From a virus, in the IMG/VR virus record IMGVR_UViG_3300005647_000006: DNA of 64,000 nucleotides. One strand, 5' to 3'. Positions 1 to 64,000 of the stretch are shown here, piece by piece; the stretch's first letter is position 1; each line of letters opens with the position of its first letter. Below the pieces are notes generated by a model. That model saw only the letters and a program-made list of their open reading frames with translations, did not search any database and was not told the DNA's origin. A program made the position numbers and the translations under genes.

Positions 1-269
1 TTAACTCTATGTAATTGCCAGAGTTGTCTGTTAGTTGCAGCTTCATCGACGAATAACTGATAATCATCACCATCGAAAGATATATCATCGACAGTAGCAA
101 AGTCAGCTAATACTTCAACACCTTTCAGAGCATCAATTAGAGCTTCGTCTGTGCTGTTTTCTTCGACTTCGATGTATACGCCAGTCTTAAATAAATCATT
201 AACCTCAAAACCGTCTTCTTCGTTGCCCCATAAATCTAGAGCGATAACTTCAAATTTAATTAAACTCAT
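1..269 (-). CDS. hypothetical acidic phage protein (partial, runs off window)
   Basis: ATG at 269 behind early promoter; MSLIKFEVIALDLWGNEEDGFEVND. Confidence 0.7.
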   Translation of the reverse strand, partial: MSLIKFEVIALDLWGNEEDGFEVNDLFKTGVYIEVEENSTDEALIDALKGVEVLADFATVDDISFDGDDYQLFVDEAATNRQLWQLHRV

Positions 270-284
270 AATCTTTATTCTCAG

Positions 285-326
285 TTGGTAGTAATATAGT
301 TAACGGCTAGTTGAAGTCGATCTTTA
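285..326 (-). promoter_or_regulatory. early promoter repeat
   Basis: copy of TAAAGA..GCCGTTAACTAT(A/T)(A/T)TACTACCAA motif. Confidence 0.75.
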
Positions 327-485
327 GGCTTCGTCTTCGTCTTCATCACCATACTGTGACATGCGTTCGCATTCTTCGATAATGAATTTAACTGAATCGT
401 CAGGATGCTCGATCTTGTTAAGATTCTCTGCAATGAATCCCAGAAAATCTCGATCAACTACAGCTTCGTGTTTATCAATTTGCAT
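324..485 (-). CDS. hypothetical acidic protein, 53 aa
   Basis: manual translation MQIDKHEAVVDRDFLGF...DEDEDEA. Confidence 0.6.
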   Translation of the reverse strand: MQIDKHEAVVDRDFLGFIAENLNKIEHPDDSVKFIIEECERMSQYGDEDEDEA

Positions 486-486
486 T

Positions 487-681
487 TTATGACTCCGAAT
501 TTAACATTAGAACTAGCGTCTTAGCTAGAGTTGGGCTAAGTAGAAAGCCATTAGTCTCATCAGAGCCGGTCACTTCATTGAAGTTACTAACTTCAACACC
601 CATAGAACCATCGTCATAGGTTTCAATTACGATAGTCTCATCGTTGCTCTCATTGGCTTGACTAGCAGTTAATTTGCTCAT
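487..681 (-). CDS. hypothetical protein
   Basis: track ORF trimmed to MSKLTASQ, the ATG downstream of the promoter copy at 699-740. Confidence 0.65.
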   Translation of the reverse strand: MSKLTASQANESNDETIVIETYDDGSMGVEVSNFNEVTGSDETNGFLLSPTLAKTLVLMLNSES

Positions 682-698
682 AATTTTTTTCTCGTTTG

Positions 699-740
699 TT
701 GGTAGTATTAAGGTTAACGGCTGATTACGATCATTCTTTA
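699..740 (-). promoter_or_regulatory. early promoter repeat
   Basis: motif copy (GCCGTTAACCTTAATACTACCAA). Confidence 0.7.
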
Positions 741-808
741 ATTTATTTGCGTGATGGAGTTCACAAAATAGTTTGATTGTTTTTTGCGACACAGTTGACT
801 AAAAAAGA

Positions 809-848
809 TTAAAGAATGACCGCAATTTGCCGTTAACTATAATAAGAG
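809..848 (+). promoter_or_regulatory. early promoter repeat, only plus-strand copy
   Basis: TTAAAGAATGAC..GCCGTTAACTATAAT. Confidence 0.7.
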
Positions 849-905
849 AAACGACGCCGAGAGACACGGCGATGCGAATGTAATCCGCCCGAGGGCGTCT
901 ATCTG
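846..905 (+). ncRNA. candidate small structured RNA
   Basis: GC-rich, follows plus-strand promoter, no ORF; CGCCG/CGGCG, CGCC/GGCG and GACGCC/GGCGTC stems. Confidence 0.35.
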
Positions 906-908
906 AGA

Positions 909-924
909 TGTGAAGTCCATCACA
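909..924. promoter_or_regulatory. CRP-type box
   Basis: TGTGA-AGTCCA-TCACA perfect match. Confidence 0.55.
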
Positions 925-1030
925 AAGTGAACTGGTAGAGGTTGCCAACTTGATCACACTGTGATAGAAGTCTAAATCTCGATTTAATCATGTTGCGATG
1001 ACTGTCACAATGTGAAATTAAAACAAAAAA

Positions 1031-1076
1031 ATAACATCACCAAGAAATCTCCGAAGAAATCACTCAGTGATGTTAT
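1031..1076 (-). terminator. intrinsic terminator-like hairpin
   Basis: ATAACATCAC/GTGATGTTAT stem, inner cUUCGg, U-tract on minus strand. Confidence 0.55.
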
Positions 1077-1144
1077 CTCCCACTCTGCCTACGGACAGAA
1101 TTTACCAAAGCTTCATCAGCAACGCTAGTGTAGTCGAACTAAAA

Positions 1145-1315
1145 CTAGAAGTCAACACCATCTTCGAGGTTCGTTATCATTCCATCAAAATCTTCCGTAG
1201 GGCCGAGTAGATCAGCTAACATGTAAACCACCTCACCGTAGTCCTCGGCCAAGCTGTCAAGGTAGTCCTGTCGGTTATCAAAACCATTCTCAGTGTAAAC
1301 ATTTTGTTCTGCCAT
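1145..1315 (-). CDS. hypothetical acidic protein, 56 aa
   Basis: MAEQNVYTENGFDNRQDYLDSLAEDYG; behind early promoter. Confidence 0.7.
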   Translation of the reverse strand: MAEQNVYTENGFDNRQDYLDSLAEDYGEVVYMLADLLGPTEDFDGMITNLEDGVDF

Positions 1316-1340
1316 GATCTTTCCTTTTAATTAATTATCG

Positions 1341-1383
1341 TTGGTAGTAATATAGTTAACGGCAGAAATGATTGGGTCTTTAA
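1341..1383 (-). promoter_or_regulatory. early promoter repeat
   Basis: motif copy. Confidence 0.75.
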
Positions 1384-1473
1384 TTAATTTATATATTGTA
1401 GATACAAATGAGAAATAGCCCCCATACAAATAGGATTTCGCCATACAAATACATTTTGTGATACAATATACAG

Positions 1474-1969
1474 ATGATTACTATATACAAAATAATTAAC
1501 AAGCTCGATGGCTCTGTCATATACATAGGGCAGTCTGATTACTTGCCCAGTCGAAAAGGCTCAACCAAATGGCGAGTTAAAAATGGATGGGATAAACCAT
1601 TGTATAACAAAATTAGATCGCTTGGTTGGGATAACATTGAGTACCAGATACATACCCAAGTTGAATCTCAGACAGAAGCAGATTTAATTGAACATCAATT
1701 AATTGAAAACACTTCGACTGCTGTTAATATTCAATCTGGGGGAACATCTGGTTTTACTCATACAGGTAAGACTCATTCTGAAGAAACTAAGAAAAGAATA
1801 TCTAGGACGCAAAAAAAACAACAAATATATTCAAGTTTTAACAGAACATCAAATTAAATCAATCAAAGCAGATACAAGATTACAACGTGAGATTGCTGCC
1901 GATCATGGTATAACTCAGCAACAAGTTTCTAATATCAAGACAGGTAAGACACACGCCGATATTAATTAA
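1474..1969 (+). pseudogene. GIY-YIG homing endonuclease with NUMOD3 and C-terminal HTH, +1 frameshift at A8 run (1811-1818)
   Basis: IYKI...VIYIGQS, HSEETKKRIS; C-terminus in next frame matches paralog at 18313; may be a sequencing indel. Confidence 0.75.
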
Positions 1970-2296
1970 TCAATCATTATCGATATTGATGGTCGCCCCA
2001 CATTCAAGCCAAAACTCAGTAGCTAAAAATCCTTTATCGTTATATTTCTCAGCCATATCACTAAGCTCATTGTATCTATCAGCCATTAAACGTATCGCTA
2101 CTTCCCTACTTGTAGTTACAGTATCAACACCCATAGAGTCACCATTTCTCCACAGGATGCACCATGCTGTGTGATTAGCCACCAGATTAATTTTTGGTTG
2201 TTGTTTAGTTTTGAAACTATAGTAAGTTCCGCAGGCAAACATAGCAGCCGCCAGAAAAAATAGAGTTGCTTCAAGCATCGCTTGGTTCCTTTTCAA
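1970..2296 (-). CDS. hypothetical protein with N-terminal hydrophobic segment
   Basis: ORF track; operon context. Confidence 0.6.
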   Translation of the reverse strand: MKRNQAMLEATLFFLAAAMFACGTYYSFKTKQQPKINLVANHTAWCILWRNGDSMGVDTVTTSREVAIRLMADRYNELSDMAEKYNDKGFLATEFWLECGATINIDND

Positions 2297-2696
2297 TATA
2301 AAGTTCGTGAAAATTATTTACAGGTTTGGTTGGTTCATTGTACGGCCCCCACCCTTGCTCAGAATCATCTTCGCTTCGCTCAGTAGGTACAAAACCGGAT
2401 ACATATTCTGATTCTAATACAGCAGCAATGCCATTAGACTTATCATCACTGAAAATTAAATCACAGATATTACCCCAACTATCATATTCCCATTCATATG
2501 ATTCTGGTAGCATATGTTCAACGTCTGCATTTTGTGTCCCTTCAATGAACACTCCAGAATATGAGTTATATTGACCTCTCATTTCCTCTACTACGATTCC
2601 GTTGACAAGGAGATACAAACGTACTGGTTCACCAGTAAATGAATTAGAATTAATTGGCTTCCCTGAAATTTTGCAAATATAGCTTGAGCATCCGAT
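2271..2696 (-). CDS. hypothetical phage protein
   Basis: frame open from ATC-GGA-TGC at 2696 after a GGAG RBS; track start 2618 is internal. Confidence 0.6.
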   Translation of the reverse strand: MGCSSYICKISGKPINSNSFTGEPVRLYLLVNGIVVEEMRGQYNSYSGVFIEGTQNADVEHMLPESYEWEYDSWGNICDLIFSDDKSNGIAAVLESEYVSGFVPTERSEDDSEQGWGPYNEPTKPVNNFHELYIEKEPSDA

Positions 2697-2710
2697 GTTA
2701 TATTCTCCTA

Positions 2711-2926
2711 TTATATTGTTTTATGATTTTCCACCCACACCTTAGCATCAGCTAATTTGTCAGTGACATGTATTTCTTTACACACGCCTAAGTTTCCGAT
2801 TGAACCAGAGGTAATTCGTATGCTGTATTGTGTTGGCTTTTCGTTGCGAAGTATTGAGTACATTTTACACGGACTTAGATACATTTGTAATCCACAATCA
2901 AATCCTCGTTTCCATAACTTCTTCAT
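2711..2926 (-). CDS. hypothetical protein
   Basis: ORF track; overlap-coupled. Confidence 0.65.
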   Translation of the reverse strand: MKKLWKRGFDCGLQMYLSPCKMYSILRNEKPTQYSIRITSGSIGNLGVCKEIHVTDKLADAKVWVENHKTI

Positions 2927-3432
2927 TAGGTAGCCAACCTACAAGAATTAATTAATGCAATTAATTTAACATCAAATGAATTATAACTCTGAACTTCCAT
3001 ATCCTCTAACACGAAAGTTCCTTCATGTTGCAGTTCTTCAAGCGCATCAGCATCACCTCTAATCATAGCAGCACATTCATATATCTTTGCTGGTACGACA
3101 ATGCCCACCGAAGTAATACTATTGTTCAGTGAGTTCTCGTCCTCTCTGAAATCCGAAAATGGATATTCATTTAATTTTGTTTCAAACGTACTGCATATTC
3201 GTTTTAAGTCATAACTATTGCCTCCATTGAGAGCTATGATTGTTTTGTGATGAATAGACCACTGCTCTAGCTGTTTCAATTCAGGAGTATTGTGATCATA
3301 CTTGGCAATCATTTCTCCCAAACAATGGCTCAATTGAATACCCTGTTGGATACTAGATAGATATAAATTTCCGAATCCGTATAGTCTCATTTTAATTCTC
3401 AGTTGTTTGGGAGTCTTGTGGAATTGAACCAC
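2926..3432 (-). CDS. peptidyl-tRNA hydrolase 2 (PTH2)-like phage protein
   Basis: LSSIQQGIQLSH...W..HKTIIALNGG...FREDE..LN.SITSVG pattern. Confidence 0.45.
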   Translation of the reverse strand: MVQFHKTPKQLRIKMRLYGFGNLYLSSIQQGIQLSHCLGEMIAKYDHNTPELKQLEQWSIHHKTIIALNGGNSYDLKRICSTFETKLNEYPFSDFREDENSLNNSITSVGIVVPAKIYECAAMIRGDADALEELQHEGTFVLEDMEVQSYNSFDVKLIALINSCRLAT

Positions 3433-3474
3433 CTACTAGTATTACGATCAGCCGAACTGATAGACTCCATAATT

Positions 3475-4584
3475 TTATATTATCAAAGCATTCCTTGCAG
3501 CTTCAATAGTTTTGGATAAAACTTCTTTGTCGCTTATCAAGACTTCAATTTCATATTTCAGTTCTTCGATTCGCTTGTCTTCGTCAGTTATGAATTTAAT
3601 TTTCTCAGCATCATTGACAGGCACTTGGCTATCTTTGTTACGAATTAATTCAATTTCAGCATTAGCACTTTCATGACAACCCTGCCAGTATTCAACCTCA
3701 CCTTTTAAATGTGAGACTTCACTATTAAGTGATTCTATTGCACCTTGCAGTTCATTACATTCTTCTTTCAATGATTTAATTTCAATACCAGCTAATTTGT
3801 GGGCTTTTCTCAAATCATCATGCATAGCAACTAAATAATCTTTTTCTTTTTTATGTTCGCCAACCAACACTTCAATCTGTTTGTTTTCACTTCTGGAAGG
3901 TTGTTGATTGGCTGCATTAATTAATGCATTAGTTCCAGCATTGGCACGTTCGTAATACTTCTTCCAGTTTTCAACTTCATCTCTTAATTTCGTATTTTCT
4001 TCCGACAATTTTCGATTATGATCAACTGCTATCTGATTATAATTAACAAAACTTTCGTTGTTAGTTTCCAGATCGCCATTTAATCGAGTCAGTCGTTGAA
4101 GTTCATTACTAGATTCTTCTAGTTGTGCAATCAAATCCAGATTCTCACTTTCTACTCGTTTGATACGCCTAAGTGAAAATTGATTATCGTTTTTCAATCG
4201 ACCATGTTCCATTCGCATTTCAGCAATAGTTTCATTGGCAGCTTTTAATTCAGCTTCCATTTCATAGTACTTAACCAAAAACTTTTCAGGACCACTGACA
4301 GTTTCATTCTTGGCAACCAGTCGTTCTTCAATTTCGTCAGCTCGATCAGCATGAAAAACACAAATTAATTTTTCACCATAATAGAATTCAAATTGATCAC
4401 TATCAATATCATGAAAAACACGATTGAAGTAAATCAGTTCTCCACCGTCTTCTCGCATGTAGTGCGCGAACTTACCATTCTCTGAATAAAGAAAAGTATT
4501 GTATTCAGGTTTGGTTCGTTCCATACCTGCCAATAATAAATCTATCTTCTTAAAGTTATCAAAGTTACTCATAATTAATTCCAA
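3475..4584 (-). CDS. long coiled-coil protein
   Basis: 369 aa, E/K/L heptad-rich over most of length. Confidence 0.75.
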   Translation of the reverse strand: MELIMSNFDNFKKIDLLLAGMERTKPEYNTFLYSENGKFAHYMREDGGELIYFNRVFHDIDSDQFEFYYGEKLICVFHADRADEIEERLVAKNETVSGPEKFLVKYYEMEAELKAANETIAEMRMEHGRLKNDNQFSLRRIKRVESENLDLIAQLEESSNELQRLTRLNGDLETNNESFVNYNQIAVDHNRKLSEENTKLRDEVENWKKYYERANAGTNALINAANQQPSRSENKQIEVLVGEHKKEKDYLVAMHDDLRKAHKLAGIEIKSLKEECNELQGAIESLNSEVSHLKGEVEYWQGCHESANAEIELIRNKDSQVPVNDAEKIKFITDEDKRIEELKYEIEVLISDKEVLSKTIEAARNALII

Positions 4585-4598
4585 ATTATATCTCGTTG

Positions 4599-4641
4599 TT
4601 GGTAGATACTATAGTTAACGGCAGCAAGGTTTCGTTCTTTA
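4599..4641 (-). promoter_or_regulatory. early promoter repeat
   Basis: motif copy. Confidence 0.7.
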
Positions 4642-4668
4642 GAATTAATTATATCACATGATTGATTT

Positions 4669-4684
4669 TGTGAATTAAATCACA
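4669..4684. promoter_or_regulatory. CRP-type box
   Basis: TGTGA-ATTAAA-TCACA perfect match. Confidence 0.55.
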
Positions 4685-4700
4685 AATTGAAATGGAACGC

Positions 4701-4726
4701 AAAAATGCTCCCATAGTGGGAGCATT
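4701..4726 (-). terminator. intrinsic terminator
   Basis: AATGCTCCC/GGGAGCATT stem plus U-tract on minus strand. Confidence 0.7.
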
Positions 4727-4760
4727 GAATGTTGGTAGTAATTACTTTGGAATTTATTCT

Positions 4761-4976
4761 TTAATTTGTTGATGAAGAAAGTTTGGATTCTTCACGCATT
4801 CTTTGTTGTTGCAGTCCTGCTATAACAGACTTTGGATTGTTCACTGTATAAGTGTTATCGTTGATTGATTCAATTAACCTATTACTAACCTCTTTCGTAC
4901 TCAGATTAAATAAGTCTTTTTCTTTGCGATAGTCTGCAATTAATTGAAGTGTTGAGATTTGACTGAGTGGTTTCAT
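4761..4976 (-). CDS. hypothetical protein
   Basis: ORF track. Confidence 0.6.
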   Translation of the reverse strand: MKPLSQISTLQLIADYRKEKDLFNLSTKEVSNRLIESINDNTYTVNNPKSVIAGLQQQRMREESKLSSSTN

Positions 4977-5005
4977 ATATTATACCAAAAATTAAATTAA
5001 CGTTT

Positions 5006-5063
5006 CGGTATTGGAGTCTATCAATTAGATGTGGTTTGTTTTAACCACTAGACTCCAATACCG
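5006..5063. repeat. 15-bp perfect inverted repeat with inner 6-bp stem
   Basis: CGGTATTGGAGTCTA / TAGACTCCAATACCG; inner GTGGTT/AACCAC. Confidence 0.8.
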
Positions 5064-5120
5064 TCTAATAACCATTCTATATTATTATTGTTTTGAATGG
5101 TAGTTAATTATTACTTGATA

Positions 5121-5432
5121 TTAATAATAACCAGTTCCATTTTCAAGATTGTCAGCTACTTGGTTCATAGCTATGTCAATGTTGCCTTTGTACTGTTCCA
5201 TCATCACATAGAACTCAGTAGCTGTTAAATTATACTGATTAGGCTTCTCATTGAAGTTAGGTGAAAGGAACTTGTATGCCAGCTCAGTAACTACAGTGTC
5301 CATATCGACACCCATGCTAGCAGTAGAAGTATCACGCAATTCAGCAACACCGAATCTGATTTTATCGTTTAACGATTTAGACATAGATGCTCGAAATGCT
5401 TTAGTTACAAATTTTTCGTTGGTTGCAGTCAT
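5121..5432 (-). CDS. hypothetical protein
   Basis: trimmed to MTATNEK behind promoter copy. Confidence 0.7.
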   Translation of the reverse strand: MTATNEKFVTKAFRASMSKSLNDKIRFGVAELRDTSTASMGVDMDTVVTELAYKFLSPNFNEKPNQYNLTATEFYVMMEQYKGNIDIAMNQVADNLENGTGYY

Positions 5433-5450
5433 TTTATTTAATCTCTTGTA

Positions 5451-5494
5451 TTGGTAGATATTATAGTTAACGGCCAAAGAGAATCATTCTTTAA
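5451..5494 (-). promoter_or_regulatory. early promoter repeat
   Basis: motif copy. Confidence 0.7.
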
Positions 5495-5512
5495 TTCTAT
5501 AGTCTTAAACTG

Positions 5513-5707
5513 TTAACTAGTTCCGTCTTCTAATTCTTCTAGTAATGTAGCTTCAAGATGTTCTAGTTGTTCGTCAGTGCAACCGAATAACTCCTGCACC
5601 ATCGTAATGAAGTGATCATGATGGCGCTGGAGATAAAGGCTTTCTGTTTCCATAACAATGGCAGTCAGTTCTTCACCACCAAATGTATCATTAGTTTCTT
5701 TAGCCAT
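5513..5707 (-). CDS. hypothetical acidic protein
   Basis: trimmed to MAKETNDT. Confidence 0.65.
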   Translation of the reverse strand: MAKETNDTFGGEELTAIVMETESLYLQRHHDHFITMVQELFGCTDEQLEHLEATLLEELEDGTS

Positions 5708-5720
5708 TTTAATTATCCGG

Positions 5721-6134
5721 TTAGTAGGTCGTGATCGGGTCTTGACCAAACCACTTCCACTGCTTGTAGGAATCGTTACGTTCCTGTATACGCTCGTTGA
5801 TACCATCAACATCAAATATTGAATTGAGGTATTCAGAGTTAGAAATGTATCGAGCACCTACACAAGTCATACCAGTATCAGTACCACCAAGTGCGTGACA
5901 ATTCCAGTAAACGTAATTGCGTTTTGCATCTTGAAAGTTTTCTGAATTTTGTGTTTCTAATAGATAAGTATATCTATCAAAATCTTTCTGGTCTTTAGCT
6001 ACACCAGAGTTTGCAAATTCCCAAACTCCAAATAGTGCTACGATTATTATTAATAAGACAAATATTTTTACAATAAAAAATGCTATGTCTGCTATTAGAT
6101 TTACCACTCCAAATGTTATTGAGTTGTTATCCAT
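5721..6134 (-). CDS. membrane-anchored hypothetical protein
   Basis: N-terminal TM helix, two Cys. Confidence 0.7.
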   Translation of the reverse strand: MDNNSITFGVVNLIADIAFFIVKIFVLLIIIVALFGVWEFANSGVAKDQKDFDRYTYLLETQNSENFQDAKRNYVYWNCHALGGTDTGMTCVGARYISNSEYLNSIFDVDGINERIQERNDSYKQWKWFGQDPITTY

Positions 6135-6146
6135 TGTTATTCTCCG

Positions 6147-6187
6147 TTGGTGTTATTATATGTAACGGCCAATTGAAGTCGATCTTT
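6147..6187 (-). promoter_or_regulatory. early promoter repeat (variant)
   Basis: GCCGTTACATATAAT variant. Confidence 0.65.
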
Positions 6188-6203
6188 GATTAATTAGTGT
6201 GAC

Positions 6204-6527
6204 CTACTGCGCAATTTCTGGAGTTCTACCCAAGAATACTTTCAAGTCCAGTTGACCGACAATCCATTGGCGAACTATCGATAATGCAGCACCATTGCAA
6301 ATCATAAATGCAGCCGATTCTAATACCTTACCAATTGCCTTTTGTTGTTTATTTTCCAATGGAATTAAAGCATCACTCATATCATCAATAAAGACAGAGA
6401 AAGCAGTTTCCAATATGTCAGGATGTTGTGTGCTCTCAATAACGTTGTAATGTCTTAATATTGCATCTTTAACTTTCTTTCGTGAAATATCACTGAATGG
6501 TTCAAAATCTTTTTGTTGTGCGTTCAT
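6204..6527 (-). CDS. hypothetical protein
   Basis: ORF track. Confidence 0.65.
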   Translation of the reverse strand: MNAQQKDFEPFSDISRKKVKDAILRHYNVIESTQHPDILETAFSVFIDDMSDALIPLENKQQKAIGKVLESAAFMICNGAALSIVRQWIVGQLDLKVFLGRTPEIAQ

Positions 6528-6556
6528 GTTAATTGTATCTCAAGTTGAATTGGTTC

Positions 6557-6588
6557 AAAAAAACTCCGACCAGTATTGATCGGAGTTT
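6557..6588 (-). terminator. intrinsic terminator
   Basis: AAACTCCGA/TCGGAGTTT stem plus U-tract. Confidence 0.7.
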
Positions 6589-6594
6589 GTAATT

Positions 6595-7317
6595 TTAAGC
6601 TGATTCTAATTTTAATTCTAATTGCTTGATAGACTCATCAATCTCACTTTTAGCAGCTTCGATCATGTAGTCCCAACCTTCTGACATGTATTCACCAAAG
6701 TAGCCGCCACATGCGATATCAGCAAAGTTACCTTCTACATCAGTCACGGAATAATAATGCACGTCGCCATAAACATAATCTCTATAAGATTGTGCAGCCG
6801 ATTCGCAATATTTAGCTGTGTCTTCTTTAGTACTGCCATCTTCAATCTTCTTGACAATTACAATATCATGCCAATCCGATTGTGAGTAACCACGGCCAGT
6901 ACCAGTATAAACTGCAAAGTCGTCTTTTAAGTCCCAGCAAGTTGCAACCACTTTAAATTGAGTGCTAGTGATTTCACTAGTAAAAAGGTCATATATGACA
7001 TCGTTAAAAAAATCTTCTATGTTGCTGTAGTTGCTGAAACAATATGTTCCGTACTCTTGTAGGAACCCTTTAATACTTGTCACCAGACCGATTTCAAAAG
7101 ACTCTACAATTTCTTTCCAGTGTTTTTTGATTTCTTCTCTACTGAATGTAGGCACTTCAAATGTGTCTGAACCGTAGTCACTAATATCACGACCACGGCC
7201 ATGCTTGACTACAGCAATGAAACTTTCGCCCCATTCTTCTAATGGGTTTTCGTTGGAGTCGTCTTGCTCGATTGTAATTAAATGGTTTCTGTAATCGATT
7301 TTATTGTGATCACTCAT
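6595..7317 (-). CDS. hypothetical acidic phage protein
   Basis: 240 aa; GRGYSQSDW and CGGYFG motifs. Confidence 0.75.
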   Translation of the reverse strand: MSDHNKIDYRNHLITIEQDDSNENPLEEWGESFIAVVKHGRGRDISDYGSDTFEVPTFSREEIKKHWKEIVESFEIGLVTSIKGFLQEYGTYCFSNYSNIEDFFNDVIYDLFTSEITSTQFKVVATCWDLKDDFAVYTGTGRGYSQSDWHDIVIVKKIEDGSTKEDTAKYCESAAQSYRDYVYGDVHYYSVTDVEGNFADIACGGYFGEYMSEGWDYMIEAAKSEIDESIKQLELKLESA

Positions 7318-7332
7318 AATCTTTGTTCTCTG

Positions 7333-7375
7333 TTGGTAGTATTATAGTTAACGGCCAATCGAAATCGAACTGAAA
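7333..7375 (-). promoter_or_regulatory. early promoter repeat
   Basis: motif copy. Confidence 0.7.
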
Positions 7376-7389
7376 TTAATTTAAGTTAA

Positions 7390-8055
7390 CTACTTCTCAT
7401 ATTTTGGTTTTGACCAGCAATTATGTTTGGGAGGATAGTATCTACCATCCGGCATGGTACGTCCATTACACCAAGAATGGATTGTTGTTTTATTTACTTT
7501 ATGTTTTTTGGCAGCATCAATGGCAGCATCATAACGCTTACCATAAACATACCAAATTCTTGAATCGCGTGTATTTCTTTGTTGTGTTTTTCTACTTGCC
7601 CAAATACAGTTACTTGGTGAATATCCTTTACTATTATTTTTTCGCTCTATTGATAAACCTTTTTTATATCCATTGGCTTCAGCCCAAGTAATAAATTTCT
7701 CAATATTATTTTTCCACGCACTGCAAACTTTAATTCCACGCCCACCATAATCTAGATATGCGTTGTCATTTATATTATGACATCTAGCCACCATACCAAT
7801 CCATGTACCATAAAGTCTGTGTTTACTGTAACCATGTTTTAAACTTTCCGACACATAGCACAAACAACCACATGATTTTGTTTTAAGTGATCTAACATCA
7901 GAAATTCTGATTGTTTTTTCCTTGCCACAATCACATTGAAATTTAGCTGTCCTAAAATAACGACTGCCAGAATATATATCAGCATCATCATATAGGTAAG
8001 TCAATCGTGTGCCTTTAAACTTTTGGCCTTCTTTATAATTAATTCTAGCCGCCAT
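7390..8055 (-). CDS. HNH-family homing endonuclease
   Basis: CDCG, W.GM..RC.N, YGGRGIKVC..W, LSIERKNN..GYSPSNC.W. Confidence 0.8.
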   Translation of the reverse strand: MAARINYKEGQKFKGTRLTYLYDDADIYSGSRYFRTAKFQCDCGKEKTIRISDVRSLKTKSCGCLCYVSESLKHGYSKHRLYGTWIGMVARCHNINDNAYLDYGGRGIKVCSAWKNNIEKFITWAEANGYKKGLSIERKNNSKGYSPSNCIWASRKTQQRNTRDSRIWYVYGKRYDAAIDAAKKHKVNKTTIHSWCNGRTMPDGRYYPPKHNCWSKPKYEK

Positions 8056-8060
8056 AATAA

Positions 8061-8083
8061 ATCCTCACATAAAGTGAGGATTA
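8061..8083 (-). promoter_or_regulatory. RBS-sequestering hairpin overlapping -10 box
   Basis: AATCCTCAC/GTGAGGATT 9-bp stem; GAGGA in 3' arm, TATAAT overlaps 5' arm. Confidence 0.6.
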
Positions 8084-8095
8084 TATCACATATAA

Positions 8096-8521
8096 TTAAT
8101 CTTCGTTCCAATCCATAAAGTCTGCAAAAGATTCACCAGACTCGCGAAATTCGTTAAGGTCGATATCCAAGTCGTTAAACCACTCATTCACAGATTGCTC
8201 TAAGTGAATATAAATAGCTACCTGCTTGTAGTTGTCTGGACGTTCACCCTCACCATAGATACCAGCATTATTATATGCCTGATCTAATACGTCACCATGT
8301 AGGTAGTGAGTGTCGTTAATTTCACTGTAATATACAGGACAATTTGAATCAACAATCTCATTTAATCGACCTGAATAATTAACGTCATTATTCAAACAAA
8401 TATCATCAGCATCAGGATTTTCTTCAACCCATTCTACGATAGCCTGTTTTAATTCAACTATGCACTGATCGATTCGATCTTGTAATGAATCTTCAATTTC
8501 TACTGTAATTTTCTTTCCCAT
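8096..8521 (-). CDS. Ocr-like acidic DNA-mimic candidate
   Basis: very acidic; EIVDSNCPVYYSEI and VAIYIHL resemble T7 gp0.3 motifs. Confidence 0.5.
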   Translation of the reverse strand: MGKKITVEIEDSLQDRIDQCIVELKQAIVEWVEENPDADDICLNNDVNYSGRLNEIVDSNCPVYYSEINDTHYLHGDVLDQAYNNAGIYGEGERPDNYKQVAIYIHLEQSVNEWFNDLDIDLNEFRESGESFADFMDWNED

Positions 8522-8538
8522 GATCTTTATCTCTTTGT

Positions 8539-8579
8539 TGGTAGTGTTATAGTTAACGGCTAATTTGATTCGTTCTTTA
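8539..8579 (-). promoter_or_regulatory. early promoter repeat
   Basis: motif copy. Confidence 0.7.
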
Positions 8580-8783
8580 GAACAAGTTTAATTTATTGTT
8601 AAGTTGATCGCGCAAATCTCCAGCATCATAATTAAGATCGACTGCATCATCTAATTCGTCAGCCATGTTATCAGCATCAATAGAGTCAAGTAGTCCATCA
8701 TCATTATATCGTGCAACAGTTTTAAGTTCATAATCACCTATAAGGTTTATTATTCGTTGTGCGATTACATTTTCGTTTGCCAT
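8577..8783 (-). CDS. hypothetical acidic protein
   Basis: ORF between two promoter copies. Confidence 0.7.
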   Translation of the reverse strand: MANENVIAQRIINLIGDYELKTVARYNDDGLLDSIDADNMADELDDAVDLNYDAGDLRDQLNNKLNLF

Positions 8784-8796
8784 TTTAATTTCCCTG

Positions 8797-8838
8797 TTGG
8801 TAGTATTATAGTTAACGGCTGATTGAACTCGATCTTTA
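8797..8838 (-). promoter_or_regulatory. early promoter repeat
   Basis: motif copy. Confidence 0.75.
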
Positions 8839-9069
8839 GAAGTTTATGTTAATATTTTTAGCTGATAGTATAAAATGTCGAGCCAGTTCCGTTAAATCAT
8901 TATTTGTTAAGAAGAACACTTCACCGATAAAATGTTCAAGAGTTTCTGCTTCGATATAATTAATTTTTACATCATCAAAATTTTCGGAGATTGTATAAGG
9001 GTGCAGAACTTGTTTATCAGTTCTAGTTGATTGAGCTATAATCTCATTAGCTACTTTATGAATATGCAT
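8836..9069 (-). CDS. hypothetical protein
   Basis: ORF track. Confidence 0.65.
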   Translation of the reverse strand: MHIHKVANEIIAQSTRTDKQVLHPYTISENFDDVKINYIEAETLEHFIGEVFFLTNNDLTELARHFILSAKNININF

Positions 9070-9071
9070 TA

Positions 9072-9248
9072 TTATAATTCCTTATAGTCGTTTAATTCAG
9101 TGTCGATAAAATTCTTCATTTTCTTTTTGTTTTTGAAAGTTCGAATATTAAAAAATGGACTACCATCTTTGTGAGTATCGACGCCATTATGAAAATTGAC
9201 TGTGTATTTAATTTTGCCACTCATGTCGAGTGTGTAGTAAGTTTTCAT
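9072..9248 (-). CDS. hypothetical protein, 58 aa
   Basis: MKTYYTLDMSGKIKYTVNFHNGVDTHKDGSPFF; behind promoter. Confidence 0.7.
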   Translation of the reverse strand: MKTYYTLDMSGKIKYTVNFHNGVDTHKDGSPFFNIRTFKNKKKMKNFIDTELNDYKEL

Positions 9249-9260
9249 TTTGATTTTCCG

Positions 9261-9302
9261 TTGTTGTTATTATAGTTAACGGCTAAACTGGCTCGATCTT
9301 TA
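9261..9302 (-). promoter_or_regulatory. early promoter repeat
   Basis: motif copy. Confidence 0.7.
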
Positions 9303-9323
9303 ATTAATTTGATCGAGCCAGTC
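9288..9323. repeat. 12-bp perfect inverted repeat overlapping promoter
   Basis: ACTGGCTCGATC / GATCGAGCCAGT. Confidence 0.75.
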
Positions 9324-9330
9324 CACAGTT

Positions 9331-9843
9331 TTAGAATTCCCAGTTATATGAGTAAGCAGCACCGAACCAAAAATTACCAAAGCCGTTTGTAGACTTGCGA
9401 CCTTTTTCAGCCCACTTGCCATTACTTCGTAAAGTAATAGTCGTTATTGGATTGTCTGTATTGTCCGAGATAATCCATTCTTGGTGTCCCATTGGCAAAC
9501 CCTTTCTAGCAGCCTTGTGGTCCATAGCCTGTACCTTAACAGTCTTACCAGTCTCGTTAACCCAAACAACACGGTACGGATATCTGTCACCGTTGCCACC
9601 AGATGTAGCACCGTCGCCTACTTCAAATCTGTAAGGCATGTTGCCGAGTTCTTTTTTATTTTCTCGATACTTTGCTTGCTTATCTTTGCTTGGCATTTTT
9701 GCTTGCCAATCTGCAACTTCTTTTTTCTCAGCTTCAGTAGGATTTTTAGCCCAGAAACTATCTGGTCGAGCAGCATCCCAATCGTCAACCTCTTTGATTA
9801 CTTTAAGAAGTTTGTCAGCTTTTTCTTGATCAAAATATTTCAT
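9331..9843 (-). CDS. hypothetical phage protein
   Basis: VGDGAT..NGDRYPYRVV motif; follows promoter. Confidence 0.75.
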   Translation of the reverse strand: MKYFDQEKADKLLKVIKEVDDWDAARPDSFWAKNPTEAEKKEVADWQAKMPSKDKQAKYRENKKELGNMPYRFEVGDGATSGGNGDRYPYRVVWVNETGKTVKVQAMDHKAARKGLPMGHQEWIISDNTDNPITTITLRSNGKWAEKGRKSTNGFGNFWFGAAYSYNWEF

Positions 9844-9858
9844 TTTTATTTCTCTCTG

Positions 9859-9900
9859 TTGGTAGTATTATAGTTAACGGCAGAATCGAGTCGATCTTTA
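9859..9900 (-). promoter_or_regulatory. early promoter repeat
   Basis: best consensus copy. Confidence 0.75.
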
Positions 9901-10058
9901 ATTTTATTTTTAGTCTTGATTGATTTTTGTGAACTGGTATAATATGTTAACTGGTTCCGTGGAACTAGTAGGCTTTGTGAAATCCATCCCAAAGTGAACT
10001 AGTTGGAATTGTGATAGAAGTAGAATTGGGATTAAATTCACAAAGTAGATTTGCGCAC

Positions 10059-10087
10059 AAAAAAAGGGAGCCAAATTAATGACTCCC
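10059..10087 (-). terminator. intrinsic terminator
   Basis: GGGAGTCA/TGGCTCCC stem plus U7 on minus strand. Confidence 0.65.
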
Positions 10088-10124
10088 GATTCTCTAACTA
10101 CACGTACTACCAATGAGATTCTTT

Positions 10125-10424
10125 TTAACTAACCGGCTTCTTAAAATATTCACCGACCTGAATGAATTCAAAAGTGCTAAGACCATAATCAAATTCGCTT
10201 ACCGAACCAATCAAGTCTGTATTCGAGTCATAAAAACTAAACTCTGCTTCATCGTGGTTATAGATAATGCGAGCGACCAATACTTCGTCTGCATCAGCAT
10301 CAACCTTCATGTATAAATGAAACTGACTGTTAGGTGTGTAATGCAATTGTCCAGCATAGGGATTGTTTCGAGTTAGTCCACCCCACCACCCTTCCCACAT
10401 ATCAAAACAACTATGTTCGCCCAT
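10125..10424 (-). CDS. hypothetical protein
   Basis: ORF track with AGGA RBS. Confidence 0.65.
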   Translation of the reverse strand: MGEHSCFDMWEGWWGGLTRNNPYAGQLHYTPNSQFHLYMKVDADADEVLVARIIYNHDEAEFSFYDSNTDLIGSVSEFDYGLSTFEFIQVGEYFKKPVS

Positions 10425-10527
10425 AATTAATTCCTGATTAAATTAATGTGCATAATATTATACATACAAATATATTGTCGTGATACACATACACTTTAGC
10501 AAATACAAATACATCGGTCATACATAT

Positions 10528-11181
10528 TCAATATTTTGGTTTAGACCAGCAATTTTTTCTCGGTGGAAAATTAATTCCTTTTGAAGTATATCCTTCACAT
10601 ATCTTACGCACTTCATATTGAGTAATTCCAAGCGCATCAGCAGCTACATTAGATGAATTATATTCAACACCATCAATATACCACCACTTTGTTCCACGCT
10701 TATTTCTATTTTGTTCTGCCATAGTAATAAAAGAACAATTGCTAGGTTCATAATTACCATCGGAATCATTCCGTTCTATGGTTAGACCTTCTTCATATCC
10801 ATTTGTCATTGCCCATTTAATAAATGAATTAATATCTTCTCTCCATTCATCACAGACAGTAATTCCACGACCACCGTAATCAGAATATGCTTTATCATTT
10901 ATATTGTAACATCGACCCAATACACCATAATAACAAACATGTATCCGTGGTTTTGTTCCTTTATAAATTAAATCTCTTTCATCTTTTAATTTTTTATTAT
11001 AGCAACCACATGATAAAATTCTATTTCGTAAAATTGCAGGAATACTTATTTCCTTTTCCTCACCACAATCACAACGACAGAGTGCATGGCGTTCATACTT
11101 TTCGGTATCAACATCATGGAGATAAGTTAATAACGTTCCCTCAAATAAATGACCTTCTATAAATTCAGCTTTGTGTGACAT
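10528..11181 (-). CDS. HNH-family homing endonuclease (paralog of 7390-8055)
   Basis: CRCDCG, RCYN..YSDYGGRGITVC.EW, LTIERND..NYEPSNC; shared C-terminus NCWSKPKY. Confidence 0.8.
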   Translation of the reverse strand: MSHKAEFIEGHLFEGTLLTYLHDVDTEKYERHALCRCDCGEEKEISIPAILRNRILSCGCYNKKLKDERDLIYKGTKPRIHVCYYGVLGRCYNINDKAYSDYGGRGITVCDEWREDINSFIKWAMTNGYEEGLTIERNDSDGNYEPSNCSFITMAEQNRNKRGTKWWYIDGVEYNSSNVAADALGITQYEVRKICEGYTSKGINFPPRKNCWSKPKY

Positions 11182-11247
11182 AATTAATTCTCAAAATCGG
11201 TGAACCAATTATGGTTCACCTCGCAGATACCATACACTACCAATGTA

Positions 11248-11964
11248 TTAGGTTAAAGCTGGAACAGCAGCACTGCCACCAACTTGCTTGTTAAGTGACA
11301 CACGATCACCAGCATCTTTGCCAGCATTGTAAGCATCAGAATCCATGACCTTAGTTCCACGAGATTTACGTGCCTTAGTCAAAGGACTGAAATGATCAGT
11401 GATTAATTGATTCTTAATAACAATTAATGATGTGCCAGTAGTCGAAGCAGCTTGTTGTTCAGCTTCACGGTCAGCTTTAATCTCATTAGATCTTTTACAC
11501 ATGCGACTAGCAAAACCAATTCTAAAAGCAAACAAAGCATCAGCACCTTTAGCACCAGTTTCTTTTTTGTATTTTTTAAGCTCCCTCGCTTGTACTTCTA
11601 ACAGGTATTCAAAAAGCATAACAGCAATTTGATCATCCCCTTGGAATCCCCTAAAGCGCATTGTGCGTTCCTTACCTTTAGTATTCATGTAAGAAACCGT
11701 ATCCGAGATATTACCAGCAGCTAATGCTAGTGCAGAATACCACTTGGGAATTGGCGATCTGAAACTCTTACCAGCGTTCACATCATTAAATTGATGATTG
11801 TCTGATTGTTGAAGTTCGGATTCAGTGAAACCATGTTTAGCCATCATCGAAGATAATCGCTTCATGGCGATGGAAGCCTCGTGCTCATTAGCTGAATCTT
11901 GGCTAAGTGCAAATAATTTTTTAGCTCTATCGAGCAGCTTTGCTCTATTCTCTGTAGCGTTCAT
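11248..11964 (-). CDS. DUF2786 domain protein
   Basis: KLLDRAKKLFALSQDSANEHEASIAMKR...MAKHG. Confidence 0.75.
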   Translation of the reverse strand: MNATENRAKLLDRAKKLFALSQDSANEHEASIAMKRLSSMMAKHGFTESELQQSDNHQFNDVNAGKSFRSPIPKWYSALALAAGNISDTVSYMNTKGKERTMRFRGFQGDDQIAVMLFEYLLEVQARELKKYKKETGAKGADALFAFRIGFASRMCKRSNEIKADREAEQQAASTTGTSLIVIKNQLITDHFSPLTKARKSRGTKVMDSDAYNAGKDAGDRVSLNKQVGGSAAVPALT

Positions 11965-11979
11965 AATTTTGTTCTCTTG

Positions 11980-12022
11980 TTGGTAGTATTATAGATAACG
12001 GCATCCTTGCCTCGTTCTTTAA
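11980..12022 (-). promoter_or_regulatory. early promoter repeat
   Basis: motif copy. Confidence 0.7.
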
Positions 12023-12041
12023 TGTCCAGTTCACATTTTTA

Positions 12042-12296
12042 TTATTTTCCAGCCAATTCAGATAATTTGAATGTCATACCAGTTTCAAGCTTACGTCTGT
12101 TTTCCACAAGTTCTTCGTGATTGGCTTTAACATCAGCCAGTGTAACAGTTTCAACTGGTGCAACTGACACATCAGCTTGACGATGAACTTTGTGCTCAAC
12201 AAGATACTTTGCAATCTCAAAAGCTTCATCCTGTGTCTCACAATAATAGTCAGGGTACTTTACTGTACCTTGAATGAATACTGCATATAGTTTCAT
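12042..12296 (-). CDS. hypothetical protein
   Basis: trimmed to MKLYAVF with GGA RBS. Confidence 0.65.
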   Translation of the reverse strand: MKLYAVFIQGTVKYPDYYCETQDEAFEIAKYLVEHKVHRQADVSVAPVETVTLADVKANHEELVENRRKLETGMTFKLSELAGK

Positions 12297-12297
12297 T

Positions 12298-12498
12298 TTA
12301 ATTTTCCTTTTTTCTAACATCAAAAATTTGAACTTCGCTAATTCTAGCATCATTAAAATCAACCAAGCCGTTTTGTTTTGCCCATGACAAAACTTCGGTA
12401 GCACTAGTTTGATCAACTGAATCTGGTATTGTTGATTCATCTATTTCAAGATTATAATCAAAAACACGGGCAACAATCGTAAGACTAAGTTTAGCCAT
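12298..12498 (-). CDS. hypothetical protein
   Basis: trimmed to MAKLSL. Confidence 0.65.
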   Translation of the reverse strand: MAKLSLTIVARVFDYNLEIDESTIPDSVDQTSATEVLSWAKQNGLVDFNDARISEVQIFDVRKKEN

Positions 12499-13076
12499 TA
12501 TAGCTCCCTGTAGTAAACACAAAAAGCTATTTCAAATTGACCAACGCCATTGAGCTGAAACAGAACATCAATGTCAGTATCAAACTGTTCACGTAGCTTC
12601 TCAGAGATTTGTTCTGGGCTATCGTCACGACCATACCAGCCAGAAGCATAATCATCTTCGACTAGAACAAAACCTTCATCAGTGATATCAGATTCTGCAA
12701 TGCGTGAAGGTAATGCACAACGATGATTGTTCATCATAGCTTCAACCCACTCGGATGCATCATCATCAGGAGTTAAGATTTCACCATCTTCAGTAAAATG
12801 AATAGCACACTGCCACGAGTAACTGTCAGGAGATGTTCTATAACACTTGTCATGTTCCCAAGCTATCTGCCATTCATCGTAAAATTCGAGTGAGAAACCA
12901 GCTTCTTCAAGATAGTTTGAAAGGCGCTCAGACATTCCGTTTAAGTCACCAATGATTACGCCCTTGTCTGTAGAGTAACCTTCTTCACCGTATGAACCAA
13001 CCAACTGTAAATCATGTGGTTGATTTTCGTTGATGTAATTAATAATAGTATTAGTTCTGGCTTCTGTAACGTTCAT
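12498..13076 (-). CDS. hypothetical acidic phage protein
   Basis: 192 aa; CYRTSPDSYSW motif. Confidence 0.75.
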   Translation of the reverse strand: MNVTEARTNTIINYINENQPHDLQLVGSYGEEGYSTDKGVIIGDLNGMSERLSNYLEEAGFSLEFYDEWQIAWEHDKCYRTSPDSYSWQCAIHFTEDGEILTPDDDASEWVEAMMNNHRCALPSRIAESDITDEGFVLVEDDYASGWYGRDDSPEQISEKLREQFDTDIDVLFQLNGVGQFEIAFCVYYREL

Positions 13077-13091
13077 AATTTTATTCTCTTG

Positions 13092-13133
13092 TTGGTAGTA
13101 TTATAGGTAACGGCATCCTTGCCTCGATCTTTA
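13092..13133 (-). promoter_or_regulatory. early promoter repeat
   Basis: motif copy. Confidence 0.75.
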
Positions 13134-13367
13134 GATTAAATGTGCGACAGAGTTAACCCATTCAAGTTCTTCTTCATAATCATCGTCAAGGTAATCAGAG
13201 TCAGTCCATAATTGTCTAACGCTATTACCTCGGATAGAGAAATGATCTTCGTCTTGCTCAGTACCTTTTTCGAATATCACCCACTCACCTTGAAACGCAT
13301 CCAGAACATCAATGCGAGATTTGTGAGCTACTTTTCTGTAGTCAGAATATTTTGTTATAGTTCTCAT
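13131..13367 (-). CDS. hypothetical protein
   Basis: between promoter copies. Confidence 0.7.
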   Translation of the reverse strand: MRTITKYSDYRKVAHKSRIDVLDAFQGEWVIFEKGTEQDEDHFSIRGNSVRQLWTDSDYLDDDYEEELEWVNSVAHLI

Positions 13368-13380
13368 TTTAATTTCCTTG

Positions 13381-13422
13381 TTGGTAGTATTATAGTTAAC
13401 GGCATCCTTACCTCGATCTTTA
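13381..13422 (-). promoter_or_regulatory. early promoter repeat
   Basis: motif copy. Confidence 0.75.
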
Positions 13423-13424
13423 AT

Positions 13425-13835
13425 TTAACTTGTAATTAATTTGTGCTTCGTCGCAAAATCTTTCATTTCTGTTTTATAATGCTCAATAAACCAATCGTCT
13501 GATTTGTTGTTCTCTCTCATATTGACTGCCAATTGATCGTGCACCATTTGTAACTGCTCAACAAAACTGATCACATCAATATTTGGCACTGGAATTTCAC
13601 AAGAATCATCATCATTAATTGCTTCTGAGAGAGATTCAAAATCAACAACATAATCAGCTTCCTGAATAATTGCAAAATCACGCATTTCATCAGTCATACA
13701 ATGCGAAGCTGCACACCGCTTACCATCTTCATTTTGATAAGTGCAACCATCAAAACCCATTGCTGGACCGCCTTGTGCAACGACACCTACAAGTGCTAGG
13801 TTAAATAATTCTTGTTTATTATTGGTTAATAACAT
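13425..13835 (-). CDS. hypothetical phage protein
   Basis: CTYQNEDGKRCA...LQMVHD motif. Confidence 0.7.
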   Translation of the reverse strand: MLLTNNKQELFNLALVGVVAQGGPAMGFDGCTYQNEDGKRCAASHCMTDEMRDFAIIQEADYVVDFESLSEAINDDDSCEIPVPNIDVISFVEQLQMVHDQLAVNMRENNKSDDWFIEHYKTEMKDFATKHKLITS

Positions 13836-13844
13836 TTTAATTCC

Positions 13845-14084
13845 TTAGTTGCTAGTCTTAAATTTAATACCACGCAGCGCATTAAATCGCTTCTCATTTT
13901 CTGATGGTGAACCCTGTTCGTGTTGGACTAACATAGAGCCACCTTTAGTGAATCCTATCCAACGTGCTTTTCTGTTGTTAGCACCACAGACAACATACTG
14001 GCCCGTTTGTAATTTTAATTCGCCCCGAAGTAGCTTATCTTCAATGCCATCTTCCCAAAGATTAATTGTCTTTTGAAATTTCAT
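13845..14084 (-). CDS. hypothetical protein
   Basis: ORF behind promoter. Confidence 0.7.
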   Translation of the reverse strand: MKFQKTINLWEDGIEDKLLRGELKLQTGQYVVCGANNRKARWIGFTKGGSMLVQHEQGSPSENEKRFNALRGIKFKTSN

Positions 14085-14103
14085 TTTAATTCCTTAATTT
14101 GTT

Positions 14104-14145
14104 TTGGTAGTATTATAGGTAACGGCATCCTTGCCTCGATCTTTA
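14104..14145 (-). promoter_or_regulatory. early promoter repeat
   Basis: motif copy. Confidence 0.75.
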
Positions 14146-14165
14146 ATTAATTTGCGTGACCTAGC

Positions 14166-14654
14166 TCAAAAATCATGTTTGAATAAGTATTCCAGTGTAT
14201 CAACCTGCAACCGACGATAAAGCCAGTCTATGTCCATTTCATTCAAGTCAATAAAATTGTCGTCGTCATCGTAAAATGAAAACTCACTCACAGACATTCG
14301 ACCATTGTTGACTTCAAAAAGAAATCGTTGAACCGCTTTGGCTGGCATTCGTATTTCGTTGACTGGACTTAATGTCAGACCACGCTCTTTAGCACCAGTC
14401 TGAACTTCCATTGATTTTCTAAGAATCGAACCAGCCATAGCTGCAATATTATGTTCGTTCTTGCTTATCATCTTAGCAGCGGTTTCATTTGTTGATGCTA
14501 CTGTTGATAGTGCTTCATTAATTTCAACGAAACTTTTAAGTTGAATTAATTTTTTGTTAATTTTGTTTCCCATTATAGTGTCCTGTAATTTCTCATTGAT
14601 CTTTTCCATTGCTGGAGACAATGTGAATGTGAATTCTATTTTGTTATTACTCAT
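14166..14654 (-). CDS. hypothetical protein
   Basis: ORF track. Confidence 0.7.
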   Translation of the reverse strand: MSNNKIEFTFTLSPAMEKINEKLQDTIMGNKINKKLIQLKSFVEINEALSTVASTNETAAKMISKNEHNIAAMAGSILRKSMEVQTGAKERGLTLSPVNEIRMPAKAVQRFLFEVNNGRMSVSEFSFYDDDDNFIDLNEMDIDWLYRRLQVDTLEYLFKHDF

Positions 14655-14671
14655 TTTAATTCTCGATGTTA

Positions 14672-15109
14672 TTAAAATTTACCTACAAGTCCTTTAGTTT
14701 TCTTCACCACTGCATGTTCAAACACTGCCAGCTTACCCAACATGTCAGCAACATTCATTCCAGTTAATACGTAGTCAGTCCCACCATCCATTTCGAATCC
14801 GAACTCAACCGGCGCATAATCGAAACTTGCCAAGTGGTCGTCAGCAAAGTCTACAAAAGCATCAACCATCGCTGATGTAAGTGTCACACCCGATTCCAAC
14901 TCGATGCCATTTAAAAAAGCTTCAACTCGGACATTGGTAATAGCATTTTCTACTTGCTCGATAGAACCAGACATGCGCTCATTGATTGTTTCGATTAAAT
15001 CAACCACATTGTCATTATCTTGCGCATCTGATTGGTCCAACAATTCTCGTATCTCAACCAGTAGTTGCAGTTCCGTGAACCAATAATTTACTAATTCTGA
15101 TTTGTTCAT
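14672..15109 (-). CDS. hypothetical acidic protein
   Basis: ORF behind promoter. Confidence 0.7.
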   Translation of the reverse strand: MNKSELVNYWFTELQLLVEIRELLDQSDAQDNDNVVDLIETINERMSGSIEQVENAITNVRVEAFLNGIELESGVTLTSAMVDAFVDFADDHLASFDYAPVEFGFEMDGGTDYVLTGMNVADMLGKLAVFEHAVVKKTKGLVGKF

Positions 15110-15120
15110 TTTAATTTCCC

Positions 15121-15163
15121 GTTGTTGTTAATAGAGTTATCGGCAGATTGAACTCAATCTTTA
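15121..15163 (-). promoter_or_regulatory. early promoter repeat (degenerate)
   Basis: TAAAGATTGA..GCCGATAACTCTATT. Confidence 0.55.
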
Positions 15164-15243
15164 ACGAACTAGTTCTCAAATATTTGAATTAATTGTTGTT
15201 TGGAAATGCAGGTACAATGCATCATTCACACTTAATTTTTTTC

Positions 15244-15516
15244 TTAGCCACAGAACAACTCCATCTGCTTTGATGATTGCTCGATATCATAATTAATTTT
15301 CTGATTAATCTCACGTAGATCCAACTCAAGCATAATATCAATTTCTAGGTCACACAATGCTTCTAACTCAACATCACCCCAATGTACTTGTGCATCTTCC
15401 AGCCGCCGAATCTCAGACTCACATTCAACGTGAATTAATTCAAGCACAATACTATCAGTCGATTTAATTAATTCGAGCTTCTGTTCAGCGGTTAAATTTT
15501 TAATATCTAATTTCAT
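15244..15516 (-). CDS. hypothetical acidic protein
   Basis: ATGA-coupled to upstream gene. Confidence 0.6.
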   Translation of the reverse strand: MKLDIKNLTAEQKLELIKSTDSIVLELIHVECESEIRRLEDAQVHWGDVELEALCDLEIDIMLELDLREINQKINYDIEQSSKQMELFCG

Positions 15517-15788
15517 ATCACTTCCAAATCATTTACTTTTTTAAGTAGCTCAGAACAATTGTATTCCTTTATTATTTCGTACTTACCATCAATTAATTCT
15601 TTCATCATTGATATATCAACACCCTCACCTTCGGGGTTATTATCAATACTATCTCTCACCGTTACCTCAAACATTTTTTTAGCAGAATCAAAATTAGTAT
15701 ATTTTCGTTCATAGCATGTCACTGTGGTTTTTTTCAAAACTTTTAATTTAGTTATCCTCCACCACTTGACTAAGTATTTTTTCTTCAT
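15513..15788 (-). CDS. family A small paralog
   Basis: ends VNDLEVI; TATAAT 6 nt before ATG. Confidence 0.7.
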   Translation of the reverse strand: MKKKYLVKWWRITKLKVLKKTTVTCYERKYTNFDSAKKMFEVTVRDSIDNNPEGEGVDISMMKELIDGKYEIIKEYNCSELLKKVNDLEVI

Positions 15789-15947
15789 GTTCGTATTATA
15801 TTCTTGATAATTAATTTTTACTGTGATATGATTAAAGAAATTAATTATTGATTTAATTCTTATGAAAGGTGAAACCCATCCAGAAGTGAACTAGACACAG
15901 AACTGATCGACATTGTGATTCATTTCAAACCCGAATCAATTTCAATT

Positions 15948-15963
15948 TGTGATTTAAATCACA
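15948..15963. promoter_or_regulatory. CRP-type box
   Basis: TGTGA-TTTAAA-TCACA perfect match. Confidence 0.55.
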
Positions 15964-16578
15964 ATTCTAATTCCATCAAAAAATGAACCAATCAAGGTTG
16001 TGATCGACTTCGAAACATCTACTATATCATATTGTGATCATATTAGAATTAAATAGATAGGTCAGATGAATTAACTATCGGAAAATCTCATCTGACCATC
16101 TCTAAGCATCCAACCAGATAGAAGGATAAGTAAGGGAAGCTGGCTGCAACCAACAAGAGTAGAATGAACATGACGAACAACCAACTTCCGCGAACGAGAA
16201 TTAAAAGGATTGCCCCCGTATACCTAAAGGGCATATATCCAGTATGCAAGTACCTTATACCAACCTAAACAACGGGAAGAAGCTATGGTTGGTGACAGCA
16301 TATGCAATCACAGCAGTGACCTTCGGTTGACACAGCTACTGCGATTAAAGTTACTATACCACGACTTGAACTAAATGATGAGAATTAATTCACATAATTA
16401 ATTATTGGTTCGTATACAGTACGTATGATACACTATACGGTTCATATACGATACACTTTCGAGTTACAAATACATAATTGGTTTTGCAGCTACATATCTC
16501 GATTTATATACAATTATATATATTTGATACAGTTTGATCTATAGTTACATATAATTAATTATATGGTATGATTGATTT

Positions 16579-16827
16579 ATGAACGATACAAATACAGATA
16601 TTAGTTACTGGGAAGTTTGGCATTATGACGCCAAAGGCGATTACTATGAATATGATGTGATTGAGTGTTATGGAGAGGCAATGGATTATATTGACAGCTT
16701 TAATGATCCACTGGTGGGAAAACTGGAACTACATGAAGTGCGAGAATATGATGAAGGGAGTGATTCAAAAATCATATATGAGATTAATCCATTTGAAGAT
16801 CATATGAAAGGAATGGAGAATTTATGA
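16579..16827 (+). CDS. family A small paralog
   Basis: ends MKGMENL. Confidence 0.7.
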   Translation: MNDTNTDISYWEVWHYDAKGDYYEYDVIECYGEAMDYIDSFNDPLVGKLELHEVREYDEGSDSKIIYEINPFEDHMKGMENL

Positions 16828-16834
16828 TTGATTT

Positions 16835-16863
16835 TTGACTGATTGATCACAGTGTGCTACAGT
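16835..16863 (+). promoter_or_regulatory. sigma70-type promoter
   Basis: TTGACT-17-TACAGT, ATG 8 nt downstream. Confidence 0.6.
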
Positions 16864-16871
16864 AGCAAGTT

Positions 16872-17426
16872 ATGAAAGAATATAAAGTTTACGGCATGAA
16901 GTATGCAGGCGAATTAATTTACGTTGGCAAGTCTTATGAATATGAAAACCGATTGAGTAAACACAAACATGCTGGAATCAACTACAATCCAGATAGCAAA
17001 CGTCCTTACTACAGATCATTAATTGCTTATTTAATTTTCTTAGCTGGTTTCGAAAATATCGAACATTTCATTTTCGAAGAAGGACTTACTGAGAAAGAAG
17101 CAGACATCAGGGAATTTGAATTAATTGAAGAACACAAACCTGTGTGCAACTGGAACACTGGTGGGAAGGGTAAAGGCAAGAAAATGTCTAAGGCTTGGTA
17201 TGATAAAGCTAAACGTTCAACGAAAACAAGACAGAAAATAGGCAAGGCTAATAGAGGAAGCAAATCAGGTAATGCTATATTAAACGAAGAATTGGCGATG
17301 GAGATATTTAATGCATCAGGAACACAACAGTCAATTGCAGAGCGATATGGAGTTGAAAGATCAAGAGTAAGTAAGATTAAAAACAAAAAAATATGGAAGC
17401 ATATTCACGACGATGTAAAGGTGTGA
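16872..17426 (+). CDS. GIY-YIG homing endonuclease with C-terminal HTH
   Basis: VYGMK..ELIYVGKS..R...H; E..LIE...N; QQSIAERYGV. Confidence 0.8.
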   Translation: MKEYKVYGMKYAGELIYVGKSYEYENRLSKHKHAGINYNPDSKRPYYRSLIAYLIFLAGFENIEHFIFEEGLTEKEADIREFELIEEHKPVCNWNTGGKGKGKKMSKAWYDKAKRSTKTRQKIGKANRGSKSGNAILNEELAMEIFNASGTQQSIAERYGVERSRVSKIKNKKIWKHIHDDVKV

Positions 17427-18312
17427 TTGATTTATTAACTCCACCCGAAAGTGAAACAGACCCTGATGCCAACTCTATCCCAATGTGATGAACCAATCAT
17501 TATTTAATTATCGTTTATGAGAGTCTCATCACAATGTAGATCATATCACAAAATCAATAAAAATTTAATTATCGTTTATGCGAAGTCCATCACGATTCGA
17601 ACTGTGTCATATTATGATTGATTTGGCTTTTTGATAGTCATCTCATTGTCTAACAGTTCAAATTGCGAACCAATCATCATTGTGATGGTATAGACAGTTT
17701 GAACATTTTGATTGTTTTGGGAGCTGGATCACTTTGAGATGATTATCACAGTTTGAACCGTGTATGGTTGTGATTGGTTCGACACTTTGCGTTCGGTCGC
17801 CCCATAGCATTAGAAACGTGACACAATTAATTAAATCAATCAAAAATTAATCATAATCTCCTATAGTATTAACCTTATCACAGTCCCTAAATTTTGGGGT
17901 TTTTCTCCCATAATAAAATTAATTATAAATCTTTGAAATTAATCACAATTCTCCACTATTTCCCACTATTAAACACCCTCTCTAATAGCTCCTGTAAGCG
18001 CCCCTATTAGACGCTATATATTGAGGTATATCGTTTGAGGTTGCACAATTAATGCTCTTATATACAAATACAGCTCCAATACAGTCTGATTTTACCTATA
18101 CATATACATATCTCTTATACATATTTGGTTCTTATATACATATGAGATACTATACAAATAAGCTATTACTCCATCTATTCGATATAGCCTGTTATACATA
18201 TACGAATCAATCATTTCGATTCAAATAAACTATTAGTCTTTCTATTAGTTCCTATACATATGCGCTATACAAATGAGTTGTTGTTCCCATACAAATATGC
18301 TACTCTGATAAT

Positions 18313-18912
18313 ATGAGAATCATATATAAAATAATTAATTTGCTCGACGATACTGTTATCTATATAGGACAGACTGACTACTTGGTAGGTCGTAAGTCAA
18401 CGACTAGGTGGCAGGTTAATAATGGATATACATATCCAATACATAATAAGATTAGAGAAATTGGCTGGAACAATATTAAGTACCAGATACATACTCAAGT
18501 TGAGTCTCAAACAGAAGCAGATGCAATTGAAAGTAAATTAATTGAAAGTATTTCTACTGTTGTTAATTCTAGAAGTGGTGGGTTGTCTGGTGATACATTA
18601 AGCGAAGATCATAAAAAGAAATTAATTAAAAACCATAAAGGTACAAAAGGTATCAAAGGCAAGCTTCATACAGATGAAACAAAACAGAAAATATCTATAG
18701 CTAATACAGGTAAAATTCATTCAGATGAAACTAAACAGAAAATATCACAAGCACGTAAAAACAATAAAAATATAAGAAAACTAACCGACGATCAAATTAA
18801 ATCAATCAAAGCAGATACACGATTTCAAAAAGACATTGCCACCGATCATGGTATTACACAACAACATGTATCACTAATTAAATGTGGTAAGTGGCATTCA
18901 GAAATTAATTAA
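18313..18912 (+). CDS. GIY-YIG homing endonuclease with NUMOD3 repeats and HTH
   Basis: IYKI..VIYIGQT; HTDETKQKIS twice. Confidence 0.8.
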   Translation: MRIIYKIINLLDDTVIYIGQTDYLVGRKSTTRWQVNNGYTYPIHNKIREIGWNNIKYQIHTQVESQTEADAIESKLIESISTVVNSRSGGLSGDTLSEDHKKKLIKNHKGTKGIKGKLHTDETKQKISIANTGKIHSDETKQKISQARKNNKNIRKLTDDQIKSIKADTRFQKDIATDHGITQQHVSLIKCGKWHSEIN

Positions 18913-18995
18913 AATAACCTGTTTAACCTATATGGGGGATTGTCTGGATACAAATTTAATGATACGTTTATACATAATTGTAAGCTGGTATAGAT

Positions 18996-19400
18996 ATGAA
19001 ATTAATTATTATTTTGGTTCTTCTCTTTAGTGCAAATACAAATGCCGATTCCTTTAGTGTCTCTCTTGCCTCTAGGCATATACAAACTGAGCACGATGAA
19101 TTTTCCTACAATGAAATTAATTTAGGTTTGATCTACTATACAAATAACTTGTTTGTTGGTGGTTTCCACAACAGTTATGATGATGCAACTTTTGTTGTTG
19201 GTCGGCGATATACAAATAATGAATTTGGTCTTGATCTGGGGCTGACTTACTATAGAAGATTTAATTATAAAGCTGATAGGATTCTGCCAATGGTTCAAGT
19301 GACCTATGATATATTTAATTGGCGGGTTGGATTAATTCCTACCTTCTCTCGATACACTCATGGGACGTTTACCCTGCAATACACATTCAATCTTAAATAG
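18996..19400 (+). CDS. small outer-membrane beta-barrel protein (PagP-like)
   Basis: signal peptide; YNEINLG, GGFHNSY, alternating aromatic strands, C-terminal YTF. Confidence 0.5.
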   Translation: MKLIIILVLLFSANTNADSFSVSLASRHIQTEHDEFSYNEINLGLIYYTNNLFVGGFHNSYDDATFVVGRRYTNNEFGLDLGLTYYRRFNYKADRILPMVQVTYDIFNWRVGLIPTFSRYTHGTFTLQYTFNLK

Positions 19401-19436
19401 TTGTTTCTCTCTATACAAATATGCTACTCTGATATC

Positions 19437-19891
19437 ATGATAACTATATACAAAATAATTAATTTGGTTGATGAATCTATCATCTACATAGGGCAGACTA
19501 TTGATCTTCGTGACAGGAAAAAATCAACCAAGTGGCGAGTTAAATCTGGATGGGATAGATCACTGTACAATAAAATTAGATCCATTGGTTGGGAAATATA
19601 GAGTACCAAGTACATTGTCAAACTAAGTCTCAGGCTAGAGCCGATAGGATTGAACGAAAATTAATTAAAGATATTCCGACTGTGGTTAATTGTCAAAGTG
19701 GTGGCAGGATTGGCTATACAAATAAGTTCTCTGAAAAAGTCAGGGAACGATTAAGAAGATTATCTGAAGATCAAATTAAATCAATCAAAGCAGATACACG
19801 ATTTCAAAAAGACATTGCTTTTGATCATAACATTACTCAACAACATGTCTCTAGAATTAAATCAGGGAAGATACACGCAGACATTAAATGA
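19437..19891 (+). pseudogene. GIY-YIG endonuclease paralog with -1 frameshift near 19594
   Basis: two track ORFs join into a paralog of 1474 and 18313; one A missing in GAAA(A)TATA. Confidence 0.75.
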
Positions 19892-20136
19892 AAATACAAT
19901 ACAGATTAGATTATCAAAGAAGTAAACATGTCGAACCAACTATTGGTGTACCGATGGGATGGTCTGATGTTGTTGAAATGTATAATGATGTTATTGGCTT
20001 TTATGAGTAAATGTCACTTGAATACTATGAGCTGAAAGTTATCGACGTGCAATCAGGTAATACTATAATATCATCTATGGGGAAAATGGACGAAGGGAAA
20101 CTTAATGGCATTGTGAATAAATTAAATTCAATATGA
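19888..20136 (+). pseudogene. family A paralog with in-frame TAA at 20008
   Basis: MKIQYRLDY...FYE*MSLEYYELK...VNKLNSI. Confidence 0.6.
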
Positions 20137-20236
20137 AAACAGTCTATAAAAATGTTTATTGTAAATTGCAGATTACGGATTTAAAAACCAATACAGTCAT
20201 TAGATCATCTATAGATGAAAATAAAATGGATTAACT

Positions 20237-20485
20237 ATGGGCGTTACCTATACAGTCAGACAATACGATGGAAAGAGAAGTTGTGCTATAGATAATATTG
20301 GGTGCTTTGGTGTGGCTGTGGAAACAGCTAAATCGCTCATGAAAGATAATCCAGTATCTACAGCAATCATTCAGATAGTCGGTGATGTACCATATATTGT
20401 TAAAACGTTTGTTCCAGATGAAAAGGAAATAAAAAAGCAACAATTGCGAATAGCAAAATTAATTAATGAAATGGAGTTACTATGA
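20237..20485 (+). CDS. family A small paralog
   Basis: ends INEMELL. Confidence 0.7.
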   Translation: MGVTYTVRQYDGKRSCAIDNIGCFGVAVETAKSLMKDNPVSTAIIQIVGDVPYIVKTFVPDEKEIKKQQLRIAKLINEMELL

Positions 20486-20604
20486 ATAATTCAACAGCAC
20501 CTTATGAAATTGATATAAATGGAGTTAAAATGGAACTTGGTCGGAACCATCCATTTCTTATTACTTACATGGAAAATATAATTACTAAATTAATTTTACT
20601 ATGA
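20482..20604 (+). CDS. 40-aa tail-bearing protein
   Basis: ATGA overlaps both sides; ends ITKLILL. Confidence 0.5.
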   Translation: MNNSTAPYEIDINGVKMELGRNHPFLITYMENIITKLILL

Positions 20605-20834
20605 GCAACAGCTATATAGTCACGACTTACTTTGATAGTGGTACAACGCAAAGTTGTACATACGAAACTATCAATATAGCAAAAGAACATTTTTCAAAAG
20701 TAGTCGATCAAAACAAACATCAGGTTTCATTGTATGAGATTGATGCGATAGGAGGAACATTAGTGCTTGATCTGTACCATCCATTGGTTGACTTATATCT
20801 ACAAGATGCAATTGATGGATTACTGACAATATGA
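20601..20834 (+). CDS. family A small paralog
   Basis: ends IDGLLTI. Confidence 0.7.
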   Translation: MSNSYIVTTYFDSGTTQSCTYETINIAKEHFSKVVDQNKHQVSLYEIDAIGGTLVLDLYHPLVDLYLQDAIDGLLTI

Positions 20835-21061
20835 ATGATGAACTTGCTTTTATGTTACGTTGGCGGGAGTACAAAGACAGTACATGGAATACGAGCCATC
20901 CAATGAAGTGGGATATTATTGTTCTATACTTTCACGAGTGTAAAGATTGCCATTATGAAGTGCTTGTTGTGGATGCCAAGACAGATGAAACAATCGTATC
21001 GTCATTGGTGGAAAATAAAATTAAATTTGATAAAACTATTGCTGAAATGGAATTGATATGA
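20831..21061 (+). CDS. family A small paralog
   Basis: ends IAEMELI. Confidence 0.7.
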   Translation: MNDELAFMLRWREYKDSTWNTSHPMKWDIIVLYFHECKDCHYEVLVVDAKTDETIVSSLVENKIKFDKTIAEMELI

Positions 21062-21285
21062 AAACCTATCATCTTGAATACGAGAAAAGAAAAGATGGAA
21101 ATATAATGATTGGAACAATCATGACATTATCTCAAGCTACCAATGAATTTAATAAATATTTGGTAACTAGTATTGATTTCTATAATGTTTTAATGTACAG
21201 AGATGGTAATAAATTAATTAGATCATCTGCGAATGAAATGAGAAATAAATTTAATGATCTTGTTGATGAATTAGTATTGATATGA
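21058..21285 (+). CDS. family A small paralog
   Basis: ends VDELVLI. Confidence 0.7.
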   Translation: MKTYHLEYEKRKDGNIMIGTIMTLSQATNEFNKYLVTSIDFYNVLMYRDGNKLIRSSANEMRNKFNDLVDELVLI

Positions 21286-21358
21286 ATGATAAACTTTATC
21301 GGGTTGAACATCAAATACATAAAGGTGAAAAGATTTATGTGAGTGTGAACATTGCATT

Positions 21359-21565
21359 TTAGATATCGTCCAATTTAGTAATTACTTTCAATGTTTCTCG
21401 AAATGATAAAATTGTTTTATTCTTATATTTAATTTTCACTTCATAATAACCACTGATCTTTAGTCGATTATAATGGGCGAATGCTTTGTCAATTGATATT
21501 GGAAAACCTGCTGATGCAAGATTGTCGGTTGCAATTCGCTTAAATTGAATTTCATAGTAGTTCAT
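21359..21565 (-). CDS. family A small paralog
   Basis: ends ITKLDDI. Confidence 0.7.
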   Translation of the reverse strand: MNYYEIQFKRIATDNLASAGFPISIDKAFAHYNRLKISGYYEVKIKYKNKTILSFRETLKVITKLDDI

Positions 21566-21807
21566 ATGCAAATCATGTTTTTAATTGAGGTAGTTAAGTC
21601 TTTTTCAAAATCTGGCTTGAATGATTTAATCAAATCAAACTTCTTACCGTTGTATTTCTCTAATGTGATTTTCCTAATCTCATGTAGATTTTCTTTTTTT
21701 ACTATTTTACATCGTGCATTGTATGTGTTGTTTGCAGTCTCAGGGTAATTATAATCCCATGTGTATTGTCTATTTGGGCCGTGTTGCACTACTCTGAATA
21801 TAGTCAT
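21562..21807 (-). CDS. family A small paralog
   Basis: ends IKNMICI. Confidence 0.7.
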   Translation of the reverse strand: MTIFRVVQHGPNRQYTWDYNYPETANNTYNARCKIVKKENLHEIRKITLEKYNGKKFDLIKSFKPDFEKDLTTSIKNMICI

Positions 21808-22025
21808 AATGATTCCATAATATCACAAGCACAATCAATCATTATTTGATTATCTTCTAATGATGATTTTACAATTGCACCTCCACTACGACGAATTTGT
21901 ACATCATAATAAGTAGAGTTAGTCTTATCTTTATCGTATTTGATCATTGCACTGGGCAATGACATTCCGATACTTATATTATTCTTATTATTTTTTAGAT
22001 AGTAATAGATATTATATATTTTCAT
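21804..22025 (-). CDS. family A small paralog
   Basis: ends CDIMESL. Confidence 0.7.
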   Translation of the reverse strand: MKIYNIYYYLKNNKNNISIGMSLPSAMIKYDKDKTNSTYYDVQIRRSGGAIVKSSLEDNQIMIDCACDIMESL

Positions 22026-22250
22026 ATCAATTCCAATGCATTATTGATAGTATCAAATTTTATCTTTGGCATCGACCAGTGTTGATTTGATTATTGTATT
22101 GGTGCGCTCGTTCATCAATATCAGTTCGTAATAATCAAATTCAAATCGATCATAGTATTCCAATGCATCTTTCCATCTTAATGCATAGCTCATGCCTAAA
22201 CCGCTTCGCTTGGTTGAACGATAGTGTACTCTATAGTCGGATGTGTTCAT
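22022..22250 (-). pseudogene. family A paralog, frameshift near 22066
   Basis: tail FDTINNALELI in shifted frame. Confidence 0.6.
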
Positions 22251-22358
22251 GGAATTAATTATAGCATGTGTGCTGATTTGATGAAATATAGAGTGTGAAC
22301 CAGTTATCATTAATAATTAATTTTCTTGTGTTATAATTAATTTTTTGGAGATTATAAA

Positions 22359-22532
22359 ATGTTCGATAAACTAATGCCTATTTTATTCTTTGGTGTCATC
22401 GTTGTTGCTCTATTTTTTCTGGGGCCACCTATAGTAACAACTAAGTGTATTGATGGTGTTTCGTACCATACAAGCTTTACTAAGATGGCTGTTAAATATA
22501 ATGTAGATGGAACCATAGCACTCTGTGAGTAA
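22359..22532 (+). CDS. family B TM + two-Cys protein, 57 aa
   Basis: TM then KCIDGVSY...AVKYNVDGTIALCE. Confidence 0.7.
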   Translation: MFDKLMPILFFGVIVVALFFLGPPIVTTKCIDGVSYHTSFTKMAVKYNVDGTIALCE

Positions 22533-22764
22533 TTATAAGCCGACTTATATACTTGATTGGGTTTCTGGTACTGGCAAAGGTGGTCAAGATTATTTCGATA
22601 CACGCATTGAAGCGCTTACAGAATTTAATCAAGCAATTGATGAAGGTGCTACTTTAGTTAAATTGTATGAATACGTCGATAGAGAACCAAGCAGTCGATA
22701 TAAAGTAATAAAAGAATATAATTTAGGGTGGGAAAAACAAATTAATCAAATGGTGGAAATATAA
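22525..22764 (+). CDS. family A paralog carrying DWVSGTGKGGQ loop
   Basis: ends INQMVEI; 33/34 nt identity to release-factor gene. Confidence 0.7.
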   Translation: MSNYKPTYILDWVSGTGKGGQDYFDTRIEALTEFNQAIDEGATLVKLYEYVDREPSSRYKVIKEYNLGWEKQINQMVEI

Positions 22765-22765
22765 C

Positions 22766-22990
22766 ATGGTACATGATGGAAAACCTTTCATGGTTAATTA
22801 TTTTAGAGTCCATGAAAGATACAGCACTCAAATAACGTATAAAACATTGGCTGGTGCTACTCGACGGTTTGAAAAGGAAGCTGCCAGCAAGAAAAATTTG
22901 GTGGTTGAATTATATACCTATGATGCTGGTATTAGAACATACGATAAGATTCGAGAACATTCAGCGGTTGATTCAATGGATGAAATTTAA
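22766..22990 (+). CDS. family A small paralog
   Basis: ends VDSMDEI. Confidence 0.7.
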   Translation: MVHDGKPFMVNYFRVHERYSTQITYKTLAGATRRFEKEAASKKNLVVELYTYDAGIRTYDKIREHSAVDSMDEI

Positions 22991-23207
22991 AGTAATTCCA
23001 GTTCATTGCATTAAAGATCCATTATTTCATCTATATAGGATTGTTTGGTAATCACGACTTTACCAAAATGGTTTTTGATTTGGACTGCATAAAAATCGTT
23101 TTGAACATAAACCCAAACGCAATGAGAACATCACCATAACTAGTTTCATGGCTTTGCAACCAATCAGCACATGTATCAACTCGATATTGAACAAAATAGT
23201 TCATCAT
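22987..23207 (-). pseudogene. family A paralog with frameshift and in-frame TAA
   Basis: MNYFVQYRV...; tail EIMDL*CNELELL. Confidence 0.55.
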
Positions 23208-23440
23208 ATCAATTGCATTTCATCACACATATCATTAATAATTGCTTTAAGTACTGAGTGTTGTTTTATAATTTCACCTTTAACAGTATTTCTAGTGGTA
23301 TACAAGTAGACTTCGGCACAGCCATCATCTATACAACTGTCAAAGAATAATATAGCTTCATCGTGTGACATAGTTTCACTTATATAGCGAAACGTTTTAA
23401 TACCACGTTGATATTGAACATAATAATGTGTTTTGTTCAT
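23204..23440 (-). CDS. family A small paralog
   Basis: ends CDEMQLI. Confidence 0.7.
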   Translation of the reverse strand: MNKTHYYVQYQRGIKTFRYISETMSHDEAILFFDSCIDDGCAEVYLYTTRNTVKGEIIKQHSVLKAIINDMCDEMQLI

Positions 23441-23661
23441 ATCAATTCTAAAGCATCACAGGCACAATTCATTGTTAATTTTAAATCACCCCTGAATGAT
23501 TTAACAACTCTATTTTCTTCGATATGCAGTATCTTTATATTGTAAAAGGGTGTGTCTTTTGACATAACATCATAATGTGCCATAGCATTAGACAATGACA
23601 ATGCTGGCCCAGATGATGGAACATCATAGCAATTTTCGTAATATAGAATTCTATAACTCAT
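23437..23661 (-). CDS. family A small paralog
   Basis: ends CDALELI. Confidence 0.7.
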   Translation of the reverse strand: MSYRILYYENCYDVPSSGPALSLSNAMAHYDVMSKDTPFYNIKILHIEENRVVKSFRGDLKLTMNCACDALELI

Positions 23662-23669
23662 AAAATCAA

Positions 23670-24035
23670 TTATGCACTAAATGATGAACCACAACCACAG
23701 GTAGTTGTTGCGTTTGGATTACGAATAACAAATTGTGTGCCGATTAATTCTTCCGTGTAGTCAATTTCAGCGCCCATAAGGTATTGTAGACTCATTGGGT
23801 CAACAAGTAGTTTTACACCTTCTGTTTCAACAATAGTATCGCCCTCGACTACTTCTTCGTCAAATGCGAATCCATATTGGAATCCAGAACAACCACCACC
23901 AGCCACAAAAACTCGCAACATCAGATTGGGTATTCCTTCTTCTTCGATCAATGCTTGGACTTTTAGTGCTGCCGCTTGAGTGAAAATAAGCGACTCAGGC
24001 ATTTCAAAATCATTCATATCTATTTCATCAGTCAT
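23670..24035 (-). CDS. erpA: iron-sulfur cluster insertion protein ErpA (A-type carrier)
   Basis: [49 protein letters not shown]. Confidence 0.92.
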
Positions 24036-24161
24036 TTGGTATTTATTATATCACCGAATCAATCACAAAACGATGCACAGTTCAAATTGTGATATGGTTA
24101 AAACCTAAAAAATTAATGTTGTGTGGTATAATTAATTTATTTTTAATGGGAAAACTGCAAA

Positions 24162-24362
24162 ATGAATCGATCAGATATAGTAATCACACTAATAATGGTT
24201 ATAGGTTTTATAATAATGTTATCAAGTATCTATAGATTATCAACTTTTGAAGATAATAGTGTTCCAACTACAAAATGTTTGGAAGGTGTTTCGTACTATT
24301 ATTCTGGTGATACGTTGGCAGTTAAATACAAGACTGATGGTTCTGTAGCAGTGTGCGAATAA
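24162..24362 (+). CDS. family B TM + two-Cys protein
   Basis: KCLEGVSY...AVKYKTDGSVAVCE. Confidence 0.7.
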   Translation: MNRSDIVITLIMVIGFIIMLSSIYRLSTFEDNSVPTTKCLEGVSYYYSGDTLAVKYKTDGSVAVCE

Positions 24363-24581
24363 GTGAAAGATTGTTGTCTCATATATAGTTTCGATGCAAA
24401 TTTTATGCACGATCCAAGAGTATCGAAAAAAATGGATGAATCGGAAATGTGGGATTTGTATCGTGTGTTAATCATGCAGGGTTGTGAATGTATCAGAGCG
24501 TACAAAGGAAATGTAGAATTGAAAAATTATCTATACTCAAATGTGATTAGTGCTGCTTGTAAGGCATTGGATTCATTGTAA
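24363..24581 (+). CDS. family A small paralog
   Basis: ends CKALDSL. Confidence 0.65.
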   Translation: MKDCCLIYSFDANFMHDPRVSKKMDESEMWDLYRVLIMQGCECIRAYKGNVELKNYLYSNVISAACKALDSL

Positions 24582-24814
24582 TGGGAAATTACTATTTAAA
24601 ACTTATGGTTGATCGAGGGGATCCTGCTAGGGAGATTAGATTTTCTTCTCGTGAGATAGCTTATAGGCGATATATCAATGCATGTCGTGCAGGATATTTT
24701 TGGGTTGTTCTTTCACATATAAAAAAAGACTATAAAATTATATTACGTGAATACGGTGTTGAAATAGTTAAAATGAAAATGAATCATGCTTGTAGGGAAA
24801 TGGAATCAATATGA
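24581..24814 (+). CDS. family A small paralog
   Basis: ends CREMESI. Confidence 0.7.
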   Translation: MGNYYLKLMVDRGDPAREIRFSSREIAYRRYINACRAGYFWVVLSHIKKDYKIILREYGVEIVKMKMNHACREMESI

Positions 24815-25047
24815 TGATAGAAAAATCAGTGTCTAATTTTGCGTTTTCTCGGCGAGTATTGACCGTGGATATATTGTGGCAAACTGAAATGGCTTACCAT
24901 GTACGATACTTAGGCGTTAATGCATGGCTACCTAAATCCCATGTATTGATAGTTCATTGGATTCATTCCAAATATTGCTGTAGTTGTGGTAGAGCCAGAT
25001 TAAGTGTTCCGTTTTGGCTTTACTGGGATAATTTTGATAATGGATAG
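24811..25047 (+). CDS. hypothetical phage protein
   Basis: AWLPKSHV motif; ATGA-coupled. Confidence 0.6.
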   Translation: MMIEKSVSNFAFSRRVLTVDILWQTEMAYHVRYLGVNAWLPKSHVLIVHWIHSKYCCSCGRARLSVPFWLYWDNFDNG

Positions 25048-25258
25048 AAGTTATCATATAGAATATTATCAACAAAAATGGTCTGCACCTATAATTGGTC
25101 AGTACACAGATCGACACGCCGCTGTGAAGATATTTAAAAATGCAAAAGGCTACTACTACGAAGCTATCCTGATCAGAGGTGGTGAGCCAATTCAGGCGCA
25201 CTCAGATGGTCTAAAATCCACTGTTAATTCTATGTGTGATGAAATGGAGCTGATATAA
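25040..25258 (+). CDS. family A small paralog
   Basis: ends CDEMELI. Confidence 0.7.
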   Translation: MDRSYHIEYYQQKWSAPIIGQYTDRHAAVKIFKNAKGYYYEAILIRGGEPIQAHSDGLKSTVNSMCDEMELI

Positions 25259-25485
25259 TGGAATATTTATTAGTAGTGAAATATCCGAATGGACATTCTG
25301 GTACTTCACATAAAGCATCAATGTGGGATTTAGTGGATGTTGAAATAAAATTCAGTCAGCATGTTAAGCGTGGTGCAACATCAGTGATCTTGTCAGGGAT
25401 GGATAGAAACGGTGATTTGTTTGAAATTAAAAATTTTAATCTCAATGTGTTGAGAAACACAGTAGATCAATTGGATTTGATTTAA
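25258..25485 (+). CDS. family A small paralog
   Basis: ends VDQLDLI. Confidence 0.7.
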   Translation: MEYLLVVKYPNGHSGTSHKASMWDLVDVEIKFSQHVKRGATSVILSGMDRNGDLFEIKNFNLNVLRNTVDQLDLI

Positions 25486-25491
25486 ATTTTT

Positions 25492-25670
25492 AAAGATAAT
25501 CAAGCTCAATACAAACAAAGTATATATCTCCTACCAATAGCTGCATTGCATAATACTCCTGATAGTTAATTCTATAACTATCATATGCAGCATATGCATT
25601 CTTGGTGTACTAGATCGAAACTCAGATATTTTAGTGTCTCTAAATTTTAATTTATATCTTCCGTTCACCA
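25492..25670 (-). pseudogene. decayed family A paralog
   Basis: MNGRYKLKF... then shifted frame ...CIELDYL. Confidence 0.45.
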
Positions 25671-25790
25671 TAAATTCCAATCCACTAATTTCTCTATTAT
25701 ACAGAATTAATTATGATAATAAAACTATTAATTTTTTGTTTTTGACTAAATACTCTAATAAAACAACAAATAACAATAGTGCCATAAATT

Positions 25791-26177
25791 ATGCCAGCAT
25801 CTTCTATAGTTTTGACTAAACCTGCACCAAGTGGTGGAGTAGAAAAAATAAAGTATATACCGTTTAGTTTCAATGGTGTATTGCCAGATACTTCAACGGT
25901 TGCACAGCTTATTATTCCTGATCCAGATTTAGTTCTACAAACTTCAGGTCATATTGCTAAAAGCATAATTGCACCAGCGGGTGATGATGCTGTGATTGAT
26001 ATAACCAAAAATGGTGCTGTGATTGGAGATATCACATTTGCTGATGGTTCTTCAACTGGCACAATTACTGTCACAACAGCAGTAAGTTTTGTTGCAGGGG
26101 ATATTTTATCATTATCAACTAATGCGATAAATGGTATGGAATCTCCAGTTATATCACTAAAACTTGAAAAAACATAA
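25791..26177 (+). CDS. putative virion structural/beta-sandwich protein
   Basis: T/G/S/I-rich; ITFADGSSTGTIT...FVAGDIL. Confidence 0.55.
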   Translation: MPASSIVLTKPAPSGGVEKIKYIPFSFNGVLPDTSTVAQLIIPDPDLVLQTSGHIAKSIIAPAGDDAVIDITKNGAVIGDITFADGSSTGTITVTTAVSFVAGDILSLSTNAINGMESPVISLKLEKT

Positions 26178-26188
26178 GGTAAATAAAC

Positions 26189-27295
26189 ATGGCAATATTT
26201 GATCAAATAGGTTGTGAGGGATATCTTACAGAATCTGTTATTGAAGAACAAACAAACTTTCTTACAACATCAGCAATAACAACTGTTGATGGTAATATAT
26301 TAAATATTACTGGAGAGAAATGGTATGCTGGTGGATATGCAAATATTCACAGAACATGGACTCAGGATTTCGTTTCAACACAAATTGAAATAGAGGCACA
26401 TATGGCATGGTATATTGATGATGACTCATCTCCACATAAAAATAATTCTATTTTATTAGTAAATGGTGCATCAACTTCATCTTCATCAACTACTGATATT
26501 AATGTTAATATTGAAATTGTTACTAACCCATTAAACAGCAGTCAAGATGTTTTGCAGATTAATTATGAGGCAGGACAACCAGCAGATAATAAAAGTTATA
26601 CAACTGATAAAGTCTTAGAATCAGGACAGCTATATTATTTTGTCATTCGAATGCGTGGAGGTTCAGGAACATCAACAAATGATGGTGCATATGAAGTATG
26701 GATCAATAATGAATTGTTGGCTTCTGAACATAATATGAATTATAATACTTCAAATGTAAGTGAAGCTACATTTGATGGTAATAAAGTTGTGTTTTTTGGA
26801 ACTTCCAATACGACATCCACTAAACACTGGATGAGAAATTTACAAATTCATGATGCATGGACTTCTGCTGATAATGTTGCACCAGCATTACGGCATGTAA
26901 TTGACAGTAAACCAGAAACGATAACATATGAAGCTGGAACTACTTGGACAAATGAAGGTGGTGCTGCAACAGATGTGATTGCTGTATCTGATAATAATGA
27001 TGCTACATTTATAGAATCATATGATGCAGCAGGGCATGCAGTATTTACAATGGATCGACCAACAGAATTGTCAGGTCAAACCAGTTTGGATATGGTTGTT
27101 AGAGGTAGAGTAGGGCGAGCTACATCTAACACAAATAATATTAGTATAGCACTTGTAACGAATGCAATGGGTTTAGTAGAAAATTCATCCGATACACAAA
27201 ATATTGCTGCGGTAGGAACTGGTCGTGAAACTTTTGAGAAAAAATTAGCCACCACAGGTACTACCCAATATGTTAAGATAACAAATGGAAGTTAA
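26189..27295 (+). CDS. putative virion protein with LamG/concanavalin-like beta domain
   Basis: 368 aa, T/N/S-rich; YYFVIRM...GAYEVWINNEL. Confidence 0.5.
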   Translation: MAIFDQIGCEGYLTESVIEEQTNFLTTSAITTVDGNILNITGEKWYAGGYANIHRTWTQDFVSTQIEIEAHMAWYIDDDSSPHKNNSILLVNGASTSSSSTTDINVNIEIVTNPLNSSQDVLQINYEAGQPADNKSYTTDKVLESGQLYYFVIRMRGGSGTSTNDGAYEVWINNELLASEHNMNYNTSNVSEATFDGNKVVFFGTSNTTSTKHWMRNLQIHDAWTSADNVAPALRHVIDSKPETITYEAGTTWTNEGGAATDVIAVSDNNDATFIESYDAAGHAVFTMDRPTELSGQTSLDMVVRGRVGRATSNTNNISIALVTNAMGLVENSSDTQNIAAVGTGRETFEKKLATTGTTQYVKITNGS

Positions 27296-27299
27296 TTAA

Positions 27300-27677
27300 A
27301 TGCCTGATATTCGCATATCAGATATAACAGTATCTGATAATATAAATCAAATTCACTTTGACGAAAATTCAGTTCAAAAATTTACGGCTGGTCTGCGAAT
27401 TGATCGTATAACTGCATCTGATGCAATCGATCAACCAAATATTGATGTTAATGGAACAACACAAACGACATCCGGTGTACAAGTTGGTATTATAACTGCA
27501 TCTGATGCAATTATTCCACTGTATTACGATGAAAATAATGTTAATCGTTCAACGCCGGGGATTCGGGTTGTGAACTTTGTTATATCAGAAGCATTGGAGG
27601 TGGATGAATCTTTCTATAATATTGTTAGTGATGTTCTTACACAAAGTCTTTCCAGCCCAGTTCTCACAATGATCTAA
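27300..27677 (+). CDS. putative virion protein with about 28-aa internal repeats
   Basis: ITVSD/ITASDA/ITASDA/VISEA; 21-nt direct repeat at 27407 and 27491. Confidence 0.55.
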   Translation: MPDIRISDITVSDNINQIHFDENSVQKFTAGLRIDRITASDAIDQPNIDVNGTTQTTSGVQVGIITASDAIIPLYYDENNVNRSTPGIRVVNFVISEALEVDESFYNIVSDVLTQSLSSPVLTMI

Positions 27678-27679
27678 AA

Positions 27680-27919
27680 TCAAATATAATCTAATTTCGG
27701 AATAGTTGTTGCTAATTCGTTGTTGATTGTTCTGAAATATACATCAAGTGTAATGAAAGTTCCCATAATGTCACTATCACATTTTATTATTGCTACTCTA
27801 AAAGGATCAAACAATTGCATTGCCTTGAAAAGAAATCGGGCATCCTCGTAGGTATCAATCTTCCTGACACATTCAGGTTGATCGTGATAAGTGTGATAAT
27901 ATATAATTAATTCATACAT
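27680..27919 (-). CDS. family A small paralog
   Basis: ends IPKLDYI. Confidence 0.7.
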   Translation of the reverse strand: MYELIIYYHTYHDQPECVRKIDTYEDARFLFKAMQLFDPFRVAIIKCDSDIMGTFITLDVYFRTINNELATTIPKLDYI

Positions 27920-27963
27920 TTAGTGAGCTTACCATAAAATTAATCAATGTGTTATAATTAATC
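27920..27963. promoter_or_regulatory. back-to-back extended -10 promoters sharing central ATTAAT
   Basis: plus TGTGTTATAAT-5nt-ATG; minus TGGTAAGCT-6nt-ATG. Confidence 0.6.
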
Positions 27964-28215
27964 ATGTCAAATTCTAAGCAATATTATGTCGAATATCAAT
28001 TTGACACTCAAGATGGGGTTGCACACACAAACTTTTTAAGTGAATCTGATATGTGGCAGACTTTCAATGTATTTGTCGATGCTGGATATGCAAATGTCGG
28101 TGCTTATAAAATGGATAGAGATAGAGTTTTTGTACCACCAGTTGTGGTTAAGCGTTATTCAACAAAAGCAGAAATAGCAATTAGAAATAGTTGTATTGAT
28201 TTGGATGAATTATGA
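27964..28215 (+). CDS. family A small paralog
   Basis: ends CIDLDEL. Confidence 0.7.
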   Translation: MSNSKQYYVEYQFDTQDGVAHTNFLSESDMWQTFNVFVDAGYANVGAYKMDRDRVFVPPVVVKRYSTKAEIAIRNSCIDLDEL

Positions 28216-28433
28216 AATCAGTTTATTCTATAGATTATCAAATCGACGATAATTATAAACTTAGTACGATTGATTTTGGTAGTAAAGATAGTATGGAGCG
28301 AACATGGAATACGTTCGTACATCAAAATTACCATCTTGTCATAGCATTTAAAGGATTAGATGTTATCAGACAATATTCAAGTACAACAGCAGTATTGATG
28401 CAGGATACTTGTGTTGTTTTGGATGCGATATAA
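28212..28433 (+). CDS. family A small paralog
   Basis: ends CVVLDAI. Confidence 0.7.
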   Translation: MKSVYSIDYQIDDNYKLSTIDFGSKDSMERTWNTFVHQNYHLVIAFKGLDVIRQYSSTTAVLMQDTCVVLDAI

Positions 28434-28435
28434 TT

Positions 28436-28657
28436 TCATATCAATTCTAATTGATTGCAGGCATGATCAATGATTCGACTGATTCCATCTGATGATGATG
28501 CTATTACTTCGTCACCATGAAGTATTTCAATTGAGTAATTATATTCTATATCAAAGAGAGCGTAACGCCCATAGGCTTCTTTGATACTCATCAAGGGAGT
28601 AACGTAATTGTCAAGTTTATTGCTAAATTCGTATTTGACTTTGTAAACAATATCCAT
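28436..28657 (-). CDS. family A small paralog
   Basis: ends CNQLELI. Confidence 0.7.
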   Translation of the reverse strand: MDIVYKVKYEFSNKLDNYVTPLMSIKEAYGRYALFDIEYNYSIEILHGDEVIASSSDGISRIIDHACNQLELI

Positions 28658-28696
28658 GAATTAATTATAACATAAATTAATCACTGTGTTATAATT
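28658..28696. promoter_or_regulatory. back-to-back extended -10 promoters sharing central ATTAAT
   Basis: TGTTATAAT on both strands. Confidence 0.6.
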
Positions 28697-28841
28697 TATA
28701 TAGTGAATGGATACCATCTGGTCAATATTATATGCATCGAGACAATACAATAGTTGTATGGGAAATGAATTGCATTGAAGGTACGCATTTCAAAATACCT
28801 TAAAATCACAGAATTTTCAATTTGATTTAATAACTAGTGGT

Positions 28842-29105
28842 ATGAAGATATTCTTTCTTGCCATATCAATGATTTTTATTTCAGTCAGTTTAATAATTTG
28901 CTTGGCTTGGATATTGATATTTGGTCCTATAATGGAAGAACAAGATAAAGAACGTGCTAAAAAATTATATGTTCAAAATACACAAATAGAATATAAACTA
29001 GAATGCATTTATGGTGTTCAGTATATCATGTTTTTTGATGATCAAGATTTAAAATCTATCATGATAAGAATCAATTCTGGTGGTGAAGTAATAAGCTGCG
29101 ATTAA
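28842..29105 (+). CDS. family B TM + two-Cys protein
   Basis: ECIYGVQY...IRINSGGEVISCD. Confidence 0.7.
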   Translation: MKIFFLAISMIFISVSLIICLAWILIFGPIMEEQDKERAKKLYVQNTQIEYKLECIYGVQYIMFFDDQDLKSIMIRINSGGEVISCD

Positions 29106-29353
29106 AGTGCAGATAATTCACGACAAACATTATCTATTTGATTAATATGCCCATCCAGATATAAATTAATTCTTTGATATACCGTACTACTCCCCACAAG
29201 CTCACAGCGCAACAATCTAACTTCGGTATAGTGTTGTCGCACTAACATGCCAAACGTGTCTCTGGCTTCTTCTAGGCTATCAATACGGCTCATTATAACC
29301 CTAACAGAATCGAATGTTTCTCTGTAACTGATAGTGTAATGAATTGAGTTCAT
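29102..29353 (-). CDS. family A small paralog
   Basis: ends CRELSAL. Confidence 0.7.
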   Translation of the reverse strand: MNSIHYTISYRETFDSVRVIMSRIDSLEEARDTFGMLVRQHYTEVRLLRCELVGSSTVYQRINLYLDGHINQIDNVCRELSAL

Positions 29354-29571
29354 ATTATATCCAATTGTTTGCAGGCTGAAACCATTCTTTCAGAATACAT
29401 ATCAATCATATCAAACCCATGAAATAACATAACCTCATAAAAATTATATTTTATTAGAGAATCGTAATGATTACGAGCCTCGTTTTTACCCATCATATAG
29501 GTTGCTTCTAATTCACTAGAACCTTTACGAGTCGTATATTTTACAAAATATGCTCGATCTAAAGCACTCAT
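29350..29571 (-). CDS. family A small paralog
   Basis: ends CKQLDII. Confidence 0.7.
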   Translation of the reverse strand: MSALDRAYFVKYTTRKGSSELEATYMMGKNEARNHYDSLIKYNFYEVMLFHGFDMIDMYSERMVSACKQLDII

Positions 29572-29810
29572 AACATAATAAGTTCTTTTATGGCTTGCTT
29601 TACAGTCTTTATTTCGACATATTGGCCTATTATATCTCTACAGCCTGTTCTCCTATCAATTTCATATTTCACTGCGCGAGAAATTTCTACATTGCGAACT
29701 GCAAAATCGTATGTGTTATTTAACATATCAATTTTTTCAAACGCACTGATAGTGACTGGCTTTTCATCTTGCTTTCGGAAGATGTGTAATTCATATGAGA
29801 GCGGATTCAT
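29568..29810 (-). CDS. family A small paralog
   Basis: ends IKELIML. Confidence 0.7.
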   Translation of the reverse strand: MNPLSYELHIFRKQDEKPVTISAFEKIDMLNNTYDFAVRNVEISRAVKYEIDRRTGCRDIIGQYVEIKTVKQAIKELIML

Positions 29811-29843
29811 GCTAATTAGTATACCATGTAATTAATTATTTTG

Positions 29844-29859
29844 TGTGATGTAGTTCACA
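29844..29859. promoter_or_regulatory. CRP-type box in divergent intergenic region
   Basis: TGTGA-TGTAGT-TCACA perfect match. Confidence 0.55.
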
Positions 29860-29927
29860 GTCGAATTCGCTAGACATATACTGATATAGGCGATTAATTG
29901 GTGTCAATTTCTGTTATAATATCAGGT

Positions 29928-30110
29928 ATGAAATATTTAATTAGATACCGAAGAAATCCCAGTGGCAAAACGCAAACAGTTGATAACTTAGACGAATCAG
30001 ATGCATTAGTGTCTTACGAAAATTTTGTCAACTCAAATATAGATTTTGTTGGGTTATATAAAAAACAACATGATAACACACTCAAGTTAATTAAACATTA
30101 TCCAAGATGA
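29928..30110 (+). CDS. family A paralog lacking tail
   Basis: similar to 30196 but stops at HYPR. Confidence 0.6.
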   Translation: MKYLIRYRRNPSGKTQTVDNLDESDALVSYENFVNSNIDFVGLYKKQHDNTLKLIKHYPR

Positions 30111-30112
30111 CA

Positions 30113-30199
30113 ATGAATTATTTTGTTCGATGTAAATTGTTTCCAGACAGTCCTGTGCGCAATACGTCCACCATGACTGCATTAATGGATTCACTATGA
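30113..30199 (+). CDS. 28-aa internally deleted family A mini-member
   Basis: MNYFVRCKLFPDSPVRNTSTMTALMDSL; ATGA-coupled. Confidence 0.45.
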   Translation: MNYFVRCKLFPDSPVRNTSTMTALMDSL

Positions 30200-30438
30200 C
30201 TTACCATATAAGATATAAAAAGACTGCTAAAGATTCATTTGAATTAGTGGATGATCTTTCTGAAGAAAGTGCATTAAAATTATACAATGATGCTGTTTTA
30301 TTGGATATTGAATATATTGCGGTGTACAAAGAGCAAAAGTATGGTCGTGATTTGATTAAAGAATATCCACATCGAAATCTTTCGAAAGATCAACGTTCGC
30401 ATATTTCATTTTCTATATTTGAATTGAGAATGATATGA
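30196..30438 (+). CDS. family A small paralog
   Basis: ends IFELRMI. Confidence 0.7.
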   Translation: MTYHIRYKKTAKDSFELVDDLSEESALKLYNDAVLLDIEYIAVYKEQKYGRDLIKEYPHRNLSKDQRSHISFSIFELRMI

Positions 30439-30674
30439 AACGTGTATTTTATCTAGTTGAATATAAGGTCGATTATAAAACATCGTCCAGACGAACCAAA
30501 GAATTACTTCAATGGGAAGCAGCATCATATTATGGTGATTGCATCAGGCAAGGTTATGTGAGTGCCAAAATATTTAAATGTGACGATACTGGTAATGAAC
30601 AATTAATTGAAGAAACACATTTTGATTTAAAAACTGAAATGGAAAATCGGTGCGACCACTTGGAATCGATATGA
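30435..30674 (+). CDS. family A small paralog
   Basis: ends CDHLESI. Confidence 0.7.
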   Translation: MKRVFYLVEYKVDYKTSSRRTKELLQWEAASYYGDCIRQGYVSAKIFKCDDTGNEQLIEETHFDLKTEMENRCDHLESI

Positions 30675-30910
30675 GTGAGTATATTGTCAGATATACCTTA
30701 GATGAAGGGAACGGTGAAGGTCAAGTCAGAAAATCCGAAGGTTCTTTTACTTTGGATGAAGCTAAAAAAGTGTTTAGAGAATATATAAACAAAAATAAAT
30801 TTGATTATGTCTGTTTATTGTTCATAGAAGATTATAAGGATCCAATGATAATTGATGAATTTCGCACTAACATTGTTGAACAGCAGTGTATTGGCTTGGG
30901 ATCGATCTAA
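30671..30910 (+). CDS. family A small paralog
   Basis: ends CIGLGSI. Confidence 0.7.
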   Translation: MSEYIVRYTLDEGNGEGQVRKSEGSFTLDEAKKVFREYINKNKFDYVCLLFIEDYKDPMIIDEFRTNIVEQQCIGLGSI

Positions 30911-31158
30911 TGAATCATATAACACCATTGTATCTAATAGACGCTTATGAGCGGGGAGATACGTTCTCATATGAATCACATGAATATGGTGAATCAAAGG
31001 CTAGAGCATTATTAGATTTTGATTTCTTTAAAAGAAAGGGTTATCATAAAGTTGAATTAGTAGTTATTAAAGAGGGCATCACCACATTGGTAAGGAAATT
31101 CAATAAGGACTATGAATCGCAAATGGCTAGATTTTGTAAAGATATGGATTCATTATGA
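30910..31158 (+). CDS. family A small paralog
   Basis: ends CKDMDSL. Confidence 0.7.
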   Translation: MNHITPLYLIDAYERGDTFSYESHEYGESKARALLDFDFFKRKGYHKVELVVIKEGITTLVRKFNKDYESQMARFCKDMDSL

Positions 31159-31409
31159 TTCAGTATTGTTTGGAATATCGAAAATTTATGTGTGGTGAAC
31201 CTATTTGGAATAAAATGGAATCTTTTGATGATGCATCAAAATTGCTCGATAGATTAGTTGATGCCAAATATGAAGAAATTCTTATATATGCTATAGATGA
31301 AGAAAAATTTGCAACATCTGAAATAGTTAAGGAATATGCACCATCTAAGTGGTCGGACGATGCAGACATTTATATAGGGATTGTTTGTGGTGAAATGGAA
31401 AATATTTAA
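31155..31409 (+). CDS. family A small paralog
   Basis: ends CGEMENI. Confidence 0.7.
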   Translation: MIQYCLEYRKFMCGEPIWNKMESFDDASKLLDRLVDAKYEEILIYAIDEEKFATSEIVKEYAPSKWSDDADIYIGIVCGEMENI

Positions 31410-31654
31410 TGCAATATATTATTCAATATTTAAAAACAGAATCTGGTACTAAAATGTTTACAACGACTAATAGATTTAAAACGTTGGACGATGCTAGGCA
31501 GGAATATAAAAACTATATGAATAAGAACTATTTCCATGTTATTTTATATGAAATAAATTTAATCAACAATCATCATATCGGAATAGCTGAATTTGAATTA
31601 AATAAAATGAAGCTTGATTTAGAATTGAGTTGTATTAAGTTGGGTTTATTATGA
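31409..31654 (+). CDS. family A small paralog
   Basis: ends CIKLGLL. Confidence 0.7.
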   Translation: MQYIIQYLKTESGTKMFTTTNRFKTLDDARQEYKNYMNKNYFHVILYEINLINNHHIGIAEFELNKMKLDLELSCIKLGLL

Positions 31655-31902
31655 ACGAGTATTTACTAAATTATTGCATGGTGGGCAGACAGCAATACGA
31701 AAAAGCACAGTATAAGACTAGGGCCGAAGCTTATGATGCGCTCATGGATGTTGTCAACAATACCAATTGGATACATGCATATATCAATGAAATTATGGTG
31801 GATAAACCAGAAAATATGCGATTGGGACCAGCCAACCCCAACTATAAAAGACATGTTATAGATAATCTTAGTAAGGTTATTGATGAACTGGAATTAATAT
31901 GA
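31651..31902 (+). CDS. family A small paralog
   Basis: ends IDELELI. Confidence 0.7.
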   Translation: MNEYLLNYCMVGRQQYEKAQYKTRAEAYDALMDVVNNTNWIHAYINEIMVDKPENMRLGPANPNYKRHVIDNLSKVIDELELI

Positions 31903-32132
31903 GATATCTTGTTCACTATAAAAGAACTGAGGATGGTGCATTGACAGGATCACCAAGCCATGATGTGTTGTATGATGCGCTTAAAACATTTAAGGGTTTT
32001 ATTGAGGATGGATTCTACCGAGTAGATATTTTTAGTATTGAGGATGATACTTTTAACATTATTAAAGAATATGACGTAGGTGATATTGAAGTCGAAGTAG
32101 GGTCAATTGTTGAGAATTTAGAATTGATATGA
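31899..32132 (+). CDS. family A small paralog
   Basis: ends VENLELI. Confidence 0.7.
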   Translation: MRYLVHYKRTEDGALTGSPSHDVLYDALKTFKGFIEDGFYRVDIFSIEDDTFNIIKEYDVGDIEVEVGSIVENLELI

Positions 32133-32377
32133 AATATTTTGTTCGACATAGACGATTCAAAGATAACAAAATGAGTTTAGATGAATGTAGCTCTAAAGAT
32201 ATTGTTACGTCTATGTATAAACATTATATCAAAGCAGGATATTTTTATGTATGCATCTACAAGCAGTGTGAATATTCTGGAAAGCGACATATTATTAGTT
32301 TGTATGCACCACGATCAAATACTGTAGATATGGAAACTTATATTGAAGCTACTTGTTCAGGTTTGGATTTGATATGA
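32129..32377 (+). CDS. family A small paralog
   Basis: ends CSGLDLI. Confidence 0.7.
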   Translation: MKYFVRHRRFKDNKMSLDECSSKDIVTSMYKHYIKAGYFYVCIYKQCEYSGKRHIISLYAPRSNTVDMETYIEATCSGLDLI

Positions 32378-32616
32378 CTAATCAAGTTTATTCAGTGTCA
32401 TGTCGAAATGCTATTGGTAAAAAATATTCAACTGAACATTTCTCAGATTATGGTCATGGCTTAATAAGATATGAAGAAATGAAATCATCTGATCCATATT
32501 ATTTGGAATTAAAAGTCATTGACAAATTCAATGGTACTTATAAGATAATGAAGAAATATCGCCATCAGTTTCATGTAGAAATCACACACATTTGTTGTGT
32601 GATGGATAGACTATGA
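32374..32616 (+). CDS. family A small paralog
   Basis: ends CCVMDRL. Confidence 0.7.
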   Translation: MTNQVYSVSCRNAIGKKYSTEHFSDYGHGLIRYEEMKSSDPYYLELKVIDKFNGTYKIMKKYRHQFHVEITHICCVMDRL

Positions 32617-32686
32617 ATAGACGCAATCCTCTGATAGACCGTATTGTGGGGCTTGTAGCCAATCTATACATAAACGGTGAATAGAT

Positions 32687-32920
32687 ATGGAATACGTTTT
32701 GCGTGGCTTTGAGAAATCTAGTGATGAGACTCATTTTACTTATACGTATACATCAGAACACGTTGCTAAGGCAGAATTTGCGCTGGCAGTGTCTAAAGAT
32801 TATTTTCATGTTAATCTGATTGAGCGTAATGGTAGTGACGATATTATTATAAAGCAGCATAATAAATGGTCGGTTGAAGCTAAGATGGGATTCAAATGCG
32901 ACAATATGGATAAACTATGA
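32687..32920 (+). CDS. family A small paralog
   Basis: ends CDNMDKL. Confidence 0.7.
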   Translation: MEYVLRGFEKSSDETHFTYTYTSEHVAKAEFALAVSKDYFHVNLIERNGSDDIIIKQHNKWSVEAKMGFKCDNMDKL

Positions 32921-33165
32921 ATTTTAAATACGAATTACATTTATTTGATGTTGAAAGTGAATTCAGAATTCCCTATCAAGTTTGGCATTATGATACTAAA
33001 GAGTTTGCTATGGGGGAATTTATATCTGTGGTCAATGAACCTGAAGTTAAATATGCAGAATTAATGGAAATAGATGAAGGTCATTTTTCAAGCACTCTTA
33101 AATTATATAGAGAGTCAAGACATAGAGAAATTGCTAACATTTGTATTAATTTAGAGGCGATATGA
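32917..33165 (+). CDS. family A small paralog
   Basis: ends CINLEAI. Confidence 0.7.
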   Translation: MNFKYELHLFDVESEFRIPYQVWHYDTKEFAMGEFISVVNEPEVKYAELMEIDEGHFSSTLKLYRESRHREIANICINLEAI

Positions 33166-33393
33166 TTTATACCATAGCACTAAAGGAAACATACGAAAGT
33201 GAATTGATCAGTGTTTCTTATGATGATGAAGTTTTTCCCGGTGCTTATGACACAGCGCTGATAGAATTTAATAATGCAAAACTTCATAATTATAGATTTG
33301 CTAGTTTTCATAAAACCAAATATGATTTAAGTCACGAAGAATTGCTTGGTCTTCACATGGGTAGTCTTACATTGGAATTTCCGCTCCAATTCA

Positions 33394-34623
33394 TCAAACT
33401 TCGGCTCCTGCCTTGTTTTCTGAATTTAATTGTTGCGAAATCATACGCTTCATCGGGTTGACTTGTTGGTGGTGCCCAAAAGCACCAGCAACAGCGGCCA
33501 CTCCCTCCACGTTTAACGACCGATTTAATCCCTCGGCCAAGATGTTAATGGCAGCATTGTGATCACGATCAAGTGCCACTCCACAATCGCACTTCATGGT
33601 GCGTTTGTTAAGTGGCATATCGTGAAGACAACCACAACCATTGCACATCTTTGTTGATGGAAACCACCGATCTATTTTGATCAGGGTTTTATCGTGCCAT
33701 TGGCACTTATATTCTAGTTGACGGACAATTTCTCCAAAGCTTGCATCTGCAAGTGATTTTGCCAGTTTTCTATTTCGCATCATGCCTTTGGCATTCAGCG
33801 ATTCAACACAGATAACATCATTGTTTTTGACAAGTTTTGATGTCATCTTATGAATTGCATTTTTTCGCGAATTGGCTATCTTCGCATGAATCGATGCAAC
33901 TCGCAGCACTTGGCGCTTGCGCCTGTTGCTGTCTTTATTTTTTCTTGCTAAAACTTTTTGTGCTCGTGCCAATCGTTTGGCATATATCTTTGTGAAATTT
34001 AAAATAGCCAATTCATTTCCATCTGAATCAACAGCACGAGTTTTTAGTCCCACATCAATGCCGATTGACTTGCCAGTTTTTTTGAATTGAGCAATATCGG
34101 TTTTCGTCATGAAAGAAATCCAATATTTCCCATCAGGTGATCGACTGGCAGTTGCCATCTTTGGCAACCCATAGCCCAAATTTTTAGGCCATTTGATCTT
34201 GCAAGCTCCCAGCTTGGGGAGCTTGAACAGATTGAATGGTTGATATATGCAGGACATGTTAGTGCTTTGCATTTGAAATCGAACACTGGCTCTGGTTTGT
34301 CGTTTCTTATATTTTGGATATCTTGCTTTCAATTTTGGGTTATTGAAATTTTTAAACGCTGTTTTGAGATTTTCCAGAGTCTGAGAAGATGATGTGGCTG
34401 GCACAGCAGCCAGCCAATCAAATTCTGACTCTTTCTTAATCTGGGTTAGCGTTTTTGAAATGTCATTAGTTGAAAAATAGCTATTTTCATCTTTCCTGAA
34501 ATTAGACATAGCCCACAAAGCAGTATTCCAGACCCAACGGTTGGCACCAAAATATTGCTCTAGCAATATTTTTTGTTTTGTGTTAGGATAAAACCTAACT
34601 TTATGTCCTTTTTCGATAAGCAT
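33394..34623 (-). CDS. tnpB: RNA-guided endonuclease TnpB
   Basis: KVRFYPN HTH, RuvC IGIDVG / VICVESL / DRDHNAAINI, Zn ribbon CNGCG..CDCG; start trimmed to MLIEKG. Confidence 0.9.
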   Translation of the reverse strand: MLIEKGHKVRFYPNTKQKILLEQYFGANRWVWNTALWAMSNFRKDENSYFSTNDISKTLTQIKKESEFDWLAAVPATSSSQTLENLKTAFKNFNNPKLKARYPKYKKRQTRASVRFQMQSTNMSCIYQPFNLFKLPKLGACKIKWPKNLGYGLPKMATASRSPDGKYWISFMTKTDIAQFKKTGKSIGIDVGLKTRAVDSDGNELAILNFTKIYAKRLARAQKVLARKNKDSNRRKRQVLRVASIHAKIANSRKNAIHKMTSKLVKNNDVICVESLNAKGMMRNRKLAKSLADASFGEIVRQLEYKCQWHDKTLIKIDRWFPSTKMCNGCGCLHDMPLNKRTMKCDCGVALDRDHNAAINILAEGLNRSLNVEGVAAVAGAFGHHQQVNPMKRMISQQLNSENKAGAEV

Positions 34624-34630
34624 TGATGTT

Positions 34631-34659
34631 ATGATATCAGACAATGAGCGGAAATGCAA
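34631..34659 (-). promoter_or_regulatory. sigma70 promoter of tnpB (leaderless)
   Basis: TTGCAT-17-TATCAT, ATG 7 nt downstream. Confidence 0.65.
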
Positions 34660-34804
34660 GTTATTGCACCCGATGGAGGCCAATGGGCCGCTCCATCTGC
34701 GGTTATCTCTGGTGCCACTGCGTTTCCCAACCGAAACCTGTGGGTCGTCGGCATCGTGCCTCCTTCGAAGAATCTGAAAAAATTTGTTCTGAACTGGATG
34801 CGAT

Positions 34805-35047
34805 ATGAATTATATACTGTACGTTGAAAAACTGACTGGTGTGAATCAGGAAAATGATGAGTTTCCATTTGATCTTTTAGAAAATGCAATCTCAAAATTT
34901 ACAGCAGTGATGCAAAAGGATAATGTTCTTAGAGCAAAAATTATTAAAATAGATCATTATGGAACCGATCATAGGCCAGTGTATAGCTATGATCAAACCA
35001 TCAAAACTAAAATAAATAAACTTTGTGATGAGATGACATTGTTATGA
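34805..35047 (+). CDS. family A small paralog
   Basis: ends CDEMTLL. Confidence 0.7.
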   Translation: MNYILYVEKLTGVNQENDEFPFDLLENAISKFTAVMQKDNVLRAKIIKIDHYGTDHRPVYSYDQTIKTKINKLCDEMTLL

Positions 35048-35277
35048 GATATGTGGTTGATTCAAGAGAGCGAGTTGATGTTTCCTCTGATTGTCAATAT
35101 TTTGATACGTATGAAGAAGCAGAAGAACATTATAAATCTTTGGCTCAATCAAATTGGTCATTTGTTGCTATCTATTCATTAGATCAGGATAATAGATCAG
35201 ATTCATTAATAAAAATGTCTACAATGGAATCTTCTGTTTTTAGTGAATCTATATGTAAAGAGCTTGATTTAATATGA
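35044..35277 (+). CDS. family A small paralog
   Basis: ends CKELDLI. Confidence 0.7.
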   Translation: MRYVVDSRERVDVSSDCQYFDTYEEAEEHYKSLAQSNWSFVAIYSLDQDNRSDSLIKMSTMESSVFSESICKELDLI

Positions 35278-35507
35278 ATTTCAAAATGATTGTCAGAGAA
35301 ACGCCCGATGATAATTTTGAGCAATATCATTTTCCGTATCGTAGTAATGTTATGTTCGCTTATAAGCGAAAGATGCTGGATAAAGTTCATTATATTGCAA
35401 TATACGAAGAAGATGATAATGGTATTGATAGCAAAATGATTAAAAAGTATTGCTCATATTTTACTCACCAAATTAAAAATGCATGTGACGTATTGGATGG
35501 TATTTAA
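35274..35507 (+). CDS. family A small paralog
   Basis: ends CDVLDGI. Confidence 0.7.
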   Translation: MNFKMIVRETPDDNFEQYHFPYRSNVMFAYKRKMLDKVHYIAIYEEDDNGIDSKMIKKYCSYFTHQIKNACDVLDGI

Positions 35508-35509
35508 TT

Positions 35510-35764
35510 ATGAAAGGCTATAAGCTATATAAAATTGTATGGGATGGTGATGGTTCTAAATTTAATGATCTAAGGTTTATATGGGTTGATAGTTTTGAGT
35601 CTGCACTAGATCAATTCAATAGTTTACGACCTGATTTAGATATTAAAATTATTGAAATTTATGGGTATATAAACGATGCAACCGCTCTTGATTTACTTAA
35701 ATCATATTATAGAAAAGTTGATGCCGATATGGAAATTAGTTGTGGGGCTTTGGATGCAACCTAA
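35510..35764 (+). CDS. family A small paralog
   Basis: ends CGALDAT. Confidence 0.7.
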   Translation: MKGYKLYKIVWDGDGSKFNDLRFIWVDSFESALDQFNSLRPDLDIKIIEIYGYINDATALDLLKSYYRKVDADMEISCGALDAT

Positions 35765-36029
35765 TAAATCAATAGTATATTATGATATTCATTATCAACA
35801 AAGTAAACTCAGCGATGTTAAAGTATTATATCAAAGCGGGGGCGAGCTACAGACTATTGTTGATAAATTCAACGAATTTGTGAATGGTAACTGTATTGAA
35901 GTTGAATTATTTGTGAAATATTTAGATCCTCGTGGTGTTGTTACATCATATGAGATAATCAAACATTTTTCATTGGCTGACGAAAAAATGAAAATGTCTG
36001 AAGTAGAAAAAGAGTTGCTAAAACTATAG
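35754..36029 (+). CDS. family A small paralog
   Basis: ends EKELLKL. Confidence 0.65.
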   Translation: MQPNKSIVYYDIHYQQSKLSDVKVLYQSGGELQTIVDKFNEFVNGNCIEVELFVKYLDPRGVVTSYEIIKHFSLADEKMKMSEVEKELLKL

Positions 36030-36034
36030 TGGGG

Positions 36035-36292
36035 ATGGTGAATTATAAAATCAGATATCGAAAAACTGAAGATATTTGGTATCAAGAAGATCCATTAATT
36101 ACTGATGATTACGATGGAATATTGAATAAGTTTAGATATCGTGTTAGGCAGAATAATTATCGAGTTCAGTTAATGAAAATAACATATGATGGGGATGGGA
36201 ATTTTTTATCAAATGATACAATGATAAGCTTCGATGTAGAGGAAGTTGAATATTCTATGAACACAGCAATTGAACAATTGGGTAAATTATGA
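36035..36292 (+). CDS. family A small paralog
   Basis: ends IEQLGKL. Confidence 0.7.
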   Translation: MVNYKIRYRKTEDIWYQEDPLITDDYDGILNKFRYRVRQNNYRVQLMKITYDGDGNFLSNDTMISFDVEEVEYSMNTAIEQLGKL

Positions 36293-36520
36293 ATCTGCAA
36301 AGTATGAAATATGTCGTTGAATATAGACCATCCAATAATTTATTTGATGCTAGAGATTTGATTAAAAAGAATCAATAATGGTGATTTTCAAATACGTCTT
36401 ATGCTAGTTGTATATGATAATATGGGTGGGTATATTCGATCTAGTCAGATAGCAAAATATTGTAGAAAGGAATTTGAAAAAGAGATGACACAAGTAGAAA
36501 CGGAATTAAATACTATCTAA
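36289..36520 (+). pseudogene. frameshifted family A paralog
   Basis: MKYVVEYRP... then shifted frame ...VETELNTI. Confidence 0.5.
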
Positions 36521-36760
36521 GCTATCACAGCGTTCCTTCATTTTCTTGTTTACGTGTATATCATAAACGAACAGGGTTTTTTTAACTATATAGCTATTTT
36601 CGTAACGTTCTTCATATAACATCACATGTTCGTAATTAGCATCAATCATTTTATCATAATAAACTTCTGCTTGTTCTAATGTTTCAAATGATTTAAAATT
36701 GGGCATACCACCGCTGGAATCAGCCGACACCACATATTCTATCCCTGAATTATACCTCAT
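36506..36760 (-). CDS. family A small paralog
   Basis: ends CDSLDSI. Confidence 0.7.
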   Translation of the reverse strand: MRYNSGIEYVVSADSSGGMPNFKSFETLEQAEVYYDKMIDANYEHVMLYEERYENSYIVKKTLFVYDIHVNKKMKERCDSLDSI

Positions 36761-37002
36761 AACGTTTTTAACTTTTCTATATCATCTTGCATAAATTGTT
36801 CTAATTGTATTTTGTTATACTTTTGGATAAGGTTGCGTTCTTCACCACCTTCATAGAATACACAAACTTCTAGAACATTTGGTCTTTTAACAACTTCATT
36901 AAAGAATATCATGGCACTGTTTTTATTAAAGAATGTCCTACTCTCGTAATTTTTTTCATCTATCCAGTTTACGGTATGTATATCGGAGTCTGGAAATTTC
37001 AT
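36757..37002 (-). CDS. family A small paralog
   Basis: ends IEKLKTL. Confidence 0.7.
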   Translation of the reverse strand: MKFPDSDIHTVNWIDEKNYESRTFFNKNSAMIFFNEVVKRPNVLEVCVFYEGGEERNLIQKYNKIQLEQFMQDDIEKLKTL

Positions 37003-37003
37003 T

Positions 37004-37264
37004 TTATAATGCGTCCAAATCTCTCATAGCTGACAGTACTTTAATTTCTCCAATTCTATCGTAATGCTTCAATACTTGTGTATCTGAATTATTAGGGGCA
37101 TCGTATGTTAATTTTACTTCCATGTAGATTCCAGATTTTACATGCCTCCTATAGAGCCAGTTTGCCCCCCAACGAGTTAAACACAAAGAAACGCTGGATA
37201 GTTTATGCCAATATCGATACTCTCCATGCGCTTTAGAGCCTCTTGTCGAATGTACTGTATACAT
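37004..37264 (-). CDS. family A small paralog
   Basis: ends MRDLDAL. Confidence 0.7.
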   Translation of the reverse strand: MYTVHSTRGSKAHGEYRYWHKLSSVSLCLTRWGANWLYRRHVKSGIYMEVKLTYDAPNNSDTQVLKHYDRIGEIKVLSAMRDLDAL

Positions 37265-37279
37265 GTGATCTACTTCACA
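37264..37279. promoter_or_regulatory. CRP-type box abutting start codon
   Basis: TGTGA-TCTACT-TCACA perfect match. Confidence 0.55.
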
Positions 37280-37359
37280 ATATTAATATAGTAGTATTAT
37301 ATCATAATTAATGATTATTGTGATATACTGTTTCAAATATAATAATGAGTATGTAAATA

Positions 37360-37575
37360 ATGTCTAGTCCCGTTTCATGGTTGAATACTATATTCGTGTT
37401 TCTTTTTCTTGCAATTTTCTTTTTAGGAATGTTTTTGGCATCTATTTATAAAAATGCTAATGGACAGCAATATAACTATGAAGTTATATGCTTAAACGGT
37501 GTGCAGTATTATGATTTTATGTCAGGTATTACTGTTAGATTTAATCCTGATGGTACTGTTGCTAAATGCGAATGA
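37360..37575 (+). CDS. family B TM + two-Cys protein
   Basis: ICLNGVQY...VRFNPDGTVAKCE. Confidence 0.7.
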   Translation: MSSPVSWLNTIFVFLFLAIFFLGMFLASIYKNANGQQYNYEVICLNGVQYYDFMSGITVRFNPDGTVAKCE

Positions 37576-37667
37576 ATAAATCAACCATACTTCAAATAGC
37601 TTTGATTGTAACGATAGTAATTTTAATTGGCTTGTATACAGCCGCTTGGTGGATAGTATTAAGATGA
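37572..37667 (+). CDS. 31-aa single-TM peptide
   Basis: ATGA overlaps both sides; hydrophobic. Confidence 0.5.
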   Translation: MNKSTILQIALIVTIVILIGLYTAAWWIVLR

Positions 37668-37882
37668 ACAGTAAGCTTATATTAGGTATACTATTTTGTT
37701 TTTTGGTTTTTATTTCAGCATTGTTCAATGTGGTCAGTGAAGAAAATTCTAAGGTAGATGAGAACTATGTGGTTGAATGTATCGGTGGAATAAACTATAT
37801 TGTGTTTAGAAGAATTAATAACCGAATCGATGCTATAACAGTAAAGTATGATTCAACTGGTGAGATATCGAAATGCGAATAA
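37664..37882 (+). CDS. family B TM + two-Cys protein
   Basis: ECIGGINY...VKYDSTGEISKCE. Confidence 0.7.
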   Translation: MNSKLILGILFCFLVFISALFNVVSEENSKVDENYVVECIGGINYIVFRRINNRIDAITVKYDSTGEISKCE

Positions 37883-38058
37883 CAGAAGGTAAAACTAAAA
37901 CATTAATTAAACAAAAACCATTACCACCAATAACTGAAAAGGAAAATCCAAATGATTTTTTAATATTTCTTTTAATGTGTGTAATTTGTGGTCTTATTGG
38001 GGCTGCTATAATAATATATCTTGGATGGCAGGTATTTAAATATTTTGGGTTAATATAA
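37873..38058 (+). CDS. small membrane protein
   Basis: C-terminal TM helix. Confidence 0.55.
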   Translation: MRITEGKTKTLIKQKPLPPITEKENPNDFLIFLLMCVICGLIGAAIIIYLGWQVFKYFGLI

Positions 38059-38061
38059 TTT

Positions 38062-38160
38062 TCCACGAGAAGTGTTTCTCGGGTTCAACTCCCGACCGTA
38101 GGGATAATCAAGACTACGGAATGGCGGTACTTGGAAGGTCTTAGGATGAGCAGCTTCTTT
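38062..38160 (+). ncRNA. YrlA-like (Y RNA) circularly permuted tRNA-mimic candidate
   Basis: T-arm TCGGG-TTCAACT-CCCGA, loop-closed acceptor stem CCGTAG/CTACGG, D-loop-like TACTTGGAA, AGAAG/CTTCT end pairing, TATAAT upstream, U-run downstream. Confidence 0.5.
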
Positions 38161-38166
38161 TTAATT

Positions 38167-38400
38167 TTATAACTTAATTAACATATCACATGCATACGCG
38201 CTTGTATCAGCAGCTTCTTTACAAGAAGATTTGATTATTTGAGCTGATTCAAATGTATCACCTTGTAGAATAATAATATCATACGGATTATCTTTTAATA
38301 AATAATAATAAGAAATTTTAGCGTCATGGTGTTCAGCATGAACACCAAACAAGGTATAATCTTCACCAGATATCATTTTGTATGAAACAAAGAATTTCAT
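38167..38400 (-). CDS. family A small paralog
   Basis: ends CDMLIKL. Confidence 0.7.
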   Translation of the reverse strand: MKFFVSYKMISGEDYTLFGVHAEHHDAKISYYYLLKDNPYDIIILQGDTFESAQIIKSSCKEAADTSAYACDMLIKL

Positions 38401-38651
38401 ATCAGATCCATTAGTTCAGAAATATGAATCATCATTTCTTTTGTATGTCGCCTGTGCACCTTGAGCGTACTAAATGAAATAGTATGCGACACTGATTGAT
38501 TTGCTGGATGCGTTTTGATTATTTTAACTAGAAACGGATCTTCTTTTATCGTTTTATTAAACCAGTCCAATGCATAATCGTAATAGTCGGTTTGTTTGAT
38601 TACTATTTCAGCGCTTGCTCTAGATACTCTAGAAATTACTTGATAACTCAT
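38397..38651 (-). CDS. family A small paralog
   Basis: ends SELMDLI. Confidence 0.7.
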   Translation of the reverse strand: MSYQVISRVSRASAEIVIKQTDYYDYALDWFNKTIKEDPFLVKIIKTHPANQSVSHTISFSTLKVHRRHTKEMMIHISELMDLI

Positions 38652-38878
38652 ATCGAATCCAGTTTTGTGTAAATTCAGTTTCATTGTTTCTTCAGTAGCT
38701 TGATGATACACAAGCGTATCATAATTATTATGTTTGTCTATTAATGTAACAATACTATTAATGGTTTATCGTCTTTATATTGATTGAATAGTTTTAATGC
38801 TTCATTATAGGAATCTAAACCGATTATATGATCTTGGCTCCATGTATTTTCAAGCACATGAACTTCATAAAGACTCAC
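38648..38878 (-). pseudogene. family A paralog with two homopolymer indels
   Basis: repairs to ...KPFNSIVTL...LHKLDSI; shares 18 nt with neighbour's start. Confidence 0.55.
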
Positions 38879-39111
38879 AATACATCCATTTCAGCACAAA
38901 TACGAGATATAGACATATGTTTGTCTCGATAATAAGATCTATCAATGGATGATGTACCATCATTACGAATAGCTAGTAATCGTGCTCTAAATGGATCGTA
39001 TTTTACATGTCTTTTATATGTTGTAAGTGCATAATCATAACTAACAATCTTATTGATGATTAATTCTTCAAACCAAAAATCCTCCAGCACATGAACTTCA
39101 TAAGTTGTCAC
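38875..39111 (-). CDS. family A small paralog
   Basis: ends CAEMDVL. Confidence 0.7.
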   Translation of the reverse strand: MTTYEVHVLEDFWFEELIINKIVSYDYALTTYKRHVKYDPFRARLLAIRNDGTSSIDRSYYRDKHMSISRICAEMDVL

Positions 39112-39365
39112 ATCTTCACCAAATCTTCAACAACATTACCGAAGTCACCAAGCTTAGCATCTTGTGATAAATATTCACCAAGCAACACACGAGCACCAGC
39201 ACCTTTCATAGTCCCATACTTAATCGCTCTTGCTGTGTGAGGGCTTGCTATTATTTCATCAAATAATTTATCTATATCCGACTTTGATTTTTGCTCACTA
39301 GAATAAACAGGATTAGTAAAATCTTCCATGTCATAAACTTCTATTATGTATAAATCAAAACTCAT
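39108..39365 (-). CDS. family A small paralog
   Basis: ends VEDLVKM. Confidence 0.7.
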   Translation of the reverse strand: MSFDLYIIEVYDMEDFTNPVYSSEQKSKSDIDKLFDEIIASPHTARAIKYGTMKGAGARVLLGEYLSQDAKLGDFGNVVEDLVKM

Positions 39366-39619
39366 ATATTCACCAATATTTCAATAATATTTCTACTGTT
39401 GCCTAATTTGCGACCATACGCTTTATATTCTTCTAACTTTTCTGTGATTTCGTTTTCAGAATTGTGTGCGTATTTAATTGCCTTATCAATATCATTAAAT
39501 GAAATTTCTTCTTCAAAGAATTTATCCATTTTAATTCTTTCTTCGAACATGTAGGTGTAGGCAGGCTCTATCAAATTGTCATCTTTGTATATTTCTACTG
39601 AGTATGCATCAAATTTCAT
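39362..39619 (-). CDS. family A small paralog
   Basis: ends IEILVNI. Confidence 0.7.
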   Translation of the reverse strand: MKFDAYSVEIYKDDNLIEPAYTYMFEERIKMDKFFEEEISFNDIDKAIKYAHNSENEITEKLEEYKAYGRKLGNSRNIIEILVNI

Positions 39620-39640
39620 ATGTGTTATTATATCAGAATT

Positions 39641-39901
39641 ATGAAAAAACATTTAAAAATTAATGATTTGCCACTCAAATTTGGAAAGTACAAGGGCACA
39701 TCTCCCAATGATTTGCTGGAAATTGATCCAAATTATCTGATGTGGATGATGAAATCATTTAATAATGGTGTTCCTTTCACTCCAGAGCTTATGGATGACG
39801 TTGTAAAGGTCACTAAGCTGCATAGCCTGACTCATGAAGAACTCAGTCAGTATAGGCACGAAAATGGCGTGTGGGATGAACTACGGCGTCGGTGGAGGTA
39901 A
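39641..39901 (+). CDS. DUF3820 / ExoX C-terminal-like protein
   Basis: LKFGKYKG...EIDPNYLMW. Confidence 0.6.
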   Translation: MKKHLKINDLPLKFGKYKGTSPNDLLEIDPNYLMWMMKSFNNGVPFTPELMDDVVKVTKLHSLTHEELSQYRHENGVWDELRRRWR

Positions 39902-39907
39902 TATTCA

Positions 39908-40129
39908 TTAAAGTTTATCCAATATTTCTAAAGTACTAATAAATTCATTATAAAGAAGCTCGTGATACCATTTAAGTTTTTTTGAACCTTCTGACTTATC
40001 CCACAATTGCACTTCATATGCATTATTAACTTCTGCATCAAAAGCTAACATTGCTGCATACAATTTAATATATATTTCACTATGCCAATCAGAATTTTTA
40101 GCGTATTTGTAGTAAAGTACATATTTCAT
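39908..40129 (-). CDS. family A small paralog
   Basis: ends LEILDKL. Confidence 0.7.
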   Translation of the reverse strand: MKYVLYYKYAKNSDWHSEIYIKLYAAMLAFDAEVNNAYEVQLWDKSEGSKKLKWYHELLYNEFISTLEILDKL

Positions 40130-40133
40130 GTTG

Positions 40134-40376
40134 TTATATCACATCCATTATTCGACAAATTTCTGATATTTGATATAGTCGCTCAATTTTAAATTCATAT
40201 AATATTTTATATGTATCTGAATTTTTCGAATTTGTATTTTTTTCCACCAGTTTTACGTGATCATATCCCTTCGTTTTGGTTTTAAATGCAGTTAATGCAT
40301 TTTCTTTAATTGAAAATCTCATACTTTCGTAAATGTGAGATGAATGGTCTTTGTAAGATATATGGTACTCAATCAT
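40134..40376 (-). CDS. family A small paralog
   Basis: ends CRIMDVI. Confidence 0.7.
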   Translation of the reverse strand: MIEYHISYKDHSSHIYESMRFSIKENALTAFKTKTKGYDHVKLVEKNTNSKNSDTYKILYEFKIERLYQISEICRIMDVI

Positions 40377-40591
40377 ATTCTATCCATCCTCTTGGCTTTA
40401 AATTCCATTTCAGTAAGTGAGGGTGTGACTCCTAAAATTTCTTTATGGGTTAATCTTTTTGGTAATAGTCTACCATCAAATGGATCGACCACATAATGAT
40501 CACTGCCATTGAAACACACCGATAATTTGCCTACGACAACTTTGCCATTTGCATTTTTGTACTTTACTAAATCGCCCAATGAATAGCTCAT
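40373..40591 (-). CDS. SH3/KOW-like small protein with shared tail (soluble relative of family D)
   Basis: LGDLVKY...VVGK; ends AKRMDRI. Confidence 0.65.
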   Translation of the reverse strand: MSYSLGDLVKYKNANGKVVVGKLSVCFNGSDHYVVDPFDGRLLPKRLTHKEILGVTPSLTEMEFKAKRMDRI

Positions 40592-40659
40592 TACCCATTG
40601 TAATTAATTCCCGTATTCAGTATAGTGATCTTCCACACAATATTGTAGTGAGTCATTGA

Positions 40660-40688
40660 TTGACAATCACATAACTATTTGATAATAT
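40660..40688 (+). promoter_or_regulatory. sigma70 promoter
   Basis: TTGACA-17-TAATAT; GAGG RBS downstream. Confidence 0.6.
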
Positions 40689-40715
40689 TGAATTATATTA
40701 TTTTTTGAGGTAAAT

Positions 40716-41885
40716 ATGCACGAAATTTGGACCGGAATGCCTGAATTCAATCAGAAAAAACAGGTTCCTTACCATTTACTCGTTATCCAGCACGATTATG
40801 GCACTTTGCGCATTAGATTTGCAACCAAAGATGATTTAGATGAATTTAACGCACTGTACGATTTTGAAATATCACCAGACATTAAAGAAATTACCATTGG
40901 CTGTCCAGTCGAATTCGGTAAACGAATTAATCAAAAAATAACAACCAAAACAAAAAGCACATGGCATCCATTCAGACCACATCGTGGAGCCTTGAAACAT
41001 AAATGGGTTAACCCAAAAAACACACATCCTCGATATCCAGTTTATGTAGTATCGAAAGGCCGCTGGAAAAATACAGTCACATCCAGAATATTAAATAAAA
41101 TGGGTGTTGAGCATTATATCATTGTTGAGGAATCTGAATTTTCTAATTATATGGAAACTGCTGTGGATCTGGCTTGCGTTCTAACGCTTCCACAAGAGTA
41201 TTTGGATGCATATAACACCTGTGATGAATTTGGTGGAGAGAAGTCGAGGGGGCCGGGTTCTGCTCGAAATTTTTGCCTAGATCATTCTAAAGATGATGGG
41301 TTTAGACGCCATTGGGTTATGGATGATAATTTGGAGGCATTTTATTATTTAACGGATAATCAAAAATTAACAGTTGAATGTGCCGATACGCTTAGGGCTG
41401 CTGAAGATTTTGTTGATAGATACACGAATGTTCCTGTAGCTGGATTAAATTATGATTCTTTCTGTAAAGCCACTGATGGTGTACCGCCATTGGTTTTAAA
41501 CACTCGCATCTATTCTTGCTTACTAATCGATAATGAAATGGAATATCGATGGAGAGGGCGCTATAACGAAGATACTGATCTATCTCTCAGAGTTCTTAAA
41601 GATGGTTTGTGTACAATTCAATTTAATGTTTTTTTGTGTGGGAAAATAACAACACAGCGAATGCGTGGTGGTAATAGTAAAGAATTTTATGATGAAGAAG
41701 GAACACTGCCCAAATCTCAAATGTTGGCTGATCTACATCCAGACGTAGCAGAAGTGGTATGGAAATTTAATAGACACCACCATCAAGTGAATTATAAACC
41801 ATTTAAGGATAATAAATTAATTCCTAAAAAGCCAATTGTTGATAATGGTCCAGATAATTATGGAATGGTTAAAGTTCTTCGATAA
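40716..41885 (+). CDS. TAGT/GREB1-like (GT-A fold) glycosyltransferase fused to N-terminal GMPEF domain
   Basis: PVYVVSKGR, G.ARNF, HWVMDDN, IYSCLLI, WRGRYNEDTDLSL, TQRMRGGN. Confidence 0.7.
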   Translation: MHEIWTGMPEFNQKKQVPYHLLVIQHDYGTLRIRFATKDDLDEFNALYDFEISPDIKEITIGCPVEFGKRINQKITTKTKSTWHPFRPHRGALKHKWVNPKNTHPRYPVYVVSKGRWKNTVTSRILNKMGVEHYIIVEESEFSNYMETAVDLACVLTLPQEYLDAYNTCDEFGGEKSRGPGSARNFCLDHSKDDGFRRHWVMDDNLEAFYYLTDNQKLTVECADTLRAAEDFVDRYTNVPVAGLNYDSFCKATDGVPPLVLNTRIYSCLLIDNEMEYRWRGRYNEDTDLSLRVLKDGLCTIQFNVFLCGKITTQRMRGGNSKEFYDEEGTLPKSQMLADLHPDVAEVVWKFNRHHHQVNYKPFKDNKLIPKKPIVDNGPDNYGMVKVLR

Positions 41886-41943
41886 TTAATTCACATCCAA
41901 TACGATTATTAGCATAAATATTAAAATAGTCGGAGAGGTGTAC

Positions 41944-42228
41944 ATGAAATTAGCAGATTTACAAATAAACATGAATGAATCTATAGTTGCTTCTAGATTA
42001 AAGCAAAAGCTATATAAAGCCATTGAATATATGGGTGATGATCAACAAGCATCCCAAGAATTTCTTGATACTTACAATCAGCTTAAACAAGAAGTTGGTG
42101 ATGTAGAAGCTCAACGCATTATGACAGCTTTAAAGAATCATCACAAAAGACAGAATAGAACTGGTGAGAAAAACGATGCTTCTGATGCTCGTCCACAAAA
42201 AAGAGTTGGTGCAGTTAAAAACAACTAA
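41944..42228 (+). CDS. hypothetical protein
   Basis: GGAGAGG RBS. Confidence 0.65.
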   Translation: MKLADLQINMNESIVASRLKQKLYKAIEYMGDDQQASQEFLDTYNQLKQEVGDVEAQRIMTALKNHHKRQNRTGEKNDASDARPQKRVGAVKNN

Positions 42229-42515
42229 AGTTCATCCATTTTCACTAACCATTCCTGCGATTGTTTATTGATATAAACCTTAATGATTTCTTCGACGAAA
42301 TTAAGATCTATTTCTGATGTTTTGTTTTTATTAGAATCTATCCACTGTATTTTTATAATAATGCAATATTTTTCTAATTCTATCAATTTTATTGGTATTG
42401 TTATTGGTATTGATGTATCTTCATGCAAACAACTGGCACCCTCACCATTACACGGACAAAAGTGATTGTGCTTGGCTCTTGAATCTATTTCTTGGGCAGT
42501 AATTACAAAACACAT
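42225..42515 (-). CDS. hypothetical protein with shared tail
   Basis: Cys/His cluster; ends LVKMDEL. Confidence 0.55.
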   Translation of the reverse strand: MCFVITAQEIDSRAKHNHFCPCNGEGASCLHEDTSIPITIPIKLIELEKYCIIIKIQWIDSNKNKTSEIDLNFVEEIIKVYINKQSQEWLVKMDEL

Positions 42516-42634
42516 ATTAAATTAAATCCATTTTTTCTATTGATTTAAGTGTTGATTCATCACGCGATTTCATATATTGCCTAATCATATTAGATACTCC
42601 ATCACTTGAATATATTTCAAATAATAATTAATAC

Positions 42635-42886
42635 TCATATTACACAAAGACCTTGAATAGCTACATCTATTACATAACACCGAATTAAAACAGAATCACA
42701 ATCTCCGTGTTCATTGAATGGTACGTTCTTATATAATTCCACGTTACGATTATCCACTCTCATGCATTCTGCATGATAGGACTCGACAGCTTTTTTCTTA
42801 TCATCAAAAGCAACTGCGACACCACCTTCTGTCAATTCGGTTCCAACTGCATGAGAAACTACAATAAATGGAGGATGTGAAATCAT
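42635..42886 (-). CDS. family A small paralog
   Basis: ends IQGLCVI. Confidence 0.65.
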   Translation of the reverse strand: MISHPPFIVVSHAVGTELTEGGVAVAFDDKKKAVESYHAECMRVDNRNVELYKNVPFNEHGDCDSVLIRCYVIDVAIQGLCVI

Positions 42887-43125
42887 TATATTTTATCCAT
42901 TGCAAAACAAGCATCAACAACTACTTTTTCATGATGTACAGAATATTTTAACTTTACTGTTTTTTCGATGTTATTAATCACTTCAATAACATCAACGTAT
43001 GCAAATTTTTCTTTAGCACATGAATTAAAATAAGCATATGCATCATCATATGATTTACATAATTTCGTAACTTTTACTTCAGAATCTAGCTTTTTATAAT
43101 TGACTATATATTTTATATCAAACAT
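42886..43125 (-). CDS. family A small paralog
   Basis: ends CFAMDKI. Confidence 0.7.
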   Translation of the reverse strand: MFDIKYIVNYKKLDSEVKVTKLCKSYDDAYAYFNSCAKEKFAYVDVIEVINNIEKTVKLKYSVHHEKVVVDACFAMDKI

Positions 43126-43153
43126 AAGTGCTGTACTTGAGAACAAAAACCTT

Positions 43154-43372
43154 TCATATCAAATCCATTTTAGAAATTTCATCACGCATAGCTTTCGTAT
43201 GCCTATCGTATATTTTCAAAGCTTGAACATTATCATATACGGCAACATGGTGATAATCTGCATTTGCATATTCTTCGAACTGGTAAAGTGCATAATCCAA
43301 GTCGTGATAGTTTATTCTAACAGTTTCATCATGTTTCGTTTTTATATAAACTAGTAAATATTCACCTATCAT
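43154..43372 (-). CDS. family A small paralog
   Basis: ends ISKMDLI. Confidence 0.7.
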   Translation of the reverse strand: MIGEYLLVYIKTKHDETVRINYHDLDYALYQFEEYANADYHHVAVYDNVQALKIYDRHTKAMRDEISKMDLI

Positions 43373-43626
43373 ATTTTATCCATGTAACTTACAACAATAT
43401 CGATTTGGTTTTTAATTTCTTCACTTCGATAATACTCAGCAAATTCAAGTGGTCCTTCATCATCAATATATTCATATAAAATTGCTTTTTTAACAATTGC
43501 GGCTTGTATCTCTCGATTAAAAGCTCTATACGCCAGAGTGCCAACCACAAAATTGTAAATCTTAAATGCGATATCTTCATTTTCATCGTCAAATAAATGC
43601 AATTCGTATGCAAATTCGCTACTCAT
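43369..43626 (-). CDS. family A small paralog
   Basis: ends VSYMDKI. Confidence 0.7.
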   Translation of the reverse strand: MSSEFAYELHLFDDENEDIAFKIYNFVVGTLAYRAFNREIQAAIVKKAILYEYIDDEGPLEFAEYYRSEEIKNQIDIVVSYMDKI

Positions 43627-43856
43627 ATATCATCCAATTTTTCAATTATAGTTTCTATTCTTCTTTTAACATTACTATCATGAACTTTTAAAAGACCAGC
43701 AAAATCGTATAAAGCTACAAAGTGATAATCTTCTTTAATAAACTCTTTGAATTTATTTTCAGCTTCAATACGTGTAGTAAAGGTGACATTTTCCATTGTA
43801 TCATCTTTCTTTTTTATAAATGTTATTATAAAAAAATCTGCTTCTACTCTTTCCAT
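43623..43856 (-). CDS. family A small paralog
   Basis: ends IEKLDDI. Confidence 0.7.
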   Translation of the reverse strand: MERVEADFFIITFIKKKDDTMENVTFTTRIEAENKFKEFIKEDYHFVALYDFAGLLKVHDSNVKRRIETIIEKLDDI

Positions 43857-43949
43857 TTGCTATTATACCATGTAAGTTATTGATATTGTTGATAATTTAA
43901 TGTGATCCACTTAACATTATTAAATTAATTTTTATGTTATAATTGCTCG

Positions 43950-44192
43950 ATGAAATATGTTAAATGGGCTGTTCTTATAGCTATTTGCGTGGCAGTGATA
44001 TTTGTTATTTATTCGTTGGTAAGTGCATCTGCATTTTCAACACATTACAAAATTCATGTTAGCGACGATTTAGTTATGGGAGTAGGAGATACTTATTTTC
44101 ATACACGACAGTCTGTTCGAATGTTTAGTGATGAAACTATTCATTGTTCACACAATATTGGTGTGTGGCAATGCGTGGCAAATAAAAAATAA
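43950..44192 (+). CDS. exported/membrane small protein with two Cys
   Basis: N-terminal TM; HCSHNIGVWQC. Confidence 0.65.
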   Translation: MKYVKWAVLIAICVAVIFVIYSLVSASAFSTHYKIHVSDDLVMGVGDTYFHTRQSVRMFSDETIHCSHNIGVWQCVANKK

Positions 44193-44203
44193 TTGGAAAT
44201 GAA

Positions 44204-44437
44204 ATGTCTAGAATTAAATTTGGATTTTGTCCTGTAAGTGAGAAAGTTAAATATCTTAATCGCAAACAAGCAGAAGATTTTATCTTGGAGAATAAGTACC
44301 CACTGAGGGCGTATCATTGTCCAGACTGTGATTATTTTCACTTGACTGGGAGAATGACTAACTCTAAAGATAGGTTAGTGAAACCCGCGATTAGTCGAAA
44401 GGGTATGAAACGAAAGGGAAAACCACAACGCTATTAA
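44204..44437 (+). CDS. small Zn-binding phage protein
   Basis: C..KVKY...A...RAYHCPDCDYFHLT. Confidence 0.65.
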   Translation: MSRIKFGFCPVSEKVKYLNRKQAEDFILENKYPLRAYHCPDCDYFHLTGRMTNSKDRLVKPAISRKGMKRKGKPQRY

Positions 44438-44649
44438 ATATTATCAAGATCATTTAATTTTCTGTTGAGCCTGCTAATATTAAATCTTTTTAGTGTTTCA
44501 ACACCAGCCTTACCATGAAATCTAAGCACAACTGATGGGCACTGATCTTCAATGCATCCTTTGAAGAAATCTTCTGCTTCGCTTAGATATGAAAATGTTC
44601 TGGTTTGATATGAACCATTTTTTACTAATGTAAATGTTACGATATGCAT
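44434..44649 (-). CDS. family A small paralog
   Basis: ends LNDLDNI. Confidence 0.7.
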   Translation of the reverse strand: MHIVTFTLVKNGSYQTRTFSYLSEAEDFFKGCIEDQCPSVVLRFHGKAGVETLKRFNISRLNRKLNDLDNI

Positions 44650-44650
44650 G

Positions 44651-44905
44651 TTAATCTGATGGTATATCCAATGGAAAATCATTGCTGGTATGTAGTGGAT
44701 CTTGTCTACCCTCAAATATAAAAGACACCATCCAATTAACTTCGGGAAACTGCAACTTGGCAAGGGCAATAGCTTTTTTACTTGCCTCTGGCAGTGTGTC
44801 GGCCCACGGATAGTTTAATACGCTACATTTAACACCGCCCACATCTTCCAGAATAACGCTATACTGGTTGCTGCCTTGATTGGCATCTTCAAATACTTTA
44901 TTCAT
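44651..44905 (-). CDS. hypothetical protein
   Basis: ORF track. Confidence 0.6.
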   Translation of the reverse strand: MNKVFEDANQGSNQYSVILEDVGGVKCSVLNYPWADTLPEASKKAIALAKLQFPEVNWMVSFIFEGRQDPLHTSNDFPLDIPSD

Positions 44906-44973
44906 AGTCTTTCTCTACAATTAATTATTAATTATAGCATAGAAAAACCTTTAATTATGTGATAATATTAGAT

Positions 44974-45237
44974 ATGAGTAAGAAAATTGAATATTTGGTT
45001 TCTGCGTATGATGGTACGTATGATTGGGAGGATCCTAACACTTATTACAATGAATATTTTGATACTTATGAAAAGGCTGTTATAGCGTTTAATAATATCA
45101 TTGAAAATGAAAAACACTGGACAGAAGTTGAATTCAATCAACTTGAAAAGGAAAGTGGACAAACTATATGGATATTGATTCAAAGTCTTGAAACTATTAT
45201 GGTGGATGGGATTGTTTTGGAAATGAATAAACTATGA
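44974..45237 (+). CDS. family A small paralog
   Basis: ends VLEMNKL. Confidence 0.7.
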   Translation: MSKKIEYLVSAYDGTYDWEDPNTYYNEYFDTYEKAVIAFNNIIENEKHWTEVEFNQLEKESGQTIWILIQSLETIMVDGIVLEMNKL

Positions 45238-45583
45238 ATGAAGAATATAGAGTTTATTTTGCATCAAAAAAAGATGATTACTATTCATATGTTTCTATAG
45301 ACTCATCGTTGGGTGGTGCAGTGATGGGGCTAAGACCTGATGGAGAACTATCAATGGTTTTTTAACAGCAGTACTTACAGTAGATGTAAGAGGTATAAAA
45401 ATATCGGGTGATACTGATTGGTTAGATGTAGTGGTAAGAAAAACAAATGAAATGATAGAAGGAATGCAAAGTGATACTCGATGGGAAGATGATTGTATTC
45501 CAGTCGTTTATCGTAAACAAGATGGTTGTTGGATTAATGAAACCGTTGAAACTAAGTTACTTAAAATTGAAGATATAAAATAA
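45234..45583 (+). pseudogene. family C paralog, frameshift in T6 run near 45360
   Basis: ISGDTDW and GCWIN in shifted frame. Confidence 0.55.
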
Positions 45584-45933
45584 TGTCGAATAATATTGTA
45601 ATCATATTTAAACATTATCATTCTGAGAGAAGAATGCCAGTGTTTACTAATGATGATTTAGATAAAATAAATGCATTTTTAGTCGGAAGATTTTCTGATA
45701 ACCAAATAACAATGTGTAATTATAGAGATATATCTCTACGTGAGTTCAATGATATCTTTTCTGGTGATTCAGGTTGGGCTAAGACTTTGATTGATGACAC
45801 TATGAAAAATACTATTAAACCATTTACGATAAATCCTAATAACGAAGTTTTACTTCAACTCGAACAGTCAGTTGATAATACGTGGATTAATATATCGCAA
45901 GCAAAATATATAGATGGATTGATAACAATATGA
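45583..45933 (+). CDS. family C paralog
   Basis: IFSGDSGW; ends IDGLITI. Confidence 0.7.
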   Translation: MSNNIVIIFKHYHSERRMPVFTNDDLDKINAFLVGRFSDNQITMCNYRDISLREFNDIFSGDSGWAKTLIDDTMKNTIKPFTINPNNEVLLQLEQSVDNTWINISQAKYIDGLITI

Positions 45934-46283
45934 TTGAACATAGATTACTATTATTCAGGCTTAAAGATAAACAAGTCGAATTTGAATGGAATGAGCAATA
46001 TTTTCACAATGTTGAATTGGTGAATCCAATATTCTTGGTTGGGTACAAACACGATGGTATATCACCAAACATAGTAAAAGAAGTTATGTTATCTGAAATT
46101 GACAAACAAGGAATATTCGTTGGTGATAGAAAGTGGGTTGATAAACTTCGAAAATTTGTCGAAGTCAGATTACCTAAAAATGGTCCCAATGGCGTTAAGT
46201 TGGTTACTATACGTAAATTACCAAACAATACGTTATGGGAGAATGTTGATCTGGTAGAATCTATGAATTATAAAAATAGATGA
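45930..46283 (+). CDS. family C paralog
   Basis: IFVGDRKW. Confidence 0.7.
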   Translation: MIEHRLLLFRLKDKQVEFEWNEQYFHNVELVNPIFLVGYKHDGISPNIVKEVMLSEIDKQGIFVGDRKWVDKLRKFVEVRLPKNGPNGVKLVTIRKLPNNTLWENVDLVESMNYKNR

Positions 46284-46298
46284 AATGAATACTCACTA

Positions 46299-46589
46299 AT
46301 GACTACGGAAAAACCAAATTATAGAGTTGTAATAAGAAATAGATTCAATATAAAACTTAACAAGTATGCACTTTTTATAATAGATAATAATGACATTATA
46401 GGTACGACTGCTTCATTTGAAGAGATTTATAACGTCATGTATGGTGATGTTAAATGGCTTCATAGATTAATGAAGCTATTGGATGATTTTTTGGTTGATG
46501 GTGATATATGGAGCATCGAAGAAAAAACTAATTTTGGTTGGATTGATACTGATTTGATTGATAGTGTTGACATGTTAATACATATTTAA
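46299..46589 (+). CDS. family C paralog
   Basis: VMYGDVKW; ends VDMLIHI. Confidence 0.7.
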   Translation: MTTEKPNYRVVIRNRFNIKLNKYALFIIDNNDIIGTTASFEEIYNVMYGDVKWLHRLMKLLDDFLVDGDIWSIEEKTNFGWIDTDLIDSVDMLIHI

Positions 46590-46607
46590 TTATAGGAGAA
46601 TAATAGA

Positions 46608-47033
46608 TTGGCAACTTTAGCAAGAGCGATGGCGATAGCTTGTACGGAATTTGAACACAAAGTAGATAAAGGTGGCAGACCTTATGCAGAACATTGCATG
46701 GTTGTAGCTGAAGGTGTAAGGCATCTAGGTGATGAGTATATGATTGTGGGATGGTTGCATGATCTAGTAGAAGATACGTGCTGGACGTTGGAGATGCTTG
46801 CTGACGAGGGATTTAGTGAAGCGGTGATAAAGTCTATTAGCATAATGACTCATTCTGACGATGATGATTATCTGACTGTTTACATTAAAGAGGTATCTAC
46901 TGATAAAATGGCAAGCGCTGTTAAAAAATCTGACCTTACACATAACATGGATATTAAGCGATTGAAGGGATTGCGTAAAAAAGATTTTGATCGACTGGAA
47001 AAATATGCCAGAGCTTATACTTATCTGAGTTAA
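46608..47033 (+). CDS. HD-domain (p)ppGpp hydrolase-like (Mesh1/SpoT-type) protein
   Basis: DKGGRPY..H, WLHDLVEDT, VKKSDL.HN; TTG start with GGAG RBS. Confidence 0.75.
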   Translation: MATLARAMAIACTEFEHKVDKGGRPYAEHCMVVAEGVRHLGDEYMIVGWLHDLVEDTCWTLEMLADEGFSEAVIKSISIMTHSDDDDYLTVYIKEVSTDKMASAVKKSDLTHNMDIKRLKGLRKKDFDRLEKYARAYTYLS

Positions 47034-47035
47034 TT

Positions 47036-47359
47036 ATGGTGCGTTATATTATAGTCAGTGTATCTATGTATAGTGTTCTGACAAGTCAAAAACATGAAAA
47101 TGCTATACGATACTATTTTGGTGAAAAGAAGACTGGTGGGATAGATATTGTTTCAATTCACAATAGAAACCCACAACATCCATTTGAAGTTAAAAACAAA
47201 ACGGATTCTGTTTTTTATGGCAGTTATTACTGGGCTATGTCTTTACAACGACTTGTAGATAGATCAAATGAAGAAGCTGTTATTGAAATTTATGAGTTTA
47301 TGAACAATTGGTATACTCCTGAATTTAAAAATTCAATTAAGAAAATGATTGAATTATAA
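47036..47359 (+). CDS. family C paralog
   Basis: VFYGSYYW; ends KKMIEL. Confidence 0.65.
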   Translation: MVRYIIVSVSMYSVLTSQKHENAIRYYFGEKKTGGIDIVSIHNRNPQHPFEVKNKTDSVFYGSYYWAMSLQRLVDRSNEEAVIEIYEFMNNWYTPEFKNSIKKMIEL

Positions 47360-47596
47360 ATCAATAAGAGTATCAACTATTCTTTGGTATGGCTCGTTGA
47401 TGCTAAGAGTTCTATGAAATAAATCATAAAGAGATTTTATATCTTTATCAGATAATTGAGTTACATCGTCAGAAAAAGTACCAGTTCTTTCTGACAATGG
47501 AAAAATTTTAAACACATTAACTTTGGCACCATTCGTCAAATCATCATAATGTTTGACCATCCAATCAATTCTTTTTTCTCGAACTGATTTTCGCAT
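47354..47596 (-). CDS. hypothetical protein with shared tail
   Basis: ends VDTLIDL. Confidence 0.6.
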   Translation of the reverse strand: MRKSVREKRIDWMVKHYDDLTNGAKVNVFKIFPLSERTGTFSDDVTQLSDKDIKSLYDLFHRTLSINEPYQRIVDTLIDL

Positions 47597-47597
47597 C

Positions 47598-48089
47598 TTA
47601 AACTCGTGTGATGGTCAGTAATAAAATTGCTAATAGTGAAAATACTATCATCCAACCAGTCCAATTAGTTTTCGATCCTGCATCATTTACTTCTCGTTCT
47701 TCTATATTATCAGAATTTTTTTCTATCTCAGCAGCTTGAGCTTCGTATAGCTCCATTGTACGGGCTTTCTCAGCTTCAACGGTTTTGATAATATTTTCTT
47801 TATATAAAAATGGAACTCCGTTGGAAATAGAAAGATCATCTATTAAAGTATTCATTTTTATATTCATAAGATCGATTCTATGTTCGAGTGTGGCAATCAT
47901 ATCATCGTCTATTTCATCATCTAGACCATCAAATTCTCCAATCAGTGTCATTACTTCTTCTGATTTATCACCTTCGGCGAAATCTCGTAGCGCTGAAAAA
48001 TATTTTATCTTTCTATTTAATTCATATACTTCATTGTGTTTGACCCAAGCGGTCGCGATTCTTAATTCTTCTTCTGTTGGTGCGAACAT
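47598..48089 (-). CDS. coiled-coil protein with C-terminal TM anchor
   Basis: hydrophobic C-terminus. Confidence 0.65.
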   Translation of the reverse strand: MFAPTEEELRIATAWVKHNEVYELNRKIKYFSALRDFAEGDKSEEVMTLIGEFDGLDDEIDDDMIATLEHRIDLMNIKMNTLIDDLSISNGVPFLYKENIIKTVEAEKARTMELYEAQAAEIEKNSDNIEEREVNDAGSKTNWTGWMIVFSLLAILLLTITRV

Positions 48090-48104
48090 ACGAAAATCCT
48101 TTGA

Positions 48105-48482
48105 TTATATTTGAGTTAATCTACTGATTGTTTTATTAATTGCACAATCAGTATCGGCTTTAAAATAATAATATAGTGGTGTGTTTATTTGATTATACAT
48201 TTTAATTATTATATCATTTTCGTTAGTTTTAATCTCTATTTTTAGATCAATTTTAATATTTTGACCTTTTTCGTGTTCAATACGTATGACATTTCCATGT
48301 ATACTGCTATTTTTAATTGCTGGATTATAGATTGTCATTGGTGTTTGGATTAAATTTTCTAAATTTGTATATAGTGGATGGAATAAGGTTAAGCTTATTT
48401 CTGTTTCAAGTGGGGAATAATCATCCATTATACTTAATGGTGAAAAAGAATCCATGATGCACATATGTTTCAGTTCACTCAT
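48105..48482 (-). CDS. hypothetical protein with shared tail
   Basis: ends ISRLTQI. Confidence 0.6.
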   Translation of the reverse strand: MSELKHMCIMDSFSPLSIMDDYSPLETEISLTLFHPLYTNLENLIQTPMTIYNPAIKNSSIHGNVIRIEHEKGQNIKIDLKIEIKTNENDIIIKMYNQINTPLYYYFKADTDCAINKTISRLTQI

Positions 48483-48673
48483 AACTCTCCATCAATTGAT
48501 GTATATTCACCACTAGCACCCAGTATTAGTGACTTACCAATTTCTTCAATCTTTTCTATTGAAAATGATTCAAGGCCATCAAGTTCTGCTCTGCGCGATG
48601 CAGATGTTGCTGAAAAAAACTTACCAATTTCCTTTCCAGTGTCTAAATCAATAAGTTTATATCGTTTAACCAT
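48479..48673 (-). CDS. hypothetical protein
   Basis: YKLIDLDTGKEIGKF. Confidence 0.6.
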   Translation of the reverse strand: MVKRYKLIDLDTGKEIGKFFSATSASRRAELDGLESFSIEKIEEIGKSLILGASGEYTSIDGEL

Positions 48674-49042
48674 TCAAATATCTTCCATATGTTTTAATTC
48701 ATCGTAGATATAGTATGGATGCCACTGCCCATCATCTTCACCAGCTTCAAGATAATAGCCTCTATCACATAGAAGCTGATCAACAAATTCTTTTAGTTCA
48801 TCTTCATTAGGTAAATCCAAATCATCACATTCTTTAATTTCCACTAATTTCATTGTGGACATTATAAAATTGAAATCACCGTACTTTAAATGATTTTCAC
48901 TAGACCAATAACTTCCGTTGCTTGCTAGACGAAAACCAAATTCTTGCTTTTCATCCAAAATAATATAAAAATCTGATATTATCGGCTTTATAGGTCTACT
49001 AGTCTTATAAGCTGGATTTCTTTTTCTGATTCTAAAATTCAT
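48674..49042 (-). CDS. family C-related protein
   Basis: LKYGDFNF; ends LKHMEDI. Confidence 0.6.
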   Translation of the reverse strand: MNFRIRKRNPAYKTSRPIKPIISDFYIILDEKQEFGFRLASNGSYWSSENHLKYGDFNFIMSTMKLVEIKECDDLDLPNEDELKEFVDQLLCDRGYYLEAGEDDGQWHPYYIYDELKHMEDI

Positions 49043-49420
49043 TTATAATTCTTCCAATGAATCTAGGCAATCGCTTAATACTTTTTGTTTGTAATTAACC
49101 CATCTACCCTTGTATTTATTGCGTTTAACTTCTTTATATCTTGGGTTATACCACTGTACTTTAATATCATCCATCGAACCTACTGATTCTGATACTATTT
49201 TTAATATATCATTAAGCCATTGTTCGTCGCCAAACATGATGTTTGAATAGCTAATACCGAAATCAAAATAATCATATTCACGTATTAATGAAGCTTGATG
49301 AAATGATGTTGTATCAAATGGCATATTGTATCCTATATAAGTAGAACCAAACCATGTGTTTTGAGGTGAACCATCAATTAATATAACCCTAAATTTTGGC
49401 TGTAATTTTTTAGACTTCAT
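49043..49420 (-). CDS. family C paralog
   Basis: IMFGDEQW; ends LDSLEEL. Confidence 0.7.
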   Translation of the reverse strand: MKSKKLQPKFRVILIDGSPQNTWFGSTYIGYNMPFDTTSFHQASLIREYDYFDFGISYSNIMFGDEQWLNDILKIVSESVGSMDDIKVQWYNPRYKEVKRNKYKGRWVNYKQKVLSDCLDSLEEL

Positions 49421-49739
49421 TAATCAAATTCTCAATAGACTTTATAACATTTTCAATGTTAGTTAATTCCATAAAAAGCCATGTGTTTTCTTTAGTTAAA
49501 TATTGAATACCGATATCTGTATCTGCTGGTATAACTCCTATGTCTTTTATTATTTGTTGATGAACATCATATGGAAATACGTTATATTGAATATACTCTG
49601 ATTCAATTCCATTTCGTTTTCCATATGGATCACTATCAGCATCATTCCATATCATTTCACCATCAGGATTACGACCATTATAAAGGCAAGCAACACTATA
49701 AAATTCATTATAATTAAATATTCTAAATTTCATAATCAA
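49410..49739 (-). CDS. family C-related protein
   Basis: MKFRIF...NTWL; ends IENLINEV. Confidence 0.6.
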   Translation of the reverse strand: MIMKFRIFNYNEFYSVACLYNGRNPDGEMIWNDADSDPYGKRNGIESEYIQYNVFPYDVHQQIIKDIGVIPADTDIGIQYLTKENTWLFMELTNIENVIKSIENLINEV

Positions 49740-50068
49740 ATTTCTCCAAGTGCTTTTAACATAGATTCAATTTGCCACGGTGAAACAACTCCTGTTGCTT
49801 TTCTAATATCAGAAAAATATCCACGAATTTTAATGGTATCTTTCCAAAAAACGTCGCCCGATTCTTCGTAAATATCTTTATACTCTCTGAGTAATATTTC
49901 TTTCACATTGTCTATATAATTAATATCACCAAACCAACTATATTCATCACCATATTCGCCAATAGATTGCAATGATGCTGTGTTAATCTCTTGATAGCCA
50001 GATTCCATAGTATGGATACCGAACACGATGCATGTATCACCTTCTTGCCGTGTTGCTATATAGTTCAT
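49736..50068 (-). CDS. family C paralog
   Basis: SWFGDINY; ends LKALGEI. Confidence 0.65.
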   Translation of the reverse strand: MNYIATRQEGDTCIVFGIHTMESGYQEINTASLQSIGEYGDEYSWFGDINYIDNVKEILLREYKDIYEESGDVFWKDTIKIRGYFSDIRKATGVVSPWQIESMLKALGEI

Positions 50069-50352
50069 AATTTCTCTAGTTCACAAACTGCCGTTATTAC
50101 TTGAACATCAGTCCATTTAAAATCAAAAAATGCTTCAATTTTAATTTTGTAATCATCACTAGGATATGATGAATTATATAAATGAATCATTTCATATATC
50201 CATTCAGTACCACCAAATAAACTTGTATCGTTACCCATGAATAGATGTATAGATGCCAATGAACCATCTACCTGATAAAAGAAAGTATCATTTTTAATCA
50301 TTCCATGCAGTGGATGATATGTATATGGGCTTCTAAGCCGGTATTTCATCAT
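50065..50352 (-). CDS. family C paralog
   Basis: LFGGTEW; ends VCELEKL. Confidence 0.65.
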   Translation of the reverse strand: MMKYRLRSPYTYHPLHGMIKNDTFFYQVDGSLASIHLFMGNDTSLFGGTEWIYEMIHLYNSSYPSDDYKIKIEAFFDFKWTDVQVITAVCELEKL

Positions 50353-50671
50353 ATTTCCACAGTGGCTTGTGGCTGCTATAGTCAAACCAAGTATCGTCTA
50401 CATAGCCAGTCTCCCAGTCTGTGGACGTACTAAATAATACTGTTACTTCGTGCACCCCACATGGAAGAACTTCTAAACCACGCATTCCTAATTCTTCTGT
50501 AGTTGTCCCGTTTTCAAAAAATGACCAATGAATGTTAGGACGAACCATTACGTGCGATTCTCCAGAATCATCAGTTGCAATTATCCACACGGAATTATTT
50601 GGATGATCATATTCATCATCATCTTCTGCATCCGCTTCGCGGAGCATATCTTCCATTAGAACACCTAACAT
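50333..50671 (-). CDS. hypothetical acidic protein
   Basis: ORF track. Confidence 0.65.
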   Translation of the reverse strand: MLGVLMEDMLREADAEDDDEYDHPNNSVWIIATDDSGESHVMVRPNIHWSFFENGTTTEELGMRGLEVLPCGVHEVTVLFSTSTDWETGYVDDTWFDYSSHKPLWKYDEIPA

Positions 50672-51096
50672 TAGATTGATTTTCCTGCATCATCTAATTT
50701 CAATGAACCATGAAAATATCTTTTTAATAATTGAATATCATTTTTTGATAATCGATCATTGAGTAGAATTGCTAATTCTTTTTTATCAGAATTTTCGTCA
50801 GATTCTCTCTGTATACGTTTCTCATCCATTGCTTGATGATCACGCCACCACATTTGAGCTTCTAGACTTAGTGCGCTGATTTGAGGGGCATCTGCACTTG
50901 TAAACCAAGCACACAAGTCCGATTCCAACGTTCCAAGATCACCAACATTTCTTCTACCTTCTTCCCAGCCTCTACTGTTAAATAGTCCAGTATCCATCTC
51001 TCCGGTTCTAAGTTCTTCAGTAACAGCTATTGCTTTCCTAAGTGCACGTTCTTCTTGAGAAGCTGTATAATCGTTTCTACTGTCCATACAACCCAT
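50671..51096 (-). CDS. hypothetical phage protein
   Basis: MGCMD start; LC...WW..HQ..D..R; GGAG RBS. Confidence 0.7.
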   Translation of the reverse strand: MGCMDSRNDYTASQEERALRKAIAVTEELRTGEMDTGLFNSRGWEEGRRNVGDLGTLESDLCAWFTSADAPQISALSLEAQMWWRDHQAMDEKRIQRESDENSDKKELAILLNDRLSKNDIQLLKRYFHGSLKLDDAGKSI

Positions 51097-51106
51097 GTTA
51101 TTTCTC

Positions 51107-51505
51107 CTAATTTATTTGTAATGGTATTATATCATCGTGAAAATTTAAATTGGTATTGTGGTGTGAATTGGTGCCAAATTGGTTCTTCATTATTGAGGAT
51201 AGGGCAGCATTTTCCATCAAGAATTTTTTTGCTTCTCCACGCGAAGGTAGAGTCAGATAAACATCACCAGATTCAGCAAAATCTTGTCCCTTCCAAAAGA
51301 CATGCTCTAATGAAACGTGATATAAAAATTTAGGTGGGGATAGTTTGATACGTTCTAATGTACCGTTTGTTTCGACGTATTTCCATTTAGTAGACTCAAC
51401 TATATCTTTTACGATAGCGCCCGTAAAATTTCCGTAATAGTAAAATGCCCACAATCCTTCATGTATCTTAGAAAAATAAAATTTCTTAGCTGTCATGTCA
51501 GTCAA
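51107..51505 (-). CDS. hypothetical protein
   Basis: ORF track. Confidence 0.65.
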   Translation of the reverse strand: MTDMTAKKFYFSKIHEGLWAFYYYGNFTGAIVKDIVESTKWKYVETNGTLERIKLSPPKFLYHVSLEHVFWKGQDFAESGDVYLTLPSRGEAKKFLMENAALSSIMKNQFGTNSHHNTNLNFHDDIIPLQIN

Positions 51506-51845
51506 CCACTTTGCTACCTCGGTATAAAACCTTTATTTCAATAACCTTTAAACGATTCAGAAAATCAATTTCTGACATTTTTGTAGTTTTATTGCACTGA
51601 TCAAGTTTATTATCAGTCATAACAACAACATTATCAGAATCTAATTCATAGATATTAACTATTTCTAATTCAGGCAGGCCATCCATAGCTGAAAAATATA
51701 ATTCATATTTTTCTTTGGCTTCCCAAATCTTTTTAACCGATTCAGTTTTATCAATCAAATTTGCATTGATAAACCCAATGGTTTCATTTTTAGGATTTTC
51801 GCTTTTATTCTTTCTAGCGAAAAAAGATATTGTTGTGCTAATCAT
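51498..51845 (-). CDS. hypothetical protein
   Basis: ORF track; overlap-coupled. Confidence 0.65.
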   Translation of the reverse strand: MISTTISFFARKNKSENPKNETIGFINANLIDKTESVKKIWEAKEKYELYFSAMDGLPELEIVNIYELDSDNVVVMTDNKLDQCNKTTKMSEIDFLNRLKVIEIKVLYRGSKVVD

Positions 51846-52306
51846 AGATAGTAAACCACCACATCAATATCAAATTCTTGATTGACGAATACTTTTTTTA
51901 ATATTCCCAAAATAAGATCCCAGTTTCCACCACCTAAACCAGCGCCGATTCGTGGTAGGGCTACCGTTTTAATATCATTCGCCATGCAATACTCTTTGAC
52001 TCTTTCGAAACAAGTTTCTATTGCTGCATACGATATAGGTAAACCATTTTCTGTTAGCTTACCAAGATGTTGTGTAATCGCGTTCGCTATGACTGGACCA
52101 CCATCTTCATTATTAAAGACAACCTTTCCTAACTCGATTCCATCCTTACATTCTTGTTCATATGCAACGAAATTTAATGGATATTGTTGTTTAATAGGAA
52201 CGGCAATGCCTGCACCCATAACACCCATGTCATTACAGCCATGAATTATAAGCTCAGCATTATTACTGAAAAAATCACCCTGTACTTCTTTTACTGTAAT
52301 AGTCAT
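51842..52306 (-). CDS. macrodomain protein (ADP-ribose processing, Poa1p/TARG1-like)
   Basis: GDFF, IIHGCN..GVMGAGIA, ALPRIGAGLGGGNW. Confidence 0.85.
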   Translation of the reverse strand: MTITVKEVQGDFFSNNAELIIHGCNDMGVMGAGIAVPIKQQYPLNFVAYEQECKDGIELGKVVFNNEDGGPVIANAITQHLGKLTENGLPISYAAIETCFERVKEYCMANDIKTVALPRIGAGLGGGNWDLILGILKKVFVNQEFDIDVVVYYL

Positions 52307-52308
52307 TT

Positions 52309-52590
52309 TTATGTTCTCGGCATTATAGAATTTATACCATTATGCTTTGTTCTAATAGTCACTTCTTCGACGTAAAGAACTTCGTCTAATGGATCGCTAA
52401 TTTCTTTATAGACCTTACCTGCAACATCAGTTATGGAAAATTTATTATCGCCCATTTCCATAACTGATTTAACTTGAAATCCGAGATAATAAACTCTATA
52501 TCGGTATGTGGGTATCCACAAAACACTCCCAGACTTAACCATGTAATCGTGTAAGACGGTGCAGTGTTTCCAAGTGTATGCGTTGCTCAT
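52309..52590 (-). CDS. hypothetical protein
   Basis: ORF track. Confidence 0.6.
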   Translation of the reverse strand: MSNAYTWKHCTVLHDYMVKSGSVLWIPTYRYRVYYLGFQVKSVMEMGDNKFSITDVAGKVYKEISDPLDEVLYVEEVTIRTKHNGINSIMPRT

Positions 52591-52606
52591 GGTAGGTAAA
52601 CTATGG

Positions 52607-52927
52607 TTATACTGTTGATTCTTCGTGAGAAGGTTCAGGGTTAGTATCTGCTTGAGCGGCTGTCACATCAGTAGATGTTGTCATTTCTGGATCAGAAGAT
52701 CGCTCTGGTTCAGTAGACGCTACTGCATTGTTTGCTTCATGTTTTATTTGTGAAAAATAAACAATTGCACTATTCTTTGCTGCCCCCACTTCTTCAAATA
52801 ATTGAAGAATTTTTGTTTTATCTTCGCCTTTCGCATGTGCACCATCATGCTCGTGAAAAATTTTACGACAAAGATCTTTCCTAGATTGTTTCATATTGAG
52901 TCCTCTTTTATACTCGTTTTTGTTCAT
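52607..52927 (-). CDS. hypothetical protein
   Basis: ORF track; low-complexity C-terminus. Confidence 0.6.
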   Translation of the reverse strand: MNKNEYKRGLNMKQSRKDLCRKIFHEHDGAHAKGEDKTKILQLFEEVGAAKNSAIVYFSQIKHEANNAVASTEPERSSDPEMTTSTDVTAAQADTNPEPSHEESTV

Positions 52928-53003
52928 CCACCATAGTATAGCACCCCTTTTAATTAAAATGTTAATTAATCAACAAAATTAATTAAGAAAATAGCTATTA
53001 ATT

Positions 53004-53228
53004 ATGATATCATCGCATTCTATGCATGATCTAAATAAATTATCTGACGCAACACTAGCTAGAATGATCGTAGCCTGTAGAGAACTTACTCGCCAAACAG
53101 TTTCTCGTGAGACATATCACGGAATGGCCCCGTATAATTTATGGGTTAAACTAATTCTCGAACAGGGAAGACGAGAAAAATTAGTTAATAAAAAATACTG
53201 TAAAGAATGTGGTCAACCACTAGAGTAA
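53004..53228 (+). CDS. hypothetical protein with C-terminal CxxC
   Basis: YCKECGQP. Confidence 0.6.
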   Translation: MISSHSMHDLNKLSDATLARMIVACRELTRQTVSRETYHGMAPYNLWVKLILEQGRREKLVNKKYCKECGQPLE

Positions 53229-53507
53229 ATCAAGGTCTTCCATCAACATATCAATATAATTCGGTTGAGTGTATGGTACAGCTTTACATCTATTATTCTT
53301 TCTGTAATCGTCGTGCCTAATCAATTGATTTAGTTTGTTTACTTTCCACTTAGCATCTTGATAACCATCGTATACTTGAATACGGAAAGGTTTTGTGTGT
53401 ATGAACCGTTTCCACGCATCTTCGAATGTAAGTACATCAACATTATTCGTACCATTATAAATACGAATAATCATGAATGGTGGATAATCAAACTCTATCG
53501 CTGTCAT
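53220..53507 (-). CDS. hypothetical protein with shared tail
   Basis: ends MEDLDLL. Confidence 0.6.
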   Translation of the reverse strand: MTAIEFDYPPFMIIRIYNGTNNVDVLTFEDAWKRFIHTKPFRIQVYDGYQDAKWKVNKLNQLIRHDDYRKNNRCKAVPYTQPNYIDMLMEDLDLL

Positions 53508-53787
53508 TGTAGAATTGTATAGCGTTCATTTCTTTAGCAATCCAAACTGATTCAACTTGAGAAACATTAATCTTCTGTGGAATCATAAGAACTTTCGGAG
53601 CTTCTGGTTTAATCAATGGGAGAGTATATGACATTGAATTTATACCTGAATCAATGTCAAGAGTTAGCAACCAAACACCTATAACACCACCACTTTTAAA
53701 GTTAATGATGTATTGATATACAATATCATCAGGCGTTAACTCTCTATCTAAATCGATTTCAGTAGGTTTTATTAATACATTACTCAT
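53488..53787 (-). CDS. hypothetical protein
   Basis: ORF track. Confidence 0.6.
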   Translation of the reverse strand: MSNVLIKPTEIDLDRELTPDDIVYQYIINFKSGGVIGVWLLTLDIDSGINSMSYTLPLIKPEAPKVLMIPQKINVSQVESVWIAKEMNAIQFYNDSDRV

Positions 53788-54535
53788 CGTCTTTTACCTT
53801 CATGTGATCTATTATGTAGTCTCGGTCGGCTGTAAACAGTGGAATATCTTCATCAGCACCTATTTCGTTGAGACTAACGCACATACCTCGACGTTTCCAG
53901 TTTTCCAAATCATTCCAATTCACACCATGTTCATTCATCAACATATCTTGAATTTCAGAAGTATTCTTTTTATGTAATTGTTTATGAGAAAAATAACTTC
54001 TACCCAACATTTGGATGCTGTTTCTGGATGCATCTTGTTGTCACCAGATAAAATAATTATTCACTTCATCTTCAGGCAATTGAAATACTCGTGAATCGAA
54101 ATTAGCAAGAGAATTATAACCACGAAAAGTTTCTAATGGATCGTAGTCATACATAGATTTCAAATAATAAAAATTGAATGCTGATGTTGCAATTGATGCA
54201 GAAACGGATGTTATTTTTTGAATTGATCCACCAAACCATTGTTCAGTGGTTAATCTATCTCGATCAGATAATAGTATTGAAATTTCATCTGATTGAAAAT
54301 AAGCAACCTTTGCACACTGAACTTCGTTTAATAATGCAAATGTAGTATCTCGCATCAAACGATGAAATGTATTGCTAAACGGAAATGTAAATTCTGCTTT
54401 TTTTGTAAACGAATGAAATGCCTTACCATCAATTCTTATGATTGTCGGCATTCGTCGAATCAACTTATGCTTATTAACAGATTCGTATTGCTTGATACGT
54501 TGACCTAATGAATCGTTTTTATTTTTATTATTCAT
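53780..54535 (-). pseudogene. thg1: tRNA(His) guanylyltransferase Thg1-like protein with one in-frame TGA at 54041
   Basis: IIRIDGKAFH, QSDEIS, WFGG.IQK, FDSR; YFIW*QQDASRNSIQML continues in frame into 53780-54010. Confidence 0.85.
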
Positions 54536-54727
54536 AATAATTATATCTTAAAAGAAGATTATGAAGTGGTGGTTCAACTCAAAACCACTAGATTTTGATT
54601 AATAGCCACGATTACGTTAGTGATGATTATCTTCTTGCCAGAACTGACTGGCCCCATGAGAGTCTTCACTTCATATCCTTCAAGTAATTAATTATACAGA
54701 TTTATCAATTAATTATTGTTTAACTGT

Positions 54728-54988
54728 TCACATATTATCCAATTCTTCCATGATTTCTTCATTTTTTATTGGTTTGACAGTCATCGAATAAATTTCATAT
54801 GAATGATCATCGTTTTTTTCAAAATATTTTTTTATAAACGTTCGTGCATCTTCTTTGTCTGGGAACATGTATGGAATATAGTCATCATTATAATATTCCC
54901 ATTCTCTTTTACTGTTAAGATACATTAATGTATTATCTTTGTCTCTTAAAGTAACCAAATAGCCGAATGTGATTGGTTTTTTAAGCAT
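54728..54988 (-). CDS. small protein with shared tail
   Basis: ends MEELDNM. Confidence 0.65.
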   Translation of the reverse strand: MLKKPITFGYLVTLRDKDNTLMYLNSKREWEYYNDDYIPYMFPDKEDARTFIKKYFEKNDDHSYEIYSMTVKPIKNEEIMEELDNM

Positions 54989-55236
54989 TATATTAAATCC
55001 AATTGTGAGAAATATTTTTCTCTATTATATAGTCTTGGCTCTGCGCTGATACCACCCGTATCTTCAAGCTCTTGTATGATTCGAAATACTTCACTGTAGG
55101 TGAATGGTGAAGCGTCTACTCGGCCTGCTGTCATACTCCAATGTATATTTTTATAGTTTTCTATATGCTTATCTAAAATTAGATAACGGCGTCGTGTTGG
55201 AAAATAAACCACATAAAATATAACACCATGATTCAT
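54988..55236 (-). CDS. small protein with shared tail
   Basis: ends FSQLDLI. Confidence 0.65.
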   Translation of the reverse strand: MNHGVIFYVVYFPTRRRYLILDKHIENYKNIHWSMTAGRVDASPFTYSEVFRIIQELEDTGGISAEPRLYNREKYFSQLDLI

Positions 55237-55694
55237 CTTCTATTGTCATGATAATCAACCATATCATCAGAGTATGCTTTTAAAATAATGATCATTCCAT
55301 ATCTCAGCATACACACTGCAACAGAGGATATTATCGTACCAATCATATCACCGACTTCAACATACCCATATAAAAATGCAGATAATATAGAAGCAAGAAT
55401 TATCGTCACATAAACATTTGCAGATGATATATTAAAACCTTGTTCTAAGGATCGTTCGAATGATGCATCACTTGGTGTAATAAGTGAACTGTTTTTATTA
55501 AATATTTCTGGGTATCTGTACATCAATCCTAATGATAATATTATTCCAGATAACACTACCAATATCATCAATAGGATCGAATTGGTGGACGCTATAAAAA
55601 GTTGAGTTTTATATCCATAATCGTCGATGGTTATATAATAATGGCTGGACGTAATTACTGCCAAAATATAGGAAATAAATATCATATGTATCAT
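55233..55694 (-). CDS. multi-pass membrane protein
   Basis: about 4 hydrophobic segments. Confidence 0.65.
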   Translation of the reverse strand: MIHMIFISYILAVITSSHYYITIDDYGYKTQLFIASTNSILLMILVVLSGIILSLGLMYRYPEIFNKNSSLITPSDASFERSLEQGFNISSANVYVTIILASILSAFLYGYVEVGDMIGTIISSVAVCMLRYGMIIILKAYSDDMVDYHDNRR

Positions 55695-55719
55695 AAATTT
55701 TTAATCTTTTCTCACCTAA

Positions 55720-56580
55720 TCAATAGCAACACGAGCATCCATAAGAGCAGTCCCTATTAATGTAGTTATCTTCTCGTTCCTTTTTTACTTCTTTACTCAA
55801 TTCATATGGCTTAAAATTAATTAATTTCAATTTCGTTAATTCACAAGGAAAATTCGGACCATATTCTTGAGCATCAACTATCTCTGCCTGTTTTTGTGTT
55901 GGCAACCATCGCATTTCCAAACTATAATCCCTAAGACCCGGCTCTCTATTATAATGCGGAATGCTTTGAATTTCAGGATACTCTTTTGAGTGATTCTGAA
56001 ATTCTTTATCTGGATCAAAAGAAAATATTACGTTTTCTTTATCTCTAAATGCATCAACAACCGCTTTTAAATCGTAGCCACTATCGTCAAGCATGGATAT
56101 TGTTCTCCATGTAGGAACGATTGTACCATGAATATCTCGAATAGAATGATCATATCCATCCAGTATAAACAATTCATCAATTCTTTCACTAAAAGCTACA
56201 TCAAAAATATATTCTTCGTTTGTAACTTTTTCTTTTTTCAAAACCTTTTCATTATTTTGAATAATTTCAGTGAATGCGTGAACCGTTGGATCTTGAATTG
56301 CTTCTAATGAAGTGACAACAACACCCCAATAGTGATCAGTGGGAGATTTGAGTTCTTTTAATTCTGTCAACAAATCAATCATAGGACGTTTGTTTTTTAA
56401 TGCTGTTTTTAATTTTGCATCCCATCGAGTACCATCGACAATATGATAAGTTATCACAGGCTTTCGTTTGTTGACTACTGTTGTGAGCATTACAGACACT
56501 GCTACTTCAGACAATCGAATCCAATCGATAGTCTCTGTATGAGTTTCTTTTATTTCTCTTTTTTGTATTGTTGTTTCCAT
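55720..56580 (-). CDS. hypothetical protein
   Basis: 286 aa; Cys-rich C-terminus. Confidence 0.7.
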   Translation of the reverse strand: METTIQKREIKETHTETIDWIRLSEVAVSVMLTTVVNKRKPVITYHIVDGTRWDAKLKTALKNKRPMIDLLTELKELKSPTDHYWGVVVTSLEAIQDPTVHAFTEIIQNNEKVLKKEKVTNEEYIFDVAFSERIDELFILDGYDHSIRDIHGTIVPTWRTISMLDDSGYDLKAVVDAFRDKENVIFSFDPDKEFQNHSKEYPEIQSIPHYNREPGLRDYSLEMRWLPTQKQAEIVDAQEYGPNFPCELTKLKLINFKPYELSKEVKKEREDNYINRDCSYGCSCCY

Positions 56581-56777
56581 CGTTTTTCCCGTATATATTC
56601 AAATGTGTCAGAAATCTTCATACCTATATAGGCAATTATAAACCCAAATGCTCCCATCAAAGATATTACTAAACAGCACCATAAGTAAATGACAATGCAC
56701 CATTTAAAAAAGCCACCTATGGCGAAAAATATCATGTTTATAAATGATAGAATCATTATTAATATTTCCATTATCAC
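56550..56777 (-). CDS. small membrane protein
   Basis: two hydrophobic segments. Confidence 0.6.
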   Translation of the reverse strand: MIMEILIMILSFINMIFFAIGGFFKWCIVIYLWCCLVISLMGAFGFIIAYIGMKISDTFEYIREKRWKQQYKKEK

Positions 56778-56821
56778 ACCTATATTAAATTAATTTAATC
56801 CGAATTAATGAGACACAGTTC

Positions 56822-57232
56822 TCATAAAATAATAAGATCATCTACTGAATTTTGTGCAGTTTGATTTAGTTCTTTCACTGCATCTTCTTTTACTGGGTGT
56901 ACCTTCACATAAGGCCCATTAGAGCTGGATTCAGGAAACATGATATCAATGCCTTTATTTTTATACGTAGCTTTCCATAACCAACCATATTCATCTGTTA
57001 TTTTAATACCAAGATTTTCTTTGAGTAAGGTTGCTAATAAACCTATGTCGATGTGAGGCTTTTGACGTATCCTGTAGAACATTATATCAACATCCTTACG
57101 TCTGCCCTTCTTGTAGAGAGTTCCACCTGTGAGCGCAACGTGACAATCTGCCAGAGGGCAAAACCGATTTATTTTAGTCACAAGCTCAATAGCTTCGTCT
57201 AAAGTCCAGAAATCAGATTCATTCTGTGGCAT
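56822..57232 (-). CDS. minimal nucleotidyltransferase-fold protein
   Basis: HVALTGGTL...KDVDIMFY (G-G-T..DxD). Confidence 0.65.
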   Translation of the reverse strand: MPQNESDFWTLDEAIELVTKINRFCPLADCHVALTGGTLYKKGRRKDVDIMFYRIRQKPHIDIGLLATLLKENLGIKITDEYGWLWKATYKNKGIDIMFPESSSNGPYVKVHPVKEDAVKELNQTAQNSVDDLIIL

Positions 57233-57464
57233 TAGTTAATTCTAGTTCTTCAGTTGAATCAGTTGAATCAGTTGAATCAGTTGAATCAGTATTTGCATTA
57301 AATCCAATCGACATTGAAATTACAAATATGATTACACAAAAAACAACGTTTGATATTTTCGTCATTGATGTGATTGACTGGTTTGATGGATTGAAACTAG
57401 AAAACAAATAATTAAATAACATCATTACACAGCAAATTATTAATAATCCAAACAGTGATTCCAT
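57219..57464 (-). CDS. small two-TM protein with (TDS)4 tail
   Basis: hydrophobic segments plus VNTR. Confidence 0.6.
   Translation of the reverse strand: MESLFGLLIICCVMMLFNYLFSSFNPSNQSITSMTKISNVVFCVIIFVISMSIGFNANTDSTDSTDSTDSTEELELTNATE
57251..57290. repeat. 9-nt in-frame tandem repeat
   Basis: (CAGTTGAAT)x4 plus CAGT. Confidence 0.9.
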
Positions 57465-57520
57465 TACATTTCTCTTTTTTAATATATTAATGTGTTATTA
57501 TACCATAAAAGGAGATAATC

Positions 57521-57910
57521 GTGGAAGAATACACGTTCACAAAAAAAGACTTTAAAATTGATTGGTTTTCTGGTACTGGCAAAGGTGGTCAGAAAAAGAA
57601 CAAATCAAAATCATATTGTCGCATAACTCATATAGAAACTGGGCTGGTGGCTCAAGGTATGGATCATCGTGAACCGTCCAAAAACCAACACGACGCTTTT
57701 ACTAAACTTGCCAAAATGATTGTTGATCATTATAAAGTCGAGCATATTAAAGAGCTTAACTTAGAAACAATTAGAACCTATCATGCTGTTAGAAACGAAG
57801 TTCGTGATAAGGCATCTGATCATAGACAGGAATTTAAAGATGTTCTGGAAGATCCAGATGAAATGATCAAAGCACGTAAACGAGCTATTGATCTTCCTGA
57901 TAAGGATTAA
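57521..57910 (+). CDS. class I release-factor (RF-1) GGQ domain protein, ArfB/PrfH-like
   Basis: SGTGKGGQKKNKSKSYCRITHIETGL...NQHDAF..L; IRTY. Confidence 0.8.
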   Translation: MEEYTFTKKDFKIDWFSGTGKGGQKKNKSKSYCRITHIETGLVAQGMDHREPSKNQHDAFTKLAKMIVDHYKVEHIKELNLETIRTYHAVRNEVRDKASDHRQEFKDVLEDPDEMIKARKRAIDLPDKD

Positions 57911-58137
57911 ATATTATCCAAAGGAAATAAAAATATATGTTGTTTAAATCTTAAATTATTATCATACTTATCTACTATCGTTTCAGATTCATCAGCATTA
58001 ACCTTTACTAACTTAGCAGAGTCATTTAATTTTATTCTAGCATTAAAACATTCTCTCGCACTAACGTAGTCAGTATAATCCCAGCAAGTAGCATCATTAT
58101 AAACAACATAATATATTGGGCTTCTATTCGTTATCAT
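57907..58137 (-). CDS. family A small paralog
   Basis: ends FPLDNI. Confidence 0.65.
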   Translation of the reverse strand: MITNRSPIYYVVYNDATCWDYTDYVSARECFNARIKLNDSAKLVKVNADESETIVDKYDNNLRFKQHIFLFPLDNI

Positions 58138-58834
58138 CTACATAGTCCGAATTATCTTCAACTGATTCCATGTTCCGCAATTCGTCGCGACTATACATCT
58201 TCCAGTTATAATAAAGTCGATCATTGTGTGCATTACCTGCAAGGTTAAACTTATGATGCGAACCAGAGATTTTAATAAAATGTCGCATACCAGCATAATC
58301 ACTTAATGGAACGCGGTGAATATGTTGCTCATCGATTCTAATTAAATTATCGACTCCATATTGTTTTATATTTTTGTGGTGTACTTGTTCATCAAACTGT
58401 TTTAGTGACACTGAATGATCTGATGATAAATCAGTAAATTTTTGAATGGCAAATTCTGTTGGTGTTTGGTTCATCCAAATATAATTAACATCGGTTGTGC
58501 CATAGCCATCGGAGTGCCAGCCGGGTCGGTTTGCCATGTTGTCTGGAGTAACATGAATATTTTTTGATGTTATATACCAATAAGGAAAATCGTTATGCAT
58601 GTTTAACTTCTCATATATCATAGCAGTTACTATCATATTACCAAGAACTTCTAAATGTTGTGGTAGCCTACGTTGAATTTCTTCGACTATAGGCGACCTT
58701 ATAATCATATTTTCTAATTTAATTGGGCGTTCTGGTATAACCACAGGCATGTATAAGATAAAATGCATTTCATCATCTTTGATAGGCATGTTACCAACAA
58801 CGATTGGCTCAATTCCGTATTTTACTTCTGACAT
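58124..58834 (-). CDS. 2OG-Fe(II) oxygenase-like protein
   Basis: RPGWHSDG (HxD), HIHR, RHFIK. Confidence 0.65.
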   Translation of the reverse strand: MSEVKYGIEPIVVGNMPIKDDEMHFILYMPVVIPERPIKLENMIIRSPIVEEIQRRLPQHLEVLGNMIVTAMIYEKLNMHNDFPYWYITSKNIHVTPDNMANRPGWHSDGYGTTDVNYIWMNQTPTEFAIQKFTDLSSDHSVSLKQFDEQVHHKNIKQYGVDNLIRIDEQHIHRVPLSDYAGMRHFIKISGSHHKFNLAGNAHNDRLYYNWKMYSRDELRNMESVEDNSDYVDDNE

Positions 58835-58850
58835 TTTTAAATCTCTACTG

Positions 58851-59231
58851 TTATATTGATTTCAATTTTTCTACGATTGGATCTATTTCAGCACTCATTA
58901 TCATACCACCACACTTATCTACTTTAGATATCATCTTTGAGGTTACTATTTGTTGATTATTATGTGGAGATATATAAGTGATTGAATTACCAAATGAGTT
59001 TTCGAATAGATCAACTATTTCTCCCTCACCATCTAATCCAACTTCACGCATTGTATAGATATAATCACCTATTTGTAAATCATTAAAATCAAAAGTTTCT
59101 TCTTCTATTTTTAATATTACTTTTAATCTTCTAATGTATTTACCATCAAATAATTCTGGTAGGTTTTTGTACATTACTGCACACCATACCAAGAAAAGAA
59201 CTAAAGAAGATATGTCACCAAGCGTTAGCAT
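58851..59231 (-). CDS. family D TM + SH3-like paralog
   Basis: TM, IGDYI..GEGEI; ends VEKLKSI. Confidence 0.7.
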   Translation of the reverse strand: MLTLGDISSLVLFLVWCAVMYKNLPELFDGKYIRRLKVILKIEEETFDFNDLQIGDYIYTMREVGLDGEGEIVDLFENSFGNSITYISPHNNQQIVTSKMISKVDKCGGMIMSAEIDPIVEKLKSI

Positions 59232-59605
59232 TATATTCTATCCATTGTCTTGCCCATTTCTTGACATTGCGTATTAAACATTTCTTTCTTTGGCACTACT
59301 CTAGCAATGTTTTCTATAGATCTTCTTACTGATGTTTTATGTAAAGATGACTGGAAATCAACCATATATTTGTGTACTTTTAATATCGTACCTTCATCAC
59401 CGAATATATTAGGAGAGTCACCAAAACAAACAAAATCACCCACTTGTAAATTACAAATATTTGGAGCTTTTAGATTAAAAAACCTATGTATTCTATTTTT
59501 TAATTTTATGTTTATTGATAGTACCACGAATGAAACGATAAGAAATAAACACGCAATTATTGCAATTAAAAACCACCATAAGGGATTTGTTGGATCAGAG
59601 TACAT
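59231..59605 (-). CDS. family D TM + SH3-like paralog
   Basis: VGDFV..GDEGTI; ends GKTMDRI. Confidence 0.7.
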   Translation of the reverse strand: MYSDPTNPLWWFLIAIIACLFLIVSFVVLSINIKLKNRIHRFFNLKAPNICNLQVGDFVCFGDSPNIFGDEGTILKVHKYMVDFQSSLHKTSVRRSIENIARVVPKKEMFNTQCQEMGKTMDRI

Positions 59606-59945
59606 TTAATTTCTCCACAGTATTTTCCAGAAATTCTAAATCTGGTTTTTCTATCTTTATTATGTCATTACGATTTATTATCGTATCGTATAATGGATTT
59701 TCTAAAGCTAAACCATGCGTTAATCTAATTTCAACAGTATATTTGTTGAGTTTAGTAACAACACCAGATACATCAAAATAAAATTTATCGTGACCTCGAA
59801 CAAAATCGCCCAATTCTGGATTGCGTAATTTGTTCCTTGCTTTTCTATTCTCCCAAAACGTATGAACCAATAAGTAAACATAAAATATCATCACTGATAT
59901 ACCGCCGATAGATAATACCAATGCAAAAAAATCTGCTAAATTCAT
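59595..59945 (-). CDS. family D TM + SH3-like paralog
   Basis: LGDFV..SGVV; ends VEKLNVL. Confidence 0.7.
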   Translation of the reverse strand: MNLADFFALVLSIGGISVMIFYVYLLVHTFWENRKARNKLRNPELGDFVRGHDKFYFDVSGVVTKLNKYTVEIRLTHGLALENPLYDTIINRNDIIKIEKPDLEFLENTVEKLNVL

Positions 59946-60271
59946 AGCACATCCAATGAACCTAAACAATCTTCAAGTTTTTCAAGATTTGGTTTTAATA
60001 CAGATTGAACATTGCTTTTATGCACTGTTCTATACTTGCCAATTTCACCACCAACCTTGATTACAATGTAATTGTTTTCGAGTTCTTTATTCATAATACC
60101 ATGATAAATGTCATCTGATTTTGCTACTATAATCACACCGTCGCCTGCCACTGGATGGTGTCTAATATTCCCACCATCTGAAATTATCTTCATTATTTTA
60201 ACAAAATAATAAAAACCATACGCAGCAACAGATATAAGAAATATCGTTATGAACATACCTTCAGTGAACAT
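59942..60271 (-). CDS. family D TM + SH3-like paralog
   Basis: AGDGV..YHGI; ends LGSLDVL. Confidence 0.7.
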   Translation of the reverse strand: MFTEGMFITIFLISVAAYGFYYFVKIMKIISDGGNIRHHPVAGDGVIIVAKSDDIYHGIMNKELENNYIVIKVGGEIGKYRTVHKSNVQSVLKPNLEKLEDCLGSLDVL

Positions 60272-60575
60272 TATCTTTCTCCAAACTTTTCCATACTTCT
60301 TCTAGGGAAGTCTTACTAGGCTTTAGTAAAAATATAATGTTAGTTTTCTTAACAAACGTTATATCCTTTGAGCTACCACTATTATTAACTTTGATTACGA
60401 TATAATCAGAATTATAATCTAATATAATTACTCCATAAATAATTTCATCAAGCTTTTTAGCTTCAACGGCATCGCCAATTGAAGGGAAAACTTTTTGTTG
60501 TGGATCTGCAATATATCCCCACAACTTAACTATAAAATGAATCAATACTTGAGCTGCTATATATAGTACGATCAT
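60261..60575 (-). CDS. family D TM + SH3-like paralog
   Basis: IGDAV..YGVI; ends WKSLEKDNVH. Confidence 0.7.
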   Translation of the reverse strand: MIVLYIAAQVLIHFIVKLWGYIADPQQKVFPSIGDAVEAKKLDEIIYGVIILDYNSDYIVIKVNNSGSSKDITFVKKTNIIFLLKPSKTSLEEVWKSLEKDNVH

Positions 60576-60594
60576 AAAACTATCGTACTTACGT

Positions 60595-60936
60595 TCATAG
60601 CTTTTCCATTTTACTTATTGCTTTATAAATTCCTTTAGGATCAAAATGAGTAATCGATATAATATCTTTAACATTCACTAATTGTGGTGAATAATCTTGA
60701 TTAAGTGGATCCACTAGAATATTCGGAAAATAATTTCCTGTTATCTCAGCAGTAAGAATTTTATCCCCCATTTTATATGTAATAAAATCACCACTTCTAA
60801 ATTTTTGCCTACCATCTATTGTTGTAGCAATCTGCTCATTAACTTTACTATTAAAATCTCGCAATTTAATAAAAACATAAAGTCCAACCGAACATATTAC
60901 TACGACTATTAAAAAATCGGATGAAAACCCAAACAT
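60595..60936 (-). CDS. family D TM + SH3-like paralog
   Basis: SGDFI..AEI; ends ISKMEKL. Confidence 0.7.
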   Translation of the reverse strand: MFGFSSDFLIVVVICSVGLYVFIKLRDFNSKVNEQIATTIDGRQKFRSGDFITYKMGDKILTAEITGNYFPNILVDPLNQDYSPQLVNVKDIISITHFDPKGIYKAISKMEKL

Positions 60937-61289
60937 TATATTTTCTCCAATTCTTTCACTACTAATAAAATATTAGTGTTATCAAATTTTGTAAACGAAA
61001 GAATGTCATCAATTCGTATTGTTTGATTGCACAATGCTTTATTATGTGGTCTTATTAATACGTAGAACTGCATAACTTCTACTATGGTGCCATTTAACGC
61101 GCCATATTTCTCTGAGTAAAAAGAAACTGTGTTACCGACGCCAAGCCACGTTTTTAAGTTGCGCACTTTTAATCGCAATATAATATCTTTAATAAGCCAT
61201 ACGAGCACACTTGCGACTTTAATCAATCCAATAAGTGTTATACCAACCAACACTCCGATAGCCATAAAATTAAATATCATAAAGTCCAT
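60936..61289 (-). CDS. family D TM + SH3-like paralog
   Basis: VGNTV..NGTI; ends VKELEKI. Confidence 0.7.
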   Translation of the reverse strand: MDFMIFNFMAIGVLVGITLIGLIKVASVLVWLIKDIILRLKVRNLKTWLGVGNTVSFYSEKYGALNGTIVEVMQFYVLIRPHNKALCNQTIRIDDILSFTKFDNTNILLVVKELEKI

Positions 61290-61331
61290 CCATGAATTTA
61301 ATATCTACTTTTTTTAGTTTTAATATGGGCA

Positions 61332-61514
61332 TCATAAAGAGAATACCATCCACAAAATCCAACCTACCAGCATTGGGACGCCTATAGCCCAGATAATAGC
61401 TATTATTATGCAGGTATTAACATACCATCTAGGAGCTTTGTGAGCGCCAGCCTGCATGATCGTAGCCATTAAGACGCCGAAGTATAAGTAGAATGGTGCT
61501 AGTAGAATATTCAT
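61332..61514 (-). CDS. small two-TM protein
   Basis: hydrophobic; TATAAT 6 nt before ATG. Confidence 0.6.
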   Translation of the reverse strand: MNILLAPFYLYFGVLMATIMQAGAHKAPRWYVNTCIIIAIIWAIGVPMLVGWILWMVFSL

Positions 61515-61574
61515 CTACTGATTATAGCAAAAATTTAATTGTTTGACTAATTTAAAAAGTGTGGTGACGGACAC

Positions 61575-61601
61575 AAAAAAGGGAGAATAAATTCTCCCTT
61601 T
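61575..61601 (-). terminator. intrinsic terminator
   Basis: AAGGGAGAAT/ATTCTCCCTT stem plus U-tract. Confidence 0.7.
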
Positions 61602-61633
61602 GATATATCGAGTATTTAAAATTAATTACTTAC

Positions 61634-61792
61634 TTAGAAGTGCAGTGCCACCCCGCCAGAGGCGAAGATCAAAACAATCAAAACAACTAAAACAATAATT
61701 GATGTGTTTCGTGGCATTGGTCGAAATGGACGAACCATATTAAAAACAACTGCCATAAGCAGAAGCATGAGTAAAAGTGGTATTAGTGACAT
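61634..61792 (-). CDS. small two-TM protein
   Basis: trimmed to MSLIPLL after GAGGA RBS. Confidence 0.6.
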   Translation of the reverse strand: MSLIPLLLMLLLMAVVFNMVRPFRPMPRNTSIIVLVVLIVLIFASGGVALHF

Positions 61793-61957
61793 AGTAATTT
61801 CCTCGTGGTTAATGTCGTTAAAATTCACCGTTCTGTGGGTTGGGACATGCACCCAACATATACGGAGTTGAAGCCGTATGTTCTATCTGTTGAACTACAG
61901 AGTCAGTGATATTTTAATCATTCTACCATATTTATTTAAAAATCAGTAAATTAATTA

Positions 61958-62200
61958 TTATAAATTTTTCAATCTTGTACACGTACTGTACATCGTCTTT
62001 TTTATTATATGCTTAACAGCCCCATCATATGCTTGTGAGGCTGAACCATATGAATTAAACGATTCGATAACTTCACCATTTAATTTATATCTAAATGAAT
62101 ATCTTAATACACCTGTACCGAGAAATACACTTAAATCATATTTATCCACAAAATGAAACTGAATTTTTTTATTATTTTTATTTGGAGAGCCTTGAATCAT
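61958..62200 (-). CDS. small protein with shared tail
   Basis: paralog of 62197; ends CTRLKNL. Confidence 0.65.
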   Translation of the reverse strand: MIQGSPNKNNKKIQFHFVDKYDLSVFLGTGVLRYSFRYKLNGEVIESFNSYGSASQAYDGAVKHIIKKTMYSTCTRLKNL

Positions 62201-62412
62201 AATTCCACCATTCCTTCTATTACATTTAACATTTCAATATCAACAATAAACCTAATAGCTGCTCGATAAGCATCTCCTGATTCACGATACTTAATTTGTG
62301 TTCTCATTGTATACCCATCAACTACATATGTATAACCAAAAGTACCATCTTCCAAGCCATGAACGCATAAATTATATTTGTCCATGTAATAATCTAGATA
62401 ATCTACGTTCAT
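62197..62412 (-). CDS. small protein with shared tail
   Basis: ends IEGMVEL. Confidence 0.65.
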   Translation of the reverse strand: MNVDYLDYYMDKYNLCVHGLEDGTFGYTYVVDGYTMRTQIKYRESGDAYRAAIRFIVDIEMLNVIEGMVEL

Positions 62413-62456
62413 AATTTTATGACCTTACTATCATATTCCGGCTTATGATCTTCATA

Positions 62457-62714
62457 TCATAATTTATCCAATTTCATACAATCACGTTTGATTTTTTTAT
62501 GCGTGTCGGATTCCGTATCCAAACAATAATCAATCAATATTCTGGTACTAGCGTTGTTTGGATTGCCCTCGAAAATAGCAGCAAAATAAAAACCTCTATT
62601 AATCGCATTATTATAATATTTTCTAGCATCATCTATTTTATCTTTGTAATTTAGTGATCTTGATTCACCATGCTTCAACACTCTATACATCAACCAATAA
62701 TCTTTAGTAATCAT
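62457..62714 (-). CDS. family A small paralog
   Basis: ends CMKLDKL. Confidence 0.7.
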   Translation of the reverse strand: MITKDYWLMYRVLKHGESRSLNYKDKIDDARKYYNNAINRGFYFAAIFEGNPNNASTRILIDYCLDTESDTHKKIKRDCMKLDKL

Positions 62715-62932
62715 ATTGCATCCAGCGCATTGCAAGTTACTTGATATTTTGTTCTGTACTTTTTAAGTAGAAATTTATGGCCCACAAAGTCAACTCCATA
62801 TAGTTCAATTTCCACTACATTACTTTCTTCAATTAACGTATCGAACATGTCAAACGCTGCTTTTTTTGATGAATATTTTCCAGTACCACTAGCTACTGAT
62901 CCTGAATAATGTGTATCGATTTCATATCTCAT
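62711..62932 (-). CDS. family A small paralog
   Basis: ends CNALDAI. Confidence 0.7.
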   Translation of the reverse strand: MRYEIDTHYSGSVASGTGKYSSKKAAFDMFDTLIEESNVVEIELYGVDFVGHKFLLKKYRTKYQVTCNALDAI

Positions 62933-63150
62933 ATAAAATCTAACTCTTTACATACGTTATCAAATGATTTTAAATACTTTCTGACTAAATCTTCCTCACC
63001 AGAAAAGCTGACAAAAAACATTTCAATATGCGTGAGCATATTATGATCAATTAATTTATAGTAATATACATCGGTCAATTCTTTAGTATCAAATTTTGCA
63101 TAATCCCATAAAAGACCTACAACAGTATATGCACTGATTGTATATCTCAT
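62929..63150 (-). CDS. family A small paralog
   Basis: ends CKELDFI. Confidence 0.7.
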   Translation of the reverse strand: MRYTISAYTVVGLLWDYAKFDTKELTDVYYYKLIDHNMLTHIEMFFVSFSGEEDLVRKYLKSFDNVCKELDFI

Positions 63151-63401
63151 TAGATTTTATCCAATTCACTACAATCAAGCTGAATCTTAAATCCAATTCT
63201 TCGTGAATATGAATCAATCATTGTATCACCTGAAGTTTTTGTACATTTAATCAAATCTATATGTAAAATAGATGGTTCATCTTTATACATTTCAACCGTT
63301 TCTTTAAATTCAATCTTAGCAAATTTGAGTGAAGTGCTAGTGAATATGTCAGGCACCGCCCAATCTCGCTCACCAGAATAAATTAATACGTTATAGTGCA
63401 T
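63150..63401 (-). CDS. family A small paralog
   Basis: ends CSELDKI. Confidence 0.7.
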   Translation of the reverse strand: MHYNVLIYSGERDWAVPDIFTSTSLKFAKIEFKETVEMYKDEPSILHIDLIKCTKTSGDTMIDSYSRRIGFKIQLDCSELDKI

Positions 63402-63500
63402 TCATGTGAGTATATCACACGGTCAATCAAAAATTAATTTTGCGAATAAAAGTGTGAACCGGGCCGCATTTAATAGTTCACTACTAAAGTATCATAAGGT

Positions 63501-63821
63501 ATGAAAAATAAAGAACCAGACATTCGCTGCAAAAAAGTTGTGTTCAAGGTCAAGATACGATCTAAAGAAGATAAAAGAGCGGGTGTGAAAACAGAGAGAT
63601 ATTATTGGTCCAATGGTGATTGGAGCAGTCATGCCGATGAAGCAGAATTATTTTTATCTAAAAGTACAGCAAAAGAAGTAATGAGAAAAATTCGGTGGGT
63701 TGAAGACGGAGAAAATGAAGCCAATGGTTTCGCATATAATGTAATTAAAACAAGCGCTTTGCGTGAATTTAGAATATCATATGTGATGAATCCGAAAATG
63801 CATGAATTGGAAATCATATGA
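63501..63821 (+). CDS. hypothetical protein with shared tail
   Basis: ends MHELEII. Confidence 0.65.
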   Translation: MKNKEPDIRCKKVVFKVKIRSKEDKRAGVKTERYYWSNGDWSSHADEAELFLSKSTAKEVMRKIRWVEDGENEANGFAYNVIKTSALREFRISYVMNPKMHELEII

Positions 63822-64000
63822 TTAGATCTTTGTTAATTCTAATTGGCATTATAGGATATGTTGATGGATATGCAGGGTTTTTACCTTGTTGTGTTTTACT
63901 TTCTATATTGATCCATCTGGTGCATGTGTACGATTCTAATTTTGTTATTGGAATGATGATGGGCGCAGTATGTTCTGTGTTTGTCTATTATATGGTGTTT
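63818..64000 (+). CDS. membrane protein (partial)
   Basis: ATGA-coupled, hydrophobic, open to window end. Confidence 0.45.
   Translation, partial: MIRSLLILIGIIGYVDGYAGFLPCCVLLSILIHLVHVYDSNFVIGMMMGAVCSVFVYYMVF

Follow-up and report, generated by a model that had tools for sequence, protein, structure and literature searches.

A tnpB-only insertion element within a family A gene of a phage and its predicted TAM, omega RNA and guide

The guide of a TnpB nuclease consists of the 16-20 nt beyond the right end of its element. Meers et al. (2023, PMC10055086) describe two near-identical motifs of IS605 elements: a left-flank motif that serves TnpB as its transposon-adjacent motif (TAM), and a transposon-encoded motif (TEM) at the right boundary, with only one or two positions changed between them. 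They also report that the excision joint is a substrate for TnpB cleavage. A 2026 review of OMEGA systems lists 'non-restorative homing' for transposons (PMC13565253), and TnpB homing between phage genomes is so far an entry in a review table, not a demonstrated event. Here, we analysed a 64-kb stretch of phage DNA (the window) with a tnpB gene on its minus strand. We consider it probable that this gene belongs to a non-autonomous, tnpB-only (IS1341-like) element of the IS200/IS605 family, located on the minus strand 3' of TCGAA, RNA-guided and capable of homing. It is an ordinary new element of a well-known transposon family. Its carriage by a phage is already common for tnpB-only elements, since relatives of its TnpB are encoded in 421 phage records.

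The DNA around the insert is AT-rich phage DNA (about 30% GC), and no near-identical DNA to the window was found among 50,697 phage records. Between 29.9 and 36.3 kb, the plus strand carries a row of family A-type genes linked through ATGA overlaps. Up to about codon 70, the gene starting at 33162 resembles its paralogues; beyond this point, the similarity is lost. Its N-terminal part (33162-33371, plus strand, 70 codons), delimited by the ORF list and the paralogue alignment, belongs to an ORF that now continues into the element and stops at 33461. The C-terminal part, delimited in the same way (34764-34808, plus strand, 14 codons and a stop), carries the family A C-terminal tail and has an ATGA overlap with the next gene. 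Both parts are in plus frame 0, and together they align full-length with 21 paralogues. This agrees with the sequence-only reading, which had proposed an intact TnpB element inserted in a family A gene that resumes in frame, and the protein domains and catalytic triad described below agree with it as well. In the paralogue alignment, the break falls 11-12 residues before the conserved C of family A. Joining 33371 to 34764 restores an 84-codon gene, split after codon 70, with 12 residues from the conserved aromatic position to the conserved C (11-12 in the paralogues). The GC content is 40-49% in the insert versus about 30% in the flanks, and the rise covers exactly the insert stretch. This family A gene is a pseudogene owing to the insertion sequence.

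With its most likely length of 1392 bp (3 x 464), the insert leaves the host frame unchanged on either side. However, the insert has an in-frame stop at 33459-33461, and the frame match is thus without consequence for translation. The preserved frame would also be expected of a self-splicing IStron, or of a domesticated, nuclease-dead TnpB-like regulator, and we regard either as highly improbable. The IStron was rejected on three grounds: a search at E up to 1 matched no group I intron family, the element and the host gene run in opposite directions, and the stop interrupts the frame. The intact RuvC triad led us to reject a dead TnpB or TldR-type regulator.

No target-site duplication is present at the element boundaries. 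The insert is flanked by a single direct repeat (8 bp; 33335-33342 and 34766-34773), which encodes Glu-Glu (E-E) in both gene parts. We rejected it as an 8-bp target duplication because it lies off the inferred boundaries and its use would delete the family A L-I-K-x-Y block. Misassembly was also rejected: three contigs carry a protein identical to the TnpB and two carry the disrupted ORF, which excludes a one-off error.

The search for an empty allele gave negative results. The exact flank pattern with a 0-30 nt gap found no empty allele in IMG/VR, and a codon-degenerate junction pattern found none in metagenome contigs. Among 5.8 billion proteins, the N-terminal part matched only itself. When it was searched together with both neighbouring genes against IMG/VR, no relative was found, and the one match, of 15 residues in a primase-helicase, was due to chance. 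The conserved end blocks of the element are absent from IMG/VR. As no empty allele was found, the ends were placed with one diverged relative, the element L001 (68% amino acid identity), whose flanks gave no usable empty site and whose upstream ORF has no Pfam family. L001 is the only close locus among 173 TnpB loci fetched from metagenome, viral and genome collections; the other 172 have at most 41% identity and their ends are unalignable. Two further relatives, P0002 (73% identity) and P0003 (70%), are closer to the TnpB than L001.

The left end of the element is at the high coordinate and the right end at the low coordinate. On the element's strand, nucleotide homology with L001 starts abruptly at TCGAA (34768-34764), upstream of which the sequences are unrelated, and it ends on the right at TCCAA (33376-33372). 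TCGAA (34764-34768, minus strand), the first block conserved with L001 and directly 5' of the left end, is the predicted TAM. It belongs to the host gene, where it corresponds to codons F-E on the plus strand. The sequence-only reading had placed the TAM within 9 nt, and TCGAA is the part of these 9 nt that L001 has in common. The predicted TEM, TCCAA (33372-33376, minus strand), is the last block common to L001 and forms the final bases of the right end; it differs from TCGAA at position 3. The pair that bounds the homology with this one relative fits the rule of near-identical TAM and TEM. As a control, five identical copies of a 40%-identical element in a Heteroscytonema assembly start with TCAT... 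and end with ...TCAA. Taken together, the bounds of L001 homology, the TAM/TEM rule and the Heteroscytonema control suggest that the element most likely covers 33372-34763 (1392 bp, minus strand), and the GC step and the length of 3 x 464 are consistent with this placement. The ends may be off by a few nucleotides. The frame would also be preserved with a right end 3 nt beyond TCCAA.

The left end (34624-34763, minus strand, 140 nt) contains a 27-nt block (34763-34737) that is almost identical in L001, promoter-like hexamers and a conserved hairpin. This hairpin (34697-34672, -8.6 kcal/mol) is also present in L001, where three compensatory changes preserve its pairing, and is located 66 nt from the TAM, which is not the textbook IS608 geometry. 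The hairpin at the right end (33390-33371) is weak (-3.4 kcal/mol) and not kept in L001, where a different stem around a conserved core replaces it, so that the right-end hairpins of the two elements differ in place. On the minus strand, the left and right hairpins have the octamer TGGAGCGG in common; the chance of a common 8-mer between two 150-nt ends is about one in three. An earlier claim of related hairpins at both ends holds to the extent that both exist, have an octamer in common and the left one is conserved, but the right one is weak and unconserved. The right hairpin was abandoned as a landmark for the right end because L001 does not keep it.

The sequence-only reading used this landmark and placed the right end at about 33364/33365 and the guide from 33363. 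With these ends, the hairpin at 33390-33371 would be a right-end hairpin bound by TnpA, with a 7-nt spacer after it. We consider this arrangement unlikely. The hairpin does exist and has the octamer in common with the left end, and in IS608-like elements and the Heteroscytonema family the cleavage site is about 10 nt 3' of the right hairpin. However, L001 has no hairpin there and resembles the window only as far as TCCAA. The bases 33371-33365 are AT-rich and host-like, and with the left boundary at 34763/34764, a right end placed at 33364 would put the two host parts out of frame.

With the preferred right end at 33372, the guide would begin at 33371 on the minus strand, directly beyond the TEM. 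The predicted guide template is TGTAAGACTACCCATGTGAA (33352-33371, minus strand). It is antisense to host codons 64-70, and its first 16 nt recur nowhere else in the window even when up to 3 mismatches are allowed. The expectation of a minus-strand guide taken from the flanking DNA past the right end is supported. The start at 33363 is not, as L001 homology ends with TCCAA at 33376-33372 and most likely gives a start at 33371, and the guide probably lies 8 bases from where it had been placed. Because of this 8-nt offset, a guide from 33363 would not be adjacent to the TAM in the empty allele.

The omega RNA scaffold is predicted at 33372-33516 (minus strand, about 145 nt), where it overlaps the last 38 codons of tnpB and ends in the TEM. 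These 145 nt fold better than 200 of 200 shuffles (z -3.5), and the counterpart in L001 has a fold z of -4.1. A joint fold of the two regions consists of two long stem-loops followed by a single-stranded tail of 7 nt that has the TEM at its end; 5 of the 35 pairs are preserved by compensatory change. In comparison with L001, the 38 overlapping codons have a dS of 0.33 versus 1.54 in codons 1-369, and third-position identity is 0.74 in the overlap versus 0.54 before it. This synonymous-site constraint is confined to the 3' end of tnpB, as would be expected if the reading frame contained an RNA. The fold z-scores, the compensatory pairs and the five-fold synonymous drop support a putative omega RNA over 33516-33372. 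The two TnpB RNA families of Rfam did not match the element; these families represent only a small subset (Meers et al. 2023, PMC10055086). When the two omega regions (window and L001) were combined into a covariance model, it found no further members in 93 distant loci.

The tnpB gene (33394-34623, minus strand) encodes 409 amino acids followed by a stop, and its assignment is based on Pfam, a PDB alignment and PHROG. The listed ORF (33394-34683) begins at TTG. We reassigned the start to ATG 34623, because the alignments to ISDra2 TnpB and to the relatives P0002-P0004 begin there; from this ATG, residue 3 pairs with residue 3 of ISDra2. HTH_OrfB_IS605 (PF12323), OrfB_IS605 (PF01385) and Cas12f1-like_TNB (PF07282) were all found above their cut-offs. 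The PDB alignment with ISDra2 TnpB has an E value of 5e-59 across residues 3-368, and the protein belongs to PHROG 506 (phrog_506, E 2.5e-112). The RuvC residues D190, E274 and D354 fall on the catalytic D191, E278 and D361 of ISDra2 (the numbering of PDB chain 8h1j is offset by +2 from the ISDra2 residue numbers), and they are invariant among six relatives. The presence of all three RuvC acidic motifs, noted from the sequence alone, was thereby confirmed. The zinc ribbon is formed by C327xxC330 and C345xC347, and its second knuckle, CxC, is also found in several relatives. Between codons 1 and 369, dN against L001 is 0.20 and dS is 1.54 (dN/dS about 0.13), indicating strong purifying selection on this TnpB lineage at the protein level.

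We also observed a second block that is unusually conserved against L001, at 33784-33903 (tnpB codons 241-280), where third-position identity is 0.85 versus about 0.5 elsewhere. It is far upstream of the predicted omega RNA, and may reflect a recombination tract or a further signal embedded in the gene.

Upstream of the reassigned start, promoter-like hexamers TTGCAT (34659-34654) and TATCAT (34636-34631) are separated by a 17-nt spacer; the ATG follows after 7 nt, and a Shine-Dalgarno sequence is lacking. The hexamer spacing is the same in L001. A leaderless sigma70 promoter had been proposed here; the hexamers, their spacing and the lack of a Shine-Dalgarno sequence are consistent with this, but the hexamers match only 8 of 12 consensus positions and a promoter scan made no call. 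A leaderless tnpB message is plausible on these features. At 600-617, just 5' of its tnpB start, L001 has TATAAATA, a T4-type late-promoter word, and the window element has TATCATAA at this place.

On the strand opposite to tnpB, a frame that is open through the left end leaves the element in both cases (window 34644-34808, plus strand; L001 126-629, minus strand) and joins the flanking host ORF in frame. The conserved end block encodes a peptide, PVGRRH, that occurs in both of these antisense frames. The arrangement could be due to chance (about 1 in 9) or could be a means of sustaining downstream translation.

The 1392-bp insert has no room for tnpA. Six Y1 transposases from related loci were compared with the 64-kb window by tblastn, and none matched (all E > 0.5); these queries came from loci of distant relatives, and 3 of the 6 were confirmed as Pfam Y1_Tnp. 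The absence of tnpA, previously noted for the locus, therefore extends to the element and the whole window for these six queries. TnpB relatives at 37-41% identity adjoin Pfam-confirmed Y1_Tnp genes. The element is present once in the window, its termini are not inverted copies of each other, and it has no terminal inverted repeats. Movement to new sites would need a Y1 TnpA in trans, from the bacterial host or from elsewhere in the phage.

We also weighed an IS607-type element, for which a serine recombinase would be the mobilising enzyme and the AA dinucleotide common to both junctions the crossover site. Both junctions end in AA, the end geometry is non-canonical for IS608, and about 8% of tnpB genes adjoin a serine recombinase (Meers et al. 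2023, PMC10055086). Nevertheless, screening the fetched loci for motifs in the ORFs 5' of tnpB revealed Y1 candidates beside relatives, three of these candidates being Pfam-confirmed, and no serine recombinase, which makes an IS607 origin quite improbable. It would, moreover, predict the same empty allele and guide.

The lack of tnpA in the window and the single copy are also what a stranded relic would show: an element that landed once from a bacterial host, is immobile without TnpA, has a useless nuclease and RNA, and is intact because it arrived recently. The unameliorated GC content of the element and the lack of known IS-free relatives for homing are consistent with this explanation, as is the possibility that the phage DNA is modified. 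On the other hand, TnpB cuts without needing TnpA, every catalytic and RNA feature is intact, and a recent arrival is compatible with activity. We therefore keep the relic as a possible explanation that we do not favour.

Under the preferred reading of a homing-capable element, the last ~145 nt (33516-33372) would be transcribed as omega RNA, extending 16-20 nt into the flank from 33371 downward. TnpB with this RNA would recognise TCGAA followed by the flank sequence, a combination present only in the element-free copy of the gene. The occupied allele would be spared because the same flank is preceded there by TCCAA instead of TCGAA. Once TnpB has cut the element-free copy, an occupied genome would serve as the recombination partner from which the element is copied back. 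An excised element could be regained in this way, or an IS-free relative could acquire it during mixed infection. Cutting of the uninterrupted allele would follow the standard model published for bacterial chromosomes. The extension of this model to co-infecting phages is what the 2026 review lists as non-restorative homing (PMC13565253), and for the present element it is an inference.

Whether the element is at present an active RNA-guided homing unit between phage genomes, which cuts the uninterrupted family A allele of IS-free relatives, is a separate question, and we answer it tentatively, on the doubtful side. In that case, the element would be copied into the rival genome or would simply damage it, and a dispensable member of the multi-copy family A would serve as a safe landing site. 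The antisense frame from ATG 34644 may then keep downstream translation going. One feature of the phage bears on such activity. A TET-associated glycosyltransferase is encoded at 40716-41885 (plus strand; Pfam PF20691, E 4e-46), with 66% identity to Vibrio phage henriette 12B8. Its presence points to hypermodified cytosines in the phage DNA; such modification, if present, could hinder cutting by TnpB.

Several genes in the same region of the phage also encode likely homing endonucleases. They include two paralogous HNH genes (7390-8055 and 10528-11181, minus strand; phrog_374, E 1e-47) and a gene for a protein with the NUMOD3 motif (18313-18912, plus strand). A protein with DUF2786 and DUF7168 is encoded at 11248-11964 (minus strand).

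The element offers a natural test case for the question of whether TnpB elements act as homing endonucleases between phage genomes; apart from this, its description is routine annotation. The predictions are specific: a TAM of TCGAA, a self-sparing TEM of TCCAA, a 20-nt target and a compact nuclease of 409 amino acids.

Among known systems, the ISDra2 TnpB and omega RNA of Deinococcus radiodurans (PDB 8H1J, 8EXA) have the same domain order, a similar length (408 amino acids versus 409 here) and the same D-E-D triad. In both, a guide RNA (predicted here) overlaps the 3' end of the gene and reads into the right flank, and a 5-nt motif lies 5' of the left end. However, well under half of the aligned residues are identical, the TAM is TTGAT in ISDra2 versus the predicted TCGAA here, and the second zinc knuckle is CxxC there versus CxC here. 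The window element also differs in having no tnpA in cis, in residing in a phage genome and in having an activity predicted from sequence. The tnpB-only ISGst elements of Geobacillus (PMC10055086) are likewise non-autonomous, with a left TAM and a near-identical TEM at the right boundary. Their nuclease targets the excision joint, whereas the 'joint' here would be an allele in another phage genome.

The TnpB genes of other phages (for example Gifsy-1 GipA, Pseudomonas phage 5399, Klebsiella phage FBKp34 and Vibrio phage 501E54-1) are all less than 40% identical to the window TnpB. In contrast to these, the ends of the window element can be read to near single-nucleotide precision, and it splits a recognisable gene. 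The homing endonucleases of T4-like phages (Seg, Mob, I-Tev), both free-standing and intron-borne, resemble the proposed scheme, in which the allele lacking the element is cut in a co-infecting genome and the element is then copied in. Unlike in those systems, recognition here would be RNA-guided, and the host gene is disrupted without splicing.
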